This document shows, one piece after another, positions 1 through 64,000 of a DNA stretch of 64,000 bases. Origin of the DNA: Candidatus Poribacteria bacterium. GTDB taxonomy: Bacteria; Poribacteria; WGA-4E; WGA-3G. The stretch is from assembly GCA_964291315.2 (NCBI GenBank), contig OZ219753.1, positions 416,001 through 480,000 of the forward strand, in the 5' to 3' direction. The notes below the pieces were generated by a model. That model was not told the origin of the DNA. It saw nothing but the letters and a program-made list of their open reading frames with translations, and searched no databases. Numbering within the stretch: the stretch's first letter is position 1; each line of letters begins with the position of its first letter. Position numbers and translations under genes: made by a program.

Positions 1-519
1 TAAACCCAGCACAAACGAAGGCAGCCGACCATCCACAAACGCGATCTCCTCATACATGCCCGCCACAAGACGATACCCGAGAAAAGCAGGCGACACCTCG
101 CCATAAGGATCGTAAATGTAATACTCACGCACACGCAGCACCGAGGCATACAAGTCACGCTTAGTCGTCAAGTCGTGCTGATAGGTGCTTGGACTCGCCA
201 ACTCTAACACAAAATCGGGGGCGTGTCCCTCGTCCCAGACCCGATAGGTGCGCCGATCCTTTTTGCTAACCCCGAAGACAACGAACACATCTGGCGACAC
301 CGATTTCTTAGGGTTGCCCTCCTCATAATACATCATCAGGTTGCCAGAGACATATACATCGTCGATCTCTTGGAAGTGGTGCCTGAGTATCTGAATGCAA
401 CGCATCATGAGGTCTCTGTGTTTGTCGGTCTCTGCCATGGGTTTACCGTCCGATTCGGGATAGACAATCGTTGGGTCTGGGTAGACCAACGTTGGAACGG
501 CTTTTATTCTTCTGTCCAT
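1..519 (-). CDS. Uma2/DUF820-family PD-(D/E)xK endonuclease (3' end runs off the window; absent from the ORF track)
   Basis: Manual translation from ATG at 519 (SD AGGAGGG): MDRRIKAVPTLVYPDPTIVYPESDGKPMAETDKH...VYVSGNLMMYY...SPDVFVVFG...PDFVLELASPSTYQHDLTTKRDLYASVLRVREYYIYDP. These are the typical Uma2 motifs. Confidence 0.9.
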   Translation of the reverse strand, partial: MDRRIKAVPTLVYPDPTIVYPESDGKPMAETDKHRDLMMRCIQILRHHFQEIDDVYVSGNLMMYYEEGNPKKSVSPDVFVVFGVSKKDRRTYRVWDEGHAPDFVLELASPSTYQHDLTTKRDLYASVLRVREYYIYDPYGEVSPAFLGYRLVAGMYEEIAFVDGRLPSFVLGL

Positions 520-587
520 GGGTCTCCCTCCTGTTGCTGCTATTGTAATGAATTTATAGGATAAAGTGTATCAGCAAAAGCTGCCTA

Positions 588-959
588 TTATGGTTGGACG
601 ATCTGCTGTTGCTTGAGGGCTTCGACATCGTCTGTCAGTGCTTCAATCTGCTTTTCGAAGATGCGTTCTTTTCTCATGCGCCACATCATTATCACTTGTG
701 GGAGCCCTATGACGACCCCTATTATTACCATCAGCCACGTCATCATTTTTTCTATACCGCCGATGCGCCCATTTACAGCGTCGATGCGCCCATTGAGTGA
801 GGCGACTTGAGTCTTTAGGGTCACGATGTCGGCTCTTATCGGCTTCAGCTCCTCGTTGATGATCAACCGTATCTTATTCAGATCGGCATCCGTTAACTCA
901 CAGAACGTAGGCGAAGCAATCACATAAAAGAATACGGAGATTACAAATACCTTTTTCAT
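588..959 (-). CDS. Hypothetical exported/membrane protein (signal peptide, coiled coil, one TM helix)
   Basis: 123-aa ORF with SD GAGGAG, hydrophobic N-terminus, heptad region and TM segment WLMVIIGVVIGLPQVIMMW. Confidence 0.75.
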   Translation of the reverse strand: MKKVFVISVFFYVIASPTFCELTDADLNKIRLIINEELKPIRADIVTLKTQVASLNGRIDAVNGRIGGIEKMMTWLMVIIGVVIGLPQVIMMWRMRKERIFEKQIEALTDDVEALKQQQIVQP

Positions 960-991
960 CCCGGACTCCTCTGGTGCCTATTTTTTCTATC

Positions 992-1007
992 TATAACGTG
1001 AGTTTGA
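992..1007 (-). repeat. Copy of the TCAAACTCACGTTATA site (putative recombination site)
   Basis: tataacgtgagtttga is the exact reverse complement of 44048-44063. Confidence 0.75.
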
Positions 1008-1030
1008 AAAGAGATAGTGCAGGCTTTTAT

Positions 1031-1067
1031 GTAGCCTAACCTGTCAGTTGCCGCATAGGCTGACAGG
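1031..1067. repeat. GTAG-led REP-like hairpin
   Basis: GTAG start; cctgtcag (1040-1047) pairs with ctgacagg (1060-1067). Confidence 0.45.
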
Positions 1068-1235
1068 CTCCCGTGCCGCTTCAGCGCTTCTCACACAACA
1101 TACAAAATAATTAGCAGCCCGCGTTAGCCATAAGCAGCCGGATGAGGTGTATCAATCATCGACGAACCCCTCAAGCGATTGCAAAGGATCGCATAACAAA
1201 CAATTCCGACCTAACTGCTGACAGCCGTAGAGTCG

Positions 1236-2777
1236 CTATTTGCTGAAGGCATCCTTATCCGCCATCCGATTATGCAATGCCACTACTTCGTTGGGGATCG
1301 TCGTATCGTCAGCAGCTTTCGGGATAACATCAGGATGCGCCGGGATAACAGGTCTAATAATTTTTAATTGCAGTTGTTCACGGGCATCCATCATCCAGCC
1401 GAAACCTCGGAAGATGTAGGTCAACAGCGTTCTGTCGGTTTCGTAGATGTCCAATCCCTCTTGGACAGACCATCCGCCAAAGTCGGTGTTGGGTGTTAGC
1501 CGGAGTGGCGGCTGGTCTTCACGGCCTGGGCGGATAAAACCTTCAATAAAAGCGAGTTGATAAATACGTTGGGCAATCCCCAGGCGTTTTCTCTGCTGAT
1601 CGCTGAGTCGGATATCTCCGTTGTCAAGTGCTTCTAAAAACGGATTGAAGTAGATAGCGGGTCTCGGATCCTGCTGTATCTCATCAGAACGTCCAGCAGC
1701 AGCGATCTCGGGATGTCCGAAGGTCGGCAGTGCAGTCAGCATCCGCTGGTGGATTGCCTCCTCAAGCTCCTTGTCATCAAGAGATTCTATTTCGTTAATA
1801 AACGCTGTCATATCATGAATTGCCCCAAAGTGCCGGTTTCCATCTAGAGCCATCTGTGAAGCGACAAAAAAATCGGGGACCGCACCAGTGTGCAAAGTAG
1901 CAAGATAACGTGCGATAACATTAGATCCAGCGGAACCATGGTGGATCTGTATAATGCCCATCCGTTCAAGAATATCGGCCTCAATGGCGTTCGCCTTGCG
2001 GCCTAAGAGAAGGCTATAGGAGGTCTGGAAGGCGGTCTTTCCGTTTTTCTTATGCTCGGCGATGAGATCAGTCGCGCGCATCGCAAGAACTTGCGGGTGT
2101 AGGGCACTGTTCTCACGGAGGTGATGCCGCATATACGTGGAAACTGTTCCGATAGCAACATTTTCCATGTGTACCTCGATAAGTTCGGCGAGAAGCTCGC
2201 CCGGCTCTCTTGTGCTGCTGATTCCTTTTTGATCCGGATTGCTGATTTTACGGAGTGTTGAAAAATGTTGAATCACAGCTTCGGGGCCGGCTCCAGGGAA
2301 GGCTTTAACAAACTCTGCAACCTGATTGATAAGACGTTGGTCCCCTGTCAGATTCTCTCTATGCGCTGTCGTGATCTCATAAAATTTCTTGTCTATTAGT
2401 TGAGTGAGTGCTGTTTCTTCATCTACTTCGGGTCTTCTGCCAAAGAGCCCCACAAAAATAACATACGGTGGACTGAGTCGGCTTGCAAGGATCTCACTTT
2501 CAGATACGATACCGCGGAGGGCAAAACTACGAATATTCAGCGTTATCTGAGTGTCAGCGCAGTCAACCGCAGTTTTGTGCAGCACCGGATTCGCGAAAAC
2601 AGTCGTTGACTGCGGCATCGAGCTAAAACTGTTAAGCACCGCTAAAATTCCGGCTTCGCCTAACTCATTTGCTCTATTTAAAGCATCTGTTACTGGCGAA
2701 TACGCTGAGGCTTCAGGTACATCAGACAGGATTTTTTCAATCTCGGCTTCCTGCTTTGTCTCCAAATTCTTATTCAA
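1236..2777 (-). CDS. Divergent citrate synthase / 2-methylcitrate synthase family protein
   Basis: Motifs HHGSAGSN..AR, HFGA, TFGHP, DPR, PNTDF, RGFGW. The His-His-Asp catalytic equivalents are retained. Confidence 0.75.
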   Translation of the reverse strand: MNKNLETKQEAEIEKILSDVPEASAYSPVTDALNRANELGEAGILAVLNSFSSMPQSTTVFANPVLHKTAVDCADTQITLNIRSFALRGIVSESEILASRLSPPYVIFVGLFGRRPEVDEETALTQLIDKKFYEITTAHRENLTGDQRLINQVAEFVKAFPGAGPEAVIQHFSTLRKISNPDQKGISSTREPGELLAELIEVHMENVAIGTVSTYMRHHLRENSALHPQVLAMRATDLIAEHKKNGKTAFQTSYSLLLGRKANAIEADILERMGIIQIHHGSAGSNVIARYLATLHTGAVPDFFVASQMALDGNRHFGAIHDMTAFINEIESLDDKELEEAIHQRMLTALPTFGHPEIAAAGRSDEIQQDPRPAIYFNPFLEALDNGDIRLSDQQRKRLGIAQRIYQLAFIEGFIRPGREDQPPLRLTPNTDFGGWSVQEGLDIYETDRTLLTYIFRGFGWMMDAREQLQLKIIRPVIPAHPDVIPKAADDTTIPNEVVALHNRMADKDAFSK

Positions 2778-2949
2778 AATTGGTTCTCCTTGATTAATTT
2801 ACTATTTTTTCGGGATAAGTTCAGTCTAGCAAACTTCACTGAATTTTAACCTGTCTGGATCCGCATAATCACCTGCACACTCGATGACGATAAGGTGCTA
2901 TAGGTTCCGATAAAAAACTCCTGACCGGCTATTTTCAAAACTCTAAATT

Positions 2950-2978
2950 ATTTTAGCAGAATTTCGGTGAAAAGTCAA
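2950..2978 (-). promoter_or_regulatory. Sigma70-type promoter for the citrate-synthase-like gene
   Basis: TTGACT-17 bp-TAAAAT on the minus strand. Confidence 0.6.
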
Positions 2979-3159
2979 GATAAAAACTGAAAACTTTGGT
3001 GGGCGCTGAATTGTCTTGTAGGACCAGCTTGTAGAACATAGAAAGGCTCATAACCCCGAGACTTCATTGAAGAGCGGATCCCCTAATCTCGCCTTCTGCG
3101 ATACAAGTGTTTATAATGAATTCAAAAAACAGATCGGCGCAAAACATTGAAAATTTGAC

Positions 3160-3188
3160 TTGCAGAAATGCAGATTTTGTAGTATCAT
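3160..3188 (+). promoter_or_regulatory. Possible sigma70 promoter for the BMC locus
   Basis: TTGCAG-17 bp-TATCAT. Confidence 0.45.
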
Positions 3189-3318
3189 TATTAGTGAATC
3201 TATTTGATTAAGGGACCTTTGCATGTACCCACATCATGTGAGAGCAATAAAGATATACCGGCGGTGCGATGCACGGTGCCTTCATTCTAGCTTTTACACA
3301 AACAAGGAGTTTAATTAG

Positions 3319-3615
3319 ATGAGCAATGAAGCATTAGGAATGGTTGAAACACGCGGACTCGTCGGCGCGGTTGAAGCCGCGGATGCTATGGTGAAAGCCG
3401 CAAACGTTAAACTGATGGGGAAAGAACAAGTCGGCGGCGGTTTTGTCACTGTCATGGTGCGTGGGGATGTCGGCGCGGTGCAAGCCGCAACAGACGCAGG
3501 CGCAGAAGCTGCAAAAACCGTCGGAGAATTGGTATCCGTACACGTCATCCCTCGCCCACACTCAGATGTGGAAACCATTCTCGGCGCGAGTTCAGCCAAA
3601 GGTGGCAGCAAATAA
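3319..3615 (+). CDS. Bacterial microcompartment shell hexamer protein (BMC-H, EutM/PduA/CcmK family)
   Basis: [26 protein letters not shown]...RGDVGAV...HVIPRPH; SD AAGGAG. Confidence 0.97.
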
Positions 3616-3623
3616 ACGGATCC

Positions 3624-3661
3624 TGTAGGGCGACGGATGACTTGCACGCCTCAGCCCTACA
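3624..3661. repeat. GTAG-type REP-like inverted repeat
   Basis: tgtagggc (3624-3631) / gccctaca (3654-3661), perfect 8-bp arms. Confidence 0.55.
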
Positions 3662-3796
3662 CCCCTTCCCCAAAAAGACGTTATGATTCCCACGGAGAAC
3701 GGGTCGGTAACACCCGCCCGGGTCCCGAAAAATACTCCATGATTTCACATATATCTTCACGAGTAGGACGTGCGTGAAGAGGCATTGGAGGGTTGA

Positions 3797-5224
3797 ATGG
3801 CACAAATTGACGAAAAAAATATCGAGCAAATCGTTTCCCAAGTTCTGAGAACCTTGCAGCAAGATCAATCGATAAGAGCTCAACCGTCGGAAACAATGAG
3901 TGCGCCCGCCTCGCGTGCCGGAGTTTTCGCCACAGCAACAGAAGCCATCGCTGCAGCCAAAACAGCACAAGCAGCATTCGTTAAACTTGGGTTCGCCAAA
4001 AGACGAGAAATTATAGAAGCAATTAAAGAGGTCTCACTTGCTAACGCTAAACGACTCGCGGATCTCGCCGTACAAGACACGAAAATGGGAAATGCAGCAC
4101 ACAAACTTATGAAAAATGAGGGTGCTGTCACACTTTCACCTGGTGTCGACGATCTGCTGTCGGAGTCAATCTCAGGGGATGCTGGAACGCTTCTGATTGA
4201 GTACGTTCCTTTCGGTGTTATCAACTCGATTACGCCCACTACAAATCCCACATCGACAGTGATTAATCACGCGATTATAATGCTATCTAGTGGAAATGCT
4301 GTTGTTTTTAGTGCACATCCGAACGCCCGCGATTGCACCGAAGAGACGATGCACGTTATTAACGAAGCAATTGTAAAGGCCGGTGCCCCGGCAAACTTGA
4401 TCACTTCTGTCGCAAATGCCAATCTACGGACCGCAAAAGAGATTATGGAGCATCCCGATATCGCTATGGTGGTTGCAACCGGCGGTGTTTCTGTTGTCAG
4501 AGCAGCCTTATCAAGCGGGAAAAAAACCGTCGCTGCAGGCCCCGGCAATCCACCTGCGATTATCGACGAAACCGCCGAGATCCAAGAAGCAGCCAAACAC
4601 GTGATAGCCGGTACCAGCTTCGATAATAACCTGCTCTGCATCGGAGAAAAAGCTCTCTTTGTTATAGACTCTGTCGCAGATCAAACTATCCAAGAACTCA
4701 CGCGAAATGGTGGACATCTGCTCGGCACAACCCAGCGCGAGAGGCTAGAAGCAGTTGTTACAGAAAACGGAGAGCCAAACAAGGAATACATAGGTAAAGA
4801 TGCTACGACTATCTTAAACGCCGCAGGCATCACTGCCCCGACAGAGACGGTCGCCATTGTTGTAGAAGTACCCGCGGACCATGAATTGGTCGTCAACGAG
4901 TACCTGATGCCGATCCTGCCCGTGGTTCGATGCCGAGATTTTGATGAAGCGTTGGCAGGTGCAGCCAGGGCAGAAGGCGGACGCAGACATACCGCAGTAC
5001 TCCACACAAATAATACCAAACGTATTACGCAATTCACAAAAACAATGGCCTGCTCTGTTACAGTCATCAACGCTCCCTCTTACGCCTCTTGTGGACTTGA
5101 AGGCGAAGGCTTTTTAGCGATGACTATCGCAGGCCCCACCGGCGAAGGCTTTACGCGACCACGCACCTTTACTCGCCAGAGACGATTAACACTTGCGAAC
5201 AATTTATCAGCACATACGCTGTGA
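3797..5224 (+). CDS. CoA-acylating aldehyde dehydrogenase (EutE/PduP type) with N-terminal BMC encapsulation peptide
   Basis: PTTNPT, ATGG, AGPGNPP, FDNNLLCIGEK (catalytic Cys), TGEG. N-terminal amphipathic helix IDEKNIEQIVSQVLRTL followed by a linker. Confidence 0.93.
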   Translation: MAQIDEKNIEQIVSQVLRTLQQDQSIRAQPSETMSAPASRAGVFATATEAIAAAKTAQAAFVKLGFAKRREIIEAIKEVSLANAKRLADLAVQDTKMGNAAHKLMKNEGAVTLSPGVDDLLSESISGDAGTLLIEYVPFGVINSITPTTNPTSTVINHAIIMLSSGNAVVFSAHPNARDCTEETMHVINEAIVKAGAPANLITSVANANLRTAKEIMEHPDIAMVVATGGVSVVRAALSSGKKTVAAGPGNPPAIIDETAEIQEAAKHVIAGTSFDNNLLCIGEKALFVIDSVADQTIQELTRNGGHLLGTTQRERLEAVVTENGEPNKEYIGKDATTILNAAGITAPTETVAIVVEVPADHELVVNEYLMPILPVVRCRDFDEALAGAARAEGGRRHTAVLHTNNTKRITQFTKTMACSVTVINAPSYASCGLEGEGFLAMTIAGPTGEGFTRPRTFTRQRRLTLANNLSAHTL

Positions 5225-5294
5225 CGCGAATAGACCAACTTGCGGCAGGTCGTGCCGTTGAATTTTCACCTTTCCTAAGGTCGAATCGGGTGTT

Positions 5295-7301
5295 ATGCAG
5301 ACAGAGATTGAGAAACTCAGGGCGTTAATACGTTATCATGAGCACAAGTACTATGTCGAAAATCAGCCGGAAATCTCTGACACAGATTTTGACGCGCTCA
5401 TGACGGAACTTGAGGCGCTTGAATCATCCGACGCAACGCCTATCCCCCCGGATTCACCAACGCAACGGGTGGGGGGCGGCGTAGAATTAGGCACTCGATT
5501 ACCGCATCGCAGCCCAATGTTGAGCCTGAACAATAGCTACGATGAAAAGGAACTCCTGGAATTCGGAGAACGTGTGCAACGGTTGTTAAAAGTCATCCCC
5601 GTTGAATACGTTACCGAGCTGAAAATCGACGGGTTAGGCGTTTCGCTCACCTATGAAAACGGGATCTTTACACAAGGCCTCACGCGCGGTGATGGCGAAT
5701 ACGGAGAAGATGTAACCGACAATTTACGGACCATCCGATCTGTACCGCTGCGGCTCACAGAAACGGAAACAACAGTGCCGGCCATGCTAGAAGTGCGGGG
5801 TGAGGTCTTCATTCCGAAGCATCGCCTTGATGAAATCAACACACAACGTGAGGCGGAAGGGGACCCGCCCTTCGCGAATCCACGAAACGCTGCCGCCGGT
5901 TCACTCAGACTGTTAGATGCCGCTATCACCGCTTCACGACCGTTAGATATTTTCGTATACAATCTCGATTACGCCGAAGGATTTGAGTTCACAAAACATA
6001 CAGAATCATTAGAAAACATGCGGCATTGGGGGTTGAAATGTAACCCAAATACTGCCTGCCACAAATCAATTGAAGGCGTTCAAGCCTATTACCAACACTG
6101 GGTCGAAAAACGGCATGAACTTCCATATGAGGTTGACGGTATTGTTGTAAAAGTCAACCAGATCTCCCAGCAACAGACCCTTGGATCCACTTCTAAATAC
6201 CCGCGTTGGGCAATTGCATACAAATTCAGCGCACAGCAAGCCATCACGACTGTTGAGAAAATAGAGGTGCAGGTAGGACGTACCGGGACACTGACCCCCG
6301 TTGCCATTTTGAAGCCGATACAGCTTGCAGGGGCAACGATTACAAACGCTACACTCCACAATGAACAGGAGATTCGGGCAAAAGACGTTCGCGTCGGTGA
6401 CCGAATTCTGCTTGAACGCGCCGGAGATGTTATCCCTAAAATTGTTGAAGTGCTAACGGCAGACCGGACGGGTGATGAAGTTGTTTTCGAATTTCCCGAA
6501 CGTTGCCCGGCTTGTGGTACCACCGCCCAGCGCACCGAAAAAGAGGTCGCTGTTCGATGCGGGAATGTCAGATGTGCGGCACAACTGAAACGTCGCATCG
6601 CGCATTACGTTTCGCGAAATGCTCTCCAAATTGAAGGGCTTGGACCTGCCACAATTGCCCAATTGGTCGATAAAAAATTAGTGCATGACGTGGCGGATCT
6701 TTATACATTAAAGGCAGCGGAATTAAGCAAATTAGATCGGATGGGTGCACTCTCCGCCCGAAACCTGGTTCACCACATTGAGCAGAGTAAGACGGTACCG
6801 GCAGAAAGATTGCTCTTCGGGCTCGGTATTCTTCATGTAGGTGAAAATGTCGCCGCTCTGCTCATCGAAACCTTCTTAGCATTAGACAAACTCAGTGAAG
6901 CAAAACCAGAAGACATCGAATCGGTGAAAGGGATCGGCACACAGATAGCAGAAAGTGTATATAGATTCTTTTTGAAGAACCAAGCACTCCTCGAAAAATT
7001 ACGGCAGGCAGGCTTACATTGCTTCACAACACAGGCAGCATCTACTCAATCGCAAGCAAGTGACACTGTAGATAATAGCTTCTTCAGCGGAAAAACTTTT
7101 GTTGTGACAGGCAGTCTTAAGGGGATGACTCGTTCAGAAGCGTCTGATAGGATTAAAAACCGAGGCGGAAGGGTTACCTCAAGTGTGACAAGTAAAACAG
7201 ACTACCTCATTGCCGGCAAGAACAGCGGGAGCAAATACACGAAGGCAGAAGTACTGGGGATCCCAATTTTGACAGAAACCGAATTTCTCGAAAAACTGTA
7301 G
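5295..7301 (+). CDS. ligA: NAD-dependent DNA ligase
   Basis: KIDG adenylation motif, NPRNAAAGSLR, Zn finger, HhH repeats, C-terminal BRCT. Confidence 0.98.
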   Translation: MQTEIEKLRALIRYHEHKYYVENQPEISDTDFDALMTELEALESSDATPIPPDSPTQRVGGGVELGTRLPHRSPMLSLNNSYDEKELLEFGERVQRLLKVIPVEYVTELKIDGLGVSLTYENGIFTQGLTRGDGEYGEDVTDNLRTIRSVPLRLTETETTVPAMLEVRGEVFIPKHRLDEINTQREAEGDPPFANPRNAAAGSLRLLDAAITASRPLDIFVYNLDYAEGFEFTKHTESLENMRHWGLKCNPNTACHKSIEGVQAYYQHWVEKRHELPYEVDGIVVKVNQISQQQTLGSTSKYPRWAIAYKFSAQQAITTVEKIEVQVGRTGTLTPVAILKPIQLAGATITNATLHNEQEIRAKDVRVGDRILLERAGDVIPKIVEVLTADRTGDEVVFEFPERCPACGTTAQRTEKEVAVRCGNVRCAAQLKRRIAHYVSRNALQIEGLGPATIAQLVDKKLVHDVADLYTLKAAELSKLDRMGALSARNLVHHIEQSKTVPAERLLFGLGILHVGENVAALLIETFLALDKLSEAKPEDIESVKGIGTQIAESVYRFFLKNQALLEKLRQAGLHCFTTQAASTQSQASDTVDNSFFSGKTFVVTGSLKGMTRSEASDRIKNRGGRVTSSVTSKTDYLIAGKNSGSKYTKAEVLGIPILTETEFLEKL

Positions 7302-7333
7302 CAGCACATAGATATACATTCACCTCTCGCCTC

Positions 7334-8011
7334 TCAATCAGAAGATTTGTAGTGCGCACAAGAGGTACGCAAACGGCACTCTTGACAGTTCGGTGTTTTT
7401 TTATGACATACTCTTGCACCATGAGCAACGATTAAGGCGTGATATTCATTGAAGAAGTCAACATTGTGAGGAAGATTGTCCATAAACAGGGCGCGGAGTT
7501 TTTCATAATCATATTTCCCTTCAACCCATCCTAACCGCGAGACAAGTCTATAAGTGTAAGAATCAACGACAAAACTCGGTTTTCCTGCAGCGTAGAGGAT
7601 AATTGTATCCGCTGTTTCGGGACCGATCCCGTAGATAGAAAGGAGTTCCTCACGTAACGCCGGGACATCTTGTGTGAACATCACGGGCATAGGACGTTTC
7701 TTGATATATTCCACAAACGCACGTACCTTTTGTGCCTTCATACGGAAATAGCGTGACGGTCGGAGAAGACGTTCCAATGTAGGTTGACCGACCCAATCTA
7801 TCTCTTCGGGAGTAAGGACACCCGCGGACATGAGATTGTCTAACGCTTTTTCTACATTACGCCAAGCCGTCGCTTGCGTTAGAATCGCACCAAGAACCAC
7901 TTCAAACGGGGTATCTGCGGGCCACCATTTACGGTGTCCGTGTTGCGCAAGAAGCGCATTGTAGAGTGAATACAGTTTTTCAGTCCGATTCTCTTCGCAC
8001 AGAATTTGCAT
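7334..8011 (-). CDS. Endonuclease III-related HhH-GPD DNA glycosylase with 4Fe-4S cluster
   Basis: WWPADTPFEV..GAILTQ, GIGPETAD, VVD, CHKKTPNCQECRLRTSC. Confidence 0.92.
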   Translation of the reverse strand: MQILCEENRTEKLYSLYNALLAQHGHRKWWPADTPFEVVLGAILTQATAWRNVEKALDNLMSAGVLTPEEIDWVGQPTLERLLRPSRYFRMKAQKVRAFVEYIKKRPMPVMFTQDVPALREELLSIYGIGPETADTIILYAAGKPSFVVDSYTYRLVSRLGWVEGKYDYEKLRALFMDNLPHNVDFFNEYHALIVAHGARVCHKKTPNCQECRLRTSCAHYKSSD

Positions 8012-8490
8012 GTGTACGGTATCCTCGATGCTATAAAAGAAAAATTACGGATTTAAGTTTCAGCACCAGCGGAGACAATGGTACATGAAACCTTGCCTAA
8101 TGCACAACGTGGGCAAAAGCCGACAGGCTTGACGCAACCCATCCTAACGCCATAGGCGTTCTTGAAACCAGTCTTATTATACAATCTAGTGCAGAAGCAT
8201 CCAAGTAAATTCTCAATGCCATCTACATCTATCTCACAGTGCTAACGTTGCACTGCAACCCACTAATGGACGTTTCTCTTCAGCACCTGGGGCCCTGGCA
8301 GTGCGAACAGTCAATATCGCTTGTAATTCCGAAATAGCGGTAGGTACTCTCGACGCTCTTCCATTTGATGCCTTGCGGTTGTCTTGTGAACCATCGCCTT
8401 GAATATGGAGCCGTATGTTCATTTGAAATTGTTTTTGATTTATGCTAACCTATCGATGTATTCGAACTTGCACAAGATGAGAGATAAAAA

Positions 8491-9546
8491 ATGGTAGAAC
8501 AATTACGACCAAAATCACATAGAATCGCCATTCTTGCCGAAGGCTCATTTGGTGTGCTTGAATCGAAAACTGCCACAGTTCTCGTGCGTTATCTTCCCGA
8601 GAATGTCGTCGCAGTTATAGATAGCTTTAATGCGGGGCGGGATGTCAGTGAAATCATTGAAATTGGTGAAGGTATACCGATTGTCTGCGATCTTGCTGAG
8701 GCGATGCGTTTTAACCCCACGATGCTCGCTATCGGCATTGCTCCACCGGGGGGCGAACTACCATCTACATGGTACCCGACTCTTCGCCAAGCAATGCACA
8801 ACAAACTACATATTATGAGCGGTCTTCATCAATTTTTGAGTGAAGACACAGAACTGTCCGAGCTGGCGGCAACTCACAATGTTATCTTATGGGATATCCG
8901 AAAACCCCCTCCTTGTTTACCCGTTGCGACTTGTAAAGCTGCTAATGTCGATGCGACTGTTATTCTCACCGTAGGTTCAGATTGCCGCGTCGGTAAAATG
9001 CTATCTGGTATAGAAATTACAAATGCTATACGGGCAAAGGGCATAAAAGCGGAATTCTGCCCGACAGGACAAAATGGGATTATGATATGGGGGTGGGGCA
9101 TTGCTATCGATGCCGTCGTCTCTGATTTCACTGCCGGCGCAGCAGAGCAGGTTGTGATTGAAGGCGCGAAAAACCATGAGCTCCTTATCGTCGAAGGGCA
9201 AGGTTCACTGGTACATCCTGGATACTCTGGCGTAACCCTCAGTCTGCTTCACGGGAGTCTCCCGGATGCAATGATATTCTGTCATCAACCCTCACGGAAT
9301 ACCGTCGCTCGCTACACAGTGTCGTTGCCACCGCTGCCCGATATGATAGCACAATATGAAACGATGGCTGCCCTCATAAAACCGGCTAAAGTGATTGGGT
9401 TGGCACTGAACTGTTTCGACTTGTCTAAATCGGAGGCACAGGAGACTATCCGCGCGGCAGAAGCCGAAACCGGGTTACCCGCAACGGATGTGGTGCGATT
9501 CGGGACAGATAAACTCGTTGATGCCATACAAAACGTACACAGTTAA
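8491..9546 (+). CDS. DUF1611-family P-loop protein (DgcN-like)
   Basis: GIAPPGG, SGLH, GSDCRVGKM, TGQNG, EGQGSL.HP.YSGVT..LLHG. Confidence 0.9.
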   Translation: MVEQLRPKSHRIAILAEGSFGVLESKTATVLVRYLPENVVAVIDSFNAGRDVSEIIEIGEGIPIVCDLAEAMRFNPTMLAIGIAPPGGELPSTWYPTLRQAMHNKLHIMSGLHQFLSEDTELSELAATHNVILWDIRKPPPCLPVATCKAANVDATVILTVGSDCRVGKMLSGIEITNAIRAKGIKAEFCPTGQNGIMIWGWGIAIDAVVSDFTAGAAEQVVIEGAKNHELLIVEGQGSLVHPGYSGVTLSLLHGSLPDAMIFCHQPSRNTVARYTVSLPPLPDMIAQYETMAALIKPAKVIGLALNCFDLSKSEAQETIRAAEAETGLPATDVVRFGTDKLVDAIQNVHS

Positions 9547-9742
9547 CATCCTCTGCCGTCTAAGGCTGCACAGATTTGGTTGTAAGTCGGGCTAATATTG
9601 CCTTGCTTGCAAAGATTAATACAATTTTAGTTTTCTGCGCGCCCCCGTTTTTCGACAGGTTCAGATGTTTCATTTCTCTCCTTGTCGGGTTAATTCGTAA
9701 ATAGCGACCCTCAAATTGTTAATAATCCACGGACAAAATGTG

Positions 9743-9771
9743 TTGATTTTTCGCATCAAATATGGTATAGT
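9743..9771 (+). promoter_or_regulatory. Sigma70-type promoter for the helicase-exonuclease gene
   Basis: TTGATT-17 bp-TATAGT with extended -10 TG. Confidence 0.6.
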
Positions 9772-9898
9772 AACATAGGTCCGGACTTACGGTCAAATCT
9801 TCACATCGGTGCTATAATCTTCAACCTAAACGCTATACTGCACAAAACATAGAAACTGATCCAAAACTTTTCCGATAGGATGTACTGGAGAAAACCCG

Positions 9899-12800
9899 AT
9901 GAACATTCTGCATGAATTAAACGACAAACAGAGAGAATCGGTAATACATAAAGAGGGAGCACTTCTTGTTATTGCAGGTCCCGGCACAGGAAAAACAAAA
10001 GTTATTACGCACCGTATTGCCTACTTAATTCGTGAACACGGTATCAAGCCCGAGAGCATTCTTGTGATTACCTTTACGAATAAAGCCGCTGAAGAGGTGC
10101 AGGAACGCATTAACAACACCATCGGTGAACCACACGGATCCAGAGTCAAATCTTGCACTTTCCATGCCTTTTGCGTCAAGGTGCTCCGAAAGCACGCCCT
10201 CCACATCGGACTGAGCGAAAATTTTACTATCTTCGATCAGGAGTTTCAAGACGAAATTCTAATAGAGAGTGTCCGTGAGTTAAACCTTGACGCTGGCGAC
10301 TACCCGCCGTGGTTCCTACGCAGCATTATCAGTGGCATCAAATGTAGACTACAAAACCTTGTCGATATAGCAGATACACTCGATATTTATGAGTCCGCCG
10401 CAACAATTGAAAACATCCAAGATATATTGAAAACTTATCAGGATAAACTAGACGAATACGATGCCCTCGATTTCGACGATCTGCTTGTGAAAACGGTCGA
10501 ACTACTCCAGCAAGTAGGAGAGGTTCGAGACGCTTACCGTAAGACGATCTCGTATATTTTGGTAGACGAATATCATGATGTGAATAATATACAGTATCGC
10601 TTGCTTCGCCTGCTCTGCCCGCCACCGGGAGGGAATCTCATGGTAGTTGCTGATGAAGATCAGGCGATCTATAGTTGGCGAGGGTCAAGTCCACAATATA
10701 TTGAGGATTTCAGAACCGACTTTAACCCCAAAACGCTCACATTGGATGATCACTACCGGTGTAGTGAAAAAATTTTGCGTGCCGCAGAGGAAGTCATCTC
10801 CAGAAACACAGAACGACAAAAACAGCACACCCTCAGAACACACAAAGATGTCGGGCGAGATATCTTTCACTATACCTTCGATACCCCTGTGGTAGAAGCA
10901 CGCAGTATCATCGGTCTTATCAAGAAGCTGGTAGAACAACGCAATTGTTCTTACCGGGATATAGCGATCTTTTATCGAAAACACAAACTTGCAGATATTT
11001 TGGGTGAACAACTCCTACGCGCAAACATCAAATTTCAACGTCTTCAACCAATGAACTCCTTTGGAGAAGGAAATAGTAAAGACATTCTTGCATATCTCCG
11101 TTTCATCCAGTGGCAACTTCCGCAAGACCTCGAACGAGCGATCAGTTTTCCAAATACCTGCATTGACGATCTAACATGGGTGCGCCTCAAGTGGCTTGCA
11201 CAAAGAGAAGGCATCGCGTTCATAGATCTCCTAAAACATATTGAGGCATATCCACAAGATGTTGGGCCTTTAACCCGCCGAAATGTCTGCCAATTCTGGA
11301 GACAACTTGAGGATTTATCAACTGAAACCGAAAAACAAGAAGCCGATAAAACAATCCTAAAACTCTTTGATACTTTGGAAAGAGCACGCTCTCCATATCG
11401 AGCTGAAGAGTTAGATATTCTCGAAAAACAACCTGATCCCTCGAATCTTGCAACAGCACAAGATGTTCTCTATAGTGCCCTTGCGCTTGATGAACCAATT
11501 CAGATTACTGCCTGCCATGGGATTGACGAATACGCTGCTGCACATATTATCTATCAAACACTCGAAACTTATTTGCATCATACTGCGCAACTCCAATTCC
11601 TACCCGCCGACGAAAACAGAGGGACACCGAAGGAAAACGGGGTTCATCTGCTCATCGGTGATTTCACGGACCTCGGAGAGACAGTACGAAATGCTAGAGC
11701 AATTCTTATCGGGACAGCCGATACGATTAATACGGATGTGGTTCAACTCGGATCGGAAGGGGTTCGAAGCATCGCAGCGCTTAAACTTTGCCAACGACTT
11801 ATCAACCGCTTTGAAAGCCCAAACATGGCAGATATGATTGTCTATGATCTGGAGACAACCGATATCGACCCGAAAAGGGCACAAGTTGTTGAGATCGCAG
11901 CACACCGCCTCAGCGCGATTGGCGGTGAAGTCGAACGGTTTTATCGGTTGGTAAAACCACCGGGCGGACACATTCCGCGATCTGCCACACACATCCACGG
12001 TATCGATACAGAAACAGTCAAAGATTCACCAGGGATCGAAACGGTTTTACCTGAATTTCTTGGGTTTGTCCAAGACCGAATTCTGATTGGACACAACGTA
12101 GAAGCTTACGATAATCTTATACTTGAACGAGACTTGAGAGATTATCTGAAAATAGATCTACCGTCACCACATTACGATACGCTTACTACATCGCGTCGGC
12201 TTTTTCCGAGACAACGGTGTAACCTGGAAGCACTTGCCCAAAAATTTAATATCAAACATGGGCATTTACATGGTGCCTTAGAGGATGTCAAAGTTAATCG
12301 AGAGATATTTAAAGAGCTTATTAAAATTGATGCTTACAAACGCGAAGTGAAGTCTCTACCCGAACTCTTACCACTCGTCTGCATCGGTATTTTCGCTAAA
12401 ACTGAGACACAATCAGAGGCAGAGACAGCGGAAACATCACAGCCAAAGAGTACAACCACAACAGAGACCTTAACCGAGCCTGAGGTGTTTCTTAATGCTG
12501 CGAAGCGTTTCGTCCAGACACACGAGGCTAAACTCCCCGAGCGCTTTCCGCTTGAAACAGAGGAGGCGGAACAAGCGACTGCCTACATGGCAAAATTACA
12601 AGACGGCCCTGCGCCAGAGTTTCCGGAAGACCTCACTTGGCAACAACACCGTATTCAGTTCATGAACGCCGTACTTCATTTTAAATCAATGAGCGGTATG
12701 AATAGACTCACTGATTTTTTGGACTATCAGAAGTTGCTCACAAATGCTGACCAACTTGACAACACGACCGAGCAGCTGACGTTAATGACACTGCACGCAG

Positions 12801-13060
12801 CGAAAGGCACAGAATTTCCCATCGTTATCATTATCGGTATGGAAGAAGGAACTTTCCCGATGTGGCGACGGCACATGACAGAGGCAGAGCTTGAGGAAGA
12901 ACGCAGGCTCTTCTATGTCGGTATGACCCGCGCACAAGCACAGCTTTATCTCAGCTCTGTCACGTATCGTTCTGGGGATAGGGATTGCGCACCGTCGATG
13001 TTTGTCAAGGAGATTCCATCTAATTACGTGGTTAAATGGAGTCCACGGGGTAGGAATTAA
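9899..13060 (+). CDS. UvrD/PcrA-family SF1 helicase with inserted degenerate RecJ/DHH-like region and DEDDh 3'-5' exonuclease domain
   Basis: Helicase motifs GPGTGKT, TFTNKAA, DEYHD, DEDQAIYSWRG, TLHAAKGTEF, EERRLFYVGMTRA. Exonuclease motifs YDLETT, GHNVEAYD, HGALED. Confidence 0.92.
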   Translation: MNILHELNDKQRESVIHKEGALLVIAGPGTGKTKVITHRIAYLIREHGIKPESILVITFTNKAAEEVQERINNTIGEPHGSRVKSCTFHAFCVKVLRKHALHIGLSENFTIFDQEFQDEILIESVRELNLDAGDYPPWFLRSIISGIKCRLQNLVDIADTLDIYESAATIENIQDILKTYQDKLDEYDALDFDDLLVKTVELLQQVGEVRDAYRKTISYILVDEYHDVNNIQYRLLRLLCPPPGGNLMVVADEDQAIYSWRGSSPQYIEDFRTDFNPKTLTLDDHYRCSEKILRAAEEVISRNTERQKQHTLRTHKDVGRDIFHYTFDTPVVEARSIIGLIKKLVEQRNCSYRDIAIFYRKHKLADILGEQLLRANIKFQRLQPMNSFGEGNSKDILAYLRFIQWQLPQDLERAISFPNTCIDDLTWVRLKWLAQREGIAFIDLLKHIEAYPQDVGPLTRRNVCQFWRQLEDLSTETEKQEADKTILKLFDTLERARSPYRAEELDILEKQPDPSNLATAQDVLYSALALDEPIQITACHGIDEYAAAHIIYQTLETYLHHTAQLQFLPADENRGTPKENGVHLLIGDFTDLGETVRNARAILIGTADTINTDVVQLGSEGVRSIAALKLCQRLINRFESPNMADMIVYDLETTDIDPKRAQVVEIAAHRLSAIGGEVERFYRLVKPPGGHIPRSATHIHGIDTETVKDSPGIETVLPEFLGFVQDRILIGHNVEAYDNLILERDLRDYLKIDLPSPHYDTLTTSRRLFPRQRCNLEALAQKFNIKHGHLHGALEDVKVNREIFKELIKIDAYKREVKSLPELLPLVCIGIFAKTETQSEAETAETSQPKSTTTTETLTEPEVFLNAAKRFVQTHEAKLPERFPLETEEAEQATAYMAKLQDGPAPEFPEDLTWQQHRIQFMNAVLHFKSMSGMNRLTDFLDYQKLLTNADQLDNTTEQLTLMTLHAAKGTEFPIVIIIGMEEGTFPMWRRHMTEAELEEERRLFYVGMTRAQAQLYLSSVTYRSGDRDCAPSMFVKEIPSNYVVKWSPRGRN

Positions 13061-13110
13061 AACGTCTAGAAGGTAAGTGTATTTATTTTCGAGGCTAGAA
13101 AGGAGAAAAG

Positions 13111-13527
13111 GTGCTTGAGATATCAGACCTCCCAACGCTCAACGCGACATTAAACACAATAAGTGGTGCTCTGCTGACGATAGGATATGTGCAAATTCGC
13201 CAACAGAGGATCAGAGCACATAAAAACTGTATGCTTGCTGCCTTTGGTGTGTCCGTGCTTTTCCTCGTTTCTTATGTTATTTATCACTATCACGCCGGCT
13301 CGAAGCCGTTTGCAGAGCACGGATGGATCCGTCCGCTTTACTTTACTATCCTCATCTCACACATTATCTTCGCGTTCCTGATAGTGCCGTTGGCTTTGCG
13401 GACCCTCTATCTCGCGTGGCGGAAGCAATTTGAAACACACCGGCGCATCGCGAGGATCACCTTACCAATCTGGTTGTACGTTTCGGTAACAGGAGTAGTT
13501 ATCTATCTGATGTTATATCGATTGTAG
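13111..13527 (+). CDS. DUF420-family membrane protein
   Basis: LPTLNATLN, H..CML.AF, ILISHI, HRRIARITLPIWLYVSVTGV. Confidence 0.92.
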   Translation: MLEISDLPTLNATLNTISGALLTIGYVQIRQQRIRAHKNCMLAAFGVSVLFLVSYVIYHYHAGSKPFAEHGWIRPLYFTILISHIIFAFLIVPLALRTLYLAWRKQFETHRRIARITLPIWLYVSVTGVVIYLMLYRL

Positions 13528-13745
13528 AGCAGGGATAAAGTAGGACATTTGGCGCACCCACCGAAACGTTCTTATATGTCCCGAGTGGAACAAATCCGAT
13601 ATGCCTGCGTAGATACCTTGCTTCATTGTCCTATCACGTTTATATTACAGTTTCGGTATTATCTGTATGTGCAGCAAACGGTTTTATAAGAAAGGGTATG
13701 CGCAGAAGAGAACGAGGAATCTCCAGCACGTACCGATTCGTGAAT

Positions 13746-14642
13746 TTATGGATCAAATGGGCGGTAACCGCGCAACATCAAGCCTCGATCACTATTAGAT
13801 TTTTTTGCTTTTTCGACTGCTGCAGCATGCTTCTCCGACTCCGCACGATTTGCCGTAGTCGTTCCGCCGACAACAACATAGTCATCCGTTCGACGATAAC
13901 GGTTGATGAAAACTGGGCGCGGTTTGTCGGACATATTCTGTTTAGAACCGTGCACAGTTTTGACATTAAAGAAGATTGAATCGCCTGCCTTGCCAGAAAT
14001 AGGGAGAGCATTTTCCCACGGCCACTCAGCCGCCTCCAGGCCGAGGTGTGAGAACGTATCAATATGCTTGAGCTGCCCGAGTCGGTGGGATCCCGGCACA
14101 ACATGTAATGCACCATTCACCACGTCTGTGTCCACAACATAGTTCAAGATGCCGATGGGTCCCTGATAACGGTGTTCGAAATATGCTGAATCCTGATGTA
14201 GATGCTTCGGATGTCCACCGATTGGTTCCTTATAAAGACACTGTCCGTTACCATAGATCTCTACATTGGGTCCCAAGATTTCCTCGACAATATCAGCTGC
14301 GGTCTCATCACAAGCGGATTGGAAGAACGCCGCACTTGTCTGATAATTCACCGCCAACACCATAATCTGTTTGTCACGTGTATAGCTTGATGGTGCCGGG
14401 ATGAAGAGCGTACCATTCGGTGTGCGCCATCCCTCAACGATCCGTTCTGCTTTGTCAAGAAGCGATAAAGATTCTGCAGCGGCAGCCTCAATATCCCGAT
14501 GAATTGTCTTAATGTAGCGCGCCATTAGACCGCGAACAACAAGGCACCCGTATTCCTCAAATATGTTCGCAGCTTTTTGGACATCTAATGCGTCCAAGGA
14601 CATTTCAACATCTTCAACTGTTACCGTGGTTTCCTGCATCAC
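13746..14642 (-). CDS. Phytanoyl-CoA dioxygenase (PhyH) family Fe/2OG dioxygenase
   Basis: HQD, NGALHVVPGSH, AGD...HGS..N.S..PR. Confidence 0.92.
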   Translation of the reverse strand: MMQETTVTVEDVEMSLDALDVQKAANIFEEYGCLVVRGLMARYIKTIHRDIEAAAAESLSLLDKAERIVEGWRTPNGTLFIPAPSSYTRDKQIMVLAVNYQTSAAFFQSACDETAADIVEEILGPNVEIYGNGQCLYKEPIGGHPKHLHQDSAYFEHRYQGPIGILNYVVDTDVVNGALHVVPGSHRLGQLKHIDTFSHLGLEAAEWPWENALPISGKAGDSIFFNVKTVHGSKQNMSDKPRPVFINRYRRTDDYVVVGGTTTANRAESEKHAAAVEKAKKSNSDRGLMLRGYRPFDP

Positions 14643-14700
14643 AAAATATTCTCCCTATTTTATTATAAACAGTACAGCACTTGATACTCAAATTCTGCAA

Positions 14701-15054
14701 TTACTTTTTTTCGCCCCATGGAGGTCGTCTGCCGGTCAATTCTTCCAGATAACGCGCTGTTCGACTTACCTCTTCCTTGAGGCTTCTACGCGATTTCCGT
14801 TTTGCCGTATCTTCAACCGTATATCTCACCCGGTAAGTCCCTTTCTCAATTTGCAACAAGGTAAATTCGCCAGGCACATTTCTGTTCACGTACTGAATCA
14901 TATCATATAAGAGCCAATAAACATCTGTCGAAGAATAGCGCAGTTCGTTGTGTTTATTAGACTGCTCACTGACAAGGTCAAGCGTTTTCTTCACCGCATC
15001 AACGACTTCGGAGATCGTATAAGATTTGTCGCCCACCACACGAACGTTATTCAT
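14701..15054 (-). CDS. Hypothetical protein
   Basis: 117-aa ORF whose start overlaps the XdhC stop by 4 bp (translational coupling). Confidence 0.7.
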   Translation of the reverse strand: MNNVRVVGDKSYTISEVVDAVKKTLDLVSEQSNKHNELRYSSTDVYWLLYDMIQYVNRNVPGEFTLLQIEKGTYRVRYTVEDTAKRKSRRSLKEEVSRTARYLEELTGRRPPWGEKK

Positions 15055-16175
15055 TTTCTTGCTCCTGCCACTTTAACTGTAGGCATCTGTTCAGGTTCTG
15101 CGTCAAACAGTTCAACACTTTCAGGGGCATTACGGATCTGGATTAGCTGTGATGCAATGCTTACAGCGATTTCGGGTACAGTTTTCGAGTTAATGTTTAA
15201 CCCAACAGGGGCGTACACACGCTGGAGCCTCTCTTTAGATATGCCGAGTTCCAGCAAATCGTCGAATATCAGTTTAATTTTACGGCGACTACCTATAAGA
15301 CCGATATAACGTGCTTCTGATTCAACAACGCTGTGTAATGCGGATTCATCATGTTGGTGTCCACGCGTGACAATGACGACGTAGGTAAGTGAGGTAATCG
15401 GATAATTTCGGAGTTCCGTTGCAATATCGCCAATAATAATTTTATCTGCTTCCGGTAGCCGATCTGCGGAGGCAAAATCCACACGGTCATCAACAACAAC
15501 AATATCAAAATCCAACCAACTCCCGAGGTGGCAGAGTGCCTGACCGACATGTCCTGCACCTGCAATAAGCAGTGTTGGACGCGGTTGCAACGGTTCTAAG
15601 AAGATCGTAGCCGCCTCATTTTTTCGAAATAAAACTGCCCTATTGTTTTTAAGCACAGTAGCAGTCTTCTCTTGTATTAAGGTTTCCAAAGCCGAATCTC
15701 CGAAATTCCCCACACGCTCACCACTGTTGGCAAAGATCATCTTCATACCAACCTTTACACCTTGCTGCTCACTGGCTACAACAGTCGCACAAACAAGCGG
15801 GACTTTTTCTTTACTCAGAGATTGGAGACGCTCGAACATTTCAGCTTCAGCACGCGTCTTTGGCAAATCAATGAATATTTTCATTGTCCCTCCGCAGATA
15901 AGTCCGTCATCCCAACCGTAATCACTGTCCAGCTGAAACTCAAGCAGCCGCGGCATTCCGCCTTGCATCAGACCAATGGCTTGTCGGCGCGCCTCTGCCT
16001 CAACGCAACCGCCACCAAGGGTTCCAACGTTGCTCAGGTCCGGGAGAATTAATAGTTTTGAGCCGGACTTTTGTGGTGTCGACCCCTTTGTTTCCACTAC
16101 AGTACAGTAGGCACCGATTTGAGAGGCATTAATCAATTCTGGAATTCTTCGGTATATTTGTCTCATTTGTCTCAT
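15051..16175 (-). CDS. XdhC/CoxI-family molybdoenzyme accessory protein
   Basis: GSTPQK.G, GTLGGGCVE, ICGG, GAGHVG, TRGHQHD, YIGLIGS, PEIAVSI. Confidence 0.93.
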   Translation of the reverse strand: MRQMRQIYRRIPELINASQIGAYCTVVETKGSTPQKSGSKLLILPDLSNVGTLGGGCVEAEARRQAIGLMQGGMPRLLEFQLDSDYGWDDGLICGGTMKIFIDLPKTRAEAEMFERLQSLSKEKVPLVCATVVASEQQGVKVGMKMIFANSGERVGNFGDSALETLIQEKTATVLKNNRAVLFRKNEAATIFLEPLQPRPTLLIAGAGHVGQALCHLGSWLDFDIVVVDDRVDFASADRLPEADKIIIGDIATELRNYPITSLTYVVIVTRGHQHDESALHSVVESEARYIGLIGSRRKIKLIFDDLLELGISKERLQRVYAPVGLNINSKTVPEIAVSIASQLIQIRNAPESVELFDAEPEQMPTVKVAGARK

Positions 16176-16198
16176 TTGTCGGTTTGGGGTCCGAAACC

Positions 16199-17110
16199 CT
16201 ATGAGGATTGATCTGCAACGCTCTCGGAAACTAATTTTTTAAACTGCAGACGTTGTTTTTCCGTCAACGTGAGCGGAATAATATCAGTAACACCGACAGA
16301 TCCGATTTTCGCTGGAACATTCAGATAAATCGATGCCGATCCTGCCGATACACGGGCTCCAACGCTCATCACTCTATTACTATCAAGCGCGATAGCTGAA
16401 ACTATCTGTAGAATATGGCTTATTAACGTATATCCACTGCCTGTCGTATACGGACAACGTTGCAGAACTGCCTCGCGGAGCCTTTCGATGTCAACATCAG
16501 ACATTAACTGGACAAGCGGAATCCCATTGACCCGGCAGTATTGTAGGAGCGGGTACGTCTCCTGATCACTCCCTATAGTCAAGGCCATTATGTCTTGCAC
16601 TGAAACTTTGATACTACTTGCAATTTCAGCTGTCAAGTGTGCAGTGGCAGCTCCGTTTCCAAGACCAATAATTTCTCTAGCACCAAGCGCTCGGTATATC
16701 CATGCAGCAATGTAATTCACAGGTGAGGCTGCTACCAATATCTTGGCATCCGAGGCACACTCCTGAATCCCCGACACAAAGCTTCGGGCAAATGCGATAC
16801 CTGTTGTTTTAGAGGCTTGAACAGAACGGAAACCGGATTGTCCCGTTGACGGTAGTAAAACAACAATGTCTGCCCCGGAGAATCCATCGAATGAATTGTA
16901 AGCGACAATTTCGGTATCACTAGCACTTAATGCGTTTGCCTCCACAAGATCGCGGAGACTCACCGGCGAAACTCCTTTTGGAGAAACAAACCGGTTTTTG
17001 TTAGATACTGTGTCAGATACAAATGCAACTTCACGCGCCATCTCTAATTGGCACAAGCCCCAGGCAACCGGGACAGCAAATTGATTGTTGCCGAATAAAG
17101 CTATTTTCAT
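16199..17110 (-). CDS. Lactate/malate dehydrogenase-fold protein, catalytically degenerate
   Basis: LDH/MDH layout (GADIVV, SPVN, VNGIPL, NVPAKIG..GV..IIPL.L...Q) but no GxGxxG, LDxxR or GxHG motif. Confidence 0.75.
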   Translation of the reverse strand: MKIALFGNNQFAVPVAWGLCQLEMAREVAFVSDTVSNKNRFVSPKGVSPVSLRDLVEANALSASDTEIVAYNSFDGFSGADIVVLLPSTGQSGFRSVQASKTTGIAFARSFVSGIQECASDAKILVAASPVNYIAAWIYRALGAREIIGLGNGAATAHLTAEIASSIKVSVQDIMALTIGSDQETYPLLQYCRVNGIPLVQLMSDVDIERLREAVLQRCPYTTGSGYTLISHILQIVSAIALDSNRVMSVGARVSAGSASIYLNVPAKIGSVGVTDIIPLTLTEKQRLQFKKLVSESVADQSS

Positions 17111-17163
17111 CTATCACCTTAAAGCGGACTTACAGAAATCCAGCGGACGTTAAAAATCCCCAA

Positions 17164-19968
17164 TTATACCAAAAGTGTCTCAACAATTGCTTGAAATTGT
17201 TCCTCGAGATGTCGACGATAGTCATCGAGATCTGAATTTGCAGCGAGTTTCGTGGATATGAGTTCATCGTAACGCTCAACGTATTCCATCAAAGTTTCAA
17301 CCTCTTTTTCATAGCAGATTGCCGATGCAAGAACCTTCTCTTTGAGCAACAATGGGAGCTCAGCTGTTGTAAGCTGTGTCAATTCCCATCGCCATACTTT
17401 TTCAGAAATATAAGAGACGAACTGATTAAGCAAATCGCCTTTATAGCCTGCACTTTGCAGCGCCTTTACCTCTTGAATAAGTCCCAATACATGATTGAAG
17501 AGTTCATCGGGAAACTCTTGCCGCAATTCCATTAAAAGCTTACCTGTTGTAGAGATAGGGAGCTGATTTCGCAGGAGAAACATCCGCAAATTCGGATAAT
17601 CTTGGATCTCCTTGCTTTCGCTAAGCCATGTTTCACCTATAGCGGGCAAATCATCTACATCGAAGCTCAGGACCTGCTGCCTCCGAATCTGCTCTAGATT
17701 GGATGCCAACGGATCAAGACCAGCTGTCACTAATGTACCGATAACCTCTTCTGGTCTGTAAGGTATCAGGAACTCCATAAGTTTTTTGACTTTCTCTCTT
17801 TCTGCCTCAATAGTTTCAATGTCCCTTGCGCCACTGTTTTGCGACTGCTGTTGGTTTTGCTTCTTCCGCTTTGGTGGCGTATTCGCTAACCGGTCTATTC
17901 GTTTTTCCAACGTGTCATGATACCCTAACAATTCCTCGTAAAAAATCGCAAGAAGCGTATCTCCATGTATAGCGAGCATCGCTGGTGTCGTGATACGCGT
18001 CAATTCGTGCCCCGTTTTCGAGATAATTGCCCGATTCACGTTGCGTTCTATCGACTTTCGATCCTTTGTGGCTTGGATAATCAATGTACTACCCAATAGG
18101 AGATTAATTAACCTTTTTGTCTGATCCGGTACGCTGAGATTGATATCACAAGTCGGTTGAATATCAGTGAGGAGCCGCTCACGCAGCTTGCCATCTAGCA
18201 GTAACACCCACAAGGTCGCGTAATGTCGTTGTTCGTCTACTTTTGGCGGTACATTTCCCAACCACTGCTTTATTGTTGGCAGCTGCAGCTTCATGTGATT
18301 AAGAAGTTTTTCAAAATCATCATCCGGGATATCAAAACCGGCAAAATTGGCAGGACCGCTATGAGGTTGCGTCTGGTGATTTCGGCGTTGCGTCTGTCTG
18401 TCTGTTTTTGCAGCTAATAGGAGATCCGTCAGCGGTTGGATAACATCTTCAAAATTTTGTCCGCCTTGGCTTGCAAAATTCGCAAGCTCCAGCAATTCTA
18501 ACCAAATGGTGCTAAGTCGTTCAATTTGCGGAGCATGTAAAGTTGAACGGAGAGCGATGCCAGCCATCTTTTCACGCACCGTTCCGCACGTCCATTTTGG
18601 CAAATAAACCTCTGCTAAAACCTCGTTATTTTCATAAGCTAGGAGATCAACCGGCTTAACAAGTCCCGTCTGAATAAAATTTTGCTCAAACACTAAATCA
18701 TGAAATAGACCCGTAGCTCGGTCCAAAACCTGATTCGCAAATTTATAACAGGATTGAATGAGATGATTCAACGTTAGCTGCGGGTTGTCTTGTAATTGCC
18801 AAAATTCTATCATCGGTTCAACGGCTTGTACGAGAGCATCTTTCTTCGAGCCCGCAATGTCCTCCTCAAAATATTCAGTAAGACATGTTGCATAGAATTC
18901 GGCAAAATCTAGTATCGTATTCCGCAGCTCTCCAATTACTAGATCGTCCCATACCTTATTGTGGACCCGTTGTCCGGGGCCAAGAACAAGCGCTCTCAAT
19001 CGGGTCTCCACACCTTGTTGGAACTGTGCCATCAATTGATATGCATGCTGATTGGCTTTCACAGCATACATTTCGATTTTCTTAGAACTTTCGGTGATTG
19101 CATCTTCGATTTTTTCTGCGGGGGCTTCAAACGCGATTGGAACTAACTGAAGTGTGTCGGGTTCAAGCGGATTGTAGACCGCCGCTGTGGCGATTACTTG
19201 AATAGGGACGGGTTCCTCTAGCGTATCTCTTGCCTCGCTGTCTTCGTCAGTAAAGACCTTCGAGAGGCGCGCGTGAAGTGCCAAACTGTGCCCTAAATCA
19301 GTCAAATCAGGATATTGTTTAATATGTGTGCGGAGGACCACAAGAAGTACGTTATAGTCATTCTTCAGTAGTTGCTCAAAAAGGACATCCTCATTGAGAT
19401 GGACGCGCTGAATATGGGTCTGCTCTGGAATGATAACAGTAGCCGCGGGGACCTCTTCCGTGTTATCATTATTAATCTGCGCGAGTACATAACCACCGGT
19501 CTTAATAGTACTCGGTATTGCCAAGTGCACCTTCAAAACTTCCTGAGTAAGCTCGGAAAGTGTTAAGGATTTCCCTAAATTTTGAACAGTGATGTCAGCA
19601 ACAACACCGTCAGCAAAATCTGTGATTTGGCGAGCATTTCGTTCCAGTTCTTGTATACTTCTGTGTACACGGTCATGATCATCACACGCATCCTCCGAAG
19701 TTTTCGCCTCGTCTATCCAAGAGACCCATGCCCCAGGACGCGGTCGCATTTTCACTGTGAGTTCGCCATCTTCTGAGTCGAAACCCGGTAGAATGTTACC
19801 TTCTGAAGTCTCCTTCGGGGTCCAAACAATGAGGTGTTTATCTGCCTTTAAACCAAGCCCCAAACCAAAGGTGTCTCCCCAACTCATCCGCCCCTCAATA
19901 CTAGATTTGATTTTATCAGTTAACGCAAAAAGCGCGCTTGAACGAAAATTAAGCGATAATCCTTCCAT
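17164..19968 (-). CDS. Large hypothetical protein (934 aa, mostly helical)
   Basis: Long uninterrupted ORF with no motif recognised. Confidence 0.8.
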   Translation of the reverse strand: MEGLSLNFRSSALFALTDKIKSSIEGRMSWGDTFGLGLGLKADKHLIVWTPKETSEGNILPGFDSEDGELTVKMRPRPGAWVSWIDEAKTSEDACDDHDRVHRSIQELERNARQITDFADGVVADITVQNLGKSLTLSELTQEVLKVHLAIPSTIKTGGYVLAQINNDNTEEVPAATVIIPEQTHIQRVHLNEDVLFEQLLKNDYNVLLVVLRTHIKQYPDLTDLGHSLALHARLSKVFTDEDSEARDTLEEPVPIQVIATAAVYNPLEPDTLQLVPIAFEAPAEKIEDAITESSKKIEMYAVKANQHAYQLMAQFQQGVETRLRALVLGPGQRVHNKVWDDLVIGELRNTILDFAEFYATCLTEYFEEDIAGSKKDALVQAVEPMIEFWQLQDNPQLTLNHLIQSCYKFANQVLDRATGLFHDLVFEQNFIQTGLVKPVDLLAYENNEVLAEVYLPKWTCGTVREKMAGIALRSTLHAPQIERLSTIWLELLELANFASQGGQNFEDVIQPLTDLLLAAKTDRQTQRRNHQTQPHSGPANFAGFDIPDDDFEKLLNHMKLQLPTIKQWLGNVPPKVDEQRHYATLWVLLLDGKLRERLLTDIQPTCDINLSVPDQTKRLINLLLGSTLIIQATKDRKSIERNVNRAIISKTGHELTRITTPAMLAIHGDTLLAIFYEELLGYHDTLEKRIDRLANTPPKRKKQNQQQSQNSGARDIETIEAEREKVKKLMEFLIPYRPEEVIGTLVTAGLDPLASNLEQIRRQQVLSFDVDDLPAIGETWLSESKEIQDYPNLRMFLLRNQLPISTTGKLLMELRQEFPDELFNHVLGLIQEVKALQSAGYKGDLLNQFVSYISEKVWRWELTQLTTAELPLLLKEKVLASAICYEKEVETLMEYVERYDELISTKLAANSDLDDYRRHLEEQFQAIVETLLV

Positions 19969-20427
19969 TAGGTCGATTTAATCATCTGCCTTTCAAATAA
20001 AATTAGGCAATAAGTTTGTGAATAACTGGAACATATACAAAGAATGCATTCATTCTAAAACCATTACGTCCAGTCAAGTAATTAATATCCTCTATCAACG
20101 AGATCGAGTCAGATTCCGATGTGAGTCGTGCCAATATTGCTTCCCTTTCACAAAAACTAACTTAAACCTTTAGAGTCGGTACACCATGGATCTGCCATGG
20201 ATCGCACTATTGGGAACGTCTCTCCAAATACTTTCGATAGATATTATCCCGTCGACAACGTCGCGAGGATAGTTTCTATTCATATATGTTAACACATATC
20301 GAAGGGGAAAAGCAAGTAAAATGCCATGGTGTCTGCCTATAGCTGCCATTGTCCGAGTAGCAGTTTTGGCAGGGAAATATGATAAGATCGATAAAACTAA
20401 ACGGCAGCATATAGGGAGCCGCGAAGA

Positions 20428-20982
20428 TCACGAAATTTCAAGCCCCCAAGCATCCCAGCCTTGGTGTTGTCTCCGGGCAAACAGTTCAATTTTACATTGA
20501 GTAGGAAACATTTCCTCAATCCGTTGACGCACAATATCTGGTTTTTCCGAGTGGCGTGTTCGTTTTGCCTGAACGAGTTGTCTAATGTTTCTTGCCCCTC
20601 GCGGTTGTGGAATTCTACCACGCTTGAAAACGAGGCATAATTCACATTGGCTCATTGTGTAGAAACCCGGATTTACACGTCCTTTGTCCCACACAAAAGC
20701 AACAGTTACCCAGCGGAATCCCCACGCCTTGCCAAGCTGGATTGCTTGATCCAGATGTGGCGATGAGCTCCACATGAAAAGCAAGCAGTTCTCTTCACTA
20801 ATTGCAGTAACATTCCATCTTTCCATTTCTGATACCGGCACGGTTGGATAATGTCGGATTGCACCACCAGTATCTGTTCCGCCACTCCCTGTATGTTGGA
20901 GCTGGCCTTTGTAGTCCCACGGTGGATCCGCATAGATAATGCTGTACTTTTTATTCGGAAAGGGAGTGTAAGATTCCATCAA
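20428..20982 (-). CDS. MT-A70-family adenine methyltransferase
   Basis: IIYADPPW, LFMW, AWGF, FVWDK, HSEKP, IELFAR, GWDAWG. Confidence 0.93.
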   Translation of the reverse strand: MMESYTPFPNKKYSIIYADPPWDYKGQLQHTGSGGTDTGGAIRHYPTVPVSEMERWNVTAISEENCLLFMWSSSPHLDQAIQLGKAWGFRWVTVAFVWDKGRVNPGFYTMSQCELCLVFKRGRIPQPRGARNIRQLVQAKRTRHSEKPDIVRQRIEEMFPTQCKIELFARRQHQGWDAWGLEIS

Positions 20983-20999
20983 TTCGCTGGAAAAATGCC

Positions 21000-21605
21000 C
21001 TATCGTGCTTCAACACTAAGTCCTTCTTGCGGGATGTTGTTGTTCGCGACAAGCATATCTCTATCAAAAATGAAGTCGCTGCGGGAACTGCCAAGAATTT
21101 CTCCCTCTTTTTGGCGTTCACGGAAATATTGGGGGAGTGTTAAACCTGTCATCCGAATCGCATCCTCAGGGCAAGCTTCAACACAATACCCACAAAAAAT
21201 GCAACGGAGCATATTGATCTCAAAGACTTCCGGATACTTTTCGCGCTGATAACCTTCCTTAGTTTTCCAGCCTTCTGGTGCAGGGGCTGCTTGGATAGTG
21301 ATACAGTCGGCGGGACAAGCGGTTGCACACAAGAAACACGCAACACACTTAATTTCGTCCTTCCCGGCCGTCGTCAGTTTGTGAATGCCGCGATACCGAT
21401 CGTTACGTTCATCTACACTCCGCGGATCTTCTGGATATTGGTAAGTTAACTTCTTCTTCGGGAGATGTTTTAACGTGGTAAACAACCCCTTAATTAAGGC
21501 TGGGATATAGAGTCTATCCCAAAAAGACATTTCTTTGCTAACTTTCATCAAAAACTTCCTTTCTATGTTGGGACGAGTCCCTATTACATCCTGCGTTACC
21601 GACAC
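21000..21605 (-). CDS. nuoI: NADH-quinone oxidoreductase subunit I (2x[4Fe-4S])
   Basis: TYQYPE, RYRG.H.L, CVACFLCATACP, RCIFCGYCVEACPEDAI. Confidence 0.9.
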   Translation of the reverse strand: MSVTQDVIGTRPNIERKFLMKVSKEMSFWDRLYIPALIKGLFTTLKHLPKKKLTYQYPEDPRSVDERNDRYRGIHKLTTAGKDEIKCVACFLCATACPADCITIQAAPAPEGWKTKEGYQREKYPEVFEINMLRCIFCGYCVEACPEDAIRMTGLTLPQYFRERQKEGEILGSSRSDFIFDRDMLVANNNIPQEGLSVEAR

Positions 21606-21634
21606 ATCACTTCTCTAGGTGCATGGAAAAATAA

Positions 21635-23191
<1,557 letters not shown>

Positions 23192-23263
23192 TTAAGAGCA
23201 GCGTTATGGGACCCTTACATTGAACATTCACACTGAAAAAAGTATTACCCTCCAATTTTACAT

Positions 23264-23292
23264 ATTATAGCATTTTTCACTGCTTATGTCAA
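23264..23292 (-). promoter_or_regulatory. Consensus sigma70 promoter for the guaB-nuoI-MT-A70 unit
   Basis: TTGACA-17 bp-TATAAT with extended -10 TG; a perfect consensus match. Confidence 0.85.
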
Positions 23293-23560
23293 GAACTTTG
23301 TTACGGAAGCCGGAAGAAAGGGTGAGCTATTTTTGCAGATACGCCCCTAAATGAGACTTACGATATGTCATAAACGGTTTCGGGAGATGCAGCCGACATT
23401 TCTCTATAATTTATTAATATAATATACGAAATCCAAAATTATATCAACCTTTTTTTTTCTGAAAATCCCAGCCTGTGATATAATAGGTCCGTTAGAACTT
23501 TTCAATACAGGTTTGATGAGCCATTTTCACCAATAGGTACAGGATTCAAAGGAGCCACTA

Positions 23561-24604
23561 ATGGATAATCTAAATGTTGGAATAGTCGGACTCGGTTGGG
23601 TAGCCGGCGCTCATATTAAGGCTTTCAAAAATGTGACAGGCGCGGATGTCACTGCCATTTCTTCACGCCGCGAACATGATGAAGCTGTGTTGGCAGAAAC
23701 ATACGGGACACCGCTTAAAGCTTATACAGATTTCGACAAAATGCTCGCCAATCCCGACGTGCATATCATTGATATTTGTACACCACACCCATTTCACGCT
23801 GAACAGGCCATCGCTGCTGCACAAGCCGGTAAACATCTCATCATAGAAAAACCGATCTGCCTTACCTATGACGACGCGAAAGCCATCCGTGATGCAGTCA
23901 AGAGCAATGGGGTTAACGTTTGTGTCTGTTTTGAGTGCCGATATAGTACACATTTCACGATGATCCGTTCCGTCATTGATAACGGCCTGCTCGGGGATCT
24001 TCACTACGCTGAAGTAGATTACTATCATGGCATCGGACCTTGGTACGGACAATACGAATGGAACATCAAAAAAGACTTTGGAGGCAGCTCCTTACTTACA
24101 GCAGGATGCCACGCCCTTGATGCTCTCCTCTTTTTCATGGATGGAAAGGTCGAAGAAGTCACCAGCTATCACACACAATCCACTAGCACAGTCTTTCAAC
24201 CGTACGAATATAAGACGACAAGCGTGAGTCTTCTCAAGTTTGAAGGGGGCGGGAAAATCGGCAAAGTTACCGCCTGTGTCGACTGCTTGCAGCCCTACTA
24301 CTTCCACATCCATCTTGTTGGAAGTGAAGGCAGCTTACTCGATAACCGAATCTATTCGGCAAAACTCAAAGGAATGGATAAAAGTAAGTGGAGTACGCTT
24401 GAAACTTCGCTCATCGACTCAGGTGACGTTAGCGATCATCCGTATGAACCGCAATTCCAAGCGTTTGTAGATAGCATTACCGAGAACAAAGCGATGCCTT
24501 TGACCGATTTTGATACTGCGTTTGAATCACATCGCGTCGTCTTCGCCGCAGACATGTCCTCGGAAGCCGGCGGACGTTCAGTCAAGATGAGCGAGCTCAT
24601 ATAA
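23561..24604 (+). CDS. Gfo/Idh/MocA-family oxidoreductase
   Basis: [25 protein letters not shown]......CH.LD. Confidence 0.93.
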
Positions 24605-24605
24605 A

Positions 24606-25190
24606 TCACCAACGCATTGCTGCCTCGCGATAGAGCTGAATCTGATCCATATTGCGAGGCACCGCAACTTGCACAGATTTCCGTTTTCCATTCACATCTC
24701 TGAGCACAATCGGTGCACGAAGCAGGTTGGTCATTGTGACAATACCGGAGCGGTAGAAAACCCACATCTGTTGTTCTGTGTAAGGGTTAAGAACATACTC
24801 ATAAGTATATTCAGCTGGATGGCTACCCAAGTTAACAAAGAGATCATGCTGTGGATACGCGAGCTCAACAGTTGTATCGTGTCCTTGTAAAAACAACTTT
24901 TCAGGCGGGGGTTTGGGCGAATACCCGCTGAGTTTACAATTGCATATTCGAATCGGCGCGCTTGATTTGTTAATCAGATGCAAGGACACAATGATGGCAA
25001 GGCGATGGTCATCGTCGCGGTTTATAAACCACGTATCTTCAGGGATAACCTCTACTGTCAACCCCGGAATCTGTTTTTTTCTGTTATAGACGATCGCTAA
25101 TGTTACAAAACTGATTAAACCGAGGAGCACCCATTGTCCGGTTGGAGTGGTTAAGAATTGAAGGAGTTGTTTTAAGGCTTGTTGTAGCAC
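24606..25190 (-). CDS. Hypothetical membrane-anchored protein
   Basis: N-terminal TM helix then a beta-rich region; overlaps the tsaC stop. Confidence 0.7.
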   Translation of the reverse strand: MLQQALKQLLQFLTTPTGQWVLLGLISFVTLAIVYNRKKQIPGLTVEVIPEDTWFINRDDDHRLAIIVSLHLINKSSAPIRICNCKLSGYSPKPPPEKLFLQGHDTTVELAYPQHDLFVNLGSHPAEYTYEYVLNPYTEQQMWVFYRSGIVTMTNLLRAPIVLRDVNGKRKSVQVAVPRNMDQIQLYREAAMRW

Positions 25191-25783
25191 ATGAACTCCT
25201 TGGTGAGCGTTTCTTCCGAGATCACACCGTGCCTGCGGATCACTGGTGGGGAGACAGAAATATCATGTACTGTAGAGGGAATCGGCCCCGGTGTTTTTCC
25301 GCCGTCAACAATCAAGTCAATTCGTGATGCAAGCTCTCTATTGATTTCTTGCATGCAGGTGGCAGGCGATTCACCTGAGAAATTCGCGCTTGTTACCGCT
25401 GCCGGACCACCAAACGTTCGGAGGATTCGCAGAAGCAATGGGTTATCAGCCATACGGACCCCGACAGTGTCGCCGCCCCCAGTCAATACCGGAAGCAGGT
25501 CTTTCGCCTCGACAACAATTGTTAAACCCCCAGGCCAGTAACGGTCTACAAGATGAAAAAAGAACCCTGGCAAGTTTTGGGCAACATGCCCGATGTCGGC
25601 GACCGAGCTAAGCAGGAGTGGAATCGGCCTGCCCAGCGGGCGGTCTTTCACAGTGTATAGTCTTTGCACAGCATCCGCGTTAAACGGATCTGCCGCTAAA
25701 CCGTAAACTGTATCGGTGGGAACAGCGACGAGACCTCCTGATTTTAAGCAATTTGCGGCTTCAACGCACACATCAGATTCCAA
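25172..25783 (-). CDS. tsaC: Threonylcarbamoyl-AMP synthase (Sua5/YrdC)
   Basis: PTDTVYGL, K.RP, WPG.LT, TSAN.SG, PST; adjacent to tsaD. Confidence 0.93.
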   Translation of the reverse strand: MESDVCVEAANCLKSGGLVAVPTDTVYGLAADPFNADAVQRLYTVKDRPLGRPIPLLLSSVADIGHVAQNLPGFFFHLVDRYWPGGLTIVVEAKDLLPVLTGGGDTVGVRMADNPLLLRILRTFGGPAAVTSANFSGESPATCMQEINRELASRIDLIVDGGKTPGPIPSTVHDISVSPPVIRRHGVISEETLTKEFMCYNKP

Positions 25784-25798
25784 AACCCCTCTCCTCCT

Positions 25799-26854
25799 CT
25801 AGACATCCACAATAGAACCGTTCGCAGCAGCATTCAGAGAAAGACCATCCCGCAATCCCTGATGATACTTCTGATAGGCAATACCGGCGATCATTGCACC
25901 ATTATCTGTACACAGGCTCATTGGTGGATAGTAGACTTCAGCGCCGATCTCTGCAACTGCGGTTTTTAGTGAGGCGCGAAGTTGACTGTTTGCAGCGACA
26001 CCGCCCGTTAATGTCACAGCGTCGGCACCTGTGGATTTTGCCGCACGAATCGACTTGTAAACCAGAACATCTACAACGGCAGCTTGAAAACTAGCCGCAA
26101 CATCTTCAAGCGTTATCTTACCTGCATATATATCGTTCGTATCTTTTGATGCCGCTTCTAAAAGGGACCCGGCACGCCGTGCCTTTTCCACGAAGTAACG
26201 CACTGAGGTTTTGATCCCGCTAAAACTAAATTGATAGTTATCGCTGTTCCGCATCGGTCTCGGGAATTTGATCGCTGTTGGGTTGCCCTTTTGCGCCAAT
26301 TCATCGATGACTTTACCCCCCGGAAAACCGAGCCCAAGGTACTTCGCAACCTTATCGTAGACTTCGCCAGCGGCATCGTCTTGTGTGCTTCCCAATACCT
26401 TATATTGCCATCCTTCCTGAACTTCTACAAGTAAGGTATGCCCTCCAGAAACCGTGAGACAGATATGCGGAAAGGGCAGAGCATCATGTACCATAAAATT
26501 GGCGTAGATATGTCCTTCAATGTGGTTAATACCGAGCAGAGGCAGGTTGTGGCAATACGCCAGACTTTTTGCGGCTGCCACGCCAATCAGTAACGCTCCG
26601 ATTAAACCCGGGCGGTTGGTTACTGCTATTGCTTCCAGGTCTTTAAATGTGGTATCCGCCTCTGCCAATGCCCGATGAACAATGTAGTTAATGGATTCAA
26701 TGTGTTTGCGCGATGCGAGCTCTGGTACAACCCCGCCGTATTCTTGGTGTACCTCAATTTGTGAGGCGACAACGTTAGAAAGCACTTCCCTGCCGTCAGC
26801 AACAACCGCAGCAGCTGTCTCATCACATGAGGTATCAATACCGAGTATTTTCAT
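25799..26854 (-). CDS. tsaD: tRNA N6-adenosine threonylcarbamoyltransferase
   Basis: GIDTSCDET, GGVVPELASR.H, HIEGH, SGGHT, DDAAGE..DK, TDNGAMI. Confidence 0.97.
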   Translation of the reverse strand: MKILGIDTSCDETAAAVVADGREVLSNVVASQIEVHQEYGGVVPELASRKHIESINYIVHRALAEADTTFKDLEAIAVTNRPGLIGALLIGVAAAKSLAYCHNLPLLGINHIEGHIYANFMVHDALPFPHICLTVSGGHTLLVEVQEGWQYKVLGSTQDDAAGEVYDKVAKYLGLGFPGGKVIDELAQKGNPTAIKFPRPMRNSDNYQFSFSGIKTSVRYFVEKARRAGSLLEAASKDTNDIYAGKITLEDVAASFQAAVVDVLVYKSIRAAKSTGADAVTLTGGVAANSQLRASLKTAVAEIGAEVYYPPMSLCTDNGAMIAGIAYQKYHQGLRDGLSLNAAANGSIVDV

Positions 26855-26901
26855 ATCCTGCCCTGCGTCACATTAGAATGGAAATTAGACAAGTGCGATC
26901 C

Positions 26902-28584
26902 TCAAGCATCGCTATCAGCCCAAAGCCATATTTTGCAGGCATCTAGGGCGAGTTCCTTTGCTCTATTCTGGATGGCCGCTTCATTCCAATTTTCCGCTTT
27001 AGCGAGGCTTCGGTTCAATCTCAATGGACTATAGACAAAACCACCTTCAACCATGCGTTTTTTCTCCTGGAACGGACGATCACTTAGTTCTGGATTGTAT
27101 CCGGTGAGCGTCAAGTTGCCCAGAGTATGCAGATAATCCCTGTGTATTCGTTCGAAGTCTTCGCCCAATTCTTGTTGCCATTCTTCTGATAGAAATTCGT
27201 TTTGCGGCATAACATGCTCTATCGTACAGTCCTTAACATTTACTCGTTCCTTATTTTTGTAGTGCTCCAGTTTGCGTAGCAGATATCTACATCTCTTCTT
27301 ATCCTCGTAAAAGGCCTTAGTCCCCAACGCCTCTTTGAATTCAGAATCGTCTGGATATTTTTCCGAACCCTGCATGTTCCGGAAAGCTTCTTTCAGACTC
27401 TCGAGATAATTCTCTTTGTCAATTTGTCTCATCAAGGTGGCAAAAGTTTTGTTGACGTTCTTCGTTGGAATATCACATACAAACCGACGAAAGATATAAC
27501 TTTCCACCCATCGAAGAATGCACATTACCTCTGGTTTTTCAATCCTGTTTTCTGCATAATCCTCATAGACACCAAGCAGAAAGGGATAAACAACTGCAAC
27601 TTCAAGGTCTTTTATGTCTTCCAAACACTCCAGAAGTTGCGGGTCTGTTTCCGACGGTATTGCGATATCAACATATCGCTTCGCGTGAAAATAAATAGCT
27701 TTGACAGTTTCTTCTGCGTCTTCTGGACTTTTTACACGAGATGTATAATAACCCTTGAATGTGTCGTAGACTTTTCTAACAAGTGGGATTCTCTCCGTCT
27801 TTAATGTTAGATAATCCCTCATAAATCTGTCAAATAACTTCGGTTCCTTTTTAAAATATTCTTCCATAGGAAACCAGTAATCGTTGTACAACCTTGTTTG
27901 GAAGCTAATTTCTTGCCCCATTAACACATAGTTGCGGATAAGATCTGCTTGCGATAGTGGCAGTCCAGTGGAATTGAGACTCTCAAAAATTAATTGAGGG
28001 TTATCCTGATCACGGTTTAGCATAAGGTCTACGACTTTTAACTTCTGGATACCTCTATATACGATTTCGATATTGGCTTCTTTAAGGAGGCTTGCAAAAA
28101 ATTGGTAATTTTCTGCCAAAAGAGAGGAATGGTCTTCCGGTAGCTCTCTATTATCCAAAAGACGCATCATAGTATCTCTATCACGCTGACTGAGAAACTG
28201 TTTATAGCGCAGCTCTCCTTTCCAATCGTGATTGAAAAGGTACATATTTGATAGAATTTCTGGTTTTATGCCAATAGCTATCCTTTTTTCTTCGATAGTT
28301 CTGCAGAGCGCCGCAAGCAAAAGAGAAATAGTTGTCAATCTCTGTTGCCCATCAATAACGAGCAGCTTCCGTACATCTCCAAGATTTTGCGGTTCTGGCT
28401 CCATGTAGACGATGGACCCAAAAAAATGGGGAGGAGCTTCAGAATGTGCACCAACGCGCAGCACATCCTCCCACAGTTGATGACAATGTCGCTTTTTCCA
28501 ACTGTACATGCGCTGATAAATTGGAATAACAAACTGTTGTGAACCCTCTAACAATTTCAGAATAGGCGTTACCGTAGCTATCAT
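26902..28584 (-). CDS. DUF262-DUF1524 fusion (GmrSD-like type IV restriction endonuclease)
   Basis: IPIYQR.YSW, IDGQQRLTT, FESLNSTG, TIEHVMPQ, LGNLTL..YN. Confidence 0.9.
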   Translation of the reverse strand: MIATVTPILKLLEGSQQFVIPIYQRMYSWKKRHCHQLWEDVLRVGAHSEAPPHFFGSIVYMEPEPQNLGDVRKLLVIDGQQRLTTISLLLAALCRTIEEKRIAIGIKPEILSNMYLFNHDWKGELRYKQFLSQRDRDTMMRLLDNRELPEDHSSLLAENYQFFASLLKEANIEIVYRGIQKLKVVDLMLNRDQDNPQLIFESLNSTGLPLSQADLIRNYVLMGQEISFQTRLYNDYWFPMEEYFKKEPKLFDRFMRDYLTLKTERIPLVRKVYDTFKGYYTSRVKSPEDAEETVKAIYFHAKRYVDIAIPSETDPQLLECLEDIKDLEVAVVYPFLLGVYEDYAENRIEKPEVMCILRWVESYIFRRFVCDIPTKNVNKTFATLMRQIDKENYLESLKEAFRNMQGSEKYPDDSEFKEALGTKAFYEDKKRCRYLLRKLEHYKNKERVNVKDCTIEHVMPQNEFLSEEWQQELGEDFERIHRDYLHTLGNLTLTGYNPELSDRPFQEKKRMVEGGFVYSPLRLNRSLAKAENWNEAAIQNRAKELALDACKIWLWADSDA

Positions 28585-28708
28585 TGATCCTCCTTCTCTT
28601 TATTAAATCATGAAGTTCTACCTCTATATACCAAACGCACGCAGAAAATAGAGAGTGCCTACAATTTTCGTTTGGCTGCAAACGGGCTGAAATCGGTTTT
28701 GTTGTGTG

Positions 28709-29971
28709 CTAACTGATCTTAGCGAATTGCTTCCCCGGCAACTGCTGCACAACATCCTTGAGCTCCAGCATCAAAAGCACGCTAGAAACCTGACTAATAG
28801 GTAATTGTGTTGTCCGAACGATAACATCAATATGCGATGACGGAGCTTGGATAGCATCGAAAACCAGCTTTTCATCTGCTGTTAAATCCGGTGGGACGCT
28901 CTGAACAGGCCGCTGGGTTTTGGCAGATGATTGTAGGTTACTGTGTTCAGTGCCAGCCTTCTCAACAGATAGCTTTTGAGAAGATCCAGCTTCTATATCT
29001 GCCCTGGATGATGTAGGTGCCAAAGACTGTATTTGGTTTAATACATGCTGGGGGAGCTCATTGAGGAGATCATCCACGGTGCCGATAAGTTTCGCACCAT
29101 TATTAATTAATTTATGAGTCCCTGTAGAAAGCTCGGAGAAGATTTCTCCCGGCACAGCAAAGACTTCTCTGCCTTGTTCACTTGCAAGCCGAGCTGTAAT
29201 AAGCGCACCGCTTTGGTTTGATGCCTCCACTACAACAGTTCCGAGCGTCAATCCACTGATAATACGGTTACGACGTGGAAAATTCCTAGGTTTCGGTTTA
29301 ACTTTGATAGGAAATTCAGAAATCAGGGCACCAGAGGTCTCAATTTTTTCAGCGAGGCTGCGATTGGCTGCAGGATAGATAAGACTCAATCCGTTCCCCA
29401 TTACCGCGATGGTTCTACCACCTGCTTCAAGAGCCCCACGATGCGCCGATGTATCAATACCTTGTGCGAACCCGCTGACAACCGTCAGTCCAAGTTGCGC
29501 GAGTTGATAGCTCAGGCGATAACTCACTTTTCTCCCGTAATCCCTCGCCTGCCGAGAACCGACAATGGAAATGCTCAGTGAGTCTCCCGGCATCAGTTCA
29601 CCTTTGACGTACAGCACCAGTGGAGGCGTATCAATTTCTTTCAAGTACGACGGATATGTGTCATCATAAAGCGTTAAAACCCGACATCCATACTCCTTTA
29701 TCAACTCTAGCTCACGTTCTATCGGATATAAAACGGGTTTCTGAATCAACAGATCACACATCGCCGGTGAAATGCCATCTATCTTTCTAAGTTCATCTGA
29801 CGTTGCCTGCAGCGCCCGCTCTGCACTACCAAACACATCGCGCAAGACTTGAACCGTTTTTAATCCAACGCCTTTCATCAAGTTAAAATGAATTAAACTG
29901 ATTGTCTCGTTAGAAAGCATTTTCCCGCCTTGCGCGATGTTACAGATGAAATTTTTGGGCTCCTTTTCCAA
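28709..29971 (-). CDS. dprA: DNA-processing protein DprA (start may be ATG 29920)
   Basis: IVGSR, VVSG.A.GID..AH, FPRRNRIISGL, VVEA...SGALITA, C-terminal winged helix. Confidence 0.96.
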   Translation of the reverse strand: MEKEPKNFICNIAQGGKMLSNETISLIHFNLMKGVGLKTVQVLRDVFGSAERALQATSDELRKIDGISPAMCDLLIQKPVLYPIERELELIKEYGCRVLTLYDDTYPSYLKEIDTPPLVLYVKGELMPGDSLSISIVGSRQARDYGRKVSYRLSYQLAQLGLTVVSGFAQGIDTSAHRGALEAGGRTIAVMGNGLSLIYPAANRSLAEKIETSGALISEFPIKVKPKPRNFPRRNRIISGLTLGTVVVEASNQSGALITARLASEQGREVFAVPGEIFSELSTGTHKLINNGAKLIGTVDDLLNELPQHVLNQIQSLAPTSSRADIEAGSSQKLSVEKAGTEHSNLQSSAKTQRPVQSVPPDLTADEKLVFDAIQAPSSHIDVIVRTTQLPISQVSSVLLMLELKDVVQQLPGKQFAKIS

Positions 29972-29994
29972 ACATGTTTATTGCTCATAGAACC

Positions 29995-30585
29995 CTACTG
30001 AGCCGCTGTTGCTGTTTCGGCTGGATCCGGAGGCAGCGCGTAATAGATCTCAATTTCTTGAATCTTCTTGTATTCAGCTGCGCTCGGGGCCCCAGTTTCC
30101 CCGCGTGTCGAACGTTTCTGGCCAGTCACGCGGCGCGAATCCCAACGACGCGGCACTTTCAACCGAAATTTTGTTGTGACAATCGGGTCCCTCAAAGTAA
30201 ACCTGTAAACTGTGCGAAGATTGTCTTTTACCTCTTTGATCGTAACCCATGTTCCCTCTTCATTCATATACTGAACTGAGAAGAATTCCATTTGACCCTC
30301 TTCGGCTTTAACGACAACTTGTTGTATAGTCTGTGGTTGTCGCCACTTGAGAACAGCTTCAGTATAGTCATCAGATTCCATCTGGGATGCCTGATCCTTT
30401 TCATCTTCAAGAATAGGCCCGGTCTCTCCGCGCGTGTGTATATTGTCGTCGTGATACCTTGTATCTTCACTTGTTGCATCAATTGCAATGTTCTCGCTCC
30501 AATTATAGTTTGGGTTTGACGCAAGAATACACCCTGATAATCCAATCAACCCGCAGAGAATTATCGCTAAGAGTCCAGATCGCAT
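29995..30585 (-). CDS. Lipoprotein, probable discoidin/F5-8-like beta sandwich
   Basis: Lipobox LSGC; WSENIA...KFRLKV...KIQEIEIY; paralogous to the neighbour. Confidence 0.65.
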   Translation of the reverse strand: MRSGLLAIILCGLIGLSGCILASNPNYNWSENIAIDATSEDTRYHDDNIHTRGETGPILEDEKDQASQMESDDYTEAVLKWRQPQTIQQVVVKAEEGQMEFFSVQYMNEEGTWVTIKEVKDNLRTVYRFTLRDPIVTTKFRLKVPRRWDSRRVTGQKRSTRGETGAPSAAEYKKIQEIEIYYALPPDPAETATAAQ

Positions 30586-30682
30586 ATGTCGCTCCTTGTC
30601 ATTCGAGACGGTTTAAAAACCGTTCGGTTTAGTCCGAGGTTCTGGCATCTATATAACAGCCAGTTTGGTATTTACACCCATA

Positions 30683-31321
30683 TTACTCCAATTCGAGTAA
30701 ATCATCAAGCTCTTTTTTACGTTTATCGGTGGCTTCTTCCAACGCTATCTGCTCAGAAGTCTTATAGCCGTAAAGTTCAATCTCTCGAATTTTGCCGACT
30801 GCGCGCCGACTACTAACATTCCAGCCCCTGCCGCCAGAACGTGCGCGTTCTTGACGACTCAGCAGAGCATCATCTTTTGTTCCCAAAACGCGCAACCGAA
30901 TTCGATCCGTCGGAAATGGAATTAGTAGAGAAATTTTAATAGGGCTGCTTTTGACGCTCTTTACGTCTTTAATCAACTGCCAATCTGCTTCAACCGCAAT
31001 ACTTCCTTTATCCGCGAAAATATCAAACTCTGTCAAATTATCGGAATGCACCACAATTCGACGGATAATCTTTCGTTCCGGCAAAGTAATCACAACTTGA
31101 GAGGCAGGATTTGCACCAATGAACCCTTGTGAACCTGTGGGGAAGCTGGTTTCACCGATCGTATTGAGCTTGCCATCAATCATCTGAGGGCTTGTGGATT
31201 GTGTTCCTTCCATGAGAGCATAATTTTCGCTCCATTCCTGCTCCGAGAACAACACGCTGCACCCGCTGAAAACAACAGCAAAGCAGGACAGCGAAAAAAG
31301 GGCTATAAACCGATAGATCAT
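30683..31321 (-). CDS. Lipoprotein, probable discoidin/F5-8-like beta sandwich
   Basis: Lipobox FSGC; WSENYA...MIDG...RIRLRV...KIREIELYG. Confidence 0.65.
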   Translation of the reverse strand: MIYRFIALFSLSCFAVVFSGCSVLFSEQEWSENYALMEGTQSTSPQMIDGKLNTIGETSFPTGSQGFIGANPASQVVITLPERKIIRRIVVHSDNLTEFDIFADKGSIAVEADWQLIKDVKSVKSSPIKISLLIPFPTDRIRLRVLGTKDDALLSRQERARSGGRGWNVSSRRAVGKIREIELYGYKTSEQIALEEATDKRKKELDDLLELE

Positions 31322-31476
31322 CTTTTGACTCCTTATGATACCACACTCCGGTAGGAACCCGCGTGCTACGGTATTTCATTTAATTAATGATACAATGATT
31401 ACAAATTCAAATCAATAAGTCCTTCACAAAGCAACATGCTCTCTTAAGAAGGGCTATTAGTACGCAATGTCTCCGG

Positions 31477-32904
31477 TTAAGATACAACTTTCCAAGTAGC
31501 GCCCTGGCGGGTGTCTTGAATTTCAACGTTCAATTGTTTAAGCCGATCACGAATTTTATCCGATGTGTCCCAATCCTTGCGGTTTCGCGCATCCGTTCTT
31601 ATTTCTAAAAGCAGGTTAATGAGATCGTCACGTTGTTTGACATCATGCTCGCGACTATCCTGAGCTTCAGTATTATAAATACCGAGCACTTGACAGGTTT
31701 CAGATAAAGCGTGGTATGCTTCGTTGAAAACGGTGGAGGGAGTCTTATTAGCACCGCTAAGGGATTTGTTCACCTCACTGACGAGGGTGAAAATAGCCCC
31801 GAGGGCTTGTGCGGTATTGAAATCTGTATCCATTGCAGTCGTAAATCGCGATTTCATTTTTTGAACCGCTGCTTGAAGCGGTAAAACCGTTTCACACTCT
31901 CTCTCAAAGGGGCCATCATATTTTTTCAGGGCATCCAGACAGTTGCTCAAACGCCTGAACGCGCCCTCGGATTTCATCAAACTCTCACGATTGTAATCAA
32001 GTGGATGGCGATAATGCGCCGAAATCAGGAAGTGACGAATTACTTCGGTTGGGTAGTGATCCAGTGCATCTCGTAGCAGGATAAAGTTCTGCTCAGATTT
32101 GCCCATACGTCTACCATCAATGTTTAAAAAAGCGATGTGTATCCAGTAACGGGCGAAGGGGCAGCCGGTCGCCATTTCGCTCTGAGCAATTTCGTTTTCA
32201 TGGTGCGGGAATCGCAAATCTTCGCCGCCGGCATGAATATCCAAAGTTGTCCCAAGATGCTTCATCGCCATGGCTGAGCACTCTATGTGCCACCCAGGCC
32301 TGCCTTTACCCCATGGGCTCTGCCATGCAGGTTCCCCAGGTTTGGCAGCCTTCCACATATCAAAATCGCGGGGGTCCTCTTTCCGTTTATCAATTTCGAC
32401 CCGAGCACCGGCAAGCAGGTTTTCTGATTTCCGATGCGAAAGTTTTCCATACTCAGCGAAACGATTCACTCGATAATAGACACTTCCATCAATAACATAA
32501 GCCGCCTCTTTTTCAAGCAGAGTCTGAATTAAATTTATCATGTCTGGAATGTGTTCAGTCGCTTTGGGATGAACATCCGCCGGATGAATACCTAGGCGCT
32601 GTGAATCCTCAAAGAACGCTTCGCTATTTTGGTCGGCAAGTTCTTTTGCACTGATACCAAGTTCCGCTGCACGTTTGATAATTTTGTCATCAATATCTGT
32701 CAAATTCTGAACCAGTTTAACGGTATATCCCTTATACACTAAATAGCGCCGAATAATATCTGTTACCAAAGCAGTGCGGGCATTGCCCATATGGATGTAA
32801 TCGTAAACCGTGGGACCGCAACTGTAAAGCGATATTTGTTCAGGATTTAGAGGTACAAACTCTTCCAATTCCCGGCTCAGCGAGTTATAGATTTTCATAC
32901 CCAT
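31477..32904 (-). CDS. cysS: Cysteine--tRNA ligase (start about 32904; ORF extends to 32937)
   Basis: CGPTVYD..HMGN, GRPGWHIECSAM, HHENE, RMGKS (KMSKS variant). Confidence 0.97.
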   Translation of the reverse strand: MGMKIYNSLSRELEEFVPLNPEQISLYSCGPTVYDYIHMGNARTALVTDIIRRYLVYKGYTVKLVQNLTDIDDKIIKRAAELGISAKELADQNSEAFFEDSQRLGIHPADVHPKATEHIPDMINLIQTLLEKEAAYVIDGSVYYRVNRFAEYGKLSHRKSENLLAGARVEIDKRKEDPRDFDMWKAAKPGEPAWQSPWGKGRPGWHIECSAMAMKHLGTTLDIHAGGEDLRFPHHENEIAQSEMATGCPFARYWIHIAFLNIDGRRMGKSEQNFILLRDALDHYPTEVIRHFLISAHYRHPLDYNRESLMKSEGAFRRLSNCLDALKKYDGPFERECETVLPLQAAVQKMKSRFTTAMDTDFNTAQALGAIFTLVSEVNKSLSGANKTPSTVFNEAYHALSETCQVLGIYNTEAQDSREHDVKQRDDLINLLLEIRTDARNRKDWDTSDKIRDRLKQLNVEIQDTRQGATWKVVS

Positions 32905-32949
32905 TCTTCGTAATTTCGACTCCTCTTGCCATCGCAAAAAAATAAATAT

Positions 32950-33423
32950 CTACAACTTGGAAAGACAAGCAATCGCCTGGGCGACAATCGCTTTGCCTTC
33001 ACCAACGATCCCCAATTCTTCCGTCGTCGTTGCCTTAACGTTCACCCGTGCGACAGCAATCTCAAGGGTTTCAGCAAGGCGCTCCCGTATATCTAGAATG
33101 TAAGGTGCCAATTTTGGGCGTTGCGCGATGACTGTGCTATCTATATTCTCGATGCGGTATCCATAGGATCTTACTTTTCCTACAATCTCACTGAGAAAAA
33201 TAAGGCTGTGCATGCCTTCATAACGAGCGTCCGTATCCGAGAAATGTGTGCCAATGTCACCGAGTGCGGCAGCTCCTAAAATCGCATCTATGATAGCGTG
33301 GGTTAGAACATCCGCATCTGAGTGTCCCAACAGACCTAAATGATATGAAATCTCAAGGCCACCCAAGATCAATTTTCGATTCAAGACCAGCTTATGAACA
33401 TCGTAACCGATACCTACTCGCAT
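32950..33423 (-). CDS. ispF: 2-C-methyl-D-erythritol 2,4-cyclodiphosphate synthase
   Basis: GIGYDVH, GHSDADV..HA, GDIG.HF, VKATTTE. Confidence 0.97.
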   Translation of the reverse strand: MRVGIGYDVHKLVLNRKLILGGLEISYHLGLLGHSDADVLTHAIIDAILGAAALGDIGTHFSDTDARYEGMHSLIFLSEIVGKVRSYGYRIENIDSTVIAQRPKLAPYILDIRERLAETLEIAVARVNVKATTTEELGIVGEGKAIVAQAIACLSKL

Positions 33424-33512
33424 ATACCTTATATAAATATCCCAACTAAGACATCTACCGTTTTGATTTACGGCTCTACGCGGTAAGAGGAACGCTTAAT
33501 ACTCAGCGACAA

Positions 33513-34214
33513 TTAACCAAATGCTTGATTTTCTAGAAGAACCTCCGCAACACGTAAATCTATTTGCGTGGTTATTTTTAAATTCTCATAACTACCGTGC
33601 ACTAACTTCACTGGGAAACCGAGTTGTTCAACGAGGGCAGCGTCATCGGTGGCAGTGAGTTGACTTTCTTGCGCTATTTGATGGGCTTCCAGTAACACGG
33701 ACTTGCGAAAGACTTGCGGCGTTTGCACCGCCCAGAGCTGCTCTCGCACGGGTGTTTCGAGAACAAAGGAATCCTTGTCTGCTACCTTGATTGTATCTTT
33801 CACAGGGATGGCTGCAACAGCGGCACCATATTCGTCTGCTGCCGTGAGGCAAGCCAAAATCATATCATTTGTTACAAACGGGCGGACTCCATCGTGGACA
33901 ATCACAAACTCAACATCTCCGGGGAGTGCAAGTATACCTTTCCATACTGACTCTTGACGTGTTGCTCCGCCTGCTATCAACGGGTGCACCTTCGTAAAGG
34001 CGAACGGATCCAACACCGTGGTATGACACTTTCTAAAGTCTGTTTCATCAACAATCACAAAAATCGCATCCACAGCACTATTTCGCTCAAATTGTTGAAT
34101 CGTATGTGCTAAAATTGGCTTTTCTGCCAACTTTAAGTATGGCTTTTTAACCGAAGGTGTCATTCGGTGGCCCTTACCAGCTGCGGGAATAAGGGTGCAA
34201 ACCTGGTTCTTCAT
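33513..34214 (-). CDS. ispD: 2-C-methyl-D-erythritol 4-phosphate cytidylyltransferase (start 34214 or 34229)
   Basis: IPAAGKG.RM, GGATRQES, VHDGVRP, QTPQ.F, TDDA, NLKITT. Confidence 0.96.
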   Translation of the reverse strand: MKNQVCTLIPAAGKGHRMTPSVKKPYLKLAEKPILAHTIQQFERNSAVDAIFVIVDETDFRKCHTTVLDPFAFTKVHPLIAGGATRQESVWKGILALPGDVEFVIVHDGVRPFVTNDMILACLTAADEYGAAVAAIPVKDTIKVADKDSFVLETPVREQLWAVQTPQVFRKSVLLEAHQIAQESQLTATDDAALVEQLGFPVKLVHGSYENLKITTQIDLRVAEVLLENQAFG

Positions 34215-35205
34215 CAACGTCCATTTCATACTGTTTTATACGGGCAAAAATCATCTGCCCCGCGCTTGTTCGTAGTATCTGTGTGACCTCGACATTGAGC
34301 GTTTTACCGAGGCAGGATTTCCCGTTTTCAACAATTACCATAGTGCCATCATCAAGATAGCCCACGCCTTGATTTGGTTCCTTGCCCTCTTTAAGGAGAA
34401 AAACCTGAATCACCTCACCCGCAATAACTACCGGTCGGACGGCATTTGACAACTCATTAATGTTGAGAACCTTTACACTTTGTAATTCAGCGACTTTGTT
34501 CAGGTTTAAATCGTTAGTTATAATCGCCGCCCCTCGTTCTTGCGCAAGGTGGACTAGCTTAGCATCAACTTCCGCAAGATGCGGCACGTCTTCCTCTGTA
34601 ATTTCAACAATAGTTGCCGGATTGTTTTGAAGGGCACGGAGGATATCCAAACCGCGCCGCCCTTTATTTCTCCGTAACGAATCTTTTGAATCTGCAATAT
34701 GCTGCAGTTCGTTTAGAACAAATCTTGGAATAATCAGTGTTCCTTCAATGAATTTCGTTTGACAAATCTCAAGAATTCTACCATCAATAATAACACTTGT
34801 ATCCAAAATTTTGAAGTTATTTCCGGACTGAGGTACACTGGACTTACCCGCGCGGTAAACTCCTTTTGATTTCAATGACTCGGTTAAATTCATCGTTGTA
34901 GAAATATTGTGACCCATCATCATGCCGACATAACTGAGACTAAGAACAATCGCTATAGTTAAATTACGCGGCAGATCGGAAAAAAGATCTAAGACACCAA
35001 CCGAAATCAACAAACCGACAGACGCTCCTATTAGGCTTGCTACGATACTACGAGTGCCCGATTGGTGAAAACAAAGTTCCGCGATTACGAGGGAAAGCGC
35101 TACACCAAGCGCCGCGAGTGCCGCGGAATAATCGCTATTGTAAACAACGTAGCAAATCGTTGCACTAGCAAGTACAAAAGAGAGACGGACAGCCCAAATT
35201 TTCAT
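34174..35205 (-). CDS. PIN/TRAM domain membrane protein (YacL-like)
   Basis: TM helices, ILDTSVIIDGRI, GRRGLD.L, TND.NL.K, GYLDDGTM; radA-yacL-ispD-ispF synteny. Confidence 0.93.
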   Translation of the reverse strand: MKIWAVRLSFVLASATICYVVYNSDYSAALAALGVALSLVIAELCFHQSGTRSIVASLIGASVGLLISVGVLDLFSDLPRNLTIAIVLSLSYVGMMMGHNISTTMNLTESLKSKGVYRAGKSSVPQSGNNFKILDTSVIIDGRILEICQTKFIEGTLIIPRFVLNELQHIADSKDSLRRNKGRRGLDILRALQNNPATIVEITEEDVPHLAEVDAKLVHLAQERGAAIITNDLNLNKVAELQSVKVLNINELSNAVRPVVIAGEVIQVFLLKEGKEPNQGVGYLDDGTMVIVENGKSCLGKTLNVEVTQILRTSAGQMIFARIKQYEMDVDEEPGLHPYSRSW

Positions 35206-35368
35206 TTTATGTGTTACGCGTGGTTTGATAAAAAAATAATCCGATCCTTACTTTGAGGGGACAAGACATTACTTTTCTATCTGATGGTCTTTATACTTAT
35301 GTTATCCTATAAATTCATCAGACAAAGGAAACATAAAGATATAACTACAGTCTACTCTAAAAGAACGT

Positions 35369-35485
35369 GCTTTGCAACTCAAAATGCTATGCGCACCCTT
35401 GTAGCAGGCGCGGGTCTGAAGCGGACAGTCACCTCCGGGACGCTTGCTGCTTAAGAACATTGCGCCACGAAAGCATTAGGAAAGC
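35369..35485 (+). ncRNA. Candidate rod-like structured RNA (family not identified)
   Basis: Nested stems gcttt/aaagc, aatgct/agcatt, gcgca/tgcgc, gtagcaggcg/cgcttgctgc (2 G-U), gtct/ggac. Confidence 0.35.
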
Positions 35486-35660
35486 TCTCATGGCTTCACA
35501 GACATCTGATAACAGTGATTTGGGGGTCATAGGAGAAAACAGAACATAGAAACATTATGCAGATAGTATGAACGGCTTTCATTCCCCATGGTGTACTTCC
35601 TAACCGCACGGCATGTAAGCGAGCGAATTTAAACACCACACACGTTTAATTTTAATAATG

Positions 35661-37022
35661 TCAAAGCAAAGCGCTTAGGCTATCATATACATCTTTTACA
35701 CCGACCAGTTCAATATCGCCCTCAATTTCTAATCCTTTACGGTTGTATTCAGGGAAAATTGCCCGCCTGAAACCCAATTTTGCAGCCTCCCGAATCCGCC
35801 TCTCGACGTGCGTCACTGGTCTAATTTCGCCGCCCAGACCAACTTCGCCAATCATAACAGTTTGCCGATCTATAGGAATTTCCCGATAACTTGAAGCTAT
35901 CGCCATCAACACACCCAGATCAATACCGGGTTCAACAACACGTAACCCACCTGTGATGTTAACAAAAACATCCGCTCCGCCGACATCAATCCCTACTCGT
36001 TTGTTGAGCACTGCGATAAGCAGGGCGATGCGGTGTCTGTCCACGCCTGTCGCTGTGTTGCGCGGATTTCCATAATTAGTGGGCACGACAAGTGCTTGGA
36101 CCTCCATAAGTAAGGGGCGTGTCCCTTCTAAGCTCGAAACTACAATGGAGCCTGAAATTTCTTCGCCGCTGCTGCTTAAAAAGATCTCAGATGGATTCAT
36201 CACATCTACAAGTCCCCTATTTTGCATTTCAAAAATCCCGATTTCGTTCGTCGAACCAAATCTATTTTTAATCGCTCGTAGGACCCGATAAATATGATGT
36301 TGCTCGCCTTCAAAATAGAGGACAGTGTCGACCATGTGCTCCAAAATGCGGGGCCCGGCGAGCGTCCCATCTTTTGTGACATGACCCACGAGAAACACCG
36401 GAACGTTCCTATTCTTGGCGCAAATCAGGAGGCGACCCGCGCACTCCCGAATTTGCGGGACACTTCCAGGGGCAGATTGGATACTCGACAAATAGACCGC
36501 TTGGATGGAATCGACAACCACTGCCTTCGGCCGCAGCGCCTCGATATGTTTCTCAATCTGCTCCAAATTATTTTCACATAGGACGTAGAGCGTATCGGAA
36601 ACAACACCGAGCCGCGTTGCGCGAAGTTTTGTTTGGCTAACTGACTCCTCGCCGGAAACATAAAGGATATCGCCATAGCTCCGGCTCAGAGCATCACTCG
36701 CTTGGAGTAGTAAGGTAGACTTACCTATCCCCGGATCGCCACCGATAAGGACTACGGATCCGGGGACAATTCCACCGCCAAGCACTCTGTCAAATTCCAA
36801 CATTCCGGTTAGGTGGCGTTCTACATCGATCGCCGTAACCTCCGAGATAGGCTCGGGCTCACGAGAGATTTGACCAATCCCACGGTGTTTTAGTGCGGGT
36901 GTGAGTTCCTCTACCTCTTCGGCGAAACTTTGCCAACTTTGACATGTTGGGCATCGCCCGAGCGATTTTGGTGTAGTATATCCACATTCTTGACAGACAA
37001 ATCTACGCTTTTCTCGTGCCAT
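35661..37022 (-). CDS. radA: DNA repair protein RadA/Sms (start revised to ATG 37022)
   Basis: CQECG...CPTC Zn finger, GDPGIGKST, KNRFG, Lon-like C-terminus. Confidence 0.97.
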   Translation of the reverse strand: MAREKRRFVCQECGYTTPKSLGRCPTCQSWQSFAEEVEELTPALKHRGIGQISREPEPISEVTAIDVERHLTGMLEFDRVLGGGIVPGSVVLIGGDPGIGKSTLLLQASDALSRSYGDILYVSGEESVSQTKLRATRLGVVSDTLYVLCENNLEQIEKHIEALRPKAVVVDSIQAVYLSSIQSAPGSVPQIRECAGRLLICAKNRNVPVFLVGHVTKDGTLAGPRILEHMVDTVLYFEGEQHHIYRVLRAIKNRFGSTNEIGIFEMQNRGLVDVMNPSEIFLSSSGEEISGSIVVSSLEGTRPLLMEVQALVVPTNYGNPRNTATGVDRHRIALLIAVLNKRVGIDVGGADVFVNITGGLRVVEPGIDLGVLMAIASSYREIPIDRQTVMIGEVGLGGEIRPVTHVERRIREAAKLGFRRAIFPEYNRKGLEIEGDIELVGVKDVYDSLSALL

Positions 37023-37088
37023 CTCTAATATACCAATTCTATTGTCGTCCAGGTGATGCTCAGCCACTGAAGATTGTTGCTGTTAATA

Positions 37089-38660
37089 CTACCAACCGCT
37101 GGCAAAAAATCGGAAACCTGTCGTCCAGCGTCGTTCGCCTGTTTCGCCTACTAAGTTCTCTGCACCAACAAGAAACTCTCCATATCGAAAAAAACGCAAT
37201 CCCAATTCTGTATTCAATTCTGGTTGCCGCCCCGTTAAGCCCAGGCCTTCCACGCTAATACCTAAGCGTCTAGACAACAGCCATAAATCAATGCCTATGC
37301 CAACCTCGGAGTGCATGAAACCAGCGCGCGCCCGGAGAAAATTTGTTACATCGTACGCATATTGAAATTCAAACCGAATATTTTCGTTCCGAACACCTAC
37401 ACCGAACCTGTAGTGAGAATTCGAATCTGGAGATAGCAAAAACGCCAATTCATTATAAAGGCGCTCTTCAAGACTTAAATAGCGGAGTTCATAATCCCAG
37501 CCGATCTGTGGTAGCCCGAGACGTTTTAGCTGCTCCTCAGTCTGCTGCGAAAGCCTGGTCACAGTTGACATCGTCTCATCAACATGTTTCAAGGTACGTC
37601 GGGCATCTTCAAGCGGTTCTGGTGTGTTCAACAGCTGCGCAATTGTACCATCGCCGTCATTAATTGCCGCAAAGAGACGGTTGATATTTTCCTCTAATGT
37701 AGCAAACGACGCAGTTGCTGTCTGCAAATCCTTCAGAATCGGAGCGATACCGCTTTCACCCGTTTTGATAGCAGTCCTACTTTGTGAAACAAGCGCAGAA
37801 ACCTCAGAAGCTAAAACATTAAAATCGGTGCTAAAATCCTCCATCACCTGTCGAAATTGAGCAGTACTTGCCGTGACATCCGTCAAAATGGTATTCAGCT
37901 TTGGCGTATTATGATTAATAAGACCGAGAAGCTCGCGCGTAATATCACTCACTTGGCTACTTACCATGATGGAATCGCCCTCCAGCTGAGAGATAAGGTT
38001 ATTAAGCTTGATGAGTGTCTTTTGAAAACGTCTATCATTTTCGAGAGCGAGCTGCGTCAATGTTTTAACAGTCTCTCCAGAATCAGCGCTTAACTTTCCA
38101 ATGGTTTTTCCAGTCAATGCAACAACCTCACGAATCTCTTTGATAGCGAGTTGAATTGCCTCTTGGTTAGCTTGTAGAACTTCATTGGCAGCAGCGGTAA
38201 GTTCGATAGCTTGGCTCATACCGGTACTCGTCTGTTCAAGGAGTTCAAGCGCATTAACAGGATCTCTTCCAATGATAGGAAGGTTGGCCGGTTTTAGGAG
38301 CGGGTTTCCTACCGGGCCATTCTCAAGAGAAATATAAATTTCACCTACAAATCCGTTCATGGAAATGCTTGCCCCGCAGTCCTTGCGTAACCATTTAAAA
38401 GCATTCCTAACTTTTGCCTGAATCCGGACGTTGTCAGCCTCCGGCCGGAGCTCAATGTTCGTTACTTTACCTATCGAGACTCCGGATAGATAAACCCCTG
38501 CACCAACATAGAGCCCATTAACAGAACGAAATTGGAAAGTCAACTCATCACCAGCAGTCGCCCAAGGCCAATTCTCAGCGTTTGTGAGCAAAATTGTGAG
38601 GAATATAACTGCAATTAAAACCATCACACCCACTTTTACTGACGCTGTCCAGAAATTCAT
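37089..38660 (-). CDS. MCE/MlaD-family protein with long helical extension and beta-rich C-terminus
   Basis: N-terminal TM; GL..GA.V.LSGV.IG.V, G..GE.YI.L; follows mlaE/mlaF. Confidence 0.88.
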   Translation of the reverse strand: MNFWTASVKVGVMVLIAVIFLTILLTNAENWPWATAGDELTFQFRSVNGLYVGAGVYLSGVSIGKVTNIELRPEADNVRIQAKVRNAFKWLRKDCGASISMNGFVGEIYISLENGPVGNPLLKPANLPIIGRDPVNALELLEQTSTGMSQAIELTAAANEVLQANQEAIQLAIKEIREVVALTGKTIGKLSADSGETVKTLTQLALENDRRFQKTLIKLNNLISQLEGDSIMVSSQVSDITRELLGLINHNTPKLNTILTDVTASTAQFRQVMEDFSTDFNVLASEVSALVSQSRTAIKTGESGIAPILKDLQTATASFATLEENINRLFAAINDGDGTIAQLLNTPEPLEDARRTLKHVDETMSTVTRLSQQTEEQLKRLGLPQIGWDYELRYLSLEERLYNELAFLLSPDSNSHYRFGVGVRNENIRFEFQYAYDVTNFLRARAGFMHSEVGIGIDLWLLSRRLGISVEGLGLTGRQPELNTELGLRFFRYGEFLVGAENLVGETGERRWTTGFRFFASGW

Positions 38661-38661
38661 G

Positions 38662-39441
38662 CTATCTCCCCAAATATCTTTTCAAAATCGGATTTTCCAT
38701 GTTGAGAATTTGGTCCGGTGCCCCAAATAAAATAAACTGCTGCAAAATAGGGTTATCGTTGTTGATGATCTCACTAGGACTGCCATAGGCAATCTGCCTG
38801 CCCTCATAAATCATGGCCATTCGGGTAGCAACACTGAAGGCGCTATGCATGTCATGGGTCACAACAACAGAAGTGACTTTTAACTTTTCGTGGAGATCCT
38901 TGATGAGTTGATTAATTTCCGTGCATGTAACAGGATCAAGCCCAGTGGTCGGTTCATCGTATAGAATAACTTCCGGATTGAACGCTAGTGCACGCGCAAG
39001 TCCCACCCGTTTTCGCATGCCACCGCTTAATTCAGCAGGCCGCAATTCTTGGACTCCTTCTAAATCAACCAGACTGAGCTTTTCATCAACTATCTCCCTT
39101 ATTTCCGGTTTGCTAAGTTTCTCGTGTTGATTGATCATGAAAGCGACATTCTCTGCAACAGTCATTGAATCAAACAAAGCAGCGGATTGGAAAAGCATCC
39201 CAATTTTTCGACGAATCAGATTCACCGCTTTGCGCCCAAGTCCCGAGATTTCTGTGCCATCAAACCAGACCTCCCCGGAATCCGCAGGCATCAGGCCTGT
39301 GATAATCTTGAGCAGTACACTTTTCCCAGACCCACTTCGGCCCATAACTACAACTGTTTCGCCCCGCGGAATCTCCAAGCTCAACCCATTTAACACGTTT
39401 TTACCACCAAAATTTTTAGTAACATTCCTAACTGAAATCAT
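38662..39441 (-). CDS. mlaF: MlaF-type ABC transporter ATP-binding protein
   Basis: GRSGSGKS, LFQ.AALFDS, LSGGMRKRV, YDEPTTGLDP, VTHD. Confidence 0.9.
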   Translation of the reverse strand: MISVRNVTKNFGGKNVLNGLSLEIPRGETVVVMGRSGSGKSVLLKIITGLMPADSGEVWFDGTEISGLGRKAVNLIRRKIGMLFQSAALFDSMTVAENVAFMINQHEKLSKPEIREIVDEKLSLVDLEGVQELRPAELSGGMRKRVGLARALAFNPEVILYDEPTTGLDPVTCTEINQLIKDLHEKLKVTSVVVTHDMHSAFSVATRMAMIYEGRQIAYGSPSEIINNDNPILQQFILFGAPDQILNMENPILKRYLGR

Positions 39442-39556
39442 AGGTCGAGTCCTACTTCACAACACAGAACGAACGTAGAGAGTTAATGCCAGCAGGTATC
39501 ACGTTCCTGCAGCGTTCACACATATTCGAGTAAACCCCGCTTTGAATCCACGCAAG

Positions 39557-40381
39557 TTATATCAAACCCACGATATTAAAAAGTACATGATTTAAAACAA
39601 AATCTAAAACAAGAATAGCTATAAGCGAAATAACCGCAGAACCGGTCGTAGCAATGCCAACACCTTCTGCTCCACCAGCTGAGGAGATACTAAAGCCCTT
39701 GTAACATCCGACTGCTGCAATTGCCATTCCGAAGGAAGTAGCCTTGATTAAACTAATAAGCACACTCCCCACAAATAAATTTCTTTGAACTTCCAAAAGG
39801 AAAAAGGCCCCGTTTACATCAAACAACGTTACAACAGCCGCAAAACCGCCTGCGATACCCGCAAACGTAGAAAAAATAGTAAGTGTTGGCAGCATGATAG
39901 AGCAAGCGAGAAAACGAGGCACAACCAAATATTTGACCGGATTCGTCCCCATTACCTCAAGCGCGTCTATTTGCTCTGTGACTTTCATCGTCGAAAGTTC
40001 AGCCGTAATCGAAGCACCAATCCGCCCAGCAAGCACAAAAGCCGTGATCATCGGACCTAGTTCCTTAACAACTGAAACACAAACAAATCTCGCCACTGAA
40101 CCTTCTACAGCATACTCTTTAAGTTGAATATAGCCTTGAATCCCTAAGACCATCCCCGTGAAAAAACCGGATACAATGACCACTGCTAAAGAGTTAAAAC
40201 CGATCAGCACTAACTGCTTAACCAACAAATCTACCTGAAAGGGGGGGCGAAAAATTTGGAAAAGTGTTTGAAAAAATAACGTAAAGGCCTGTCCAACCTC
40301 GGAAAGTATACCGTGAACCCGAAGTTTAATCGAGCGATAAAATCCCACAGAGGACTCCGATATAGTGAACTGCTGATCCAT
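39557..40381 (-). CDS. mlaE: MlaE-type ABC transporter permease
   Basis: KELGP..TA...AGR.G, M..TEQIDAL..MG.NP..YLV.PR, GAEGVG.ATT. Confidence 0.92.
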   Translation of the reverse strand: MDQQFTISESSVGFYRSIKLRVHGILSEVGQAFTLFFQTLFQIFRPPFQVDLLVKQLVLIGFNSLAVVIVSGFFTGMVLGIQGYIQLKEYAVEGSVARFVCVSVVKELGPMITAFVLAGRIGASITAELSTMKVTEQIDALEVMGTNPVKYLVVPRFLACSIMLPTLTIFSTFAGIAGGFAAVVTLFDVNGAFFLLEVQRNLFVGSVLISLIKATSFGMAIAAVGCYKGFSISSAGGAEGVGIATTGSAVISLIAILVLDFVLNHVLFNIVGLI

Positions 40382-40387
40382 ATCTTT

Positions 40388-41719
40388 TTAACTCAGGTTT
40401 TCAAATCGCATCTGCTTTTTGGTAAAATACAGCATCACTGTTCCAGTTGGCCCGTTGCGCTGTTTCTTAATCAAGAGATGTGCTTCAACCCGATCCCCAG
40501 CCTCTTCATCCTCATAGTAATCTTCACGATATAAAAACGTAACAAGGTCGGCATCTTGTTCAATCGCCCCAGATTCTCTTAAGTCGGAAAGCTGCGGTTG
40601 CTTGTCAGGGCGGCGTTCTACTTCACGACTTAACTGGGAGCAGGCGATGATTGGAACGTCGAGCTCCCAAGCCATGACCTTCAAGGCACGCGATATCTCG
40701 GAAATCTCCTGTTCACGAACACTGTACCTACCAGTACCCCTAAGGAGCTGCAAGTAGTCAACGATAATAAGAGCAAGATCGTTGTACTCCCCTTTGAGGC
40801 GACGCCCCTCGGCACGCATACTTTGAACAGTGAGACCGCGGTTGTCATTAATAAGAATAGAGGCCTTGGCGAGTCTACCGGCTGCATCGGTCAGCGGTCT
40901 CCAATAGTCTTCACTAAAATTACCCGTTCGAAGCCGTCCAAAATCAATGCGCGATTCTGCAGATAGCATCCGCATCACAACGTCCTGAGCTGGCATTTCA
41001 AGGCTAAAGATAGCAACGGGACGTTCTTGGTCAAGCGCTATGTTCTGCGCCATATTTAGTACTAACGTCGTTTTCCCCATACTCGGACGTGCTGCAATGA
41101 TGATGAAGTTACCGGGCTGCAACCCCGATGTCATGTGGTCAAAATCCATAAAACCGGTCGGGACACCTAGAAATCGATCAGATTTCTGATAAAGTTTTTC
41201 TACAGCATCTATGCTGCTTGATATCAAGGACTGGATAGGATGAAACCCACGTTGTGTTTTGTCCTGCCCGATTTGAAAAATGGTTTCTTGTGCTTGATTC
41301 AGGATATCCGAAATATCGGCATTTTCATCTTGGGCGATGTCACGAATTCGCGCACCAGCTTGAATCAATTGGCGGCGGGTTGCCTTTTCATGAAGAATGT
41401 CGGCATAAAACTCCGTACTCTCTGTCTCCACAATAGGTGCTTGGAGCTCATAGAGATAGTCAGCGCCACCTGTCCGATTAATCTCATTTGTCCGCCTAAG
41501 TTCATCTGCAACGAGAAGCGGGTCGGCCTTGCTGACTCGTTCATACACAGAAAGAATTGCTTTGTAAATTAATTGATGGTCGACTGTGACGAATGCATCA
41601 GGGGTATGCCCGAGGAGAGCAATTACACGCGGGATAACCGACTTCTCAGTCATCAGCGCGCCGAGTACAGCCTGTTCAGCCTCCCTATCTGAAAGAGATT
41701 CAACCCCTGGTCCCTGCAT
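40388..41719 (-). CDS. dnaB: Replicative DNA helicase
   Basis: EAEQAVLG, ARPSMGKT, FSLEM, VDYLQL, SQLSR, DLRESGAIEQDAD, KQRNGPTG. Confidence 0.98.
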   Translation of the reverse strand: MQGPGVESLSDREAEQAVLGALMTEKSVIPRVIALLGHTPDAFVTVDHQLIYKAILSVYERVSKADPLLVADELRRTNEINRTGGADYLYELQAPIVETESTEFYADILHEKATRRQLIQAGARIRDIAQDENADISDILNQAQETIFQIGQDKTQRGFHPIQSLISSSIDAVEKLYQKSDRFLGVPTGFMDFDHMTSGLQPGNFIIIAARPSMGKTTLVLNMAQNIALDQERPVAIFSLEMPAQDVVMRMLSAESRIDFGRLRTGNFSEDYWRPLTDAAGRLAKASILINDNRGLTVQSMRAEGRRLKGEYNDLALIIVDYLQLLRGTGRYSVREQEISEISRALKVMAWELDVPIIACSQLSREVERRPDKQPQLSDLRESGAIEQDADLVTFLYREDYYEDEEAGDRVEAHLLIKKQRNGPTGTVMLYFTKKQMRFENLS

Positions 41720-41721
41720 TG

Positions 41722-42168
41722 CTATTCTTCACGTTCAACAACCACTCGGAGTTCAACATGAACATCAGGGTGTAATTTGATTGGTACCATAAAGACACCG
41801 AGCTCACGAATCGGTTCTGCCAATTCAAAAAAACGCCTCTCTAAATCAAACCCTATTGCTTGTAGTGCTTCCGAGATATCCATAGAGGTAACAGAACCGA
41901 AAAGCCGGTCATTTTCACCAGCGCGCCGACTCAGCGTGCATGTAACTCCAGCAATTTGCGCCGCAATTTCACGAGCCTGTTCCCTATTTTTCGATTCTTG
42001 ATGATCGATAACCCGCTTTTGGTGTTCAAAATGTCGACGGTTCCGATCCGTTGCATGTATTGCTAACTGCATGGGCAAAAGATAGTTACGAGCATAGCCG
42101 TCAGCAACATTTAAGATATCGCCTGGTACACCAAGCCCCTCAACTGTTTCCTTTAAAATCACTTCCAT
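41722..42168 (-). CDS. rplI: 50S ribosomal protein L9
   Basis: MEVILKE.V.GLG..G, GYARNYLLP, LFGSVT. Confidence 0.97.
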   Translation of the reverse strand: MEVILKETVEGLGVPGDILNVADGYARNYLLPMQLAIHATDRNRRHFEHQKRVIDHQESKNREQAREIAAQIAGVTCTLSRRAGENDRLFGSVTSMDISEALQAIGFDLERRFFELAEPIRELGVFMVPIKLHPDVHVELRVVVEREE

Positions 42169-42227
42169 AGTTGAAATCCTACTTCATCTCATATAGAAAA
42201 CCCAGGCTAGATACCTGAAATCTACTT

Positions 42228-42428
42228 CTATTGTGTAAATGGGAGCAGCGCCATTATACGGGCCCGCTTCACCGCACGTGTCAACATCCGCTGTTGCTTC
42301 GCCGATAGTCCTGTGACTCGACGACTGACAATTTTTCCACGCTCGTTAATAAACTTTTGCAGCGTATCCACATCTTTGTAGTCAAAAGATGCTATTTTGT
42401 GAAACCGCTGCCTCCGACGGAATGCCAT
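42228..42428 (-). CDS. rpsR: 30S ribosomal protein S18 (zinc-free type)
   Basis: DYKD...L.KFI.ERGKI..RR.TG...QR....AVKRAR..ALLP. Confidence 0.96.
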
Positions 42429-42456
42429 ATAATTCTATTCCTTTTCTTTTAAATTT

Positions 42457-42479
42457 GCGCGTCAATCACCTTGACGCGC
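42457..42479. other. Perfect 9-bp intergenic hairpin between ssb and rpsR
   Basis: gcgcgtcaa-tcacc-ttgacgcgc; no U-tract follows on the sense strand. Confidence 0.6.
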
Positions 42480-42575
42480 TATTCGATCACACACCGTACT
42501 GTTAGGGCAAGAAAACAGAAAAGAGTTCGAAAAGAACCTCTTTATACAACGGCTCTCCGCAAACACTGTTTTCAC

Positions 42576-43049
42576 TTAAAACGGGATGTCGTCCTCTGTC
42601 CCGGAAGACGCTCCGCCTGCTTCCTGAGCAGGCGCTTCTGCGTAGGGTGCCGATTCTGCAGGGGCGGCCGTGGGTTGGGCATTGGAATAACCACCGCCCG
42701 TTTCGCCTTCATCGGAACGTCCACCAATAAATTGTATCCGGAAGGCGCGAACCGAGAGCCTGCTCCTTTTACTGCCATCCTCAGCTTCCCAAGAATCGAA
42801 CTTAAGTGCCCCCTCGACGAAGACAGGCCGGCCTTTGGTTAGATACTCGCTGGCGATCTCGGCTTGCCTGCCCCACGCTTCTACCTCCACAAAACAGGTG
42901 TTTTCTCTCTGCTCCCCTGTCTGTCGGTCAGTATATTTCTCATTCATAGCGAGTCCAAAATTTGTAACAGCAGTCCCGCTCGGAATATATTTCATTTCGG
43001 GGTCGCGGGTAAGATTACCCATCAGGATAACCCTGTTGTAGCTTGCCAT
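42576..43049 (-). CDS. ssb: Single-stranded DNA-binding protein
   Basis: NRVILMGNLTRDPE, KG..V.VEG.L, acidic DDIPF tail. Confidence 0.98.
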   Translation of the reverse strand: MASYNRVILMGNLTRDPEMKYIPSGTAVTNFGLAMNEKYTDRQTGEQRENTCFVEVEAWGRQAEIASEYLTKGRPVFVEGALKFDSWEAEDGSKRSRLSVRAFRIQFIGGRSDEGETGGGYSNAQPTAAPAESAPYAEAPAQEAGGASSGTEDDIPF

Positions 43050-43137
43050 GGTATTTCCTCTTTTTTAAACGTTGGTTTGGACGTTTTCGTATCATTCGCC
43101 TACCAAAACGCAGTTTTTTATTTTTATGATGCCCGAC

Positions 43138-43548
43138 TTAACTAGATGTTGCTGCCACTTCAGCTTTTTCATCTATGCCGGTTGCTATGTCTTCAGATGC
43201 CTCATTACTTTCCAAGGTCGTCTGTTTCGCCTCGGCAGCGAGCTCTGTTTTCAGTTTATTGATATCGCCTTCATAACAGACAATCATGTAACGCAGGATC
43301 GTCTCAATGACATGTAAAGATCTGTTGAGTTCAGCGACTAAATTCGGGGGGCTCTCAAAAATGTAAAGCACATAGTAACCTTCGCTACGTTTCCGAATCG
43401 GATAGGCCAGCCGCTTCTTTCCCCAAGGATCAACCTTTAAAAGAGATCCGCTACTTTCGATAATGTCCTTTACTTGATTCGTAAGAGCTTCTGCTTCGCT
43501 CTCATCACAGTCGGGGGTGATGATAAGCAAGAGTTCGTAAGGATTCAA
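43138..43548 (-). CDS. rpsF: 30S ribosomal protein S6 (TTG start)
   Basis: YE...I..P, WGKKRLAYPI, GYY, ILRY. Confidence 0.96.
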   Translation of the reverse strand: MNPYELLLIITPDCDESEAEALTNQVKDIIESSGSLLKVDPWGKKRLAYPIRKRSEGYYVLYIFESPPNLVAELNRSLHVIETILRYMIVCYEGDINKLKTELAAEAKQTTLESNEASEDIATGIDEKAEVAATSS

Positions 43549-43555
43549 ATTGCTA

Positions 43556-43612
43556 TGCCTCTCTTTGGACTAATGGCATCCCTGCAATTTTAACAAGAGC
43601 AGGGGCAGAGAT
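43556..43612 (-). promoter_or_regulatory. Probable S6:S18 ribosomal-protein leader RNA
   Basis: Minus strand ctctgcCCCTGC-loop-GCAGGG-at-GCCA-ttagtccaaagagagg: a hairpin followed by a CCR element just before the rpsF SD, as in the known S6:S18 leader. Confidence 0.7.
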
Positions 43613-43701
43613 TAAGGAAGTAAATTCCGCCTAGCGTGAACATGCTGAGAATGCAATCACACCTTAAACGGCATTCAATTCACCAATTGTTAGTTTATAT
43701 A

Positions 43702-43730
43702 ATTATACCACATTTTGATCCCTATATCAA
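43702..43730 (-). promoter_or_regulatory. Sigma70 promoter for the rpsF operon
   Basis: TTGATA-17 bp-TATAAT with extended -10 TG. Confidence 0.8.
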
Positions 43731-43888
43731 CCAAAAACCAATTTTTTACAAAATTACTTAAACAGAGCAACTATCATTCATAGCAGAATAGGTAAAGCGT
43801 ACTCTGGAGATGTACTGGACAATGCCCCTGACGTGCTGATGAAGTCGGAGCACTGTTTCTAATCCTGCCCCAATCGAGAAAGGTAAGC

Positions 43889-43902
43889 TAACGTGAGTGT
43901 GA
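43889..43902 (-). repeat. Inverted copy of the TCAAACTCACGTTA site
   Basis: taacgtgagtgtga matches the reverse complement of 44048-44061 at 13/14. Confidence 0.65.
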
Positions 43903-44041
43903 AAAAAGTTTAGTGTTTAGAGCTGCTTGGTAAATCGTGTCTCTGCCGGAGTTCAGCGAGGGACTATACTGAGGAAATACTGCCTCTACAGTTTTCAAAA
44001 TTATACAAATGGGTTCTCTTTTCCGAAAAAAAGCAGTGAAT

Positions 44042-44061
44042 TATCTATCAAACTCACGTTA
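44042..44061 (+). repeat. Left direct repeat flanking the Mod-like gene
   Basis: tatctatcaaactcacgtta; 19/20 identical to 47121-47140. Confidence 0.85.
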
Positions 44062-44155
44062 TAATATGCCTACAGATGTGCGTTTTGTATCAACTAAAAA
44101 ACGCACAATTTCATTACCAACCTAACCCTTGATTTTCGATAAATGAGGTCCCAGA

Positions 44156-47111
44156 ATGTCAGCAAAGAAACGCACCGCTAAGCCAAAAGAGGTCCGAGAC
44201 TACCGACACGGCACCGCTACGCGAAAGAATAACCCGCCTGCAGGCATCGCCGCACAAGGGAAGATCCAAGAGCCCCCGAAACGGCAATACGCATACAACC
44301 CACACCTGCCACCGAGTCTCCGATCCGACCCAGACGCAGACGCAGACAAACTCCCCGAACTCCTCCACACCGCACAGCAGCGACCGCTCTCCGCAGATGA
44401 GGCGAAGACGCTCGCCGAGGCACTCCGACACCACGCCCCCTGGCTTGAATGGACAGGCAAACAGGAGAACGCAACCTTCAGCGTCGACCCCGTGGCACTC
44501 CACATCCACGAGCGTGTCAGCAGCAAAGCAATCCTGAAAACCGCAAAGCGCCAAAACGTCCAGCGCGAACTCTTCGCTGATCCGCAGCAGGATTACAGCA
44601 GAGCGGTTGACTTTTACCAACACGATGTAGATTGGGCGAATCGCCTGATCCTTGGGGATAGTCTCACGGTGATGAGTTCCCTTGCACAACGTGAAAATCT
44701 CGGGGGCAAGGTGCAGATGATCTACATAGACCCGCCGTATGGCATCAAGTTTGCCTCTAACTTCCAACCCAGCACTTTTCAGCGGGATGTGAAAGAGAGG
44801 TCCCAGGACTTGACGCGTGAGCGTGAGCAGATCAAGGCGTATCGGGATACGTGGCGTTTGGGTATCCACTCATATCTTGCGTATCTGCGAGATCGGTTGA
44901 TTGTTGCGAAGGAGTTGTTGACCGATAGCGGCAGCGTCTTTGTGCAGATAGGAGATGAGAATGTGCATCGCGTGCGATGTGTCATGGACGAGGTGTTCGG
45001 GAGCGAGAATTTTGTCAACCAATTGATTTTCACTAAAACTAGATCTTTAGTTTCATCGGATTTTGTGACGACGATATGTGATTACATTCTTTGGTATGCC
45101 AGAGACAAAAAGTTAGCAAAACGGAAAATGAGAAAAGTCTTTTTGAAGCGACAGGATAATAGTCTCGCGTCTCATTTTGAGAATTCCAATGGGGAAATTC
45201 TGACTGTTCGGGAGCATAATTTGAAACAGCAAGATGATGAATCTGTTGAGGATTACAAGCCTTTTATGTCAGATAATTTAATTCGTCGACCCAACCCTGA
45301 AATCGCTTTTGATTGGCAAGGTATAAAAATCCAGGGACGCTTTAGAACTAACGAACAAGGCATAAAACGTGCCTTGCAAGCAAATAGAATTTTGTTTACA
45401 AGATCAGGTATCCGGTATAAATTTTTTCTTGATGACTTCCCTGTTTCACCACTCAACCATCTTTGGAGTGATGTGATTGGTGCACAAAATCCTGTCTATA
45501 TTGTTCAAACGAATACAAAAGTCATTGAACGCTGCCTTCTCATGACGACAGATCCCGGCGATCTTGTCCTCGATCCAACTTGTGGAAGTGGCAGCACCGC
45601 GTATGTTGCCGAGCAGTGGGGCAGACGCTGGATAACCATTGATACCAGCCGCGTGGCTGTCGCCTTAGCCCGACAACGCTTATTGACAGGAGCCTTTGAT
45701 TACTACAAACTCAAGGATGAGTCGAAAGGCATCGCGGGTGGCTTCATCAATAAACAAGCTCCGCATATCACCCTCAAAAGTATCGCCCAAAACACTGCCC
45801 TGGATCCGATTTTTGAGAAACATGAGCCGATATTGAAAGAGAAGTTGGATACTCTGAACGACAACTTATCACAGATTACCCCCCCCGCTTCGCATAAAAC
45901 TCCTCGCAAAACTCACCGATAAGCAGAAAAAACACGGCAAAACTGCTATCACAGACGCAGATAAAAGACGCTGGCAGCTACCAGATACACACTGGAACGA
46001 CTGGCAAGTACCCTTCGATACAGACCCCGACTGGCCAAAACCACTACAACACGCTCTCATAAACTACCGAAACGCATGGCAAGCAAAGATGCACGATGTC
46101 AACGCATGCATCGCCGCAGCATCTGAAACCGAAGAATTTGTCGATCAGCCACACATCGACAGAAAACGAGTGCGCGTCACCGGACCCTTCACCGTAGAGG
46201 CAGTGCAACCCGCAGAAGAGTCGCTCGACCTTGATTCACCCATCGCAGCACAACCCGAAGAAGTCAAAACCACTTTTGATGCCGAAACCGACACGCACCA
46301 AGCAGTCAATGCCGAGGCATACCTCGAACAGATGATACATCACCTCCGACACGACGGCGTCCGATTCCCTAATAACAACACCTTGAAATTCCACACCCTC
46401 GACCCCCTCGAAGCCGATATCCTCCACGCAGAAGGCACTTGGAAACACTGCGATACCGAATGCTCCGTCGCCGTCGCATTTGGACCGCAACACGGTCCTG
46501 TTACCGCAATGCAAGTCGAGGCGTGTCTGCCCATCGCCTCCCGCCGCGGCTACGATGAACTTGTCTTCGCAGGGTTCAGTTTTGACGGCGCGGCACAAGC
46601 AGTTATCCAAGAGGATCCGAACCCCAGGGTCCGTATCCACATGGCACACATCAACCCGGATGTCGCAATGGGCGGACTCCTCAAGCAGACACCCTCAACG
46701 CAGCTCTTTACCGTCTTCGGAATGCCCCGCACGACTCTTGAGGAAGCCGGCGAAGAGGAATATATTATCAAGATGGAAGGCGTGGACATCTACAACCCGG
46801 TAGACAACACGGTCAGCTCTGCGGGTGCGGATAAGGTGGCGGCGTGGTTTGTGGATAGCGACTACGATGGGCGCACGTTCTGCATCACGCAAGCCTTCTT
46901 CCCGGACAAGACAGCATGGAAGAAGATCGCCCGTGCCTTGAGAGGCGTTATTGATGAAGAGCAGTTTGAGCGTTTCAGCGGCACAACGTCGTTTCCGTTC
47001 CGTCTCGGACCGCATAAACAGGTGGCGGTCAAAGTCATCGACCCGCGCGGAAATGAGGTGATGCGCTTACATAATGTGGCAGACCCAAAGCGTTCTCTTT
47101 GGACAAAGTAA
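44156..47111 (+). pseudogene. Type III Mod-like adenine DNA methyltransferase split by a one-base frameshift in a C8 tract (ORFs 44156-45922 and 46089-47111)
   Basis: NRLILGDSL, GKVQMIYIDPPY, VLDPTCGSG. Deleting one C at 45879-45886 reads ITPPLRIKLL...WQVPFDTDPDWP...AKMHDVN into the second ORF, giving 984 aa. Confidence 0.85.
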
Positions 47112-47120
47112 ACACGGACG

Positions 47121-47140
47121 TATCTATCAAACTTACGTTA
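47121..47140 (+). repeat. Right direct repeat flanking the Mod-like gene
   Basis: tatctatcaaacttacgtta, 9 bp after the stop codon. Confidence 0.85.
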
Positions 47141-47207
47141 GTAATACATATTAGCACATAAAATTTTGAAGTCCCTGATTCTGCTGCCATTTTTTCATCA
47201 GATTTGT

Positions 47208-47236
47208 TTGCTTTCTTAACTGATTTATAGTATAAT
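47208..47236 (+). promoter_or_regulatory. Sigma70-type promoter
   Basis: TTGCTT-17 bp-TATAAT. Confidence 0.6.
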
Positions 47237-47432
47237 TAATAATAGGTCTGTAATAGCGCGGTTCATAGATGTTTAATTCATTGTGCATGAATCGCCCCGG
47301 TTTCTACTGCTTCATCCGTTTTGAATCTTAGGAGTATTTACTTGTAGGAGCGAGATCTCCTCCCTTGTATTGCTAACCTCTTTCTGCTAATCACTTATGT
47401 GGTTAATCACCATATCAAAATAGGAGAGTCTA

Positions 47433-49370
47433 ATGCAATCTCAAAATATTATTGAGGAACAGTACCACGAAGCTGCGAACGCTCTCATCGAGAAAGTCGA
47501 GAAGGATCCCTATATTCTTGCAGTGATTGTCGCTGGTAGTTTTTCTTATGCGCAAGTATGGGAAAAATCGGACCTTGATGTCGAACTCATCGGCAGAGAT
47601 GCAATGCGTCCTACCCAACCCTTCTTTTTGCTCGTCGAGAACGGTGTAAACATCCACGCTAATATAACGCCACGGAACGTTTTTAAACAGACGATAGAGA
47701 GTGCACAACAAGGGTCTTTCATGCACTCTTATTTCTCACACAGCACCCTTCTCTTTTCACGCGATGCCTCTATTGAGGAGTGGTATGATAAAAATGCCGA
47801 CCGTAACAGCATCGGGGAACGCGATAAACAGCGCCAACTCCTCAATGTTGTCTCCAGTACTTTGCCGAGCCTTCTATATGCTGAAAAGCAATTTTACGTT
47901 AATCACGATTGTCTCACCGCCTTTTTGTCTATACTCGACGTGGTCCAAGGGCTAGCACGGATAGAAGTCCTTTTAAATAACAAAATCCCCGCCCGCGAGG
48001 TCATCCAACCCGCGCTCCAATATAACCCCGACTTCTTCAACCACGTCTATACCGATCTAATCAGCTGTGAAAAGAATGAATCTGTTATTCAGGGCGCGCT
48101 CCAGGCAATTAATGGGTATCTCGATGAACGGCAGTTTATCTTTCAACCCATTCTCGATTATCTAGATGAACAGAAGGTGCCTCGCACCGGCACCGAATTG
48201 AACGCTGACTTAGGACGCGGGCGACATAATGATGAGGAAGGATCCCACAAATTTAATGAAGAGTCACTCGACTTGTTATGCCAATGGTTGACGTGGAAAG
48301 GTATTATCAGACAAGTCGCAATGCCTCTAAAACTTACGGTGAAAAGCCAAGTCGCTGTGGAAGAACCCGCCTACTATTACGACGGCACCAAGCCACAACA
48401 GGCACAGACACCTTATAAGAATGACATCCACACACACATTCACGCCGCCCTCGCCAGTCTAACGGACACTCTCGAACAGGATCGGTACGTTCTAGCTGCT
48501 ATTCTCACGAGCAACCTCGCCGAAGACAATGTCTGGAAAAAGACCGCTGTTCACATAACCTTGATTTTCCGAGATGGTACAAAATTTAAAGAGAAAAAGT
48601 TTCAACTCGTCGAACACAGTATCCCGTTCCGAGTTGAGCTCTACACGCGCAGCAATTATAGGAAATTGCTTGAGAGAACGCTGCAAGGCAGCTCACTCCA
48701 TTCAATCCTTGCAGAGAGCCGTGTCCTCTTTTCGAAGGACGGCCTTTTCGCAGTAGATAGCGATGCGAATCTTCTTGTTGGTGATCCTTCCTGTTTGCAG
48801 GTCGGTGATAGAGATAAGCAATCCCAGCTTTTCAACGCTGCTGCTGGCGTGACAGCGATCCTCGCGAAAGCTGAGAAATGGTTACATCTCAAACACGACA
48901 TCGACTACACATTTCTATATTTAAAGTACGCTATCAGAGAGCTGGCACGTATTGAAGTTCTCAAACACAACGAGACACCCAGACGCAAAGTTATCTATCA
49001 AGCTCTCACATACAACCCGTCCTTTTTCAACTCCGTTTTCATCGATCTTGTAGACAAACCTAAAGACGAAACCATGCTTCGCGAGGCGCTTGAACAAATC
49101 GACCAATATCTGGAAGCCAATTTACAGTTATTGTTCAAACCGTTGTTTGATTTTTTAGAAGGAGCAAATGAGAAGCAGACGATAACCGATCTCTACACAC
49201 ATTTCGGTAACCGTGCCCTTCCCCTCGAATTAGCGTGTGAGTGGCTTGCACAGAAAGAGATCATCGAGCAATTCTCTGCACCGGTCCGTTTGACTATGGA
49301 TAGCCAAGTTTCCGTAGAAGAACCTTCATATTACTTCGATGCAAATAATCCGTTTTTGTTTAGTGTGTAA
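47433..49370 (+). CDS. Tandemly duplicated pol-beta-superfamily nucleotidyltransferase-domain protein
   Basis: First half AVIVAGS...VWEKSDLD. The second half is homologous but reads LTSN...VWKKTAVH. Both halves end V.VEEP.YY.D. Confidence 0.8.
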   Translation: MQSQNIIEEQYHEAANALIEKVEKDPYILAVIVAGSFSYAQVWEKSDLDVELIGRDAMRPTQPFFLLVENGVNIHANITPRNVFKQTIESAQQGSFMHSYFSHSTLLFSRDASIEEWYDKNADRNSIGERDKQRQLLNVVSSTLPSLLYAEKQFYVNHDCLTAFLSILDVVQGLARIEVLLNNKIPAREVIQPALQYNPDFFNHVYTDLISCEKNESVIQGALQAINGYLDERQFIFQPILDYLDEQKVPRTGTELNADLGRGRHNDEEGSHKFNEESLDLLCQWLTWKGIIRQVAMPLKLTVKSQVAVEEPAYYYDGTKPQQAQTPYKNDIHTHIHAALASLTDTLEQDRYVLAAILTSNLAEDNVWKKTAVHITLIFRDGTKFKEKKFQLVEHSIPFRVELYTRSNYRKLLERTLQGSSLHSILAESRVLFSKDGLFAVDSDANLLVGDPSCLQVGDRDKQSQLFNAAAGVTAILAKAEKWLHLKHDIDYTFLYLKYAIRELARIEVLKHNETPRRKVIYQALTYNPSFFNSVFIDLVDKPKDETMLREALEQIDQYLEANLQLLFKPLFDFLEGANEKQTITDLYTHFGNRALPLELACEWLAQKEIIEQFSAPVRLTMDSQVSVEEPSYYFDANNPFLFSV

Positions 49371-49640
49371 TGGCGTTATAAATTATTGAAAATTATCACA
49401 TGTAGACATTGGACGCAAGAAATCAAAGCTGAATGCTTGTGTTCCCGCAAGGTGAAAGTTAACCGAGTTGCGGATGAACCCCAATGCTTATCCTGCACAT
49501 TCTCGAATCTTGTAAATCCTGGGCCCAACCAATACCAACAGCTGATAACCAACGGCCATCGGTAGGTTTACTCCAAATCTCGACATCTGACCGATGGCTG
49601 CCAACAACTCATAAATTAACGAGACTATCGGAGAGGAGAC

Positions 49641-52511
49641 ATGAGACAAACTGTTGCAGTTAAAGGCGCGCGCGAAAACAATCTACAAAATATTGAAGTC
49701 GAAATCCCGCGGAACCAGCTCGTCGTCGTCACGGGTATCAGCGGTTCCGGTAAATCATCGCTAGCATTCGATACCATCTATGCTGAAGGACAGCGCCGAT
49801 TCCTTGAGTCGATATCCACGTACGCTAAACGTTTTATCACTCAGCTTAAGAAACCTGATGTCGACTTCATTGACGGGCTGTCCCCGGTTGTCTCTATAGA
49901 GCAAAAGACGATCACTATGAACCCGCGCTCCACCGTCGGCACAATGACCGATTTGCAGGACTACCTCCGTATGCTCTTCGCAACTATCGGTGCGGCATAC
50001 TGTCCATATTGTGAAACCCAAATACCCATCCGATCGCACCGTCAAATCTTGGAGCGTCTGCTTGCAATGCCAGAAGGTTCCCAAGTTGAGATTCACGCCC
50101 CCGTCTTTAAAATCTACGGCGAGGATTATGACTATCTCTTCGACGACATCCGTACGAAAGGCTGTAGGCACGTTAGAATAGACGGCATCGAACACGACAT
50201 TAGCGAAGAAATTGAACTCGACCCGGACCTCGAATACAACATACAGGTCATCGTCGACAAATTTTTTATTAAAAAGGATATTGATATACAAGTCCTTGCC
50301 TCTCTTGAACATGCAATGCTCATCGGTGAGGGTTTCATGCGTTTTGATGTCCAGTTTCCTCAGGAAACCAAATCGGATACTATAGACCCTTTAGAAGGTT
50401 TTGGATGTCTGAAACATGGAATGATCATGACTGAACTTGGACCGCATCACTTCACCTTTAACGAACCGACCGGGGCATGTGGAACCTGTTCTGGACTCGG
50501 TACTTATTTACAGGTACACCCAAACTTGCTTGTTCCTGACAGGAGCCGGAGTATCGCCGAAGGGGCATTTGTCCATCAAGCCTTTAACTACGATCCCGAT
50601 CGCTGGGACGGCAGAACAATGTACAGCCTTGCTGCACACTACGGGTTTGACTTAGAGACGCCTTTCGCAGACCTACCTGAACGGATCGTTGATATTCTCT
50701 ATTATGGGACGCGCGGTGAGGAATTCCCTATCCGACAGCCTGAAGGCGCACGACCGATCGAAAAACGCCACGTCGGTCGAAAAATCCGCTTTGATGGAAT
50801 CGCCACACGGATCGACAGGCACTATAGAAACTACCGAAAGCGCGGAGAAGCACACTCCGGTATGGAAGAGTATCTCCGAAAGGTAATGGTAGAGCGCACC
50901 TGCCCTGATTGCGGCGGTACAAAGCTCAAAAAACAGCGACTTCTCGTTACCATTGAGAACCAGACGATCCATGATGTTGGCGAACTACACTTTGAAGAGT
51001 TGCGAGATTTCTTGCTAAGTATCACAGACATGCACGAAAAACAGCAAGAAGCGGGTGAACGGATTATCAAGGAACTCGTCTCTCGGATTAACTTGCTCCT
51101 TGGCATCGGACTCGACTACCTGAATCTCAACCGGCGGTCCGCCACACTCTCCGGCGGTGAATCCCAGCGCATCCGTCTCTCTACACAGATCGGCTCAGGA
51201 TTGATGGGCATGCTCTATGTGCTTGATGAGCCCAGCATCGGTTTACACCCAAAAGACAATGTTAAAATGATAGAGACGCTGCGGAAATTGCGCGACATTG
51301 GCAACACCGTCATCGTCGTTGAACACGATGAAAGCACAATCCGTGCTGCAGATCACATCATTGAACTCGGACCAGGACCTGGTGTCCACGGTGGACATAT
51401 CGTCGTCCAAGGCGACCTTGATACAATTCTTGACTGCCCCAAGTCTTGGACAGGTCTCTATATGAGTGGCAGACGTGAGATTTCGCTACCGAAACACCGG
51501 CGCCACTTGAACGGCAAATTCTTAAGCATCACCGGAGCAAAGGAAAACAATCTCAGAAATATTGATGTCGACATACCGCTCGGGATCTTTATCTGCATTA
51601 CCGGGGCTTCCGGTTCAGGCAAAAGCACGCTCGTCAACGAGATTCTCTATAAGAAACTTTATTCCCTCTATCATGACAGTCGAACCCTCTATGGCGTACA
51701 CGATGAATTGGACGGGCACGAGTACATAGATGGTGTAATTAACATAGATCAATCTCCGATAGGGCGTTCACCGCGTTCTAACCCGGCGACCTATATCGGA
51801 TTTTACGATAATATCCGCAAGCTTTTTGCTAGCACTCCGCTTGCAGCTGCAAGGGGCTACACCGCTTCACGTTTTAGCTTCAATGTCAAAGGTGGACGGT
51901 GTGAAGAATGCCACGGTGAAGGCACTATTACCACGCAGCTCCATTTCATGCCGGATGTAGAGGTCGTCTGTCCAACCTGTAAAGGGGCGCGTTACAATGA
52001 AGATACGCTTAATGTAACCTACAACGGCAGAAATATCTCCGAAATCCTGAATATGTCAATTGAGGAAGGCGTTGAATTTTTCTCCGATCAGCGGCTCATC
52101 CATCACAAACTGAATGTTCTCAATCAGCTCGGTATAGGGTATCTCCAGATTGGACATCCCGCCACTATTCTTTCCGGCGGAGAGGCACAACGGATAAAGT
52201 TGGCAAGCGAGCTCGGTAAAATCAAACGAGGGAAACATAATCTCTATATCTTAGATGAACCCACCACTGGACTCCACATGGCGGACGTTCAGAAGCTCTT
52301 AGACAGTCTCAATCGCCTTGTTGATAATGGACACACCGTTCTTGTGATTGAGCACCATCTGGATGTCATTAAAACCGCCGATTATGTGATTGATCTCGGG
52401 CCAGAAGGTGGACATAAGGGCGGAGAAGTTTTAGCGCACGGCACCCCCGAAGAAATTGCCAAAGTCAAAGCCTCTTACACAGGGAAATTCCTGAAGGAGT
52501 ACCTGATCTAA
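49641..52511 (+). CDS. uvrA: Excinuclease ABC subunit A (possibly a paralog)
   Basis: Two ABC ATPase sets ([46 protein letters not shown]) and Zn modules. Confidence 0.95.
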
Positions 52512-52611
52512 TTGGGACCGACCGCCAAAAGACTGGTAGTAACGACCAATAATAGTGGCGGGCCCCAAGACATCTACTGCAATTAAATAGACTAGCTCTG
52601 ATCCTGATCAT

Positions 52612-52645
52612 TTAGGAGGCAGGATTTTTCAATGCAGCCTCCTAA
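52612..52645. other. Intergenic inverted repeat downstream of uvrA
   Basis: ttaggaggc / gcctcctaa, 9-bp perfect arms with a 16-nt loop. Confidence 0.5.
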
Positions 52646-52922
52646 CACCAACAGAAACAGAAGATTCGGTAATCCCGAAAATCCTAATATTTTGTAAGTC
52701 CTTATTTAGACGACCAGACCTATCTACTGCTTGACCCACGACCATTAAAATATTCCACTTGCAAAATTAATTCTAAATTGTGTATACTTTATGGTATAGA
52801 ATTAAGATACTGCAAGGACTGCTTGTAAGTCTATCAAGGCGCACTGGTGAGAAAACCTAGGTGTGGAAAACCTTCTAAGGAACCTACAACTTGAATAAAT
52901 ATGACCAGACAAGAGGTAAACT

Positions 52923-55124
52923 TTGACCGATAACTTGTTAGGATCTCTGAACGATGTCCAGCGCGAGGCAGTCCAACACACCGACGGACCGCTCCTCATC
53001 TTGTCTGGGGCAGGCAGCGGCAAAACGCGCGTCATCACACACCGGATCGCTTATCTAATCAAACATCACGATGTTTCACCCTTCCATATTCTCGCCGTGA
53101 CTTTTACAAACAAGGCAGCAAATGAGATGAAGCAACGCTTGGATGGACTTATAGAAGGCAGTGTCAGCCAAAACCTCTGGGTATCCACTTTCCATGCGAC
53201 ATGTGCTCGCGTCCTTCGGCGAAATATTGAGAAATTGGACGCGCGGATAGAGACTGAAAACGCATCCGAAACCAGAAACCACGCGTACACCCGCTACTTT
53301 ACTATTTTCGATACAGGTGAACAGGCCACCGCCGTCAAAGATGTACTCCGACAGCTCAACTATAGCGATAAAAACTTCAACCCACACGCTATCCTTAGCC
53401 ACATCAGTCGCGCCAAAAATGAGTCTATCTCACCGGACACATTCCAAAAGGAGGCGGACGGCTATTTTGACAACGTGGTTGCAGAAGTCTATGCTCTTTA
53501 CCAAGACACGCTAAGTCTCAACAATGCCCTTGATTTTGATGACCTACTGCTCTTTACTGTTCAGCTCTTGCGTGAAAACACCGAGGTGCGTCAATACTAT
53601 CAGGACAAGTTCGAGTATATTCTCGTTGACGAATATCAGGATACCAACCGGTGTCAGTATGAACTTGTGCGTCTGCTGACTAGCACGAAACAGAACATCT
53701 GTGTTGTCGGGGATGACGACCAATCCATCTATGCTTTTCGCGGTGCCGACATCAGAAATATCCTCGATTTTGAGAAGGATTACCCGGGAACTCATGTCCT
53801 CCGCTTAGAACAAAACTATCGATCCACTCAAAATATCCTAGATGCAGCCTGGGGCGTTGTACACAACAACAGAGAGCGAAAGTCCAAAAAACTCTGGACA
53901 GAAAATGACATCGGTGAACTTGTTACCTGCTATGAGGCGGTCGACGAAAATGATGAGGCAGGTTACGTCGGAAATCAAATCTCGGATTGGCATAACGAGG
54001 GGGTTGATTACAAGGACTTTGCGATCTTCTACCGAACCAACGCCCAGTCTCGAATCTTTGAAGAAGCCCTTCGAGCTGCGAACATTCCGTATCAAATTGT
54101 CGGCGGGGTCGGCTTCTATGATCGCATGGAAGTTAAGGACCTCCTCGCCTATCTCCGTGTGATTTCTAATCCGAGCGACTCTATGAGCCTTCGACGTATC
54201 ATAAACGTGCCGAGCCGCGGCATTGGAAGTACCACGCTTCAAAGACTGATCGATTTTGCCGTACGGAAAAATATAACGCTTTTTGATGCAGTTCAGAGTG
54301 TTAATGAAATTTCCACAATTAACCGTGGTATTCAAGCGAAGGTTCAACGTTTTGCCGAGATTTTTGATCACTTCGACGCAACTGTAATGCCCGTGGATGC
54401 CCTCGACTATGTTCTAAAGGCAACAGGCTATCTCAAAAGTTTGAAGCAGCAGAATACAATCGAGGCGCAAAATCGAGTTGAGAACATTGAAGAACTCATT
54501 AACGCTGTTATCGAGTATCAACAAAACTACGCCGATCCGACACTATCGGACTATTTGGAAAATGTCGCTCTTACCACGGATATAGATCAAATGGAAACAG
54601 ACGCTACCGATCTGGTGACGTTGATGACTTTGCACAGTGCGAAGGGGCTAGAATTTCCGTTCGTTTTCATTGTCGGTATGGAAGAAGGTTATCTACCACA
54701 TCGACGCTCTCTCGATAGCCAGGTGGAATTAGAGGAAGAACGGAGACTCTGCTACGTTGGGATCACACGCACAATGGAGCAGCTATATCTGTTACACGCC
54801 AAGTCGAGGCGGACGTTCCGAGAGATAGAATATCGCACCCCATCTCGTTTTATCTATGAAATTCCAGAGCATCTCATCAAGCATGTTGATCGGTACCGCT
54901 CTCTATTTCATGAAAAAAGCGACTTATATGACGTGGTCTCTGAAGAGGGTTTATCAGATTACTATGTCGACCAGATCGTTCTCCACCCGACCTTCGGCAG
55001 AGGTAAAATAACAAGGGTTAATGAAACTGGACACGACATTTATATTACCGTTCGATTTAGTCGGGCCGGCACAAAGCGGCTCTCGGTTTCGGTTGCACCC
55101 TTACAAACAGTATCCGATTCATAA
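52923..55124 (+). CDS. pcrA: ATP-dependent DNA helicase PcrA/UvrD (TTG start)
   Basis: GAGSGKT, DEYQD, GDDDQSIY.FRGA, LEQNYRS, TLHSAKGLEF, C-terminal Tudor-like V.HP.FG.G. Confidence 0.96.
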   Translation: MTDNLLGSLNDVQREAVQHTDGPLLILSGAGSGKTRVITHRIAYLIKHHDVSPFHILAVTFTNKAANEMKQRLDGLIEGSVSQNLWVSTFHATCARVLRRNIEKLDARIETENASETRNHAYTRYFTIFDTGEQATAVKDVLRQLNYSDKNFNPHAILSHISRAKNESISPDTFQKEADGYFDNVVAEVYALYQDTLSLNNALDFDDLLLFTVQLLRENTEVRQYYQDKFEYILVDEYQDTNRCQYELVRLLTSTKQNICVVGDDDQSIYAFRGADIRNILDFEKDYPGTHVLRLEQNYRSTQNILDAAWGVVHNNRERKSKKLWTENDIGELVTCYEAVDENDEAGYVGNQISDWHNEGVDYKDFAIFYRTNAQSRIFEEALRAANIPYQIVGGVGFYDRMEVKDLLAYLRVISNPSDSMSLRRIINVPSRGIGSTTLQRLIDFAVRKNITLFDAVQSVNEISTINRGIQAKVQRFAEIFDHFDATVMPVDALDYVLKATGYLKSLKQQNTIEAQNRVENIEELINAVIEYQQNYADPTLSDYLENVALTTDIDQMETDATDLVTLMTLHSAKGLEFPFVFIVGMEEGYLPHRRSLDSQVELEEERRLCYVGITRTMEQLYLLHAKSRRTFREIEYRTPSRFIYEIPEHLIKHVDRYRSLFHEKSDLYDVVSEEGLSDYYVDQIVLHPTFGRGKITRVNETGHDIYITVRFSRAGTKRLSVSVAPLQTVSDS

Positions 55125-55140
55125 GGAGACGGAATAAAAA

Positions 55141-55473
55141 ATGGCAACAATTACCGCTGCAGGCGTTCGCCATGTCGCAAATCTTGCACGCCTTGAGTTT
55201 AATGACGAAGAAACAGGGCAGTTCACCGATCAGCTCGCCAGAATCTTTGACTATATCGGAAAGTTGAATGAATTGGACACAGATGATGTACCGCCAACAT
55301 CGCACATCCATCCGCACCAGGTCGTTATTATGAGTTCAAAAACTCAAACGCCTCATGTCGCTAAACAGGATGTTGTCAAATCCTCCTATCCGCGCCAAGA
55401 AGTACTTGCAAACGCGCCTGAAGCTGAAGACGGATATTTCGGAGTTCCGAGAGTGGTTGATCGCAGTCACTAA
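55141..55473 (+). CDS. gatC: Asp/Glu-tRNA amidotransferase subunit C
   Basis: V.HVA.LARL, L.ELDT..V.PT.H, LANAP...DGYF.VP.V. Confidence 0.93.
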   Translation: MATITAAGVRHVANLARLEFNDEETGQFTDQLARIFDYIGKLNELDTDDVPPTSHIHPHQVVIMSSKTQTPHVAKQDVVKSSYPRQEVLANAPEAEDGYFGVPRVVDRSH

Positions 55474-55503
55474 CGCTAAACTTCGTTAAAGGAGAATGAC
55501 GAA

Positions 55504-56988
55504 ATGTCGCTTTATGAACTGACCGCACATACGCTACATGAAAAACTCAAAGCCCGGGAGATTACTGCTGTCCAACTGGTCGAATCTGTCTATGAGCGTA
55601 TTGACGCTGTCGAACCCCACGTCAAAGGTTATCTGACACTCACCAAAGAGATCGCCTTGGAACAGGCAGGGCATGCTGATGCGGGGTTTCAAAAAGGGAA
55701 AGATATGCCGCCTCTCGCGGGCATCCCCATCGCTGTTAAAGATGTAATATGTACTAAAGGTGTGCGCACTACTTGTGCTTCTAAGATCCTGGAAACCTTT
55801 GTCCCACCGTACGACGCGACCGTCATGACCAAACTCCACAAACAAGGAGTCGTTGTGCTCGGTAAAACGAATATGGACGAATTTGCTATGGGGTCATCTA
55901 CCGAGAATTCGGCGTATCAGATTACGCGTAACCCGTGGAACTTGGACACCATCCCCGGCGGCTCAAGTGGTGGTTCTGCTGCTGTTGTATCTGCTGATAC
56001 GGCTATTTGTGCCCTCGGTTCAGACACGGGCGGGTCAATTCGCCAACCCGCGGCGCTCTGTGGAGTCGTCGGCATGAAGCCGACATACGGACGAGTTTCC
56101 CGCTACGGTTTGGTGGCTTTTGCCTCCTCGCTCGACCAGATTGGACCCCTTACAAAAGACGTGACCGATTGTGCTCTTCTACTCAACGCTATCTGTGGAA
56201 GCGATATCATGGATGCAACCTCTGTTAATGTGCCTGTACCTGATTTCACACAGAGTCTTATCAACGATGTGAAAGGCATGAAAATTGGTATACCGAAAGA
56301 ATATTTCACACCGATGTTGGATGCCGAAGTCGCACACTGCGTCCACACTGCTATTGCTGTACTTCAACAACTTGGCGCATCGGTTGAGGAAATCTCTTTG
56401 CCACACACTGAGTATGCCATTGCAACATACTACATTATCGCACCCGCGGAGGCCAGCGCGAATCTCGCTAGGTACGACGGAGTTCGCTACGGATACCGAA
56501 ACGAGGACACAGAAGACCTGATTACAATGTATAAGAAGACGCGCAGCAGAGGGTTCGGTGAAGAGGTGAAACGCAGAATTATGCTCGGTACTTTCGCCCT
56601 GAGTACCGGTTACCAAGATGCCTATTATAAAAAAGCGCAAAAAGTACGGACGCTCATCAGATCTGATTTTGAGTCCGCATTTGAGAAGGTTGATGTTATC
56701 GCAACGCCGACTTCGCCTACACCTGCATTCAAAATAGGCGAGCGGACTGCAGATCCCTTGCAAATGTATCTTTGCGATGTGATGACAACACCCGCTAGCC
56801 ATGCAGGGTTGCCCGGTATCTCTATTCCATGCGGTCTCGTACAAACGGGGTTGCCAATCGGTTTGCAACTTCTTGGGGCCGCTTTTGAAGAAGAGAAAGT
56901 TTTGCGCGTCGCCTATACTTTCGAACAGAATACCGAACACCACCTGCAACAACCACACATCGAGACGAATGGAGTTGTTTTATCATGA
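55504..56988 (+). CDS. gatA: Asp/Glu-tRNA amidotransferase subunit A
   Basis: [44 protein letters not shown]. Confidence 0.97.
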
Positions 56989-57464
56989 ACGCTGTAATCG
57001 CTCCATTTGGTGGACTTCTCGGGGCAGTAATAGGCGGAGTGCTTTGGGCAAAGTATATTCAGTGGACAGGACACACCGCTGGTTTTATTGCTATCGGTAT
57101 CGGCTTGCTCACTGGACTATCCATACTTCTTACAAGCACTCGAATCCTATCGAGCGATGCTAAAACGATGTGGTACCTCGTCTCTATTGCTGCCGCGCTT
57201 TTCGCAATACTCGGTATCTTTATCGGGAAATATCTAGATGTGCAGTGGAATGCAATTTCACAAATTGCCGAGCAGCTCCGCGAGGAGAACAATATATCTT
57301 TGGAACAAGCTATGCCTATTGCCACAACCCTATTTAAAGGGCAGTCGGTCTGGGAATTGATGCAGTCACGAATGAGTCGCATCGATCTACTTTACGCAAC
57401 GGTTGCTGCCGTTATAGCTTTTCGTATTCCAAGTATTAGAATGCTGCGAAACTATTTTTATTAA
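56985..57464 (+). CDS. Hypothetical membrane protein
   Basis: Gly-rich TM helices; 4-bp overlap with the gatA stop. Confidence 0.75.
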
Positions 57465-57585
57465 TCAGACTTTACGGACTAAAAACTAGTAGGTATGGTT
57501 TGTAACCGCACCGATCCCGTGGGAGCACGTGTCTATCTATACCATAGCAAGATAGAGACCTTGACTCAATTTTACGCAAGTCCTG
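57465..57585. repeat. Degenerate MITE/REP-like intergenic element
   Basis: Ends cagactttacg...cgcaagtcctg; internal GTAG-led hairpin ggtatggtt-tgt-aaccgcacc. Confidence 0.45.
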
Positions 57586-57691
57586 CTAATTGCAGCTTAC
57601 GCAAATCACACTTATTTCTAGGCGCTGTCTGTGCAATTTATGAAGCAACACACTTCTTAAGCATATTCACGGCCTAACAGAGGAAATAACC

Positions 57692-59122
57692 ATGAAAAAT
57701 TTGATAACACGTTTTGAAAATCGACGCGCTGCGTTAAAAAACTGCCTTTGCATTTTTTTATCTATATGCCTTATCTGTGCCTTTTTACCACTTGGTTGGA
57801 GTGTGGAAGAGAAAGATGACAAACTCATCGAAAATCTTGCACTCTTCTCACAGGTCCTAGCTTATGTCAAGCAGTATCATCTCGATACACCAGATACGAA
57901 AGAACTCATGGAAGGTGCTATCCAAGGCATGCTTAGAAAGTTAGACCCATACAACCAATTGATTCAAGACTATTCCAAGTTTCGGACCGATAACCGGGGC
58001 AATTATGGCGGACTAGGAATGAGTGTCGGTATTCGGGAAGATATGCTCACTGTGATTACCCCTTTTAAGGATCGTCCGGCAGCATTAGCTGGCGTACAGA
58101 ACGGCGATATCATCAGCCATATTGAAGGCGAATCAACCGCAGTCATGTCATTGACCGAGGCAGTGGATCAGTTACGAGGCGAACCCGGAGCACCAATCTC
58201 TCTCACAATCATTCGTCAAAACGAAAACCGACCTATTGAGGTTACCGTTACGCGTGAAGTGATTCGGATTCCGAGTGTGGAAACCGATATTATCGGAGAT
58301 AAGATCGGCTACATTAAAATCAATCAATTTCTTCAGACTACAGCTTATGACGTAGATAAAGCTTTCGTTGATTTTAAGAAACACAATATCCGTGGGGTTA
58401 TCCTTGATCTCCGTCTAAACCCGGGCGGGGTGCTCTCTTCAGCTGTTGATATTGCTAGCGATTTTCTCAAACCCGGTCAACTCGTCGTTTATAGTAAAGG
58501 GATTGAGAGTCGCGAGGATTTTGTGGCAAAAGGTGAGGAAAGGGAGGACTTCCCTCTGATCGTCCTTGTCAATGGCGGTAGCGCGAGCGCCTCTGAGATC
58601 GTCGCGGGTGCTGTCAAAGACCACAGACGGGGCATCGTTATGGGGAATAAAACCTTCGGAAAAGCGTCTGTCCAACGTGTGTTTCCCCTTGAAGATTCAA
58701 AATCTGCTGTGAAAATAACTGTCGCGCGCTACTATACACCTAAAGGTGTGGATATCAACAAAATCGGTATCATCCCTGACGTTGAATCACCATGGTTTAG
58801 TCGTTCCGAACAGCAGATGCATCTCAAACTCCGAGGCCACGAAAAACTCAAAACTTTCATAGCTGAAAATGGGGAAGATGTTTTGGATCGACTTGCTGCC
58901 GCCTCTCATGCGTCTCGTGACGACAAACAGGCAACAAAACTGCTGCGGAGTTACCAACGCCTGGTAGATGCACTCATTGAAGAACAGATTGTGCTTAGTG
59001 ATATCGGGATTAAATACGCGCTTGCACAGATTACTGAGATCTCGCGCGATGAACTCGAACACGACCCACAGATCGTTGCTGCTATGGAACAATTGAAGGT
59101 GCTTGAACTCTTCGCAAAATGA
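57692..59122 (+). CDS. ctpA: S41-family carboxyl-terminal processing protease with PDZ domain
   Basis: LDPY, GGLG, DLR.NPGG, SASASEI, TFGKA.VQ, RYYTP.G. Confidence 0.93.
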   Translation: MKNLITRFENRRAALKNCLCIFLSICLICAFLPLGWSVEEKDDKLIENLALFSQVLAYVKQYHLDTPDTKELMEGAIQGMLRKLDPYNQLIQDYSKFRTDNRGNYGGLGMSVGIREDMLTVITPFKDRPAALAGVQNGDIISHIEGESTAVMSLTEAVDQLRGEPGAPISLTIIRQNENRPIEVTVTREVIRIPSVETDIIGDKIGYIKINQFLQTTAYDVDKAFVDFKKHNIRGVILDLRLNPGGVLSSAVDIASDFLKPGQLVVYSKGIESREDFVAKGEEREDFPLIVLVNGGSASASEIVAGAVKDHRRGIVMGNKTFGKASVQRVFPLEDSKSAVKITVARYYTPKGVDINKIGIIPDVESPWFSRSEQQMHLKLRGHEKLKTFIAENGEDVLDRLAAASHASRDDKQATKLLRSYQRLVDALIEEQIVLSDIGIKYALAQITEISRDELEHDPQIVAAMEQLKVLELFAK

Positions 59123-59173
59123 AACTAATCTAGCACGAACTGTTAATTTGTAGACTCTAAAGGACAAAATCTG

Positions 59174-60673
59174 ATGCCTGACGCGAATCTTCTTAAAACT
59201 GGATCGCAGGTTGTGCCGGAAGTCCAAACGCCACTCCTAAACTACATTGACAACACATGGCAACAGTCTAATACGCACAAACTGCTTGACGTTACAAATC
59301 CTGCAACCGGAGAAGTACTCACCCAAGTGCCGCTTTCACTTGCAGAGGAGGTTGACCAAGCCGCTGCTGCCGCTGCTGCTGCACTCTACCAATGGCGACG
59401 GACACCATCTGTTCAACGGGTTCAATATCTGTTCAGGTTGAAAAACCTCTTAGAAGAGCAGGTAGACGACATCGCAAAAACCATTACGCTTGAGTGTGGT
59501 AAAACGTTGGATGAAGCAAAAGGTGAAATGCGCCGTGCTATCGAGAACGTTGAGGTCGCATGCGGTATTCCAACGCTCATGCAAGGCACGAATCTTGAGG
59601 ACATCGCAACCGGCATCGATGAATTCATGCTCCGTCAACCCGTGGGGGTCTGTGCTGCTATTGCACCTTTCAACTTTCCAGGGATGATTACCTTCTGGTT
59701 TCTTCCGTATGCCATCGCTTGTGGCAACACCTACATCGTCAAACCTTCCGAGAAAGTACCAGTCACAATGCAAAAGGTGTTCCAGCTCTTGGAACAAACT
59801 GGACTCCCGAAAGGCGTTGTGAACCTAGTCAACGGAGGTGCGGACACTGTAAATGCTCTCTTAACGCATCCGGAGGTGCATGCGATTAGCTTTGTGGGCG
59901 CAACTGCAACTGCAAAAGCCATCTATGCAAAGGCTGCTGCGAACGGTAAACGCGTCCAGTGCCAAGGCGGTGCCAAAAATCCACTCATAATTCTACCAGA
60001 TGCCGAACCGCAGTTTACTGTTAATGCCGCGACTGAGAGTGCCTTTGGGTGTGCCGGACAGCGCTGTCTTGCCGCATCACTTGCATTTACTGTGGGTGAG
60101 GCACACCACTGGTTCCAAGAAGCTATCGCCGACACTGCCATCGACCGCATCGTCGGAAACGGTTTGCAGGAAGGTGTCGAAATGGGGCCCGTCATCACCC
60201 CCGAAAGCAAAACCCGGATTGAGCGATTGATTCAAACAGGCTCTGATGAAGGCGCGAGAATTCTTGTTGACGGTAGGTATCCAAGCATCTCCGGCGGGGA
60301 AAAAGGAAATTTTATCCGTCCCACCGTTCTTAGTAATCTTGACCCACACAGCGAAATTGCTAGCACTGAAATCTTCGGCCCCGTTCTAGGACTCATCCAT
60401 GTCGAGACTATCGACGACGCAATCGCACTTGTCAATGGTGGACGTTACGGAAACATGGCATGCCTCTTTACAAGTAGTGGTGCCTCTGCTCGCAAGTTTC
60501 GTTATGAAGCAGAGATCGGAAACATCGGTATTAATATCAGTGTAGCTGCCCCGATGGCGTTCTTCCCATTCAGCGGGTGGAAAGATAGTTTCTTCGGCGA
60601 TCTGCATGGTCAGAGTTGGGATGCTGTGGACTTTTTCACCCAAAAGAAAGTTGTGGTTGAACGTTGGATGTAG
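59174..60673 (+). CDS. mmsA: CoA-acylating methylmalonate-semialdehyde dehydrogenase (MmsA/IolA)
   Basis: [44 protein letters not shown]. Confidence 0.93.
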
Positions 60674-60899
60674 CGCTATATAGATTCAAACTTTGTCTTT
60701 ACCTTAGCACCAAAAGCTCAGCGACGATTCACCTCAGGACTTAGTTGTCCGGTAATAAAACCAAATTTTGGTATATTAATTTTAAATTTTCTTTTTTTCG
60801 ACATACTTCACACTGTTGTATGGTAATTTGCTGGAGCACAACAGAACTTTACGTATAATATTCTCTTAACCCCACCTCAGTAGTACGCAGGAGAAAGAC

Positions 60900-61703
60900 G
60901 TGTTTTTTACCGACGAGCAATTCACAATAATTAATGAAAATGTGCTGACAACACGCGATATTAAGGAAAATAGTATTGATCTCATTGTCACTTCCCCGCC
61001 TTATAACGTTGACATAAAATATAACTCGAATGATGATGCCCTTTCTTATGCCGACTATCTTATCTTTTCGGAAAAGTGGTTCACTTGTTGCTTTCATTGG
61101 CTCAAGCCCGATGGACGTTTCTGCCTTAATATCCCTTTGGATAAAAATAAAGGCGGTCAGCAACATGTCGGGGCGGATCTAACTAAACTCGCCACTACTG
61201 TCGGATTCCAATATCACTCTACTATTATCTGGAATGAAGGGAACATCTCCAGAAGGACCGCTTGGGGATCGTGGATGAAAGCATCTGCCCCCTATGTCAT
61301 CGCCCCTGTTGAACTAGTCGTTGTCCTCTACAAGGAGCAGTGGAAAAAAACAAGCGGTAGCGGCCAGTCGGACATGACCAAAGAAGAGTTCATGGAATGG
61401 ACAAATGGCCTCTGGACCTTTCCCGGTGAAAGTAAGAAACGGATAGGACACCCCGCCCCTTTTCCGTTAGAACTTCCACGTCGGTGTATTAAACTTTTTA
61501 GTTATGTTCATGATACGGTACTTGATCCGTTTATGGGGAGTGGTACTACTCTAGTTGCTGCCCACCTGAATAAGCGCCGGGGTATCGGAATCGAAGTTGA
61601 TGAGGGGTACTGCAGACTCGCAAAAGAAAGGGTAAACCAAGCTGCAAATCAATTATCTCTATTTGAAAGAGAGGAGGAAACACATGGCGAGGACAATTCG
61701 TGA
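60900..61703 (+). CDS. Site-specific N4-C/N6-A DNA methyltransferase (beta order)
   Basis: TSPPY precedes HPAPFP and DPFMGSGTT. Confidence 0.93.
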   Translation: MFFTDEQFTIINENVLTTRDIKENSIDLIVTSPPYNVDIKYNSNDDALSYADYLIFSEKWFTCCFHWLKPDGRFCLNIPLDKNKGGQQHVGADLTKLATTVGFQYHSTIIWNEGNISRRTAWGSWMKASAPYVIAPVELVVVLYKEQWKKTSGSGQSDMTKEEFMEWTNGLWTFPGESKKRIGHPAPFPLELPRRCIKLFSYVHDTVLDPFMGSGTTLVAAHLNKRRGIGIEVDEGYCRLAKERVNQAANQLSLFEREEETHGEDNS

Positions 61704-62271
61704 GCTTGTGTTAGAATTTTTTATAAATCATCAGAATGAAGAACTTCCACATGGTCCTGTAGTTGATTGGGTAAGCGAACAGTATCTTCAAGAGCATGAT
61801 AGTCCTCCAAGGGATCCGTGGCGAACCATCAGACAACTTCATCAAGAAGGCAAGCTAGTCAAGGTTCGGCAGGGGATTTACAAGTACGACCCGAATTATC
61901 AACATGAAGCCGTATTATTTGAGTTTTCTCAGCGCGACAGACAAGCCATTTTTGAGCGTGATGGTTATCGTTGTGTGGTCTGCGGGCGTGGGACTGAAGA
62001 TGGTATTACACTGGCCGCTGACCATATCAAACCGAAAGATAAAGGTGGCACAAATACGATTGAAAATGGCCAAACCCTCTGTTACAAACACAATTTGCTC
62101 AAGCGGAACTATTCGCAGACCGAGGCAGGCAAAAGGTATTTTATTAGAATGTACGAAACTGCAGTGAAAAATGGAGACGAAAAAATGATAGCATTTGCCC
62201 AAGCTGTCTTTGACGTTTACGATGCGCATGATGTTAACGGTCATATTAATCGTCCTGACACGGAAAATTGA
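61684..62271 (+). CDS. HNH endonuclease, probable cognate restriction enzyme (start ATG 61684, SD GAGGAGG)
   Basis: RDGYRCVVCG, DHIKP...GG....NGQTLC..HN; overlaps the MTase 3' end. Confidence 0.85.
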   Translation: MARTIRELVLEFFINHQNEELPHGPVVDWVSEQYLQEHDSPPRDPWRTIRQLHQEGKLVKVRQGIYKYDPNYQHEAVLFEFSQRDRQAIFERDGYRCVVCGRGTEDGITLAADHIKPKDKGGTNTIENGQTLCYKHNLLKRNYSQTEAGKRYFIRMYETAVKNGDEKMIAFAQAVFDVYDAHDVNGHINRPDTEN

Positions 62272-62481
62272 CTGAAAGGTAATCAACCGATTGTATTTGT
62301 GAATTCGACACAGTCACTGCAGACTATAGCGTGACTATAAATCTTAAACCTTATTATGCCGCGAATTACTCAAGGATAGCGTAGTAGTGCTGGTGCTCAG
62401 ATAGCTCTGAAATCTAGCATTGTCAGTTCTTACAGATTCAATTAATTTTCATTCTTATGAGGAAAGGATAGATCCTGAATT

Positions 62482-63795
62482 ATGTCCTCGAATAAAATTC
62501 TAGAATGGTTCGACCAGACACCTATTAGCAAAGAATGGTCGTTTGATGGTTGCAAACCATCAGACACAGGGAAATGGACGCACGGTTACCATCGTTATCC
62601 CGCTAAATTTATACCACAGCTTGTTGAACGTTTGATAGACGATTACTTAGCTAACGGTACCGGTAATGTGAACGATCCGTTTATGGGTTGTGGGACAACC
62701 ATTGTTAGTGCAATATCGCGCGGACTGCACGCAAGTGGGACGGACATTAATAAAATTGCTCATTTGATGACCGAAGCAAAATCAACCCCAATTCTACCTG
62801 ACTATCTTGAGGAAAAGGTTAATCGGTTCCTTTCGCAGATTTTGCGTCTCGATGATACAGATGGTTTCCTCCCTGGTAATCATATACAACCGCACATCCC
62901 AGAAAAACATTTGGAGAGAATTGATTATTGGTTTAGAGAAGATATTCGAGACAGATTGGGGAAAATCCTAACCTTAATTCGTGAAGAAACCGATTTGACT
63001 GTTCGATCCTTCCTGCTTGTTGCCTTTAGTCATGTGCTTAAAACGTGTTCAATTTGGAGCCAAGGAAGCACGAAGCCAATACGTGATTCAAAAAAGCGAA
63101 TTACATCCCCTTGTGTAGCTCTCAAAAAACACCTCTTAAAAATGCTAAAAGGGAATGCTGAGTTCTATAATATTGTGCCATCCCGGGTGACAGATCATCT
63201 TGGTAATTATTTAAGAATTGAGGTAGGTTCTGCTAAGGCACAGCCGGTCCCGGACGACAGTGTTGATCTAATTGTCAGTTCGAGTCCATATGTAACCAGT
63301 TACGAATATGCTGACTTGCATCAACTCTCAACGCTCTGGTTAGATCTAGCTGATGATCTTAAAGCGTATAAGAAGGAGTTTATTGGAACATCTTATAAGC
63401 AGTACGAAAATAAGCCGCTATCGAGTCTAATTGCTGCTAATATTGTTGCTGAGATGCTACCGAAAAGCAGGAAAAAATCTAAAGAAATTGAAGCCTTCTT
63501 TTTAGACATGCAGGATGTTTTCAAAGAAAGTTTCAGGGTACTGAGACCCGGCGGTAGGTGTTGCTATGTTATCGGAAACACGAGGTTAAAGGGCGTTGAT
63601 ATATTGAATGCTGAGGTATTTGCAGAATCTTTGCAGGAATCGGGTTTTAGGCTTGATAAACTTATAAAAAGGGAGATTCCTCTGAAAATTCTCCCTCAAA
63701 AAAGAGATGAAAAAACGGGGCGATTTGCCAGCAAGGGCAAGGCTGATTCCGAAGCCTATCCAACAGAATATATTATTATCGGGTTGAAGGAGTAA
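62482..63795 (+). CDS. N4-cytosine-type DNA methyltransferase (alpha order)
   Basis: HGYHRYPAKFIPQL, DPFMGCGT, later SSSPY, RVLRPGG. Confidence 0.88.
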   Translation: MSSNKILEWFDQTPISKEWSFDGCKPSDTGKWTHGYHRYPAKFIPQLVERLIDDYLANGTGNVNDPFMGCGTTIVSAISRGLHASGTDINKIAHLMTEAKSTPILPDYLEEKVNRFLSQILRLDDTDGFLPGNHIQPHIPEKHLERIDYWFREDIRDRLGKILTLIREETDLTVRSFLLVAFSHVLKTCSIWSQGSTKPIRDSKKRITSPCVALKKHLLKMLKGNAEFYNIVPSRVTDHLGNYLRIEVGSAKAQPVPDDSVDLIVSSSPYVTSYEYADLHQLSTLWLDLADDLKAYKKEFIGTSYKQYENKPLSSLIAANIVAEMLPKSRKKSKEIEAFFLDMQDVFKESFRVLRPGGRCCYVIGNTRLKGVDILNAEVFAESLQESGFRLDKLIKREIPLKILPQKRDEKTGRFASKGKADSEAYPTEYIIIGLKE

Positions 63796-63801
63796 ATAGT
63801 T

Positions 63802-64000
63802 GTGAAATTTGAGGATTTAAAGGATATGTACGATAAAGTACGATTGGTAGAAGGGGAAGAGGCCTACAGGTTAGTTTCTTCTCTTCTAGCGGATGCAAAG
63901 GAACATCACAAGCAAGATTTTCTGAGAGGTAAACCTAACGGAGACCATGAACAGAGCTGGAGAGCTTTCAAGGGGAAGAATTTTGAAAAGCTAGTCCAAT
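63802..64000 (+). CDS. Probable type II restriction endonuclease, BsaWI-like (5' part; absent from the ORF track)
   Basis: GTG start with upstream AAGGAG; MKFEDLKDMYD...DHEQSWRAFKGKNFEKLVQ, open to the window end, directly after an MTase. Confidence 0.7.
   Translation, partial: MKFEDLKDMYDKVRLVEGEEAYRLVSSLLADAKEHHKQDFLRGKPNGDHEQSWRAFKGKNFEKLVQ

Follow-up and report, generated by a model that had tools for sequence, protein, structure and literature searches.

An open reading frame with no internal stops, translated into 1,053 residues, occupies positions 9899..13060 of the 64,000-nucleotide window (the whole stretch of DNA analysed), with genes for LigA, an HhH-GPD glycosylase, DUF1611, DUF420, PhyH and XdhC as its neighbours (Table 1). 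Pfam assigns UvrD-helicase to residues 7–275 (E = 5.6e-81; 272.6 bits against a cut-off of 23), UvrD_C to residues 281–1021 (155.9 bits against 25.6), where it is interrupted by an insert, UvrD_C_2 to residues 961–1018, and RNase_T to residues 647–804, corresponding to window positions 11837–12310 (E = 5.4e-25; 89.3 bits against 24). In a sequence search against solved chains, residues 8–491 of PcrA (1pjr) aligned to query residues 3–485 and PcrA residues 512–646 aligned to query residues 918–1044; because the alignment resumes only at residue 918, about 430 residues (486–917) are inserted in the 2B domain. Residues 19–468 of Mycobacterium smegmatis UvrD1 aligned to query residues 3–446 in the same search, and 2B of that enzyme is reported to span residues 404–585 (PMC13646824). 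The earlier note described the gene as a UvrD helicase enclosing a dead RecJ-like domain that itself encloses an intact DEDDh exonuclease. All three layers of this nested fusion (the helicase host, the RecJ-type flanks and the DEDDh guest) held when each was tested, and the strings that the note quoted were all found in the translation at the residues given for them. We considered an intein or an assembly artefact and dropped both, as 94 of 101 genomes conserve this open frame and the insert is predicted to fold with a pLDDT of 94.

Table 1. Features of the fusion gene and of the separate PcrA/UvrD paralogue, as assigned in the window.
Feature	Coordinates	Strand	Description	Basis
Whole gene	9899..13060	+	1,053-aa SF1A helicase with nested RecJ-like/DEDDh insert	ORF list, translation, Pfam
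Helicase 1A, 1B, N-terminal part of 2A, N-terminal part of 2B	9899..11386	+	residues 1–496	Pfam, PcrA alignment
N-terminal part of RecJ-derived DHH domain	11387..11824	+	residues 497–642	hhalign, VIA-align, motif map
DEDDh (DnaQ/RNase T-type) 3′–5′ exonuclease domain	11825..12349	+	residues 643–817	Pfam, structure, conservation
C-terminal part of RecJ-derived DHH domain	12350..12613	+	residues 818–905	hhalign, structural matches
C-terminal part of 2B and C-terminal part of 2A	12614..13057	+	residues 906–1053	PcrA alignment, Pfam
Canonical PcrA/UvrD paralogue	52923..55124	+	733 aa; outside the fusion	ORF list

The helicase motor retains motifs I, Ia, II, III, V and VI, as had been claimed for it, with key residues at least 90% conserved among 58 family representatives. 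They comprise the Walker A sequence GPGTGKT (residues 27–33), TFTNKAA (58–64), DEYHD as motif II (223–227), VADEDQAIYSWRG as motif III (250–262), LHAAKGTEF as motif V (965–973) and VGMTRA as motif VI (1007–1012). Across the family, motif II takes the form DE(Y/F)(Q/H)D, and the histidine occurs in 24 of the 57 rows that have the motif, which marks it as a trait of the family rather than as damage. The C-terminal region of PcrA/UvrD binds RNA polymerase; in the present protein, the chain stops at the end of the PcrA core, without the C-terminal Tudor-like extension. The protein scores far under the NCBIfam equivalog cut-offs for PcrA (510.9 against 911.2 bits), UvrD (391.6 against 1144.45) and Rep (388.4 against 951.45), so the roles of those enzymes are not simply transferable to it. 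A separate canonical PcrA, which the earlier note had also recognized, lies just downstream of uvrA (49641–52511), and its 733-residue frame gives the strongest PF00580 match of the genome (322.8 bits).

The domain at the centre of the insert carries the ExoI, ExoII and ExoIII (Hx4D) motifs with the complete catalytic D, E, D, H, D set, in the strings DLETT (residues 650–654), GHNVEAYD (731–738) and HGALED (791–796). D650, E652, D738, H791 and D796 are each 95–97% conserved among the 58 representatives. In a structure search with VIA-align, the model of the insert superimposed on Pol III epsilon (1j53_A) with a Z score of 24.3 and an rmsd of 1.4 Å over 163 residues (model 160..324), and PolC (9qpc; Z 23.0) and the DinG exonuclease (Z 22.9) also matched; the nearest relative by sequence among solved chains is the PolC exonuclease (2p1j; E = 1.1e-23). 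The conserved residues and the epsilon fold agree with the earlier description of an intact DnaQ-type domain, which looks functional as a proofreading-type 3′–5′ exonuclease.

As the matched Pfam family is RNase_T, and as RNase T, ERI1/3′hExo and ISG20 are structural matches at Z 16–19, the exonuclease might instead act on RNA, in a helicase that processes R-loops or transcript 3′ ends in the manner of RNase T; PcrA/UvrD has been linked to R-loop suppression (PMC8318588). We consider this unlikely, because the top matches by both sequence and structure are DNA proofreaders (2p1j, epsilon, 9qpc and the DinG exonuclease), and because a chain that ends with the PcrA core has no C-terminal RNA polymerase-binding region. 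Another idea is that the exonuclease replaces a missing DnaQ (Pol III epsilon) as proofreader and is delivered to the replication fork by the helicase. It is the sole RNase_T or TIGR00573 match in this 95%-complete genome, and, with the insert as query, the matches listed for the phylum's 101 genomes included no stand-alone frame of DnaQ size. However, 7 of these 101 genomes, a whole genus included, yielded no match to the gene, and the domain falls short of both epsilon equivalogs (TIGR01406, 79 against 222.7 bits; TIGR00573, 65.2 against 71.5). Being internal, it also lacks an epsilon-type C-terminal tail, and many bacteria are reported to proofread through the PHP domain of DnaE (PMC11348249). 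A role as the replicative proofreader thus appears highly improbable.

We next consider the segments that flank the exonuclease. The predicted structure of the insert (pLDDT 94.4, pTM 0.91) packs its DHH-like and DEDDh parts into a single compact body. With the complete insert as query, Foldseek retrieved solely DEDDh exonucleases from the PDB; matches to RecJ were obtained only by VIA-align over all representatives, in which the best non-exonuclease match is RecJ 1ir6_A (Z 16.3, rmsd 2.7, 175 residues aligned, model 20..418). Further matches include 2zxo, 8y30, GAN (5ghr), RecJ2 and RecJ-Cdc45, and seven DHH-family chains are among the 50 matches listed. When the N-terminal flank (residues 525–645) was folded alone, RecJ 1ir6_A again ranked first (Z 10.9, 114 of 121 residues). 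A profile of the flanks aligned by hhalign to 29 RecJ sequences with a probability of 97.1% and an E value of 4.9e-11 over 201 collinear columns, placing the N-terminal flank on RecJ positions 50–213 and the C-terminal flank on positions 217–291; the 31 controls reached 10.9 (reversed), at most 15.9 (20 column shuffles) and at most 33.0 (10 block shuffles). The match takes in the RecJ-specific helices ahead of motif I. In this alignment, AALKLCQRL (residues 626–634) pairs with AFKLAQAL and LLPLVCIGI (residues 823–831) pairs with LDLVALGT, which are the pairings that had been proposed from the letters alone. Thus, the fold prediction and profile comparison that the earlier note had recommended for the insert returned both a RecJ DHH fold and profile kinship, rather than flanks without DHH-fold similarity.

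Convergence of a generic Rossmann-like linker domain on a RecJ-like shape is scarcely plausible in the light of these comparisons. With the N-terminal flank alone, RecJ leads only narrowly over a de novo design (Z 10.3) and SIS isomerases (Z 9.4), and the flank escapes the Pfam DHH model: PF01368 had no match in the 1,053-residue protein at E values up to 1, and its matches in the whole genome lie at two other loci. By contrast, the profile match is collinear, far exceeds all 31 controls and extends to the helices peculiar to RecJ, and BLASTP aligns the insert to an insert-bearing RecJ across both junctions (E = 4e-25). Moreover, a single RecJ sequence from the same genome matches the flank profile (60.0, E = 1.3e-8) whereas its NrnA-like DHH protein does not (11.2), and the kinship is therefore specifically to RecJ.

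The N-terminal flank consists of the RecJ N-terminal helices and the strands of motifs I–III, with the catalytic residues substituted; the segment DPSNL...AAAHII, at residues 513–551 (window 11435–11551), lies within it. The metal ligands of Deinococcus radiodurans RecJ are reported to be D79, D81, D83, D135, H159 and D223 (PMC4846377). Their equivalents are C539, G541, D543, a gap or G587, T606 and K834, such that one of the six is retained (D543 for D83) and a lysine replaces the aspartate of motif IV. The DHH tripeptide is present in the flank of none of the 58 representatives. Past the motif IV strand LLPLVCIGI, the model contains helices only, and Pfam finds neither DHHA1 nor RecJ_OB after the DHH-like domain. 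With five of six metal ligands lost and no DHHA1 or OB domain, RecJ nuclease action is not possible; the description of a dead RecJ-like domain lacking the GDYDxDG and DHH residues was therefore apt. The motif III strand is itself absent in 39 of the 58 representatives, and the DHH-like domain is therefore eroding in parts of the family.

A RecJ with a comparable insert exists elsewhere. Among the 150 best representative matches, seven RecJ proteins of 733–761 residues have a DEDDh domain within the DHH domain, in a DHH, RNase_T, DHHA1 and RecJ_OB composition, and GDxDxDG, D(C/N)G and DHH are retained in all seven. Records of Elusimicrobiota and Candidatus Hydrogenedentes list some of them as 'single-stranded-DNA-specific exonuclease RecJ'. 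In these proteins the match to RecJ is interrupted at model position ~211–217, the same point as in the helicase, which in both lies between motifs III and IV. One of them (P0248) aligned collinearly with the insert over query residues 30–348 at 28% identity, crossing both junctions. A literature search that covered few subscription journals turned up no description of a DnaQ-like insert in a RecJ. These proteins are likely to represent the donor type of the DHH and DEDDh module, and a RecJ variant that already held the DEDDh insert most likely supplied it. A quick-search tree built from 168 columns of 138 exonuclease domains is poorly resolved, with 61 of its 135 inner branches below 80; five or six of the seven RecJ-borne domains cluster together and not beside the UvrD-borne domains. 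The two sets are not recovered as sisters, and the tree speaks neither for nor against a shared origin of the module. The donor scenario draws only on the common point of insertion and on the collinear alignment.

The family is widespread in the phylum of the window, with a match in 94 of 101 genomes and 15 of 17 genera, mostly as a single copy in frames of about 1,000–1,140 residues. The seven genomes with no match include all four of one genus, and the gene is therefore dispensable. The family also occurs in Gemmatimonadota and in one Chloroflexales record. Four single genomes reached through related loci (labelled Anaerolineales, Dehalococcoidia, Planctomycetota and Dormiibacterota), which stand for themselves and not for their phyla, contained ordinary helicases and separate exonuclease genes only. 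Eighty related loci were rejected as members of the nested family, as their match lengths of ~1.8–2.2 kb are those of ordinary PcrA/UvrD/Rep. The earlier note had allowed that the architecture might already be catalogued, and this is partly the case: the trio of UvrD, RNase_T and UvrD_C is annotated automatically in several phyla, and only the nesting and its RecJ layer are new. Our search of the literature, which covered few subscription journals, found no paper describing an internal DEDDh or RecJ-like domain in a UvrD-type helicase.

The genome also encodes MutS, MutL, RecJ, ExoVII, an AddA-like helicase-nuclease and the separate PcrA. The genes around the fusion are metabolic or housekeeping genes that vary between genomes, and no neighbour is common to more than 3 of 12 loci. 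This context bears on whether the protein could be an anti-phage helicase-nuclease of the Gabija, Nhi or a similar kind, which we regard as very unlikely. No GajA-like or other defence partner adjoins the gene, and its near-universal, mostly single-copy distribution differs from the patchy one of defence genes. The PADLOC models for GajB and the DRT helicase do match, at 1e-102 to 1e-90, but only within the generic UvrD core (residues 2–434). A Cas-associated DEDDh model matches at 3e-32, and viral proteins make up half of one protein-atlas cluster that has this Pfam trio. Among the roles put forward by the earlier note (resection, repair or defence), defence is the least supported.

Together, these findings lead us to read the gene as a stand-alone chromosomal PcrA/UvrD paralogue of an uncharacterised family, with four nested layers (2A enclosing 2B, 2B a RecJ-derived DHH domain, and that domain a DEDDh exonuclease) and a role in housekeeping DNA repair, that is, in mismatch repair, nucleotide-excision repair or the processing of gaps and 3′ ends. 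We put the probability of this reading as a whole at about 0.65. The protein is most likely a one-protein DNA strand-excision enzyme, an ATP-driven translocase/helicase of 3′–5′ polarity on single-stranded DNA, bearing its own 3′–5′ exonuclease. At a nick, gap or tail, the motor would load on the 3′-ended strand and peel it away, and the exonuclease, by analogy, may then degrade its free 3′ end. With motor and exonuclease in one chain, the protein would thus do the job of UvrD plus ExoI/ExoX in excision repair. As a scaffold, the dead RecJ domain would fix the nuclease to 2B, and it might also guide single-stranded DNA, as in Cdc45; its erosion makes a conserved guiding role less credible. In this helicase class, 2B is described as an autoinhibitor and a partner-binding site (PMC13646824), and, because it is a mobile, autoinhibitory governor, engagement of the nuclease is probably coupled to helicase activity. 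More tentatively, and with a low probability, the insert could be the captured half of a dual-polarity RecJ–DEDDh exonuclease that serves as a 3′-end sensor on 2B and switches the motor on. In that case, 2B would swing when the dead RecJ shell and the live DEDDh site bind a free 3′ end, mechanically coupling unwinding and digestion within one chain, and the protein, as the phylum's only DnaQ-type nuclease, would provide the main 3′–5′ excision activity of mismatch/excision repair.

Helicase–nuclease fusions are already a known kind, exemplified by RecB/AddA, WRN and DinG-exo. The strand-excision enzyme proposed here is set apart by a nuclease inside 2B, the domain governing whether UvrD-class motors unwind, and its mounting through a RecJ domain without chemistry of its own would be a bacterial parallel to Cdc45 of the eukaryotic replicative helicase. 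RecJ proteins of other phyla that have this DEDDh insert and unbroken RecJ motifs are a plausible donor, and would make the capture and decay of a domain readable in a family that is nearly universal in one phylum and occurs in at least two more. Coupling of the two activities, if real, would make the protein a natural machine for strand excision in a single chain and a handle on the long-running question of 2B control in SF1A helicases.

Comparison with known systems places the protein among, and apart from, several of them. It shares its motor with PcrA, UvrD and Rep (Bacillus stearothermophilus PcrA aligned over the entire core; E = 2.9e-104) and differs from them in its ~430 additional residues in 2B and the missing C-terminal extension. 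It has in common with insert-bearing RecJ the DHH and DEDDh module and the point of insertion, whereas those proteins have intact DHH motifs, DHHA1 and RecJ_OB and no helicase. RecB and AddA join an SF1A 3′–5′ motor to a nuclease acting on the 3′-ended strand, and their N-terminal motor regions match weakly; their nuclease, however, is a C-terminal PD-(D/E)xK endonuclease. Pfam finds no such domain in the present protein, and the PDDEXK_1 matches of the genome fall in other genes, the genome having its own AddA-like gene. PolC, whose DEDDh domain is hosted by a PHP domain, is a precedent for nesting such a domain inside another, in a polymerase rather than a helicase or RecJ domain. Cdc45 has a RecJ/DHH fold, has lost the metal ligands and is described as a non-catalytic, possibly single-stranded DNA-binding helicase part (PMC4359367, PMC4846377). 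Its chains are among the structural matches of the N-terminal flank (Z 9.3), but it is a separate subunit of the hexameric SF6 CMG helicase and has no second nuclease. DinG of Staphylococcus aureus is likewise a bacterial single-chain helicase with a 3′–5′ DEDDh exonuclease, and both of its activities are reported to be required for DNA crosslink repair (PMC12345164). DinG is an SF2 enzyme of 5′–3′ polarity with an N-terminal exonuclease, whereas the protein described here has an SF1A motor, 3′–5′ by family, and an internal exonuclease mounted through a dead RecJ domain.

The gene under study encodes a UvrD/PcrA-type SF1A helicase whose chain encloses RecJ-like flanks, which in turn enclose a DEDDh exonuclease (the nested helicase; coordinates are collected in the table). 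A search of solved chains revealed that B. stearothermophilus PcrA splits in two against the query, with PcrA residues 8-491 aligning to query residues 3-485 and residues 512-646 to 918-1044; in this alignment, ~430 residues (486-917, referred to as the insert) stand in place of some 20 PcrA residues. Because M. smegmatis UvrD1 residues 19-468 align to query residues 3-446 in the same search, and the UvrD1 2B domain is given as amino acids 404-585 (PMC13646824), the alignments place the insert inside 2B. The helicase motifs are present, with key residues at least 90% conserved in 58 family representatives, and the histidine of motif II (DEYHD) also occurs in 24 of the 57 family rows having this motif, and is therefore a family trait. 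The protein stops with the PcrA core, without a C-terminal extension (PcrA alignment), and scores far below the cut-offs that NCBIfam sets for its PcrA, UvrD and Rep equivalogs.

Features of the nested helicase and selected other genes in the window
Feature	Window position	Strand	Residues	Remarks
LigA, NAD-dependent DNA ligase	5295-7301	+		
HhH-GPD glycosylase	7334-8011	-		
Nested helicase gene	9899-13060	+		ORF open for 1053 codons
UvrD-helicase domain			7-275	Pfam, 5.6e-81
UvrD_C domain			281-1021	Pfam, stretched
RNase_T domain	11837-12310		647-804	Pfam, 5.4e-25
Canonical PcrA	52923-55124			733 aa, behind uvrA

The innermost layer has the hallmarks of an intact exonuclease. The full DEDDh set is present (D650, E652, D738, H791 and D796), each residue being 95-97% conserved in the family. 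Residues 486-917, folded with a 65-row alignment, yielded an insert model of high predicted quality (mean pLDDT 94.4, pTM 0.91), in which model residues 160-324 match Pol III epsilon (1j53) with Z 24.3 and an rmsd of 1.4 Å over 163 residues; PolC (9qpc) and the S. aureus DinG exonuclease domain follow with Z 23.0 and 22.9, respectively. The DnaQ-type domain that an earlier note had read as intact is thus borne out, and all the strings quoted in that note were found where it had placed them.

The top non-exonuclease structural matches of the insert model cover both flanks and skip the exonuclease: T. thermophilus RecJ (1ir6_A, Z 16.3, rmsd 2.7, 175 aligned residues, model 20..418 to chain 49..259; 2zxo_A, Z 15.5), S. 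aureus RecJ (8y30_A, Z 15.0), GAN (5ghr_A, Z 14.1), RecJ2 (7ykv_A, Z 13.0), RecJ-Cdc45 (7bhi_A, Z 12.8) and a DHH domain (5yh1_A, Z 12.5). Foldseek with the same model returned exonucleases only. Residues 525-645 folded alone (pLDDT 90.6) match RecJ best, with Z 10.9 over 114 of 121 residues, with a de novo design next at 10.3 and SIS isomerases at 9.4. Since this margin is thin, sequence kinship was tested too. A flank profile was built from the family alignment, taking the columns of residues 500-642 and 818-905 and leaving out those of the exonuclease; hhalign then compared it with the N-terminal regions of 29 RecJ sequences drawn from genomes in the window's phylum. The two aligned with a probability of 97.1% (E 4.9e-11, score 78.2) over 201 collinear columns, pairing flank columns 1-226 with RecJ 50-291, a range that corresponds to the extent of the D. 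radiodurans RecJ DHH domain (residues 49-295; PMC4846377). Controls scored 10.9 for a reversed template, at most 15.9 for 20 column shuffles and at most 33.0 when blocks of 15 columns were shuffled 10 times. The NrnA-like DHH protein of the genome scored 11.2, and one RecJ sequence alone still gave 60.0 (E 1.3e-8). The alignment also pairs the RecJ helices preceding motif I, and the motif I strand, with the flank, and it makes identically the pairings AALKLCQRL/AFKLAQAL and LLPLVCIGI/LDLVALGT proposed in the earlier note, whose RecJ-like flanks are supported by both structure and profile.

The RecJ layer is, judged from its sequence, dead, as the earlier note had also proposed. Published two-metal ligands of D. 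radiodurans RecJ are D79, D81, D83, D135, H159 and D223 (PMC4846377); the residues aligned to them are C539, G541, D543, a gap or G587, T606 and K834. Only D543 is a ligand residue, retained in 37 of the 58 representatives, and the remaining positions are not conserved. The strand for DHH is missing in 39 of the 58, and the DHH tripeptide occurs in the flank of none. The Pfam models DHH, DHHA1 and RecJ_OB did not match the nested helicase, and in the insert model only helices are predicted after the motif IV strand.

Among the best 150 representative matches to the insert, seven proteins (P0195, P0208, P0225, P0234, P0248, P0254 and P0265, all from outside the window) are 733-761 aa long and combine DHH, RNase_T, DHHA1 and RecJ_OB; their sources label some of them as RecJ, from Elusimicrobiota or Candidatus Hydrogenedentes. 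In each of the seven, GDxDxDG, D(C/N)G and DHH are retained and the exonuclease motif follows motif III and precedes motif IV, and their match to the RecJ model breaks at model position ~211-217, the same point as in the nested helicase. BLASTP of the insert against P0248 gave a single collinear alignment spanning both junctions (query 30-348, 28% identity, E 4e-25). Because the RecJ motifs, DHHA1 and OB are all intact, these RecJ-DEDDh proteins may be single-chain exonucleases that act with either polarity; no paper on them was found in the literature covered. A RecJ with a DEDDh insert is the likely donor, and we infer that the DHH and DEDDh module originated in RecJ, was later captured into a UvrD-type 2B domain and there lost its RecJ chemistry by decay. 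In a tree built from 138 exonuclease domains, the branches were poorly resolved.

Close relatives, at 68-76% identity, bear the label Candidatus Poribacteria. A search with the insert found matches in 94 of 101 genomes and 15 of 17 genera of the window's phylum, nearly all within frames of about 1000-1140 aa. The sole match in one genome is a 126-aa C-flank remnant with two stop codons (G001:C14:165691-166002) and none of the four genomes of genus g7 gave a match, so parts of the phylum have lost the gene. Three phylum genomes have two full-length copies, in tandem in G018 (C28:55891-60581) and G032 (C1:5359986-5364564) and on two contigs in G083; these copies share 43-51% identity with the protein of the window. 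In Gemmatimonadota, at least 10 of 61 sampled genomes (at least 9 of 60 leaving out G162) have one full-length match (694-785 bits, frames of 973-1211 aa). At least 12 more have both halves in one 818-1021-aa frame with profile positions ~535-600 unmatched, which suggests, from sequence, that the RecJ layer is further eroded or replaced in that branch; what goes unmatched in these genomes (such as G130:C61, G165:C33 and G148:C26) is the central portion of the DHH-like N-part. Among the representatives, one carries the label Chloroflexales. A 1.84-billion-protein library held 31 insert matches below 1e-30, and 57 of the best 150 are 880-1200 aa long; the nested Pfam pattern occurred in all 15 scanned of these and in none of the others. 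Protein atlas clusters with the same Pfam trio, alike in domain content, come from Cyanobacteriota, Bacillota, Bacteroidota and phages. In the literature covered, which was incomplete, no description of the UvrD-type nested architecture was found.

Around the nested helicase lie genes for LigA, an HhH-GPD glycosylase, DUF1611, DUF420, PhyH and XdhC. The first two, 2-4.6 kb upstream, form a loose repair neighbourhood here, one that the other 11 loci examined do not share. No neighbour is common to more than three of 12 loci across the phylum, the common ones being metabolic genes, and PADLOC matches of the nested helicase were generic. The protein is the sole RNase_T and TIGR00573 match in its 95%-complete genome, and no stand-alone DnaQ-size frame is among the insert matches listed for the 101 phylum genomes. 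The genome also encodes MutS, MutL, RecJ, ExoVII, an AddA-like helicase-nuclease and a Pol I-type exonuclease, so double-strand-end resection and 5'-3' excision are covered elsewhere; the queries used found no 3'-5' single-stranded DNA exonuclease outside the nested helicase. The genome's own RecJ (L011 1186-3444; G000:C4, ~367 kb) lies in a frame open for 886 aa, which exceeds the usual length of bacterial RecJ by ~300 residues, and long frames (850-913 aa) recur across the phylum. In another genome, four adjoining RecJ-like matches (G011:C1:2707491-2713985), three in one 1860-aa open frame, look like a tandem multiplication of RecJ.

We infer that the nested helicase is a repair enzyme uniting a motor and its own exonuclease in one chain: the 3'-5' motor would peel off the 3'-ended strand, and the DEDDh exonuclease of the same protein would remove it. 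As the 2B domain of UvrD-class motors is described as a mobile, autoinhibitory, partner-binding governor (PMC13646824), a 430-residue cargo on it would likely tie nuclease engagement to helicase activity. Both features have precedents. S. aureus DinG, in which crosslink repair is reported to need both helicase and DEDDh activities (PMC12345164), is one for the helicase-exonuclease combination, and Cdc45, which has the RecJ fold but lacks the metal ligands and serves a helicase (PMC4359367, PMC4846377), is one for the RecJ-like layer.

Follow-up and report, generated by a model that had tools for sequence, protein, structure and literature searches.

The window analysed here is the whole 64,000-nucleotide stretch of contig OZ219753.1 from a Candidatus Poribacteria bacterium. 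A gene for a Type III Mod-like N6/N4 DNA methyltransferase (PF01555; PADLOC MTase_III) lies on its forward strand at 44156-47111 and would encode about 985 residues if read as one protein. A sequence-only reading of this DNA had counted exactly one gene here; this holds, except that the gene is read as two ORFs, one in frame 0 (44156-45922) and one in frame +1 (open from 45858 to 47111), with the change of frame at a run of eight cytosines (C8) at 45879-45886. The N-terminal half matches PF01555 and the C-terminal half has no Pfam match, while PADLOC profile PDLC03632 is matched at positions 4-612 by the former and at 613-981 by the latter. No Res gene adjoins the methyltransferase among the neighbouring genes inspected. 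This gene, P1, is one of six dispersed paralogues in which a central segment has been exchanged. The central segment of P1 (45015-45518, forward strand) has no DNA similarity to the other five, with flanks that are 87-94% identical, and to judge from its sequence it is probably the target-recognition part.

The methyltransferase is the one gene between two 20-mers at 44042-44061 and 47121-47140, both on the forward strand, which are identical at 19 of 20 positions and start 3079 bp apart. Its stop codon is at 47109-47111 and the right 20-mer begins 9 bp later; the left 20-mer runs into a TATAAT at 44060-44065, composed of its last TTA and the flanking TAAT. The repeats, their spacing, the gap after the stop and the TATAAT had already been noted in the sequence-only reading and are borne out. 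The core of the repeat, TCAAACTYACGTTA, occurs four times in the window with at most one mismatch, against 0.07 expected, and none of 100 shuffles reached four. The two additional copies reported earlier are indeed present, at 994-1007 (with the start at 994 and not 992) and at 43889-43902, but they are on the opposite strand, as inverted partners and not as additional direct repeats.

The copy at 43889 and the left 20-mer are the two ends of a 173-bp MITE-like remnant of the IS982 family (43889-44061, assigned to neither strand), which has inverted 14-mers and arms that align with the IRR and IRL of L001, a parent copy in a sister genome. The IRR arm extends from 43889 to about 43960, has its outer end (43889) towards rpsF and retains the final transposase codons. 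The IRL arm extends from about 43990 to 44061, with its outer end (44061) towards the methyltransferase and the left 20-mer as its terminal 20 nt. The remnant is small and non-coding and carries both parental ends in inverted orientation, as a MITE or non-autonomous IS derivative does. It has no target duplication, its flanks (..ggtaagc and taatatg..) being unlike. On the other side of the gene, the right 20-mer forms the terminal 20 nt of a solo IRL arm of about 55 bp (47085-47140, forward strand, outer end 47140), which aligns with the IS IRL and within which the methyltransferase stop and its last 8 or so codons fall. A second MITE-like copy is located at 994-1126 (neither strand), with an exact end at 994-1007, on the reverse strand 35 nt upstream of the ATG of ORF 959-588; its other end, at 1114-1126, is of IRL type but degenerate and weak (13 nt, several changes). 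The window arms align to the IS IRL and IRR across approximately 60-70 nt. Nothing was matched by an Rfam scan of 43400-47500 at E up to 0.1.

The core TCAAACTYACGTTA proves to be the terminal inverted repeat, 14 bp long, of an IS982-family element of 1,023 bp that sister genomes carry intact. In L001, perfect 14-bp inverted ends are 1,023 bp apart and a single 298-aa ORF encodes a DDE transposase, which scores 254.8 bits against the NCBIfam IS982 model NF033520 (cut-off 130) and matches PF13612 at 1e-62. The identity of the repeat and its family are established, and the two 20-bp direct repeats are very probably the outer IRL tips of two decayed copies of one such insertion sequence. All 18 genomes of the genus contain exact matches to the motif, with 4-71 copies each, as do 5 of 12 from other genera, with 1-2 copies; 6 of the 18 also have a full-length IS982 transposase. 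In the present genome no IS982 match exceeds 51.1 bits (cut-off 130). Since no IS982-family transposase above cut-off is present, its approximately 170 ends are orphans, and this state too is established. With transposase fragments only, nothing in this genome is movable by its own transposase today, and its non-autonomous copies can only have been mobilised in trans. Elements of the IS982 family make target-site duplications (TSDs) of 3-9 bp (ISfinder). None of the full-length copies examined was usable in this respect: the flanks of L002 to L004 have no match and L001 is at a contig end.

Genome-wide, the motif has 34 exact copies and 90 with at most one mismatch, compared with a single one for a reversed control pattern; with three mismatches the count is noise (618 against 628 for the control). 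The information content of these copies falls steeply directly after ..ACGTTA. Of the 90 copies, 83 lie outside crude ORF calls. The earlier statement that copies are always near accessory genes is not upheld, as the motif stands between genes of all kinds and one copy faces the rpsF-ssb-rpsR-rplI-dnaB operon. A degenerate end pattern retrieved 172 ends genome-wide (14 for the control), comprising 27 outward-facing pairs of 80-300 bp and 118 solo ends. Many ends form gene-free MITE-like inverted pairs of 100-230 bp. TSDs of at least 3 bp (3-5 bp) were observed in 11 of the 27 pairs and in 2, 0, 0 and 1 of 27 for shifted controls. The ends are MITE-like internal-deletion derivatives together with solo ends.

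The repeats had previously been interpreted as short attachment sites at which a site-specific recombinase of the Xer/pdif or integron kind, acting in trans, would shuttle defence genes as cassettes. Direct repeats do surround one accessory gene at P1 and at a second paralogue, P2, and comparison with sister genomes shows the gene to be an insertion. The notion of a mobile system is retained to the extent that the repeats are ends of mobile DNA, dispersed and moved in trans, with the methyltransferase as an insertion; they are not sites of a site-specific recombinase. The motif belongs to a DDE transposon with its own transposase, and most copies are cargo-free, either inverted pairs (27) or solo (118); the pairs carry TSDs, which mark transposition as opposed to conservative recombination. 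No two-armed dyad about a spacer is present in the 20-mer. P1 and P2, the only methyltransferase loci with the repeat bracket, are duplicates of each other, flanks included, and the other direct pairs of ends contain unrelated genes in either orientation. The predicted circle junction was not seen, nor was any joint that skips the methyltransferase or any listed indel at the C8 run, in Logan contigs of four of six sequencing runs, all four from one study, which may include the source sample and are not independent evidence; one of these contigs spans 43615-44196 without differences. A recombinase-based cassette system is therefore extremely unlikely here.

The motif could alternatively be, in the main, a lineage-specific promoter or regulator-binding element upstream of genes. 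All four window copies point towards a downstream gene, a co-oriented downstream ORF is found for 54 of the 83 intergenic copies at a median of 96 nt, and the motif terminates in TA followed by A/T-rich bases. IS982-family elements are also described as making fusion and outward promoters in the part of PMC9330008 available to us. However, outward-facing pairs aim at both neighbours by construction, and the final position of the would-be -10 box is T in only 47% of copies. A consensus scan finds no sigma-70-like site at 44037-44065. The best promoter on the rpsF side, at 43730-43702, is well downstream of the motif, in a region kept in relatives that lack the motif. The conserved sequence also extends 60-70 nt inward, matching the IS arms. 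A promoter as the primary identity of the motif was rejected, and we consider this explanation very improbable. Any promoter role of the TATAAT at the junction of IRL and flank would be putative.

Comparison with sister genomes indicates how the methyltransferase units are placed. P2 is established as an insertion: PBP1 and uvrB flank it here, and in 27 of 29 sister loci they are direct neighbours without it. On the left the insertion is bounded by the outer tip of the IRL arm on the 3' side, and on the right by an IRL with 142 nt of IS body. An empty rpsF allele had been proposed as a check on P1: the methyltransferase, the nucleotidyltransferase-like gene or uvrA is present within 1.5 kb of rpsF in none of 28 sister loci, and the motif is near rpsF in one of the 28, in intergenic DNA too diverged to place exact break points. 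No conservation of the genes upstream of the nucleotidyltransferase-like gene was seen in five relatives. At the NFACT/348-aa ORF site of a sister genome, other small genes are present and there is no clean empty site. Two ancestral gene adjacencies are divided between paralogue loci, and the broken synteny is established as well. In the reconstructed SAM-methyltransferase/rpsF site, TTACCT, which is single-copy in four relatives, is found in both outer flanks, with a 2-nt offset at one end, where the IRL tip is damaged.

The block at 43889-47140 has an IRR-type tip (43889) and an IRL-type tip (47140) as its outermost ends, with an inner IRL tip at 44061. Cargo thus lies between two copies of one IS with the outermost ends inverted, as in a composite transposon, both ISs being remnants only. 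This layout fits a wrecked composite (IS-cargo-IS), a history that is plausible but to which we would give somewhat less than an even chance. P1/P4 homology begins at 43894, 5 nt inside the outer end of the remnant; this left limit and that of the P2 insertion, both at outer IS tips, count for the composite, as does the right side of P2. Against it stand the absence of TSDs around the whole block and around the remnant, the lack of a usable TSD in full-length copies, the offset TTACCT and damaged IRL tip at the reconstructed SAM-methyltransferase/rpsF site, the absence of a transposase able to act today, the nested homology limits among the six loci, which differ by pair, are not within the repeats and, for the remaining pairs, are not at outer tips, and the missing or reduced IS ends at P3, P4 and P5. 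The 6 nt that P1 and P2 have in common past the IRL tip are likewise unlike a clean transposition unit, unless they reflect target preference.

Nearly an even chance is given to independent insertions, in which the methyltransferase was never IS cargo. IS982 elements and MITEs, favouring AT-rich intergenic DNA, would have landed by chance in the promoter region and in the 3' end of an ancestral copy, and the scarred gene would then have been multiplied by segmental duplication, gene conversion or DNA uptake. The MITE upstream of P6 has a TSD of its own (TAA) and is therefore a separate insertion event, and homology limits that are nested and not fixed at IS tips point the same way. IS ends also vary between loci: P3 has none on either side, P5 has a degenerate 3' end only and P4 has an upstream end only, with P3 and P4 differing from P1 at the 3' end from 47085 onward. 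The 118 solo ends genome-wide make a chance neighbour no rarity. Chance landing accounts less readily for the P1/P4 and P2 left limits at outer IS tips and for the inverted IRR/IRL arrangement of the outermost ends that is expected for a composite. Moreover, single-gene methyltransferase units stand between core genes at six places, for which some mobilising mechanism is needed.

In a composite history, the methyltransferase would have been carried as cargo of an IS982 composite built from two directly oriented IS copies. Upstream, the 173-bp two-ended remnant would represent the first, with its IRL tip abutting the methyltransferase leader; the junction ..ACGTTA/TAATAT.. is common to P1, P4 and P6. 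On the 3' side, the 55-bp IRL arm has taken the place of the last codons of the methyltransferase. The flanking IS copies may then have decayed, and the unit would have multiplied to six loci, which afterwards recombined among themselves. The six-locus methyltransferase units have served as substrate for large rearrangements.

The C8 run is embedded in a 25-mer, CTTATCACAGATTAC-C8-GCT (45865-45889, forward strand), which is identical in all six paralogues, and the frame is broken at C8 in all six. Thirteen further restriction-modification genes, from two other, unrelated families, have the same 25-mer where their frame breaks, giving 19 genes in three families (the Mod-like enzyme, a classical Type III Mod and a Type IIG enzyme). 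The run length is 8, out of frame, in all 19 copies. The 25-mer was found in none of 60 sister genomes. At the frame-break junction, 13 of 13 sister-genome orthologues are in one frame. Across the genus, the run in the Type III mod family has lengths from G7 to G11, depending on species and paralogue, and among the Logan contigs, which again are not independent evidence, one of a related strain continues from the C run into this other mod family with at least one extra C. Programmed +1 frameshifting or transcriptional slippage at C8/G8 was considered and is disfavoured by this variability of the related mod family. The C8 frame breaks may alternatively be an assembly error repeated in one sequence context. 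P1 has a Mod-type methyltransferase and a simple repeat in its ORF that sets the frame, and on these features of its sequence it would qualify as a phase-variable Mod. The 25-bp module (GATTA-C8-GCT core) could be a portable on/off switch, native to the Type III Mod and copied to the other two families in this species only, although we rate this as rather unlikely. It would have entered the Type IIG family within an insertion of 70 nt, and the Mod-like gene as a patch in place of 24 native bases. If this holds, a homopolymer contingency tract could pass as one unit from one defence gene to another, unrelated one, through an as yet undescribed copying process.

This genome contains 65 G/C runs of at least 8, compared with approximately 5 expected from the decay of shorter runs. 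A single G8-TAAT context accounts for 40 of the 65, whereas 40 relatives have 0-9 such runs. With such abundance, an uncultured bacterium associated with sponges would match Campylobacter or Helicobacter in its wealth of contingency loci. Together with the 25-mer, these runs raise the question of how tracts get seeded. Our literature search, which was of limited scope, found no paper dealing with this IS982 element, nor one on flanking sequence shared by homopolymer tracts.

Phase-variable Type III mod genes (phasevarions) and poly-G/C contingency loci are known from Helicobacter, Campylobacter and Neisseria. The restriction-modification genes described here resemble them in that a homopolymeric G/C run sets the frame, and differ in that the run is within one identical 25-mer in three unrelated gene families. 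A Xer/dif (pdif) site has two inverted arms about a short spacer, and the repeats of pdif modules are inverted; an integron cassette has an attC hairpin and a linked integrase, neither of which the sequence-only reading had seen in the window. The present repeats are short and bracket accessory genes, as in pdif modules and integron cassettes, but they are direct, neither the 20-mer nor its core has an internal dyad, and the ends belong to a DDE transposon.

Explaining the repeats as IS982 ends removes the candidate for a new cassette system, and a near-identical case is published. According to the portion of Khan et al. 2010 (PMC2875022) available to us, the PluTI unit of Photorhabdus luminescens lies between IS982-derived 16-bp direct repeats, which at first resembled recombination sites but turned out to belong to two decayed IS982-family elements; in the authors' proposal, the unit came in as a composite transposon flanked by two IS982 copies that are non-functional. 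As far as that portion describes it, the likeness is a unit with a DNA methyltransferase gene framed by short IS982-derived direct repeats. In contrast, the cargo here is one Mod-like methyltransferase that has no nuclease with it, there are six copies of the unit whose central segments differ, and of the flanking ISs one survives as a 173-bp remnant with two ends and the other as a 55-bp arm that is fused into the gene. The present locus adds a second and richer case of IS982 wrecks around a methyltransferase unit, in this instance multiplied to six loci between core genes. ISCca4 and MITECca01 of Cardinium are an IS982-family element and its MITE (PMC9769881, in the part at hand). There, as here, short non-coding elements with the parental IS982 inverted repeats are dispersed in a symbiont genome and the parents are partly decayed. 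The sequence is another one, however, and the elements here are smaller, at 100-230 bp against approximately 240 bp, and less uniform, with no parental transposase left in the genome. Finally, Takahashi et al. 2011 (PMC3031569), in the text accessible to us, report that restriction-modification genes move within a genome with insertion sequences (IS1 and IS5, in an E. coli experiment); the evidence is experimental there and comparative here.

The two 20-mers bracketing the methyltransferase gene lie at 44042-44061 and 47121-47140, are 19/20 identical and start 3079 bp apart. The left copy continues into a TATAAT (44060-44065), and the right copy begins 9 bp past the stop codon (47109-47111). 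The single gene that the sequence-only reading placed between them is indeed bracketed by the repeats but reads as two ORFs, 44156-45922 and 46089-47111, the frame of the second being already open from 45858. With at most one mismatch, the core TCAAACTYACGTTA has 4 occurrences in the window where 0.07 would be expected, and none of 100 shuffles reached 4. The further core copies are present as claimed, but those at 994-1007 and 43889-43902 lie on the opposite strand and are therefore inverted partners.

We searched for the core across this genome (G000; 4 contigs, 4.40 Mb), in which the window corresponds to C4:416001-480000. This search revealed 34 exact copies, 90 copies with at most one mismatch versus 1 for a reversed control pattern, and 190 versus 65 with at most two; matches with exactly 3 mismatches are noise (618 versus 628). 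Of the 90 copies, 83 fall outside crude ORF calls (at least 80 aa), which cover 85-89% of the contigs. The flanks are non-random, with a few recurring 40-nt families on the upstream side, and information content drops sharply directly past ACGTTA. Many copies form outward-facing inverted pairs with 100-230 bp spacing. The exact core is found in 18/18 genomes of the genus (4-71 copies each) and in 5/12 genomes from other genera of the order (1-2 copies each), and copies in fragmented sister assemblies are located at the ends of contigs or spaced by 1,010 bp. A full-length copy from a sister genome (L001) measures 1,023 bp, has perfect 14-bp inverted ends and contains a single 298-aa ORF, which passes the curated IS982 transposase model (254.8 bits, cut-off 130) and matches PF13612 at 1e-62. 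The two arms of this element account for the recurring upstream families. The 'B' arm is its left inverted-repeat end (IRL) in reverse complement and contains the -10 box of the transposase promoter, and the 'A/C' arm is its right end (IRR) and contains the final transposase codons. Together, these arms, ends and transposase identify the motif as the terminal inverted repeat of an IS982-family element. The site-specific gene-cassette system proposed earlier is thus not borne out, and we rejected it because the repeats are IS982 ends.

A degenerate end pattern matched 172 ends in G000 versus 14 for the control, comprising 118 solo ends and 27 outward pairs (80-300 bp). Of these pairs, 11/27 are flanked by 3-5-bp target duplications, compared with 2, 0, 0 and 1 of 27 for the four shifted controls. 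A full-length transposase without stops is present in 6/18 genomes of the genus. The transposase of G000 consists of fragments only (best IS982 score 51.1 bits), and orphan derivatives alone survive there.

In the window, a 173-bp remnant with both ends spans 43889-44061, with its IRR tip (43889) towards rpsF and its IRL tip (44061) towards the methyltransferase; no target-site duplication was found around it. A solo IRL arm at 47085-47140 holds the final methyltransferase codons, and another copy, whose second end is degenerate, occupies 994-1126. No sigma-70-like site was called at the IRL-flank junction, and on the rpsF side the best such site (43730-43702) is not at the motif. The latter site is strong and lies within the rpsF leader, which is long (about 150-240 nt; 43549-43789), conserved at ~80% in four relatives up to 43789, and has no Rfam match. 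Elsewhere in the window, a 98-aa ORF (3319-3615) has an N-terminus that we take to resemble a bacterial microcompartment shell protein.

The bracketed gene encodes a Mod-like N6/N4 methyltransferase whose N half matches PF01555. On the PADLOC MTase_III profile (PDLC03632), the N half corresponds to positions 4-612 and the C half to 613-981. G000 carries six copies (P1-P6, P1 being the window gene), all on contig C4, the five others at C4:1871689, 2074943, 2575526, 2928760 and 2995150; a homologue is present in 13/40 other genomes of the genus. The 5' and 3' parts of the gene are 87-95% identical among the six copies, and the central segments (45015-45460/45518 in the window) are unrelated, which suggests that the copies may have six different specificities, the rest being kept alike by gene conversion. 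No Res gene adjoins any of the six copies; their neighbours include Cas6, a HEAT-repeat protein, NFACT, PBP1, UvrB, a SAM methyltransferase and GH129. In the alignments, a predicted 9-bp-stem hairpin in the methyltransferase leader (44078-44106) appears to be kept in P1, P4, P5 and P6, and a tRNA-like sequence lies directly upstream of P3 (C4:2995150-2995330), where other copies carry the IS end.

In each of the six paralogues, the reading frame shifts from 0 to +1 at one shared C8 run. In 13/13 sister orthologues the junction is read in one frame, with one base fewer than in P1. At the codon position of the C8, the closest sister orthologue (L012, G045:C158) has a 20-nt insertion and a run of ~15 C. 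The 25-mer around the G000 run, always with C8 (the out-of-frame length), occurs in 19 identical copies in G000 and in 0/60 other genomes of the genus. The P1 copy lies at 45865-45889, and the others are on C1 at 165751, 318422, 320496, 324550, 431346 and 468340, and on C4 at 277478, 1055965, 1078098, 1128083, 1873416, 2073276, 2159903, 2332205, 2573790, 2927000, 2993405 and 3218664. Together they mark the frame break of 19 restriction-modification genes from three unrelated families. The 13 copies outside P1-P6 are in the opposite orientation, also at the frame break, in five Type III Mod genes (176 aa + about 510 aa; PDLC03635) and eight Type IIG genes (291 + about 796 aa; Eco57I, TaqI_C). 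A run followed by TAAT-N5-GATAAG is native to the Type III Mod family. Since this run varies across species and paralogues (G7, G8, G9, G10, G11), its sequence bears the signature of a putative slippage-prone contingency tract; in the coding sense, stops occur in both wrong frames past the run. The G000 Type IIG copies carry the 25-mer module in a 70-nt insertion (69+1), and two relatives have one continuous ORF at the insertion site.

G/C runs in G000 number 510, 47, 45, 18 and 2 for lengths 6, 7, 8, 9 and 10, giving 65 homopolymers of at least 8. G8-TAAT occurs 40 times; among 40 relatives, 31 have none and 9 have 1-9. Other G/C tracts split seven MmeI-like Type IIG genes or lie just upstream of DUF1156, DUF499-HEPN and FGE-sulfatase-domain genes.

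The paralogues also mark breaks in gene order. The gene directly upstream of rpsF encodes a SAM methyltransferase in 5/5 close relatives. In G000 the SAM methyltransferase gene is beside P5 (C4:2.93 Mb) and rpsF is beside P1 (C4:0.46 Mb), the split loci (window 43138-43900 and C4:2924886-2925790) being 2.47 Mb apart. P1 and P5 have opposite orientations, suggesting that a single P1 x P5 recombination, with a 2.47-Mb inversion, explains the split. The reconstructed SAM-methyltransferase/rpsF site has TTACCT in both outer flanks, with a 2-nt offset at one end, and its counterpart is single-copy in four relatives (ATTACCT or ATTCCT); the IRL tip is damaged on the P5 side. Similarly, NFACT adjoins a 348-aa ORF in one relative, but in G000 the two lie beside P4 and P5. 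Possibly, the P1/P5 and P4/P5 arrangements reflect assembly mis-joins at these 3-kb repeats instead of genuine rearrangements.

The upstream IRL tip, with the junction ACGTTA-TAATAT, is common to P1, P4 and P6 and altered in P2, and the 3' IRL arm is common to P1 and P2 and degenerate in P5 and P6. P1/P4 homology begins at 43894, within the remnant and 5 nt from its outer tip, and P3 and P4 diverge at the 3' end from 47085 onward. P2 lies between PBP1 and uvrB; in 27/29 sister loci these two genes adjoin each other, and no methyltransferase, transposase or motif is present. On its left, the P2 insertion ends at the outer tip of the 3' IRL arm, beside remains of the uvrB promoter region, and its right side consists of an IRL followed by 142 nt of IS body. 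The outermost tips of the P1 block are IRR on one side and IRL on the other, as would be left by a composite transposon with two directly oriented IS copies, both since decayed. We regard this history of the block as tentative, at somewhat less than an even chance. Several observations count against a clean composite: no target-site duplication was found around 43889-47140, P1 and P2 have 6 nt in common past the tip, homology limits are nested among the paralogues, and no IS ends were found at P3. Independent insertions rather than a composite come close to an even chance.

A composite origin of the P1 block would have a close parallel in the PluTI unit, for which the same reading has been published. 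In that report (PMC2875022), the 16-bp direct repeats were initially taken as a hint of site-specific recombination, and then turned out to belong to two IS982-family elements that are no longer functional. A further report describes an experimental demonstration of IS-linked movement of restriction-modification genes (PMC3031569). The repeats around the P1 gene are IS982 ends, ordinary as a class, with a possible composite-transposon past for which PluTI is a published twin.
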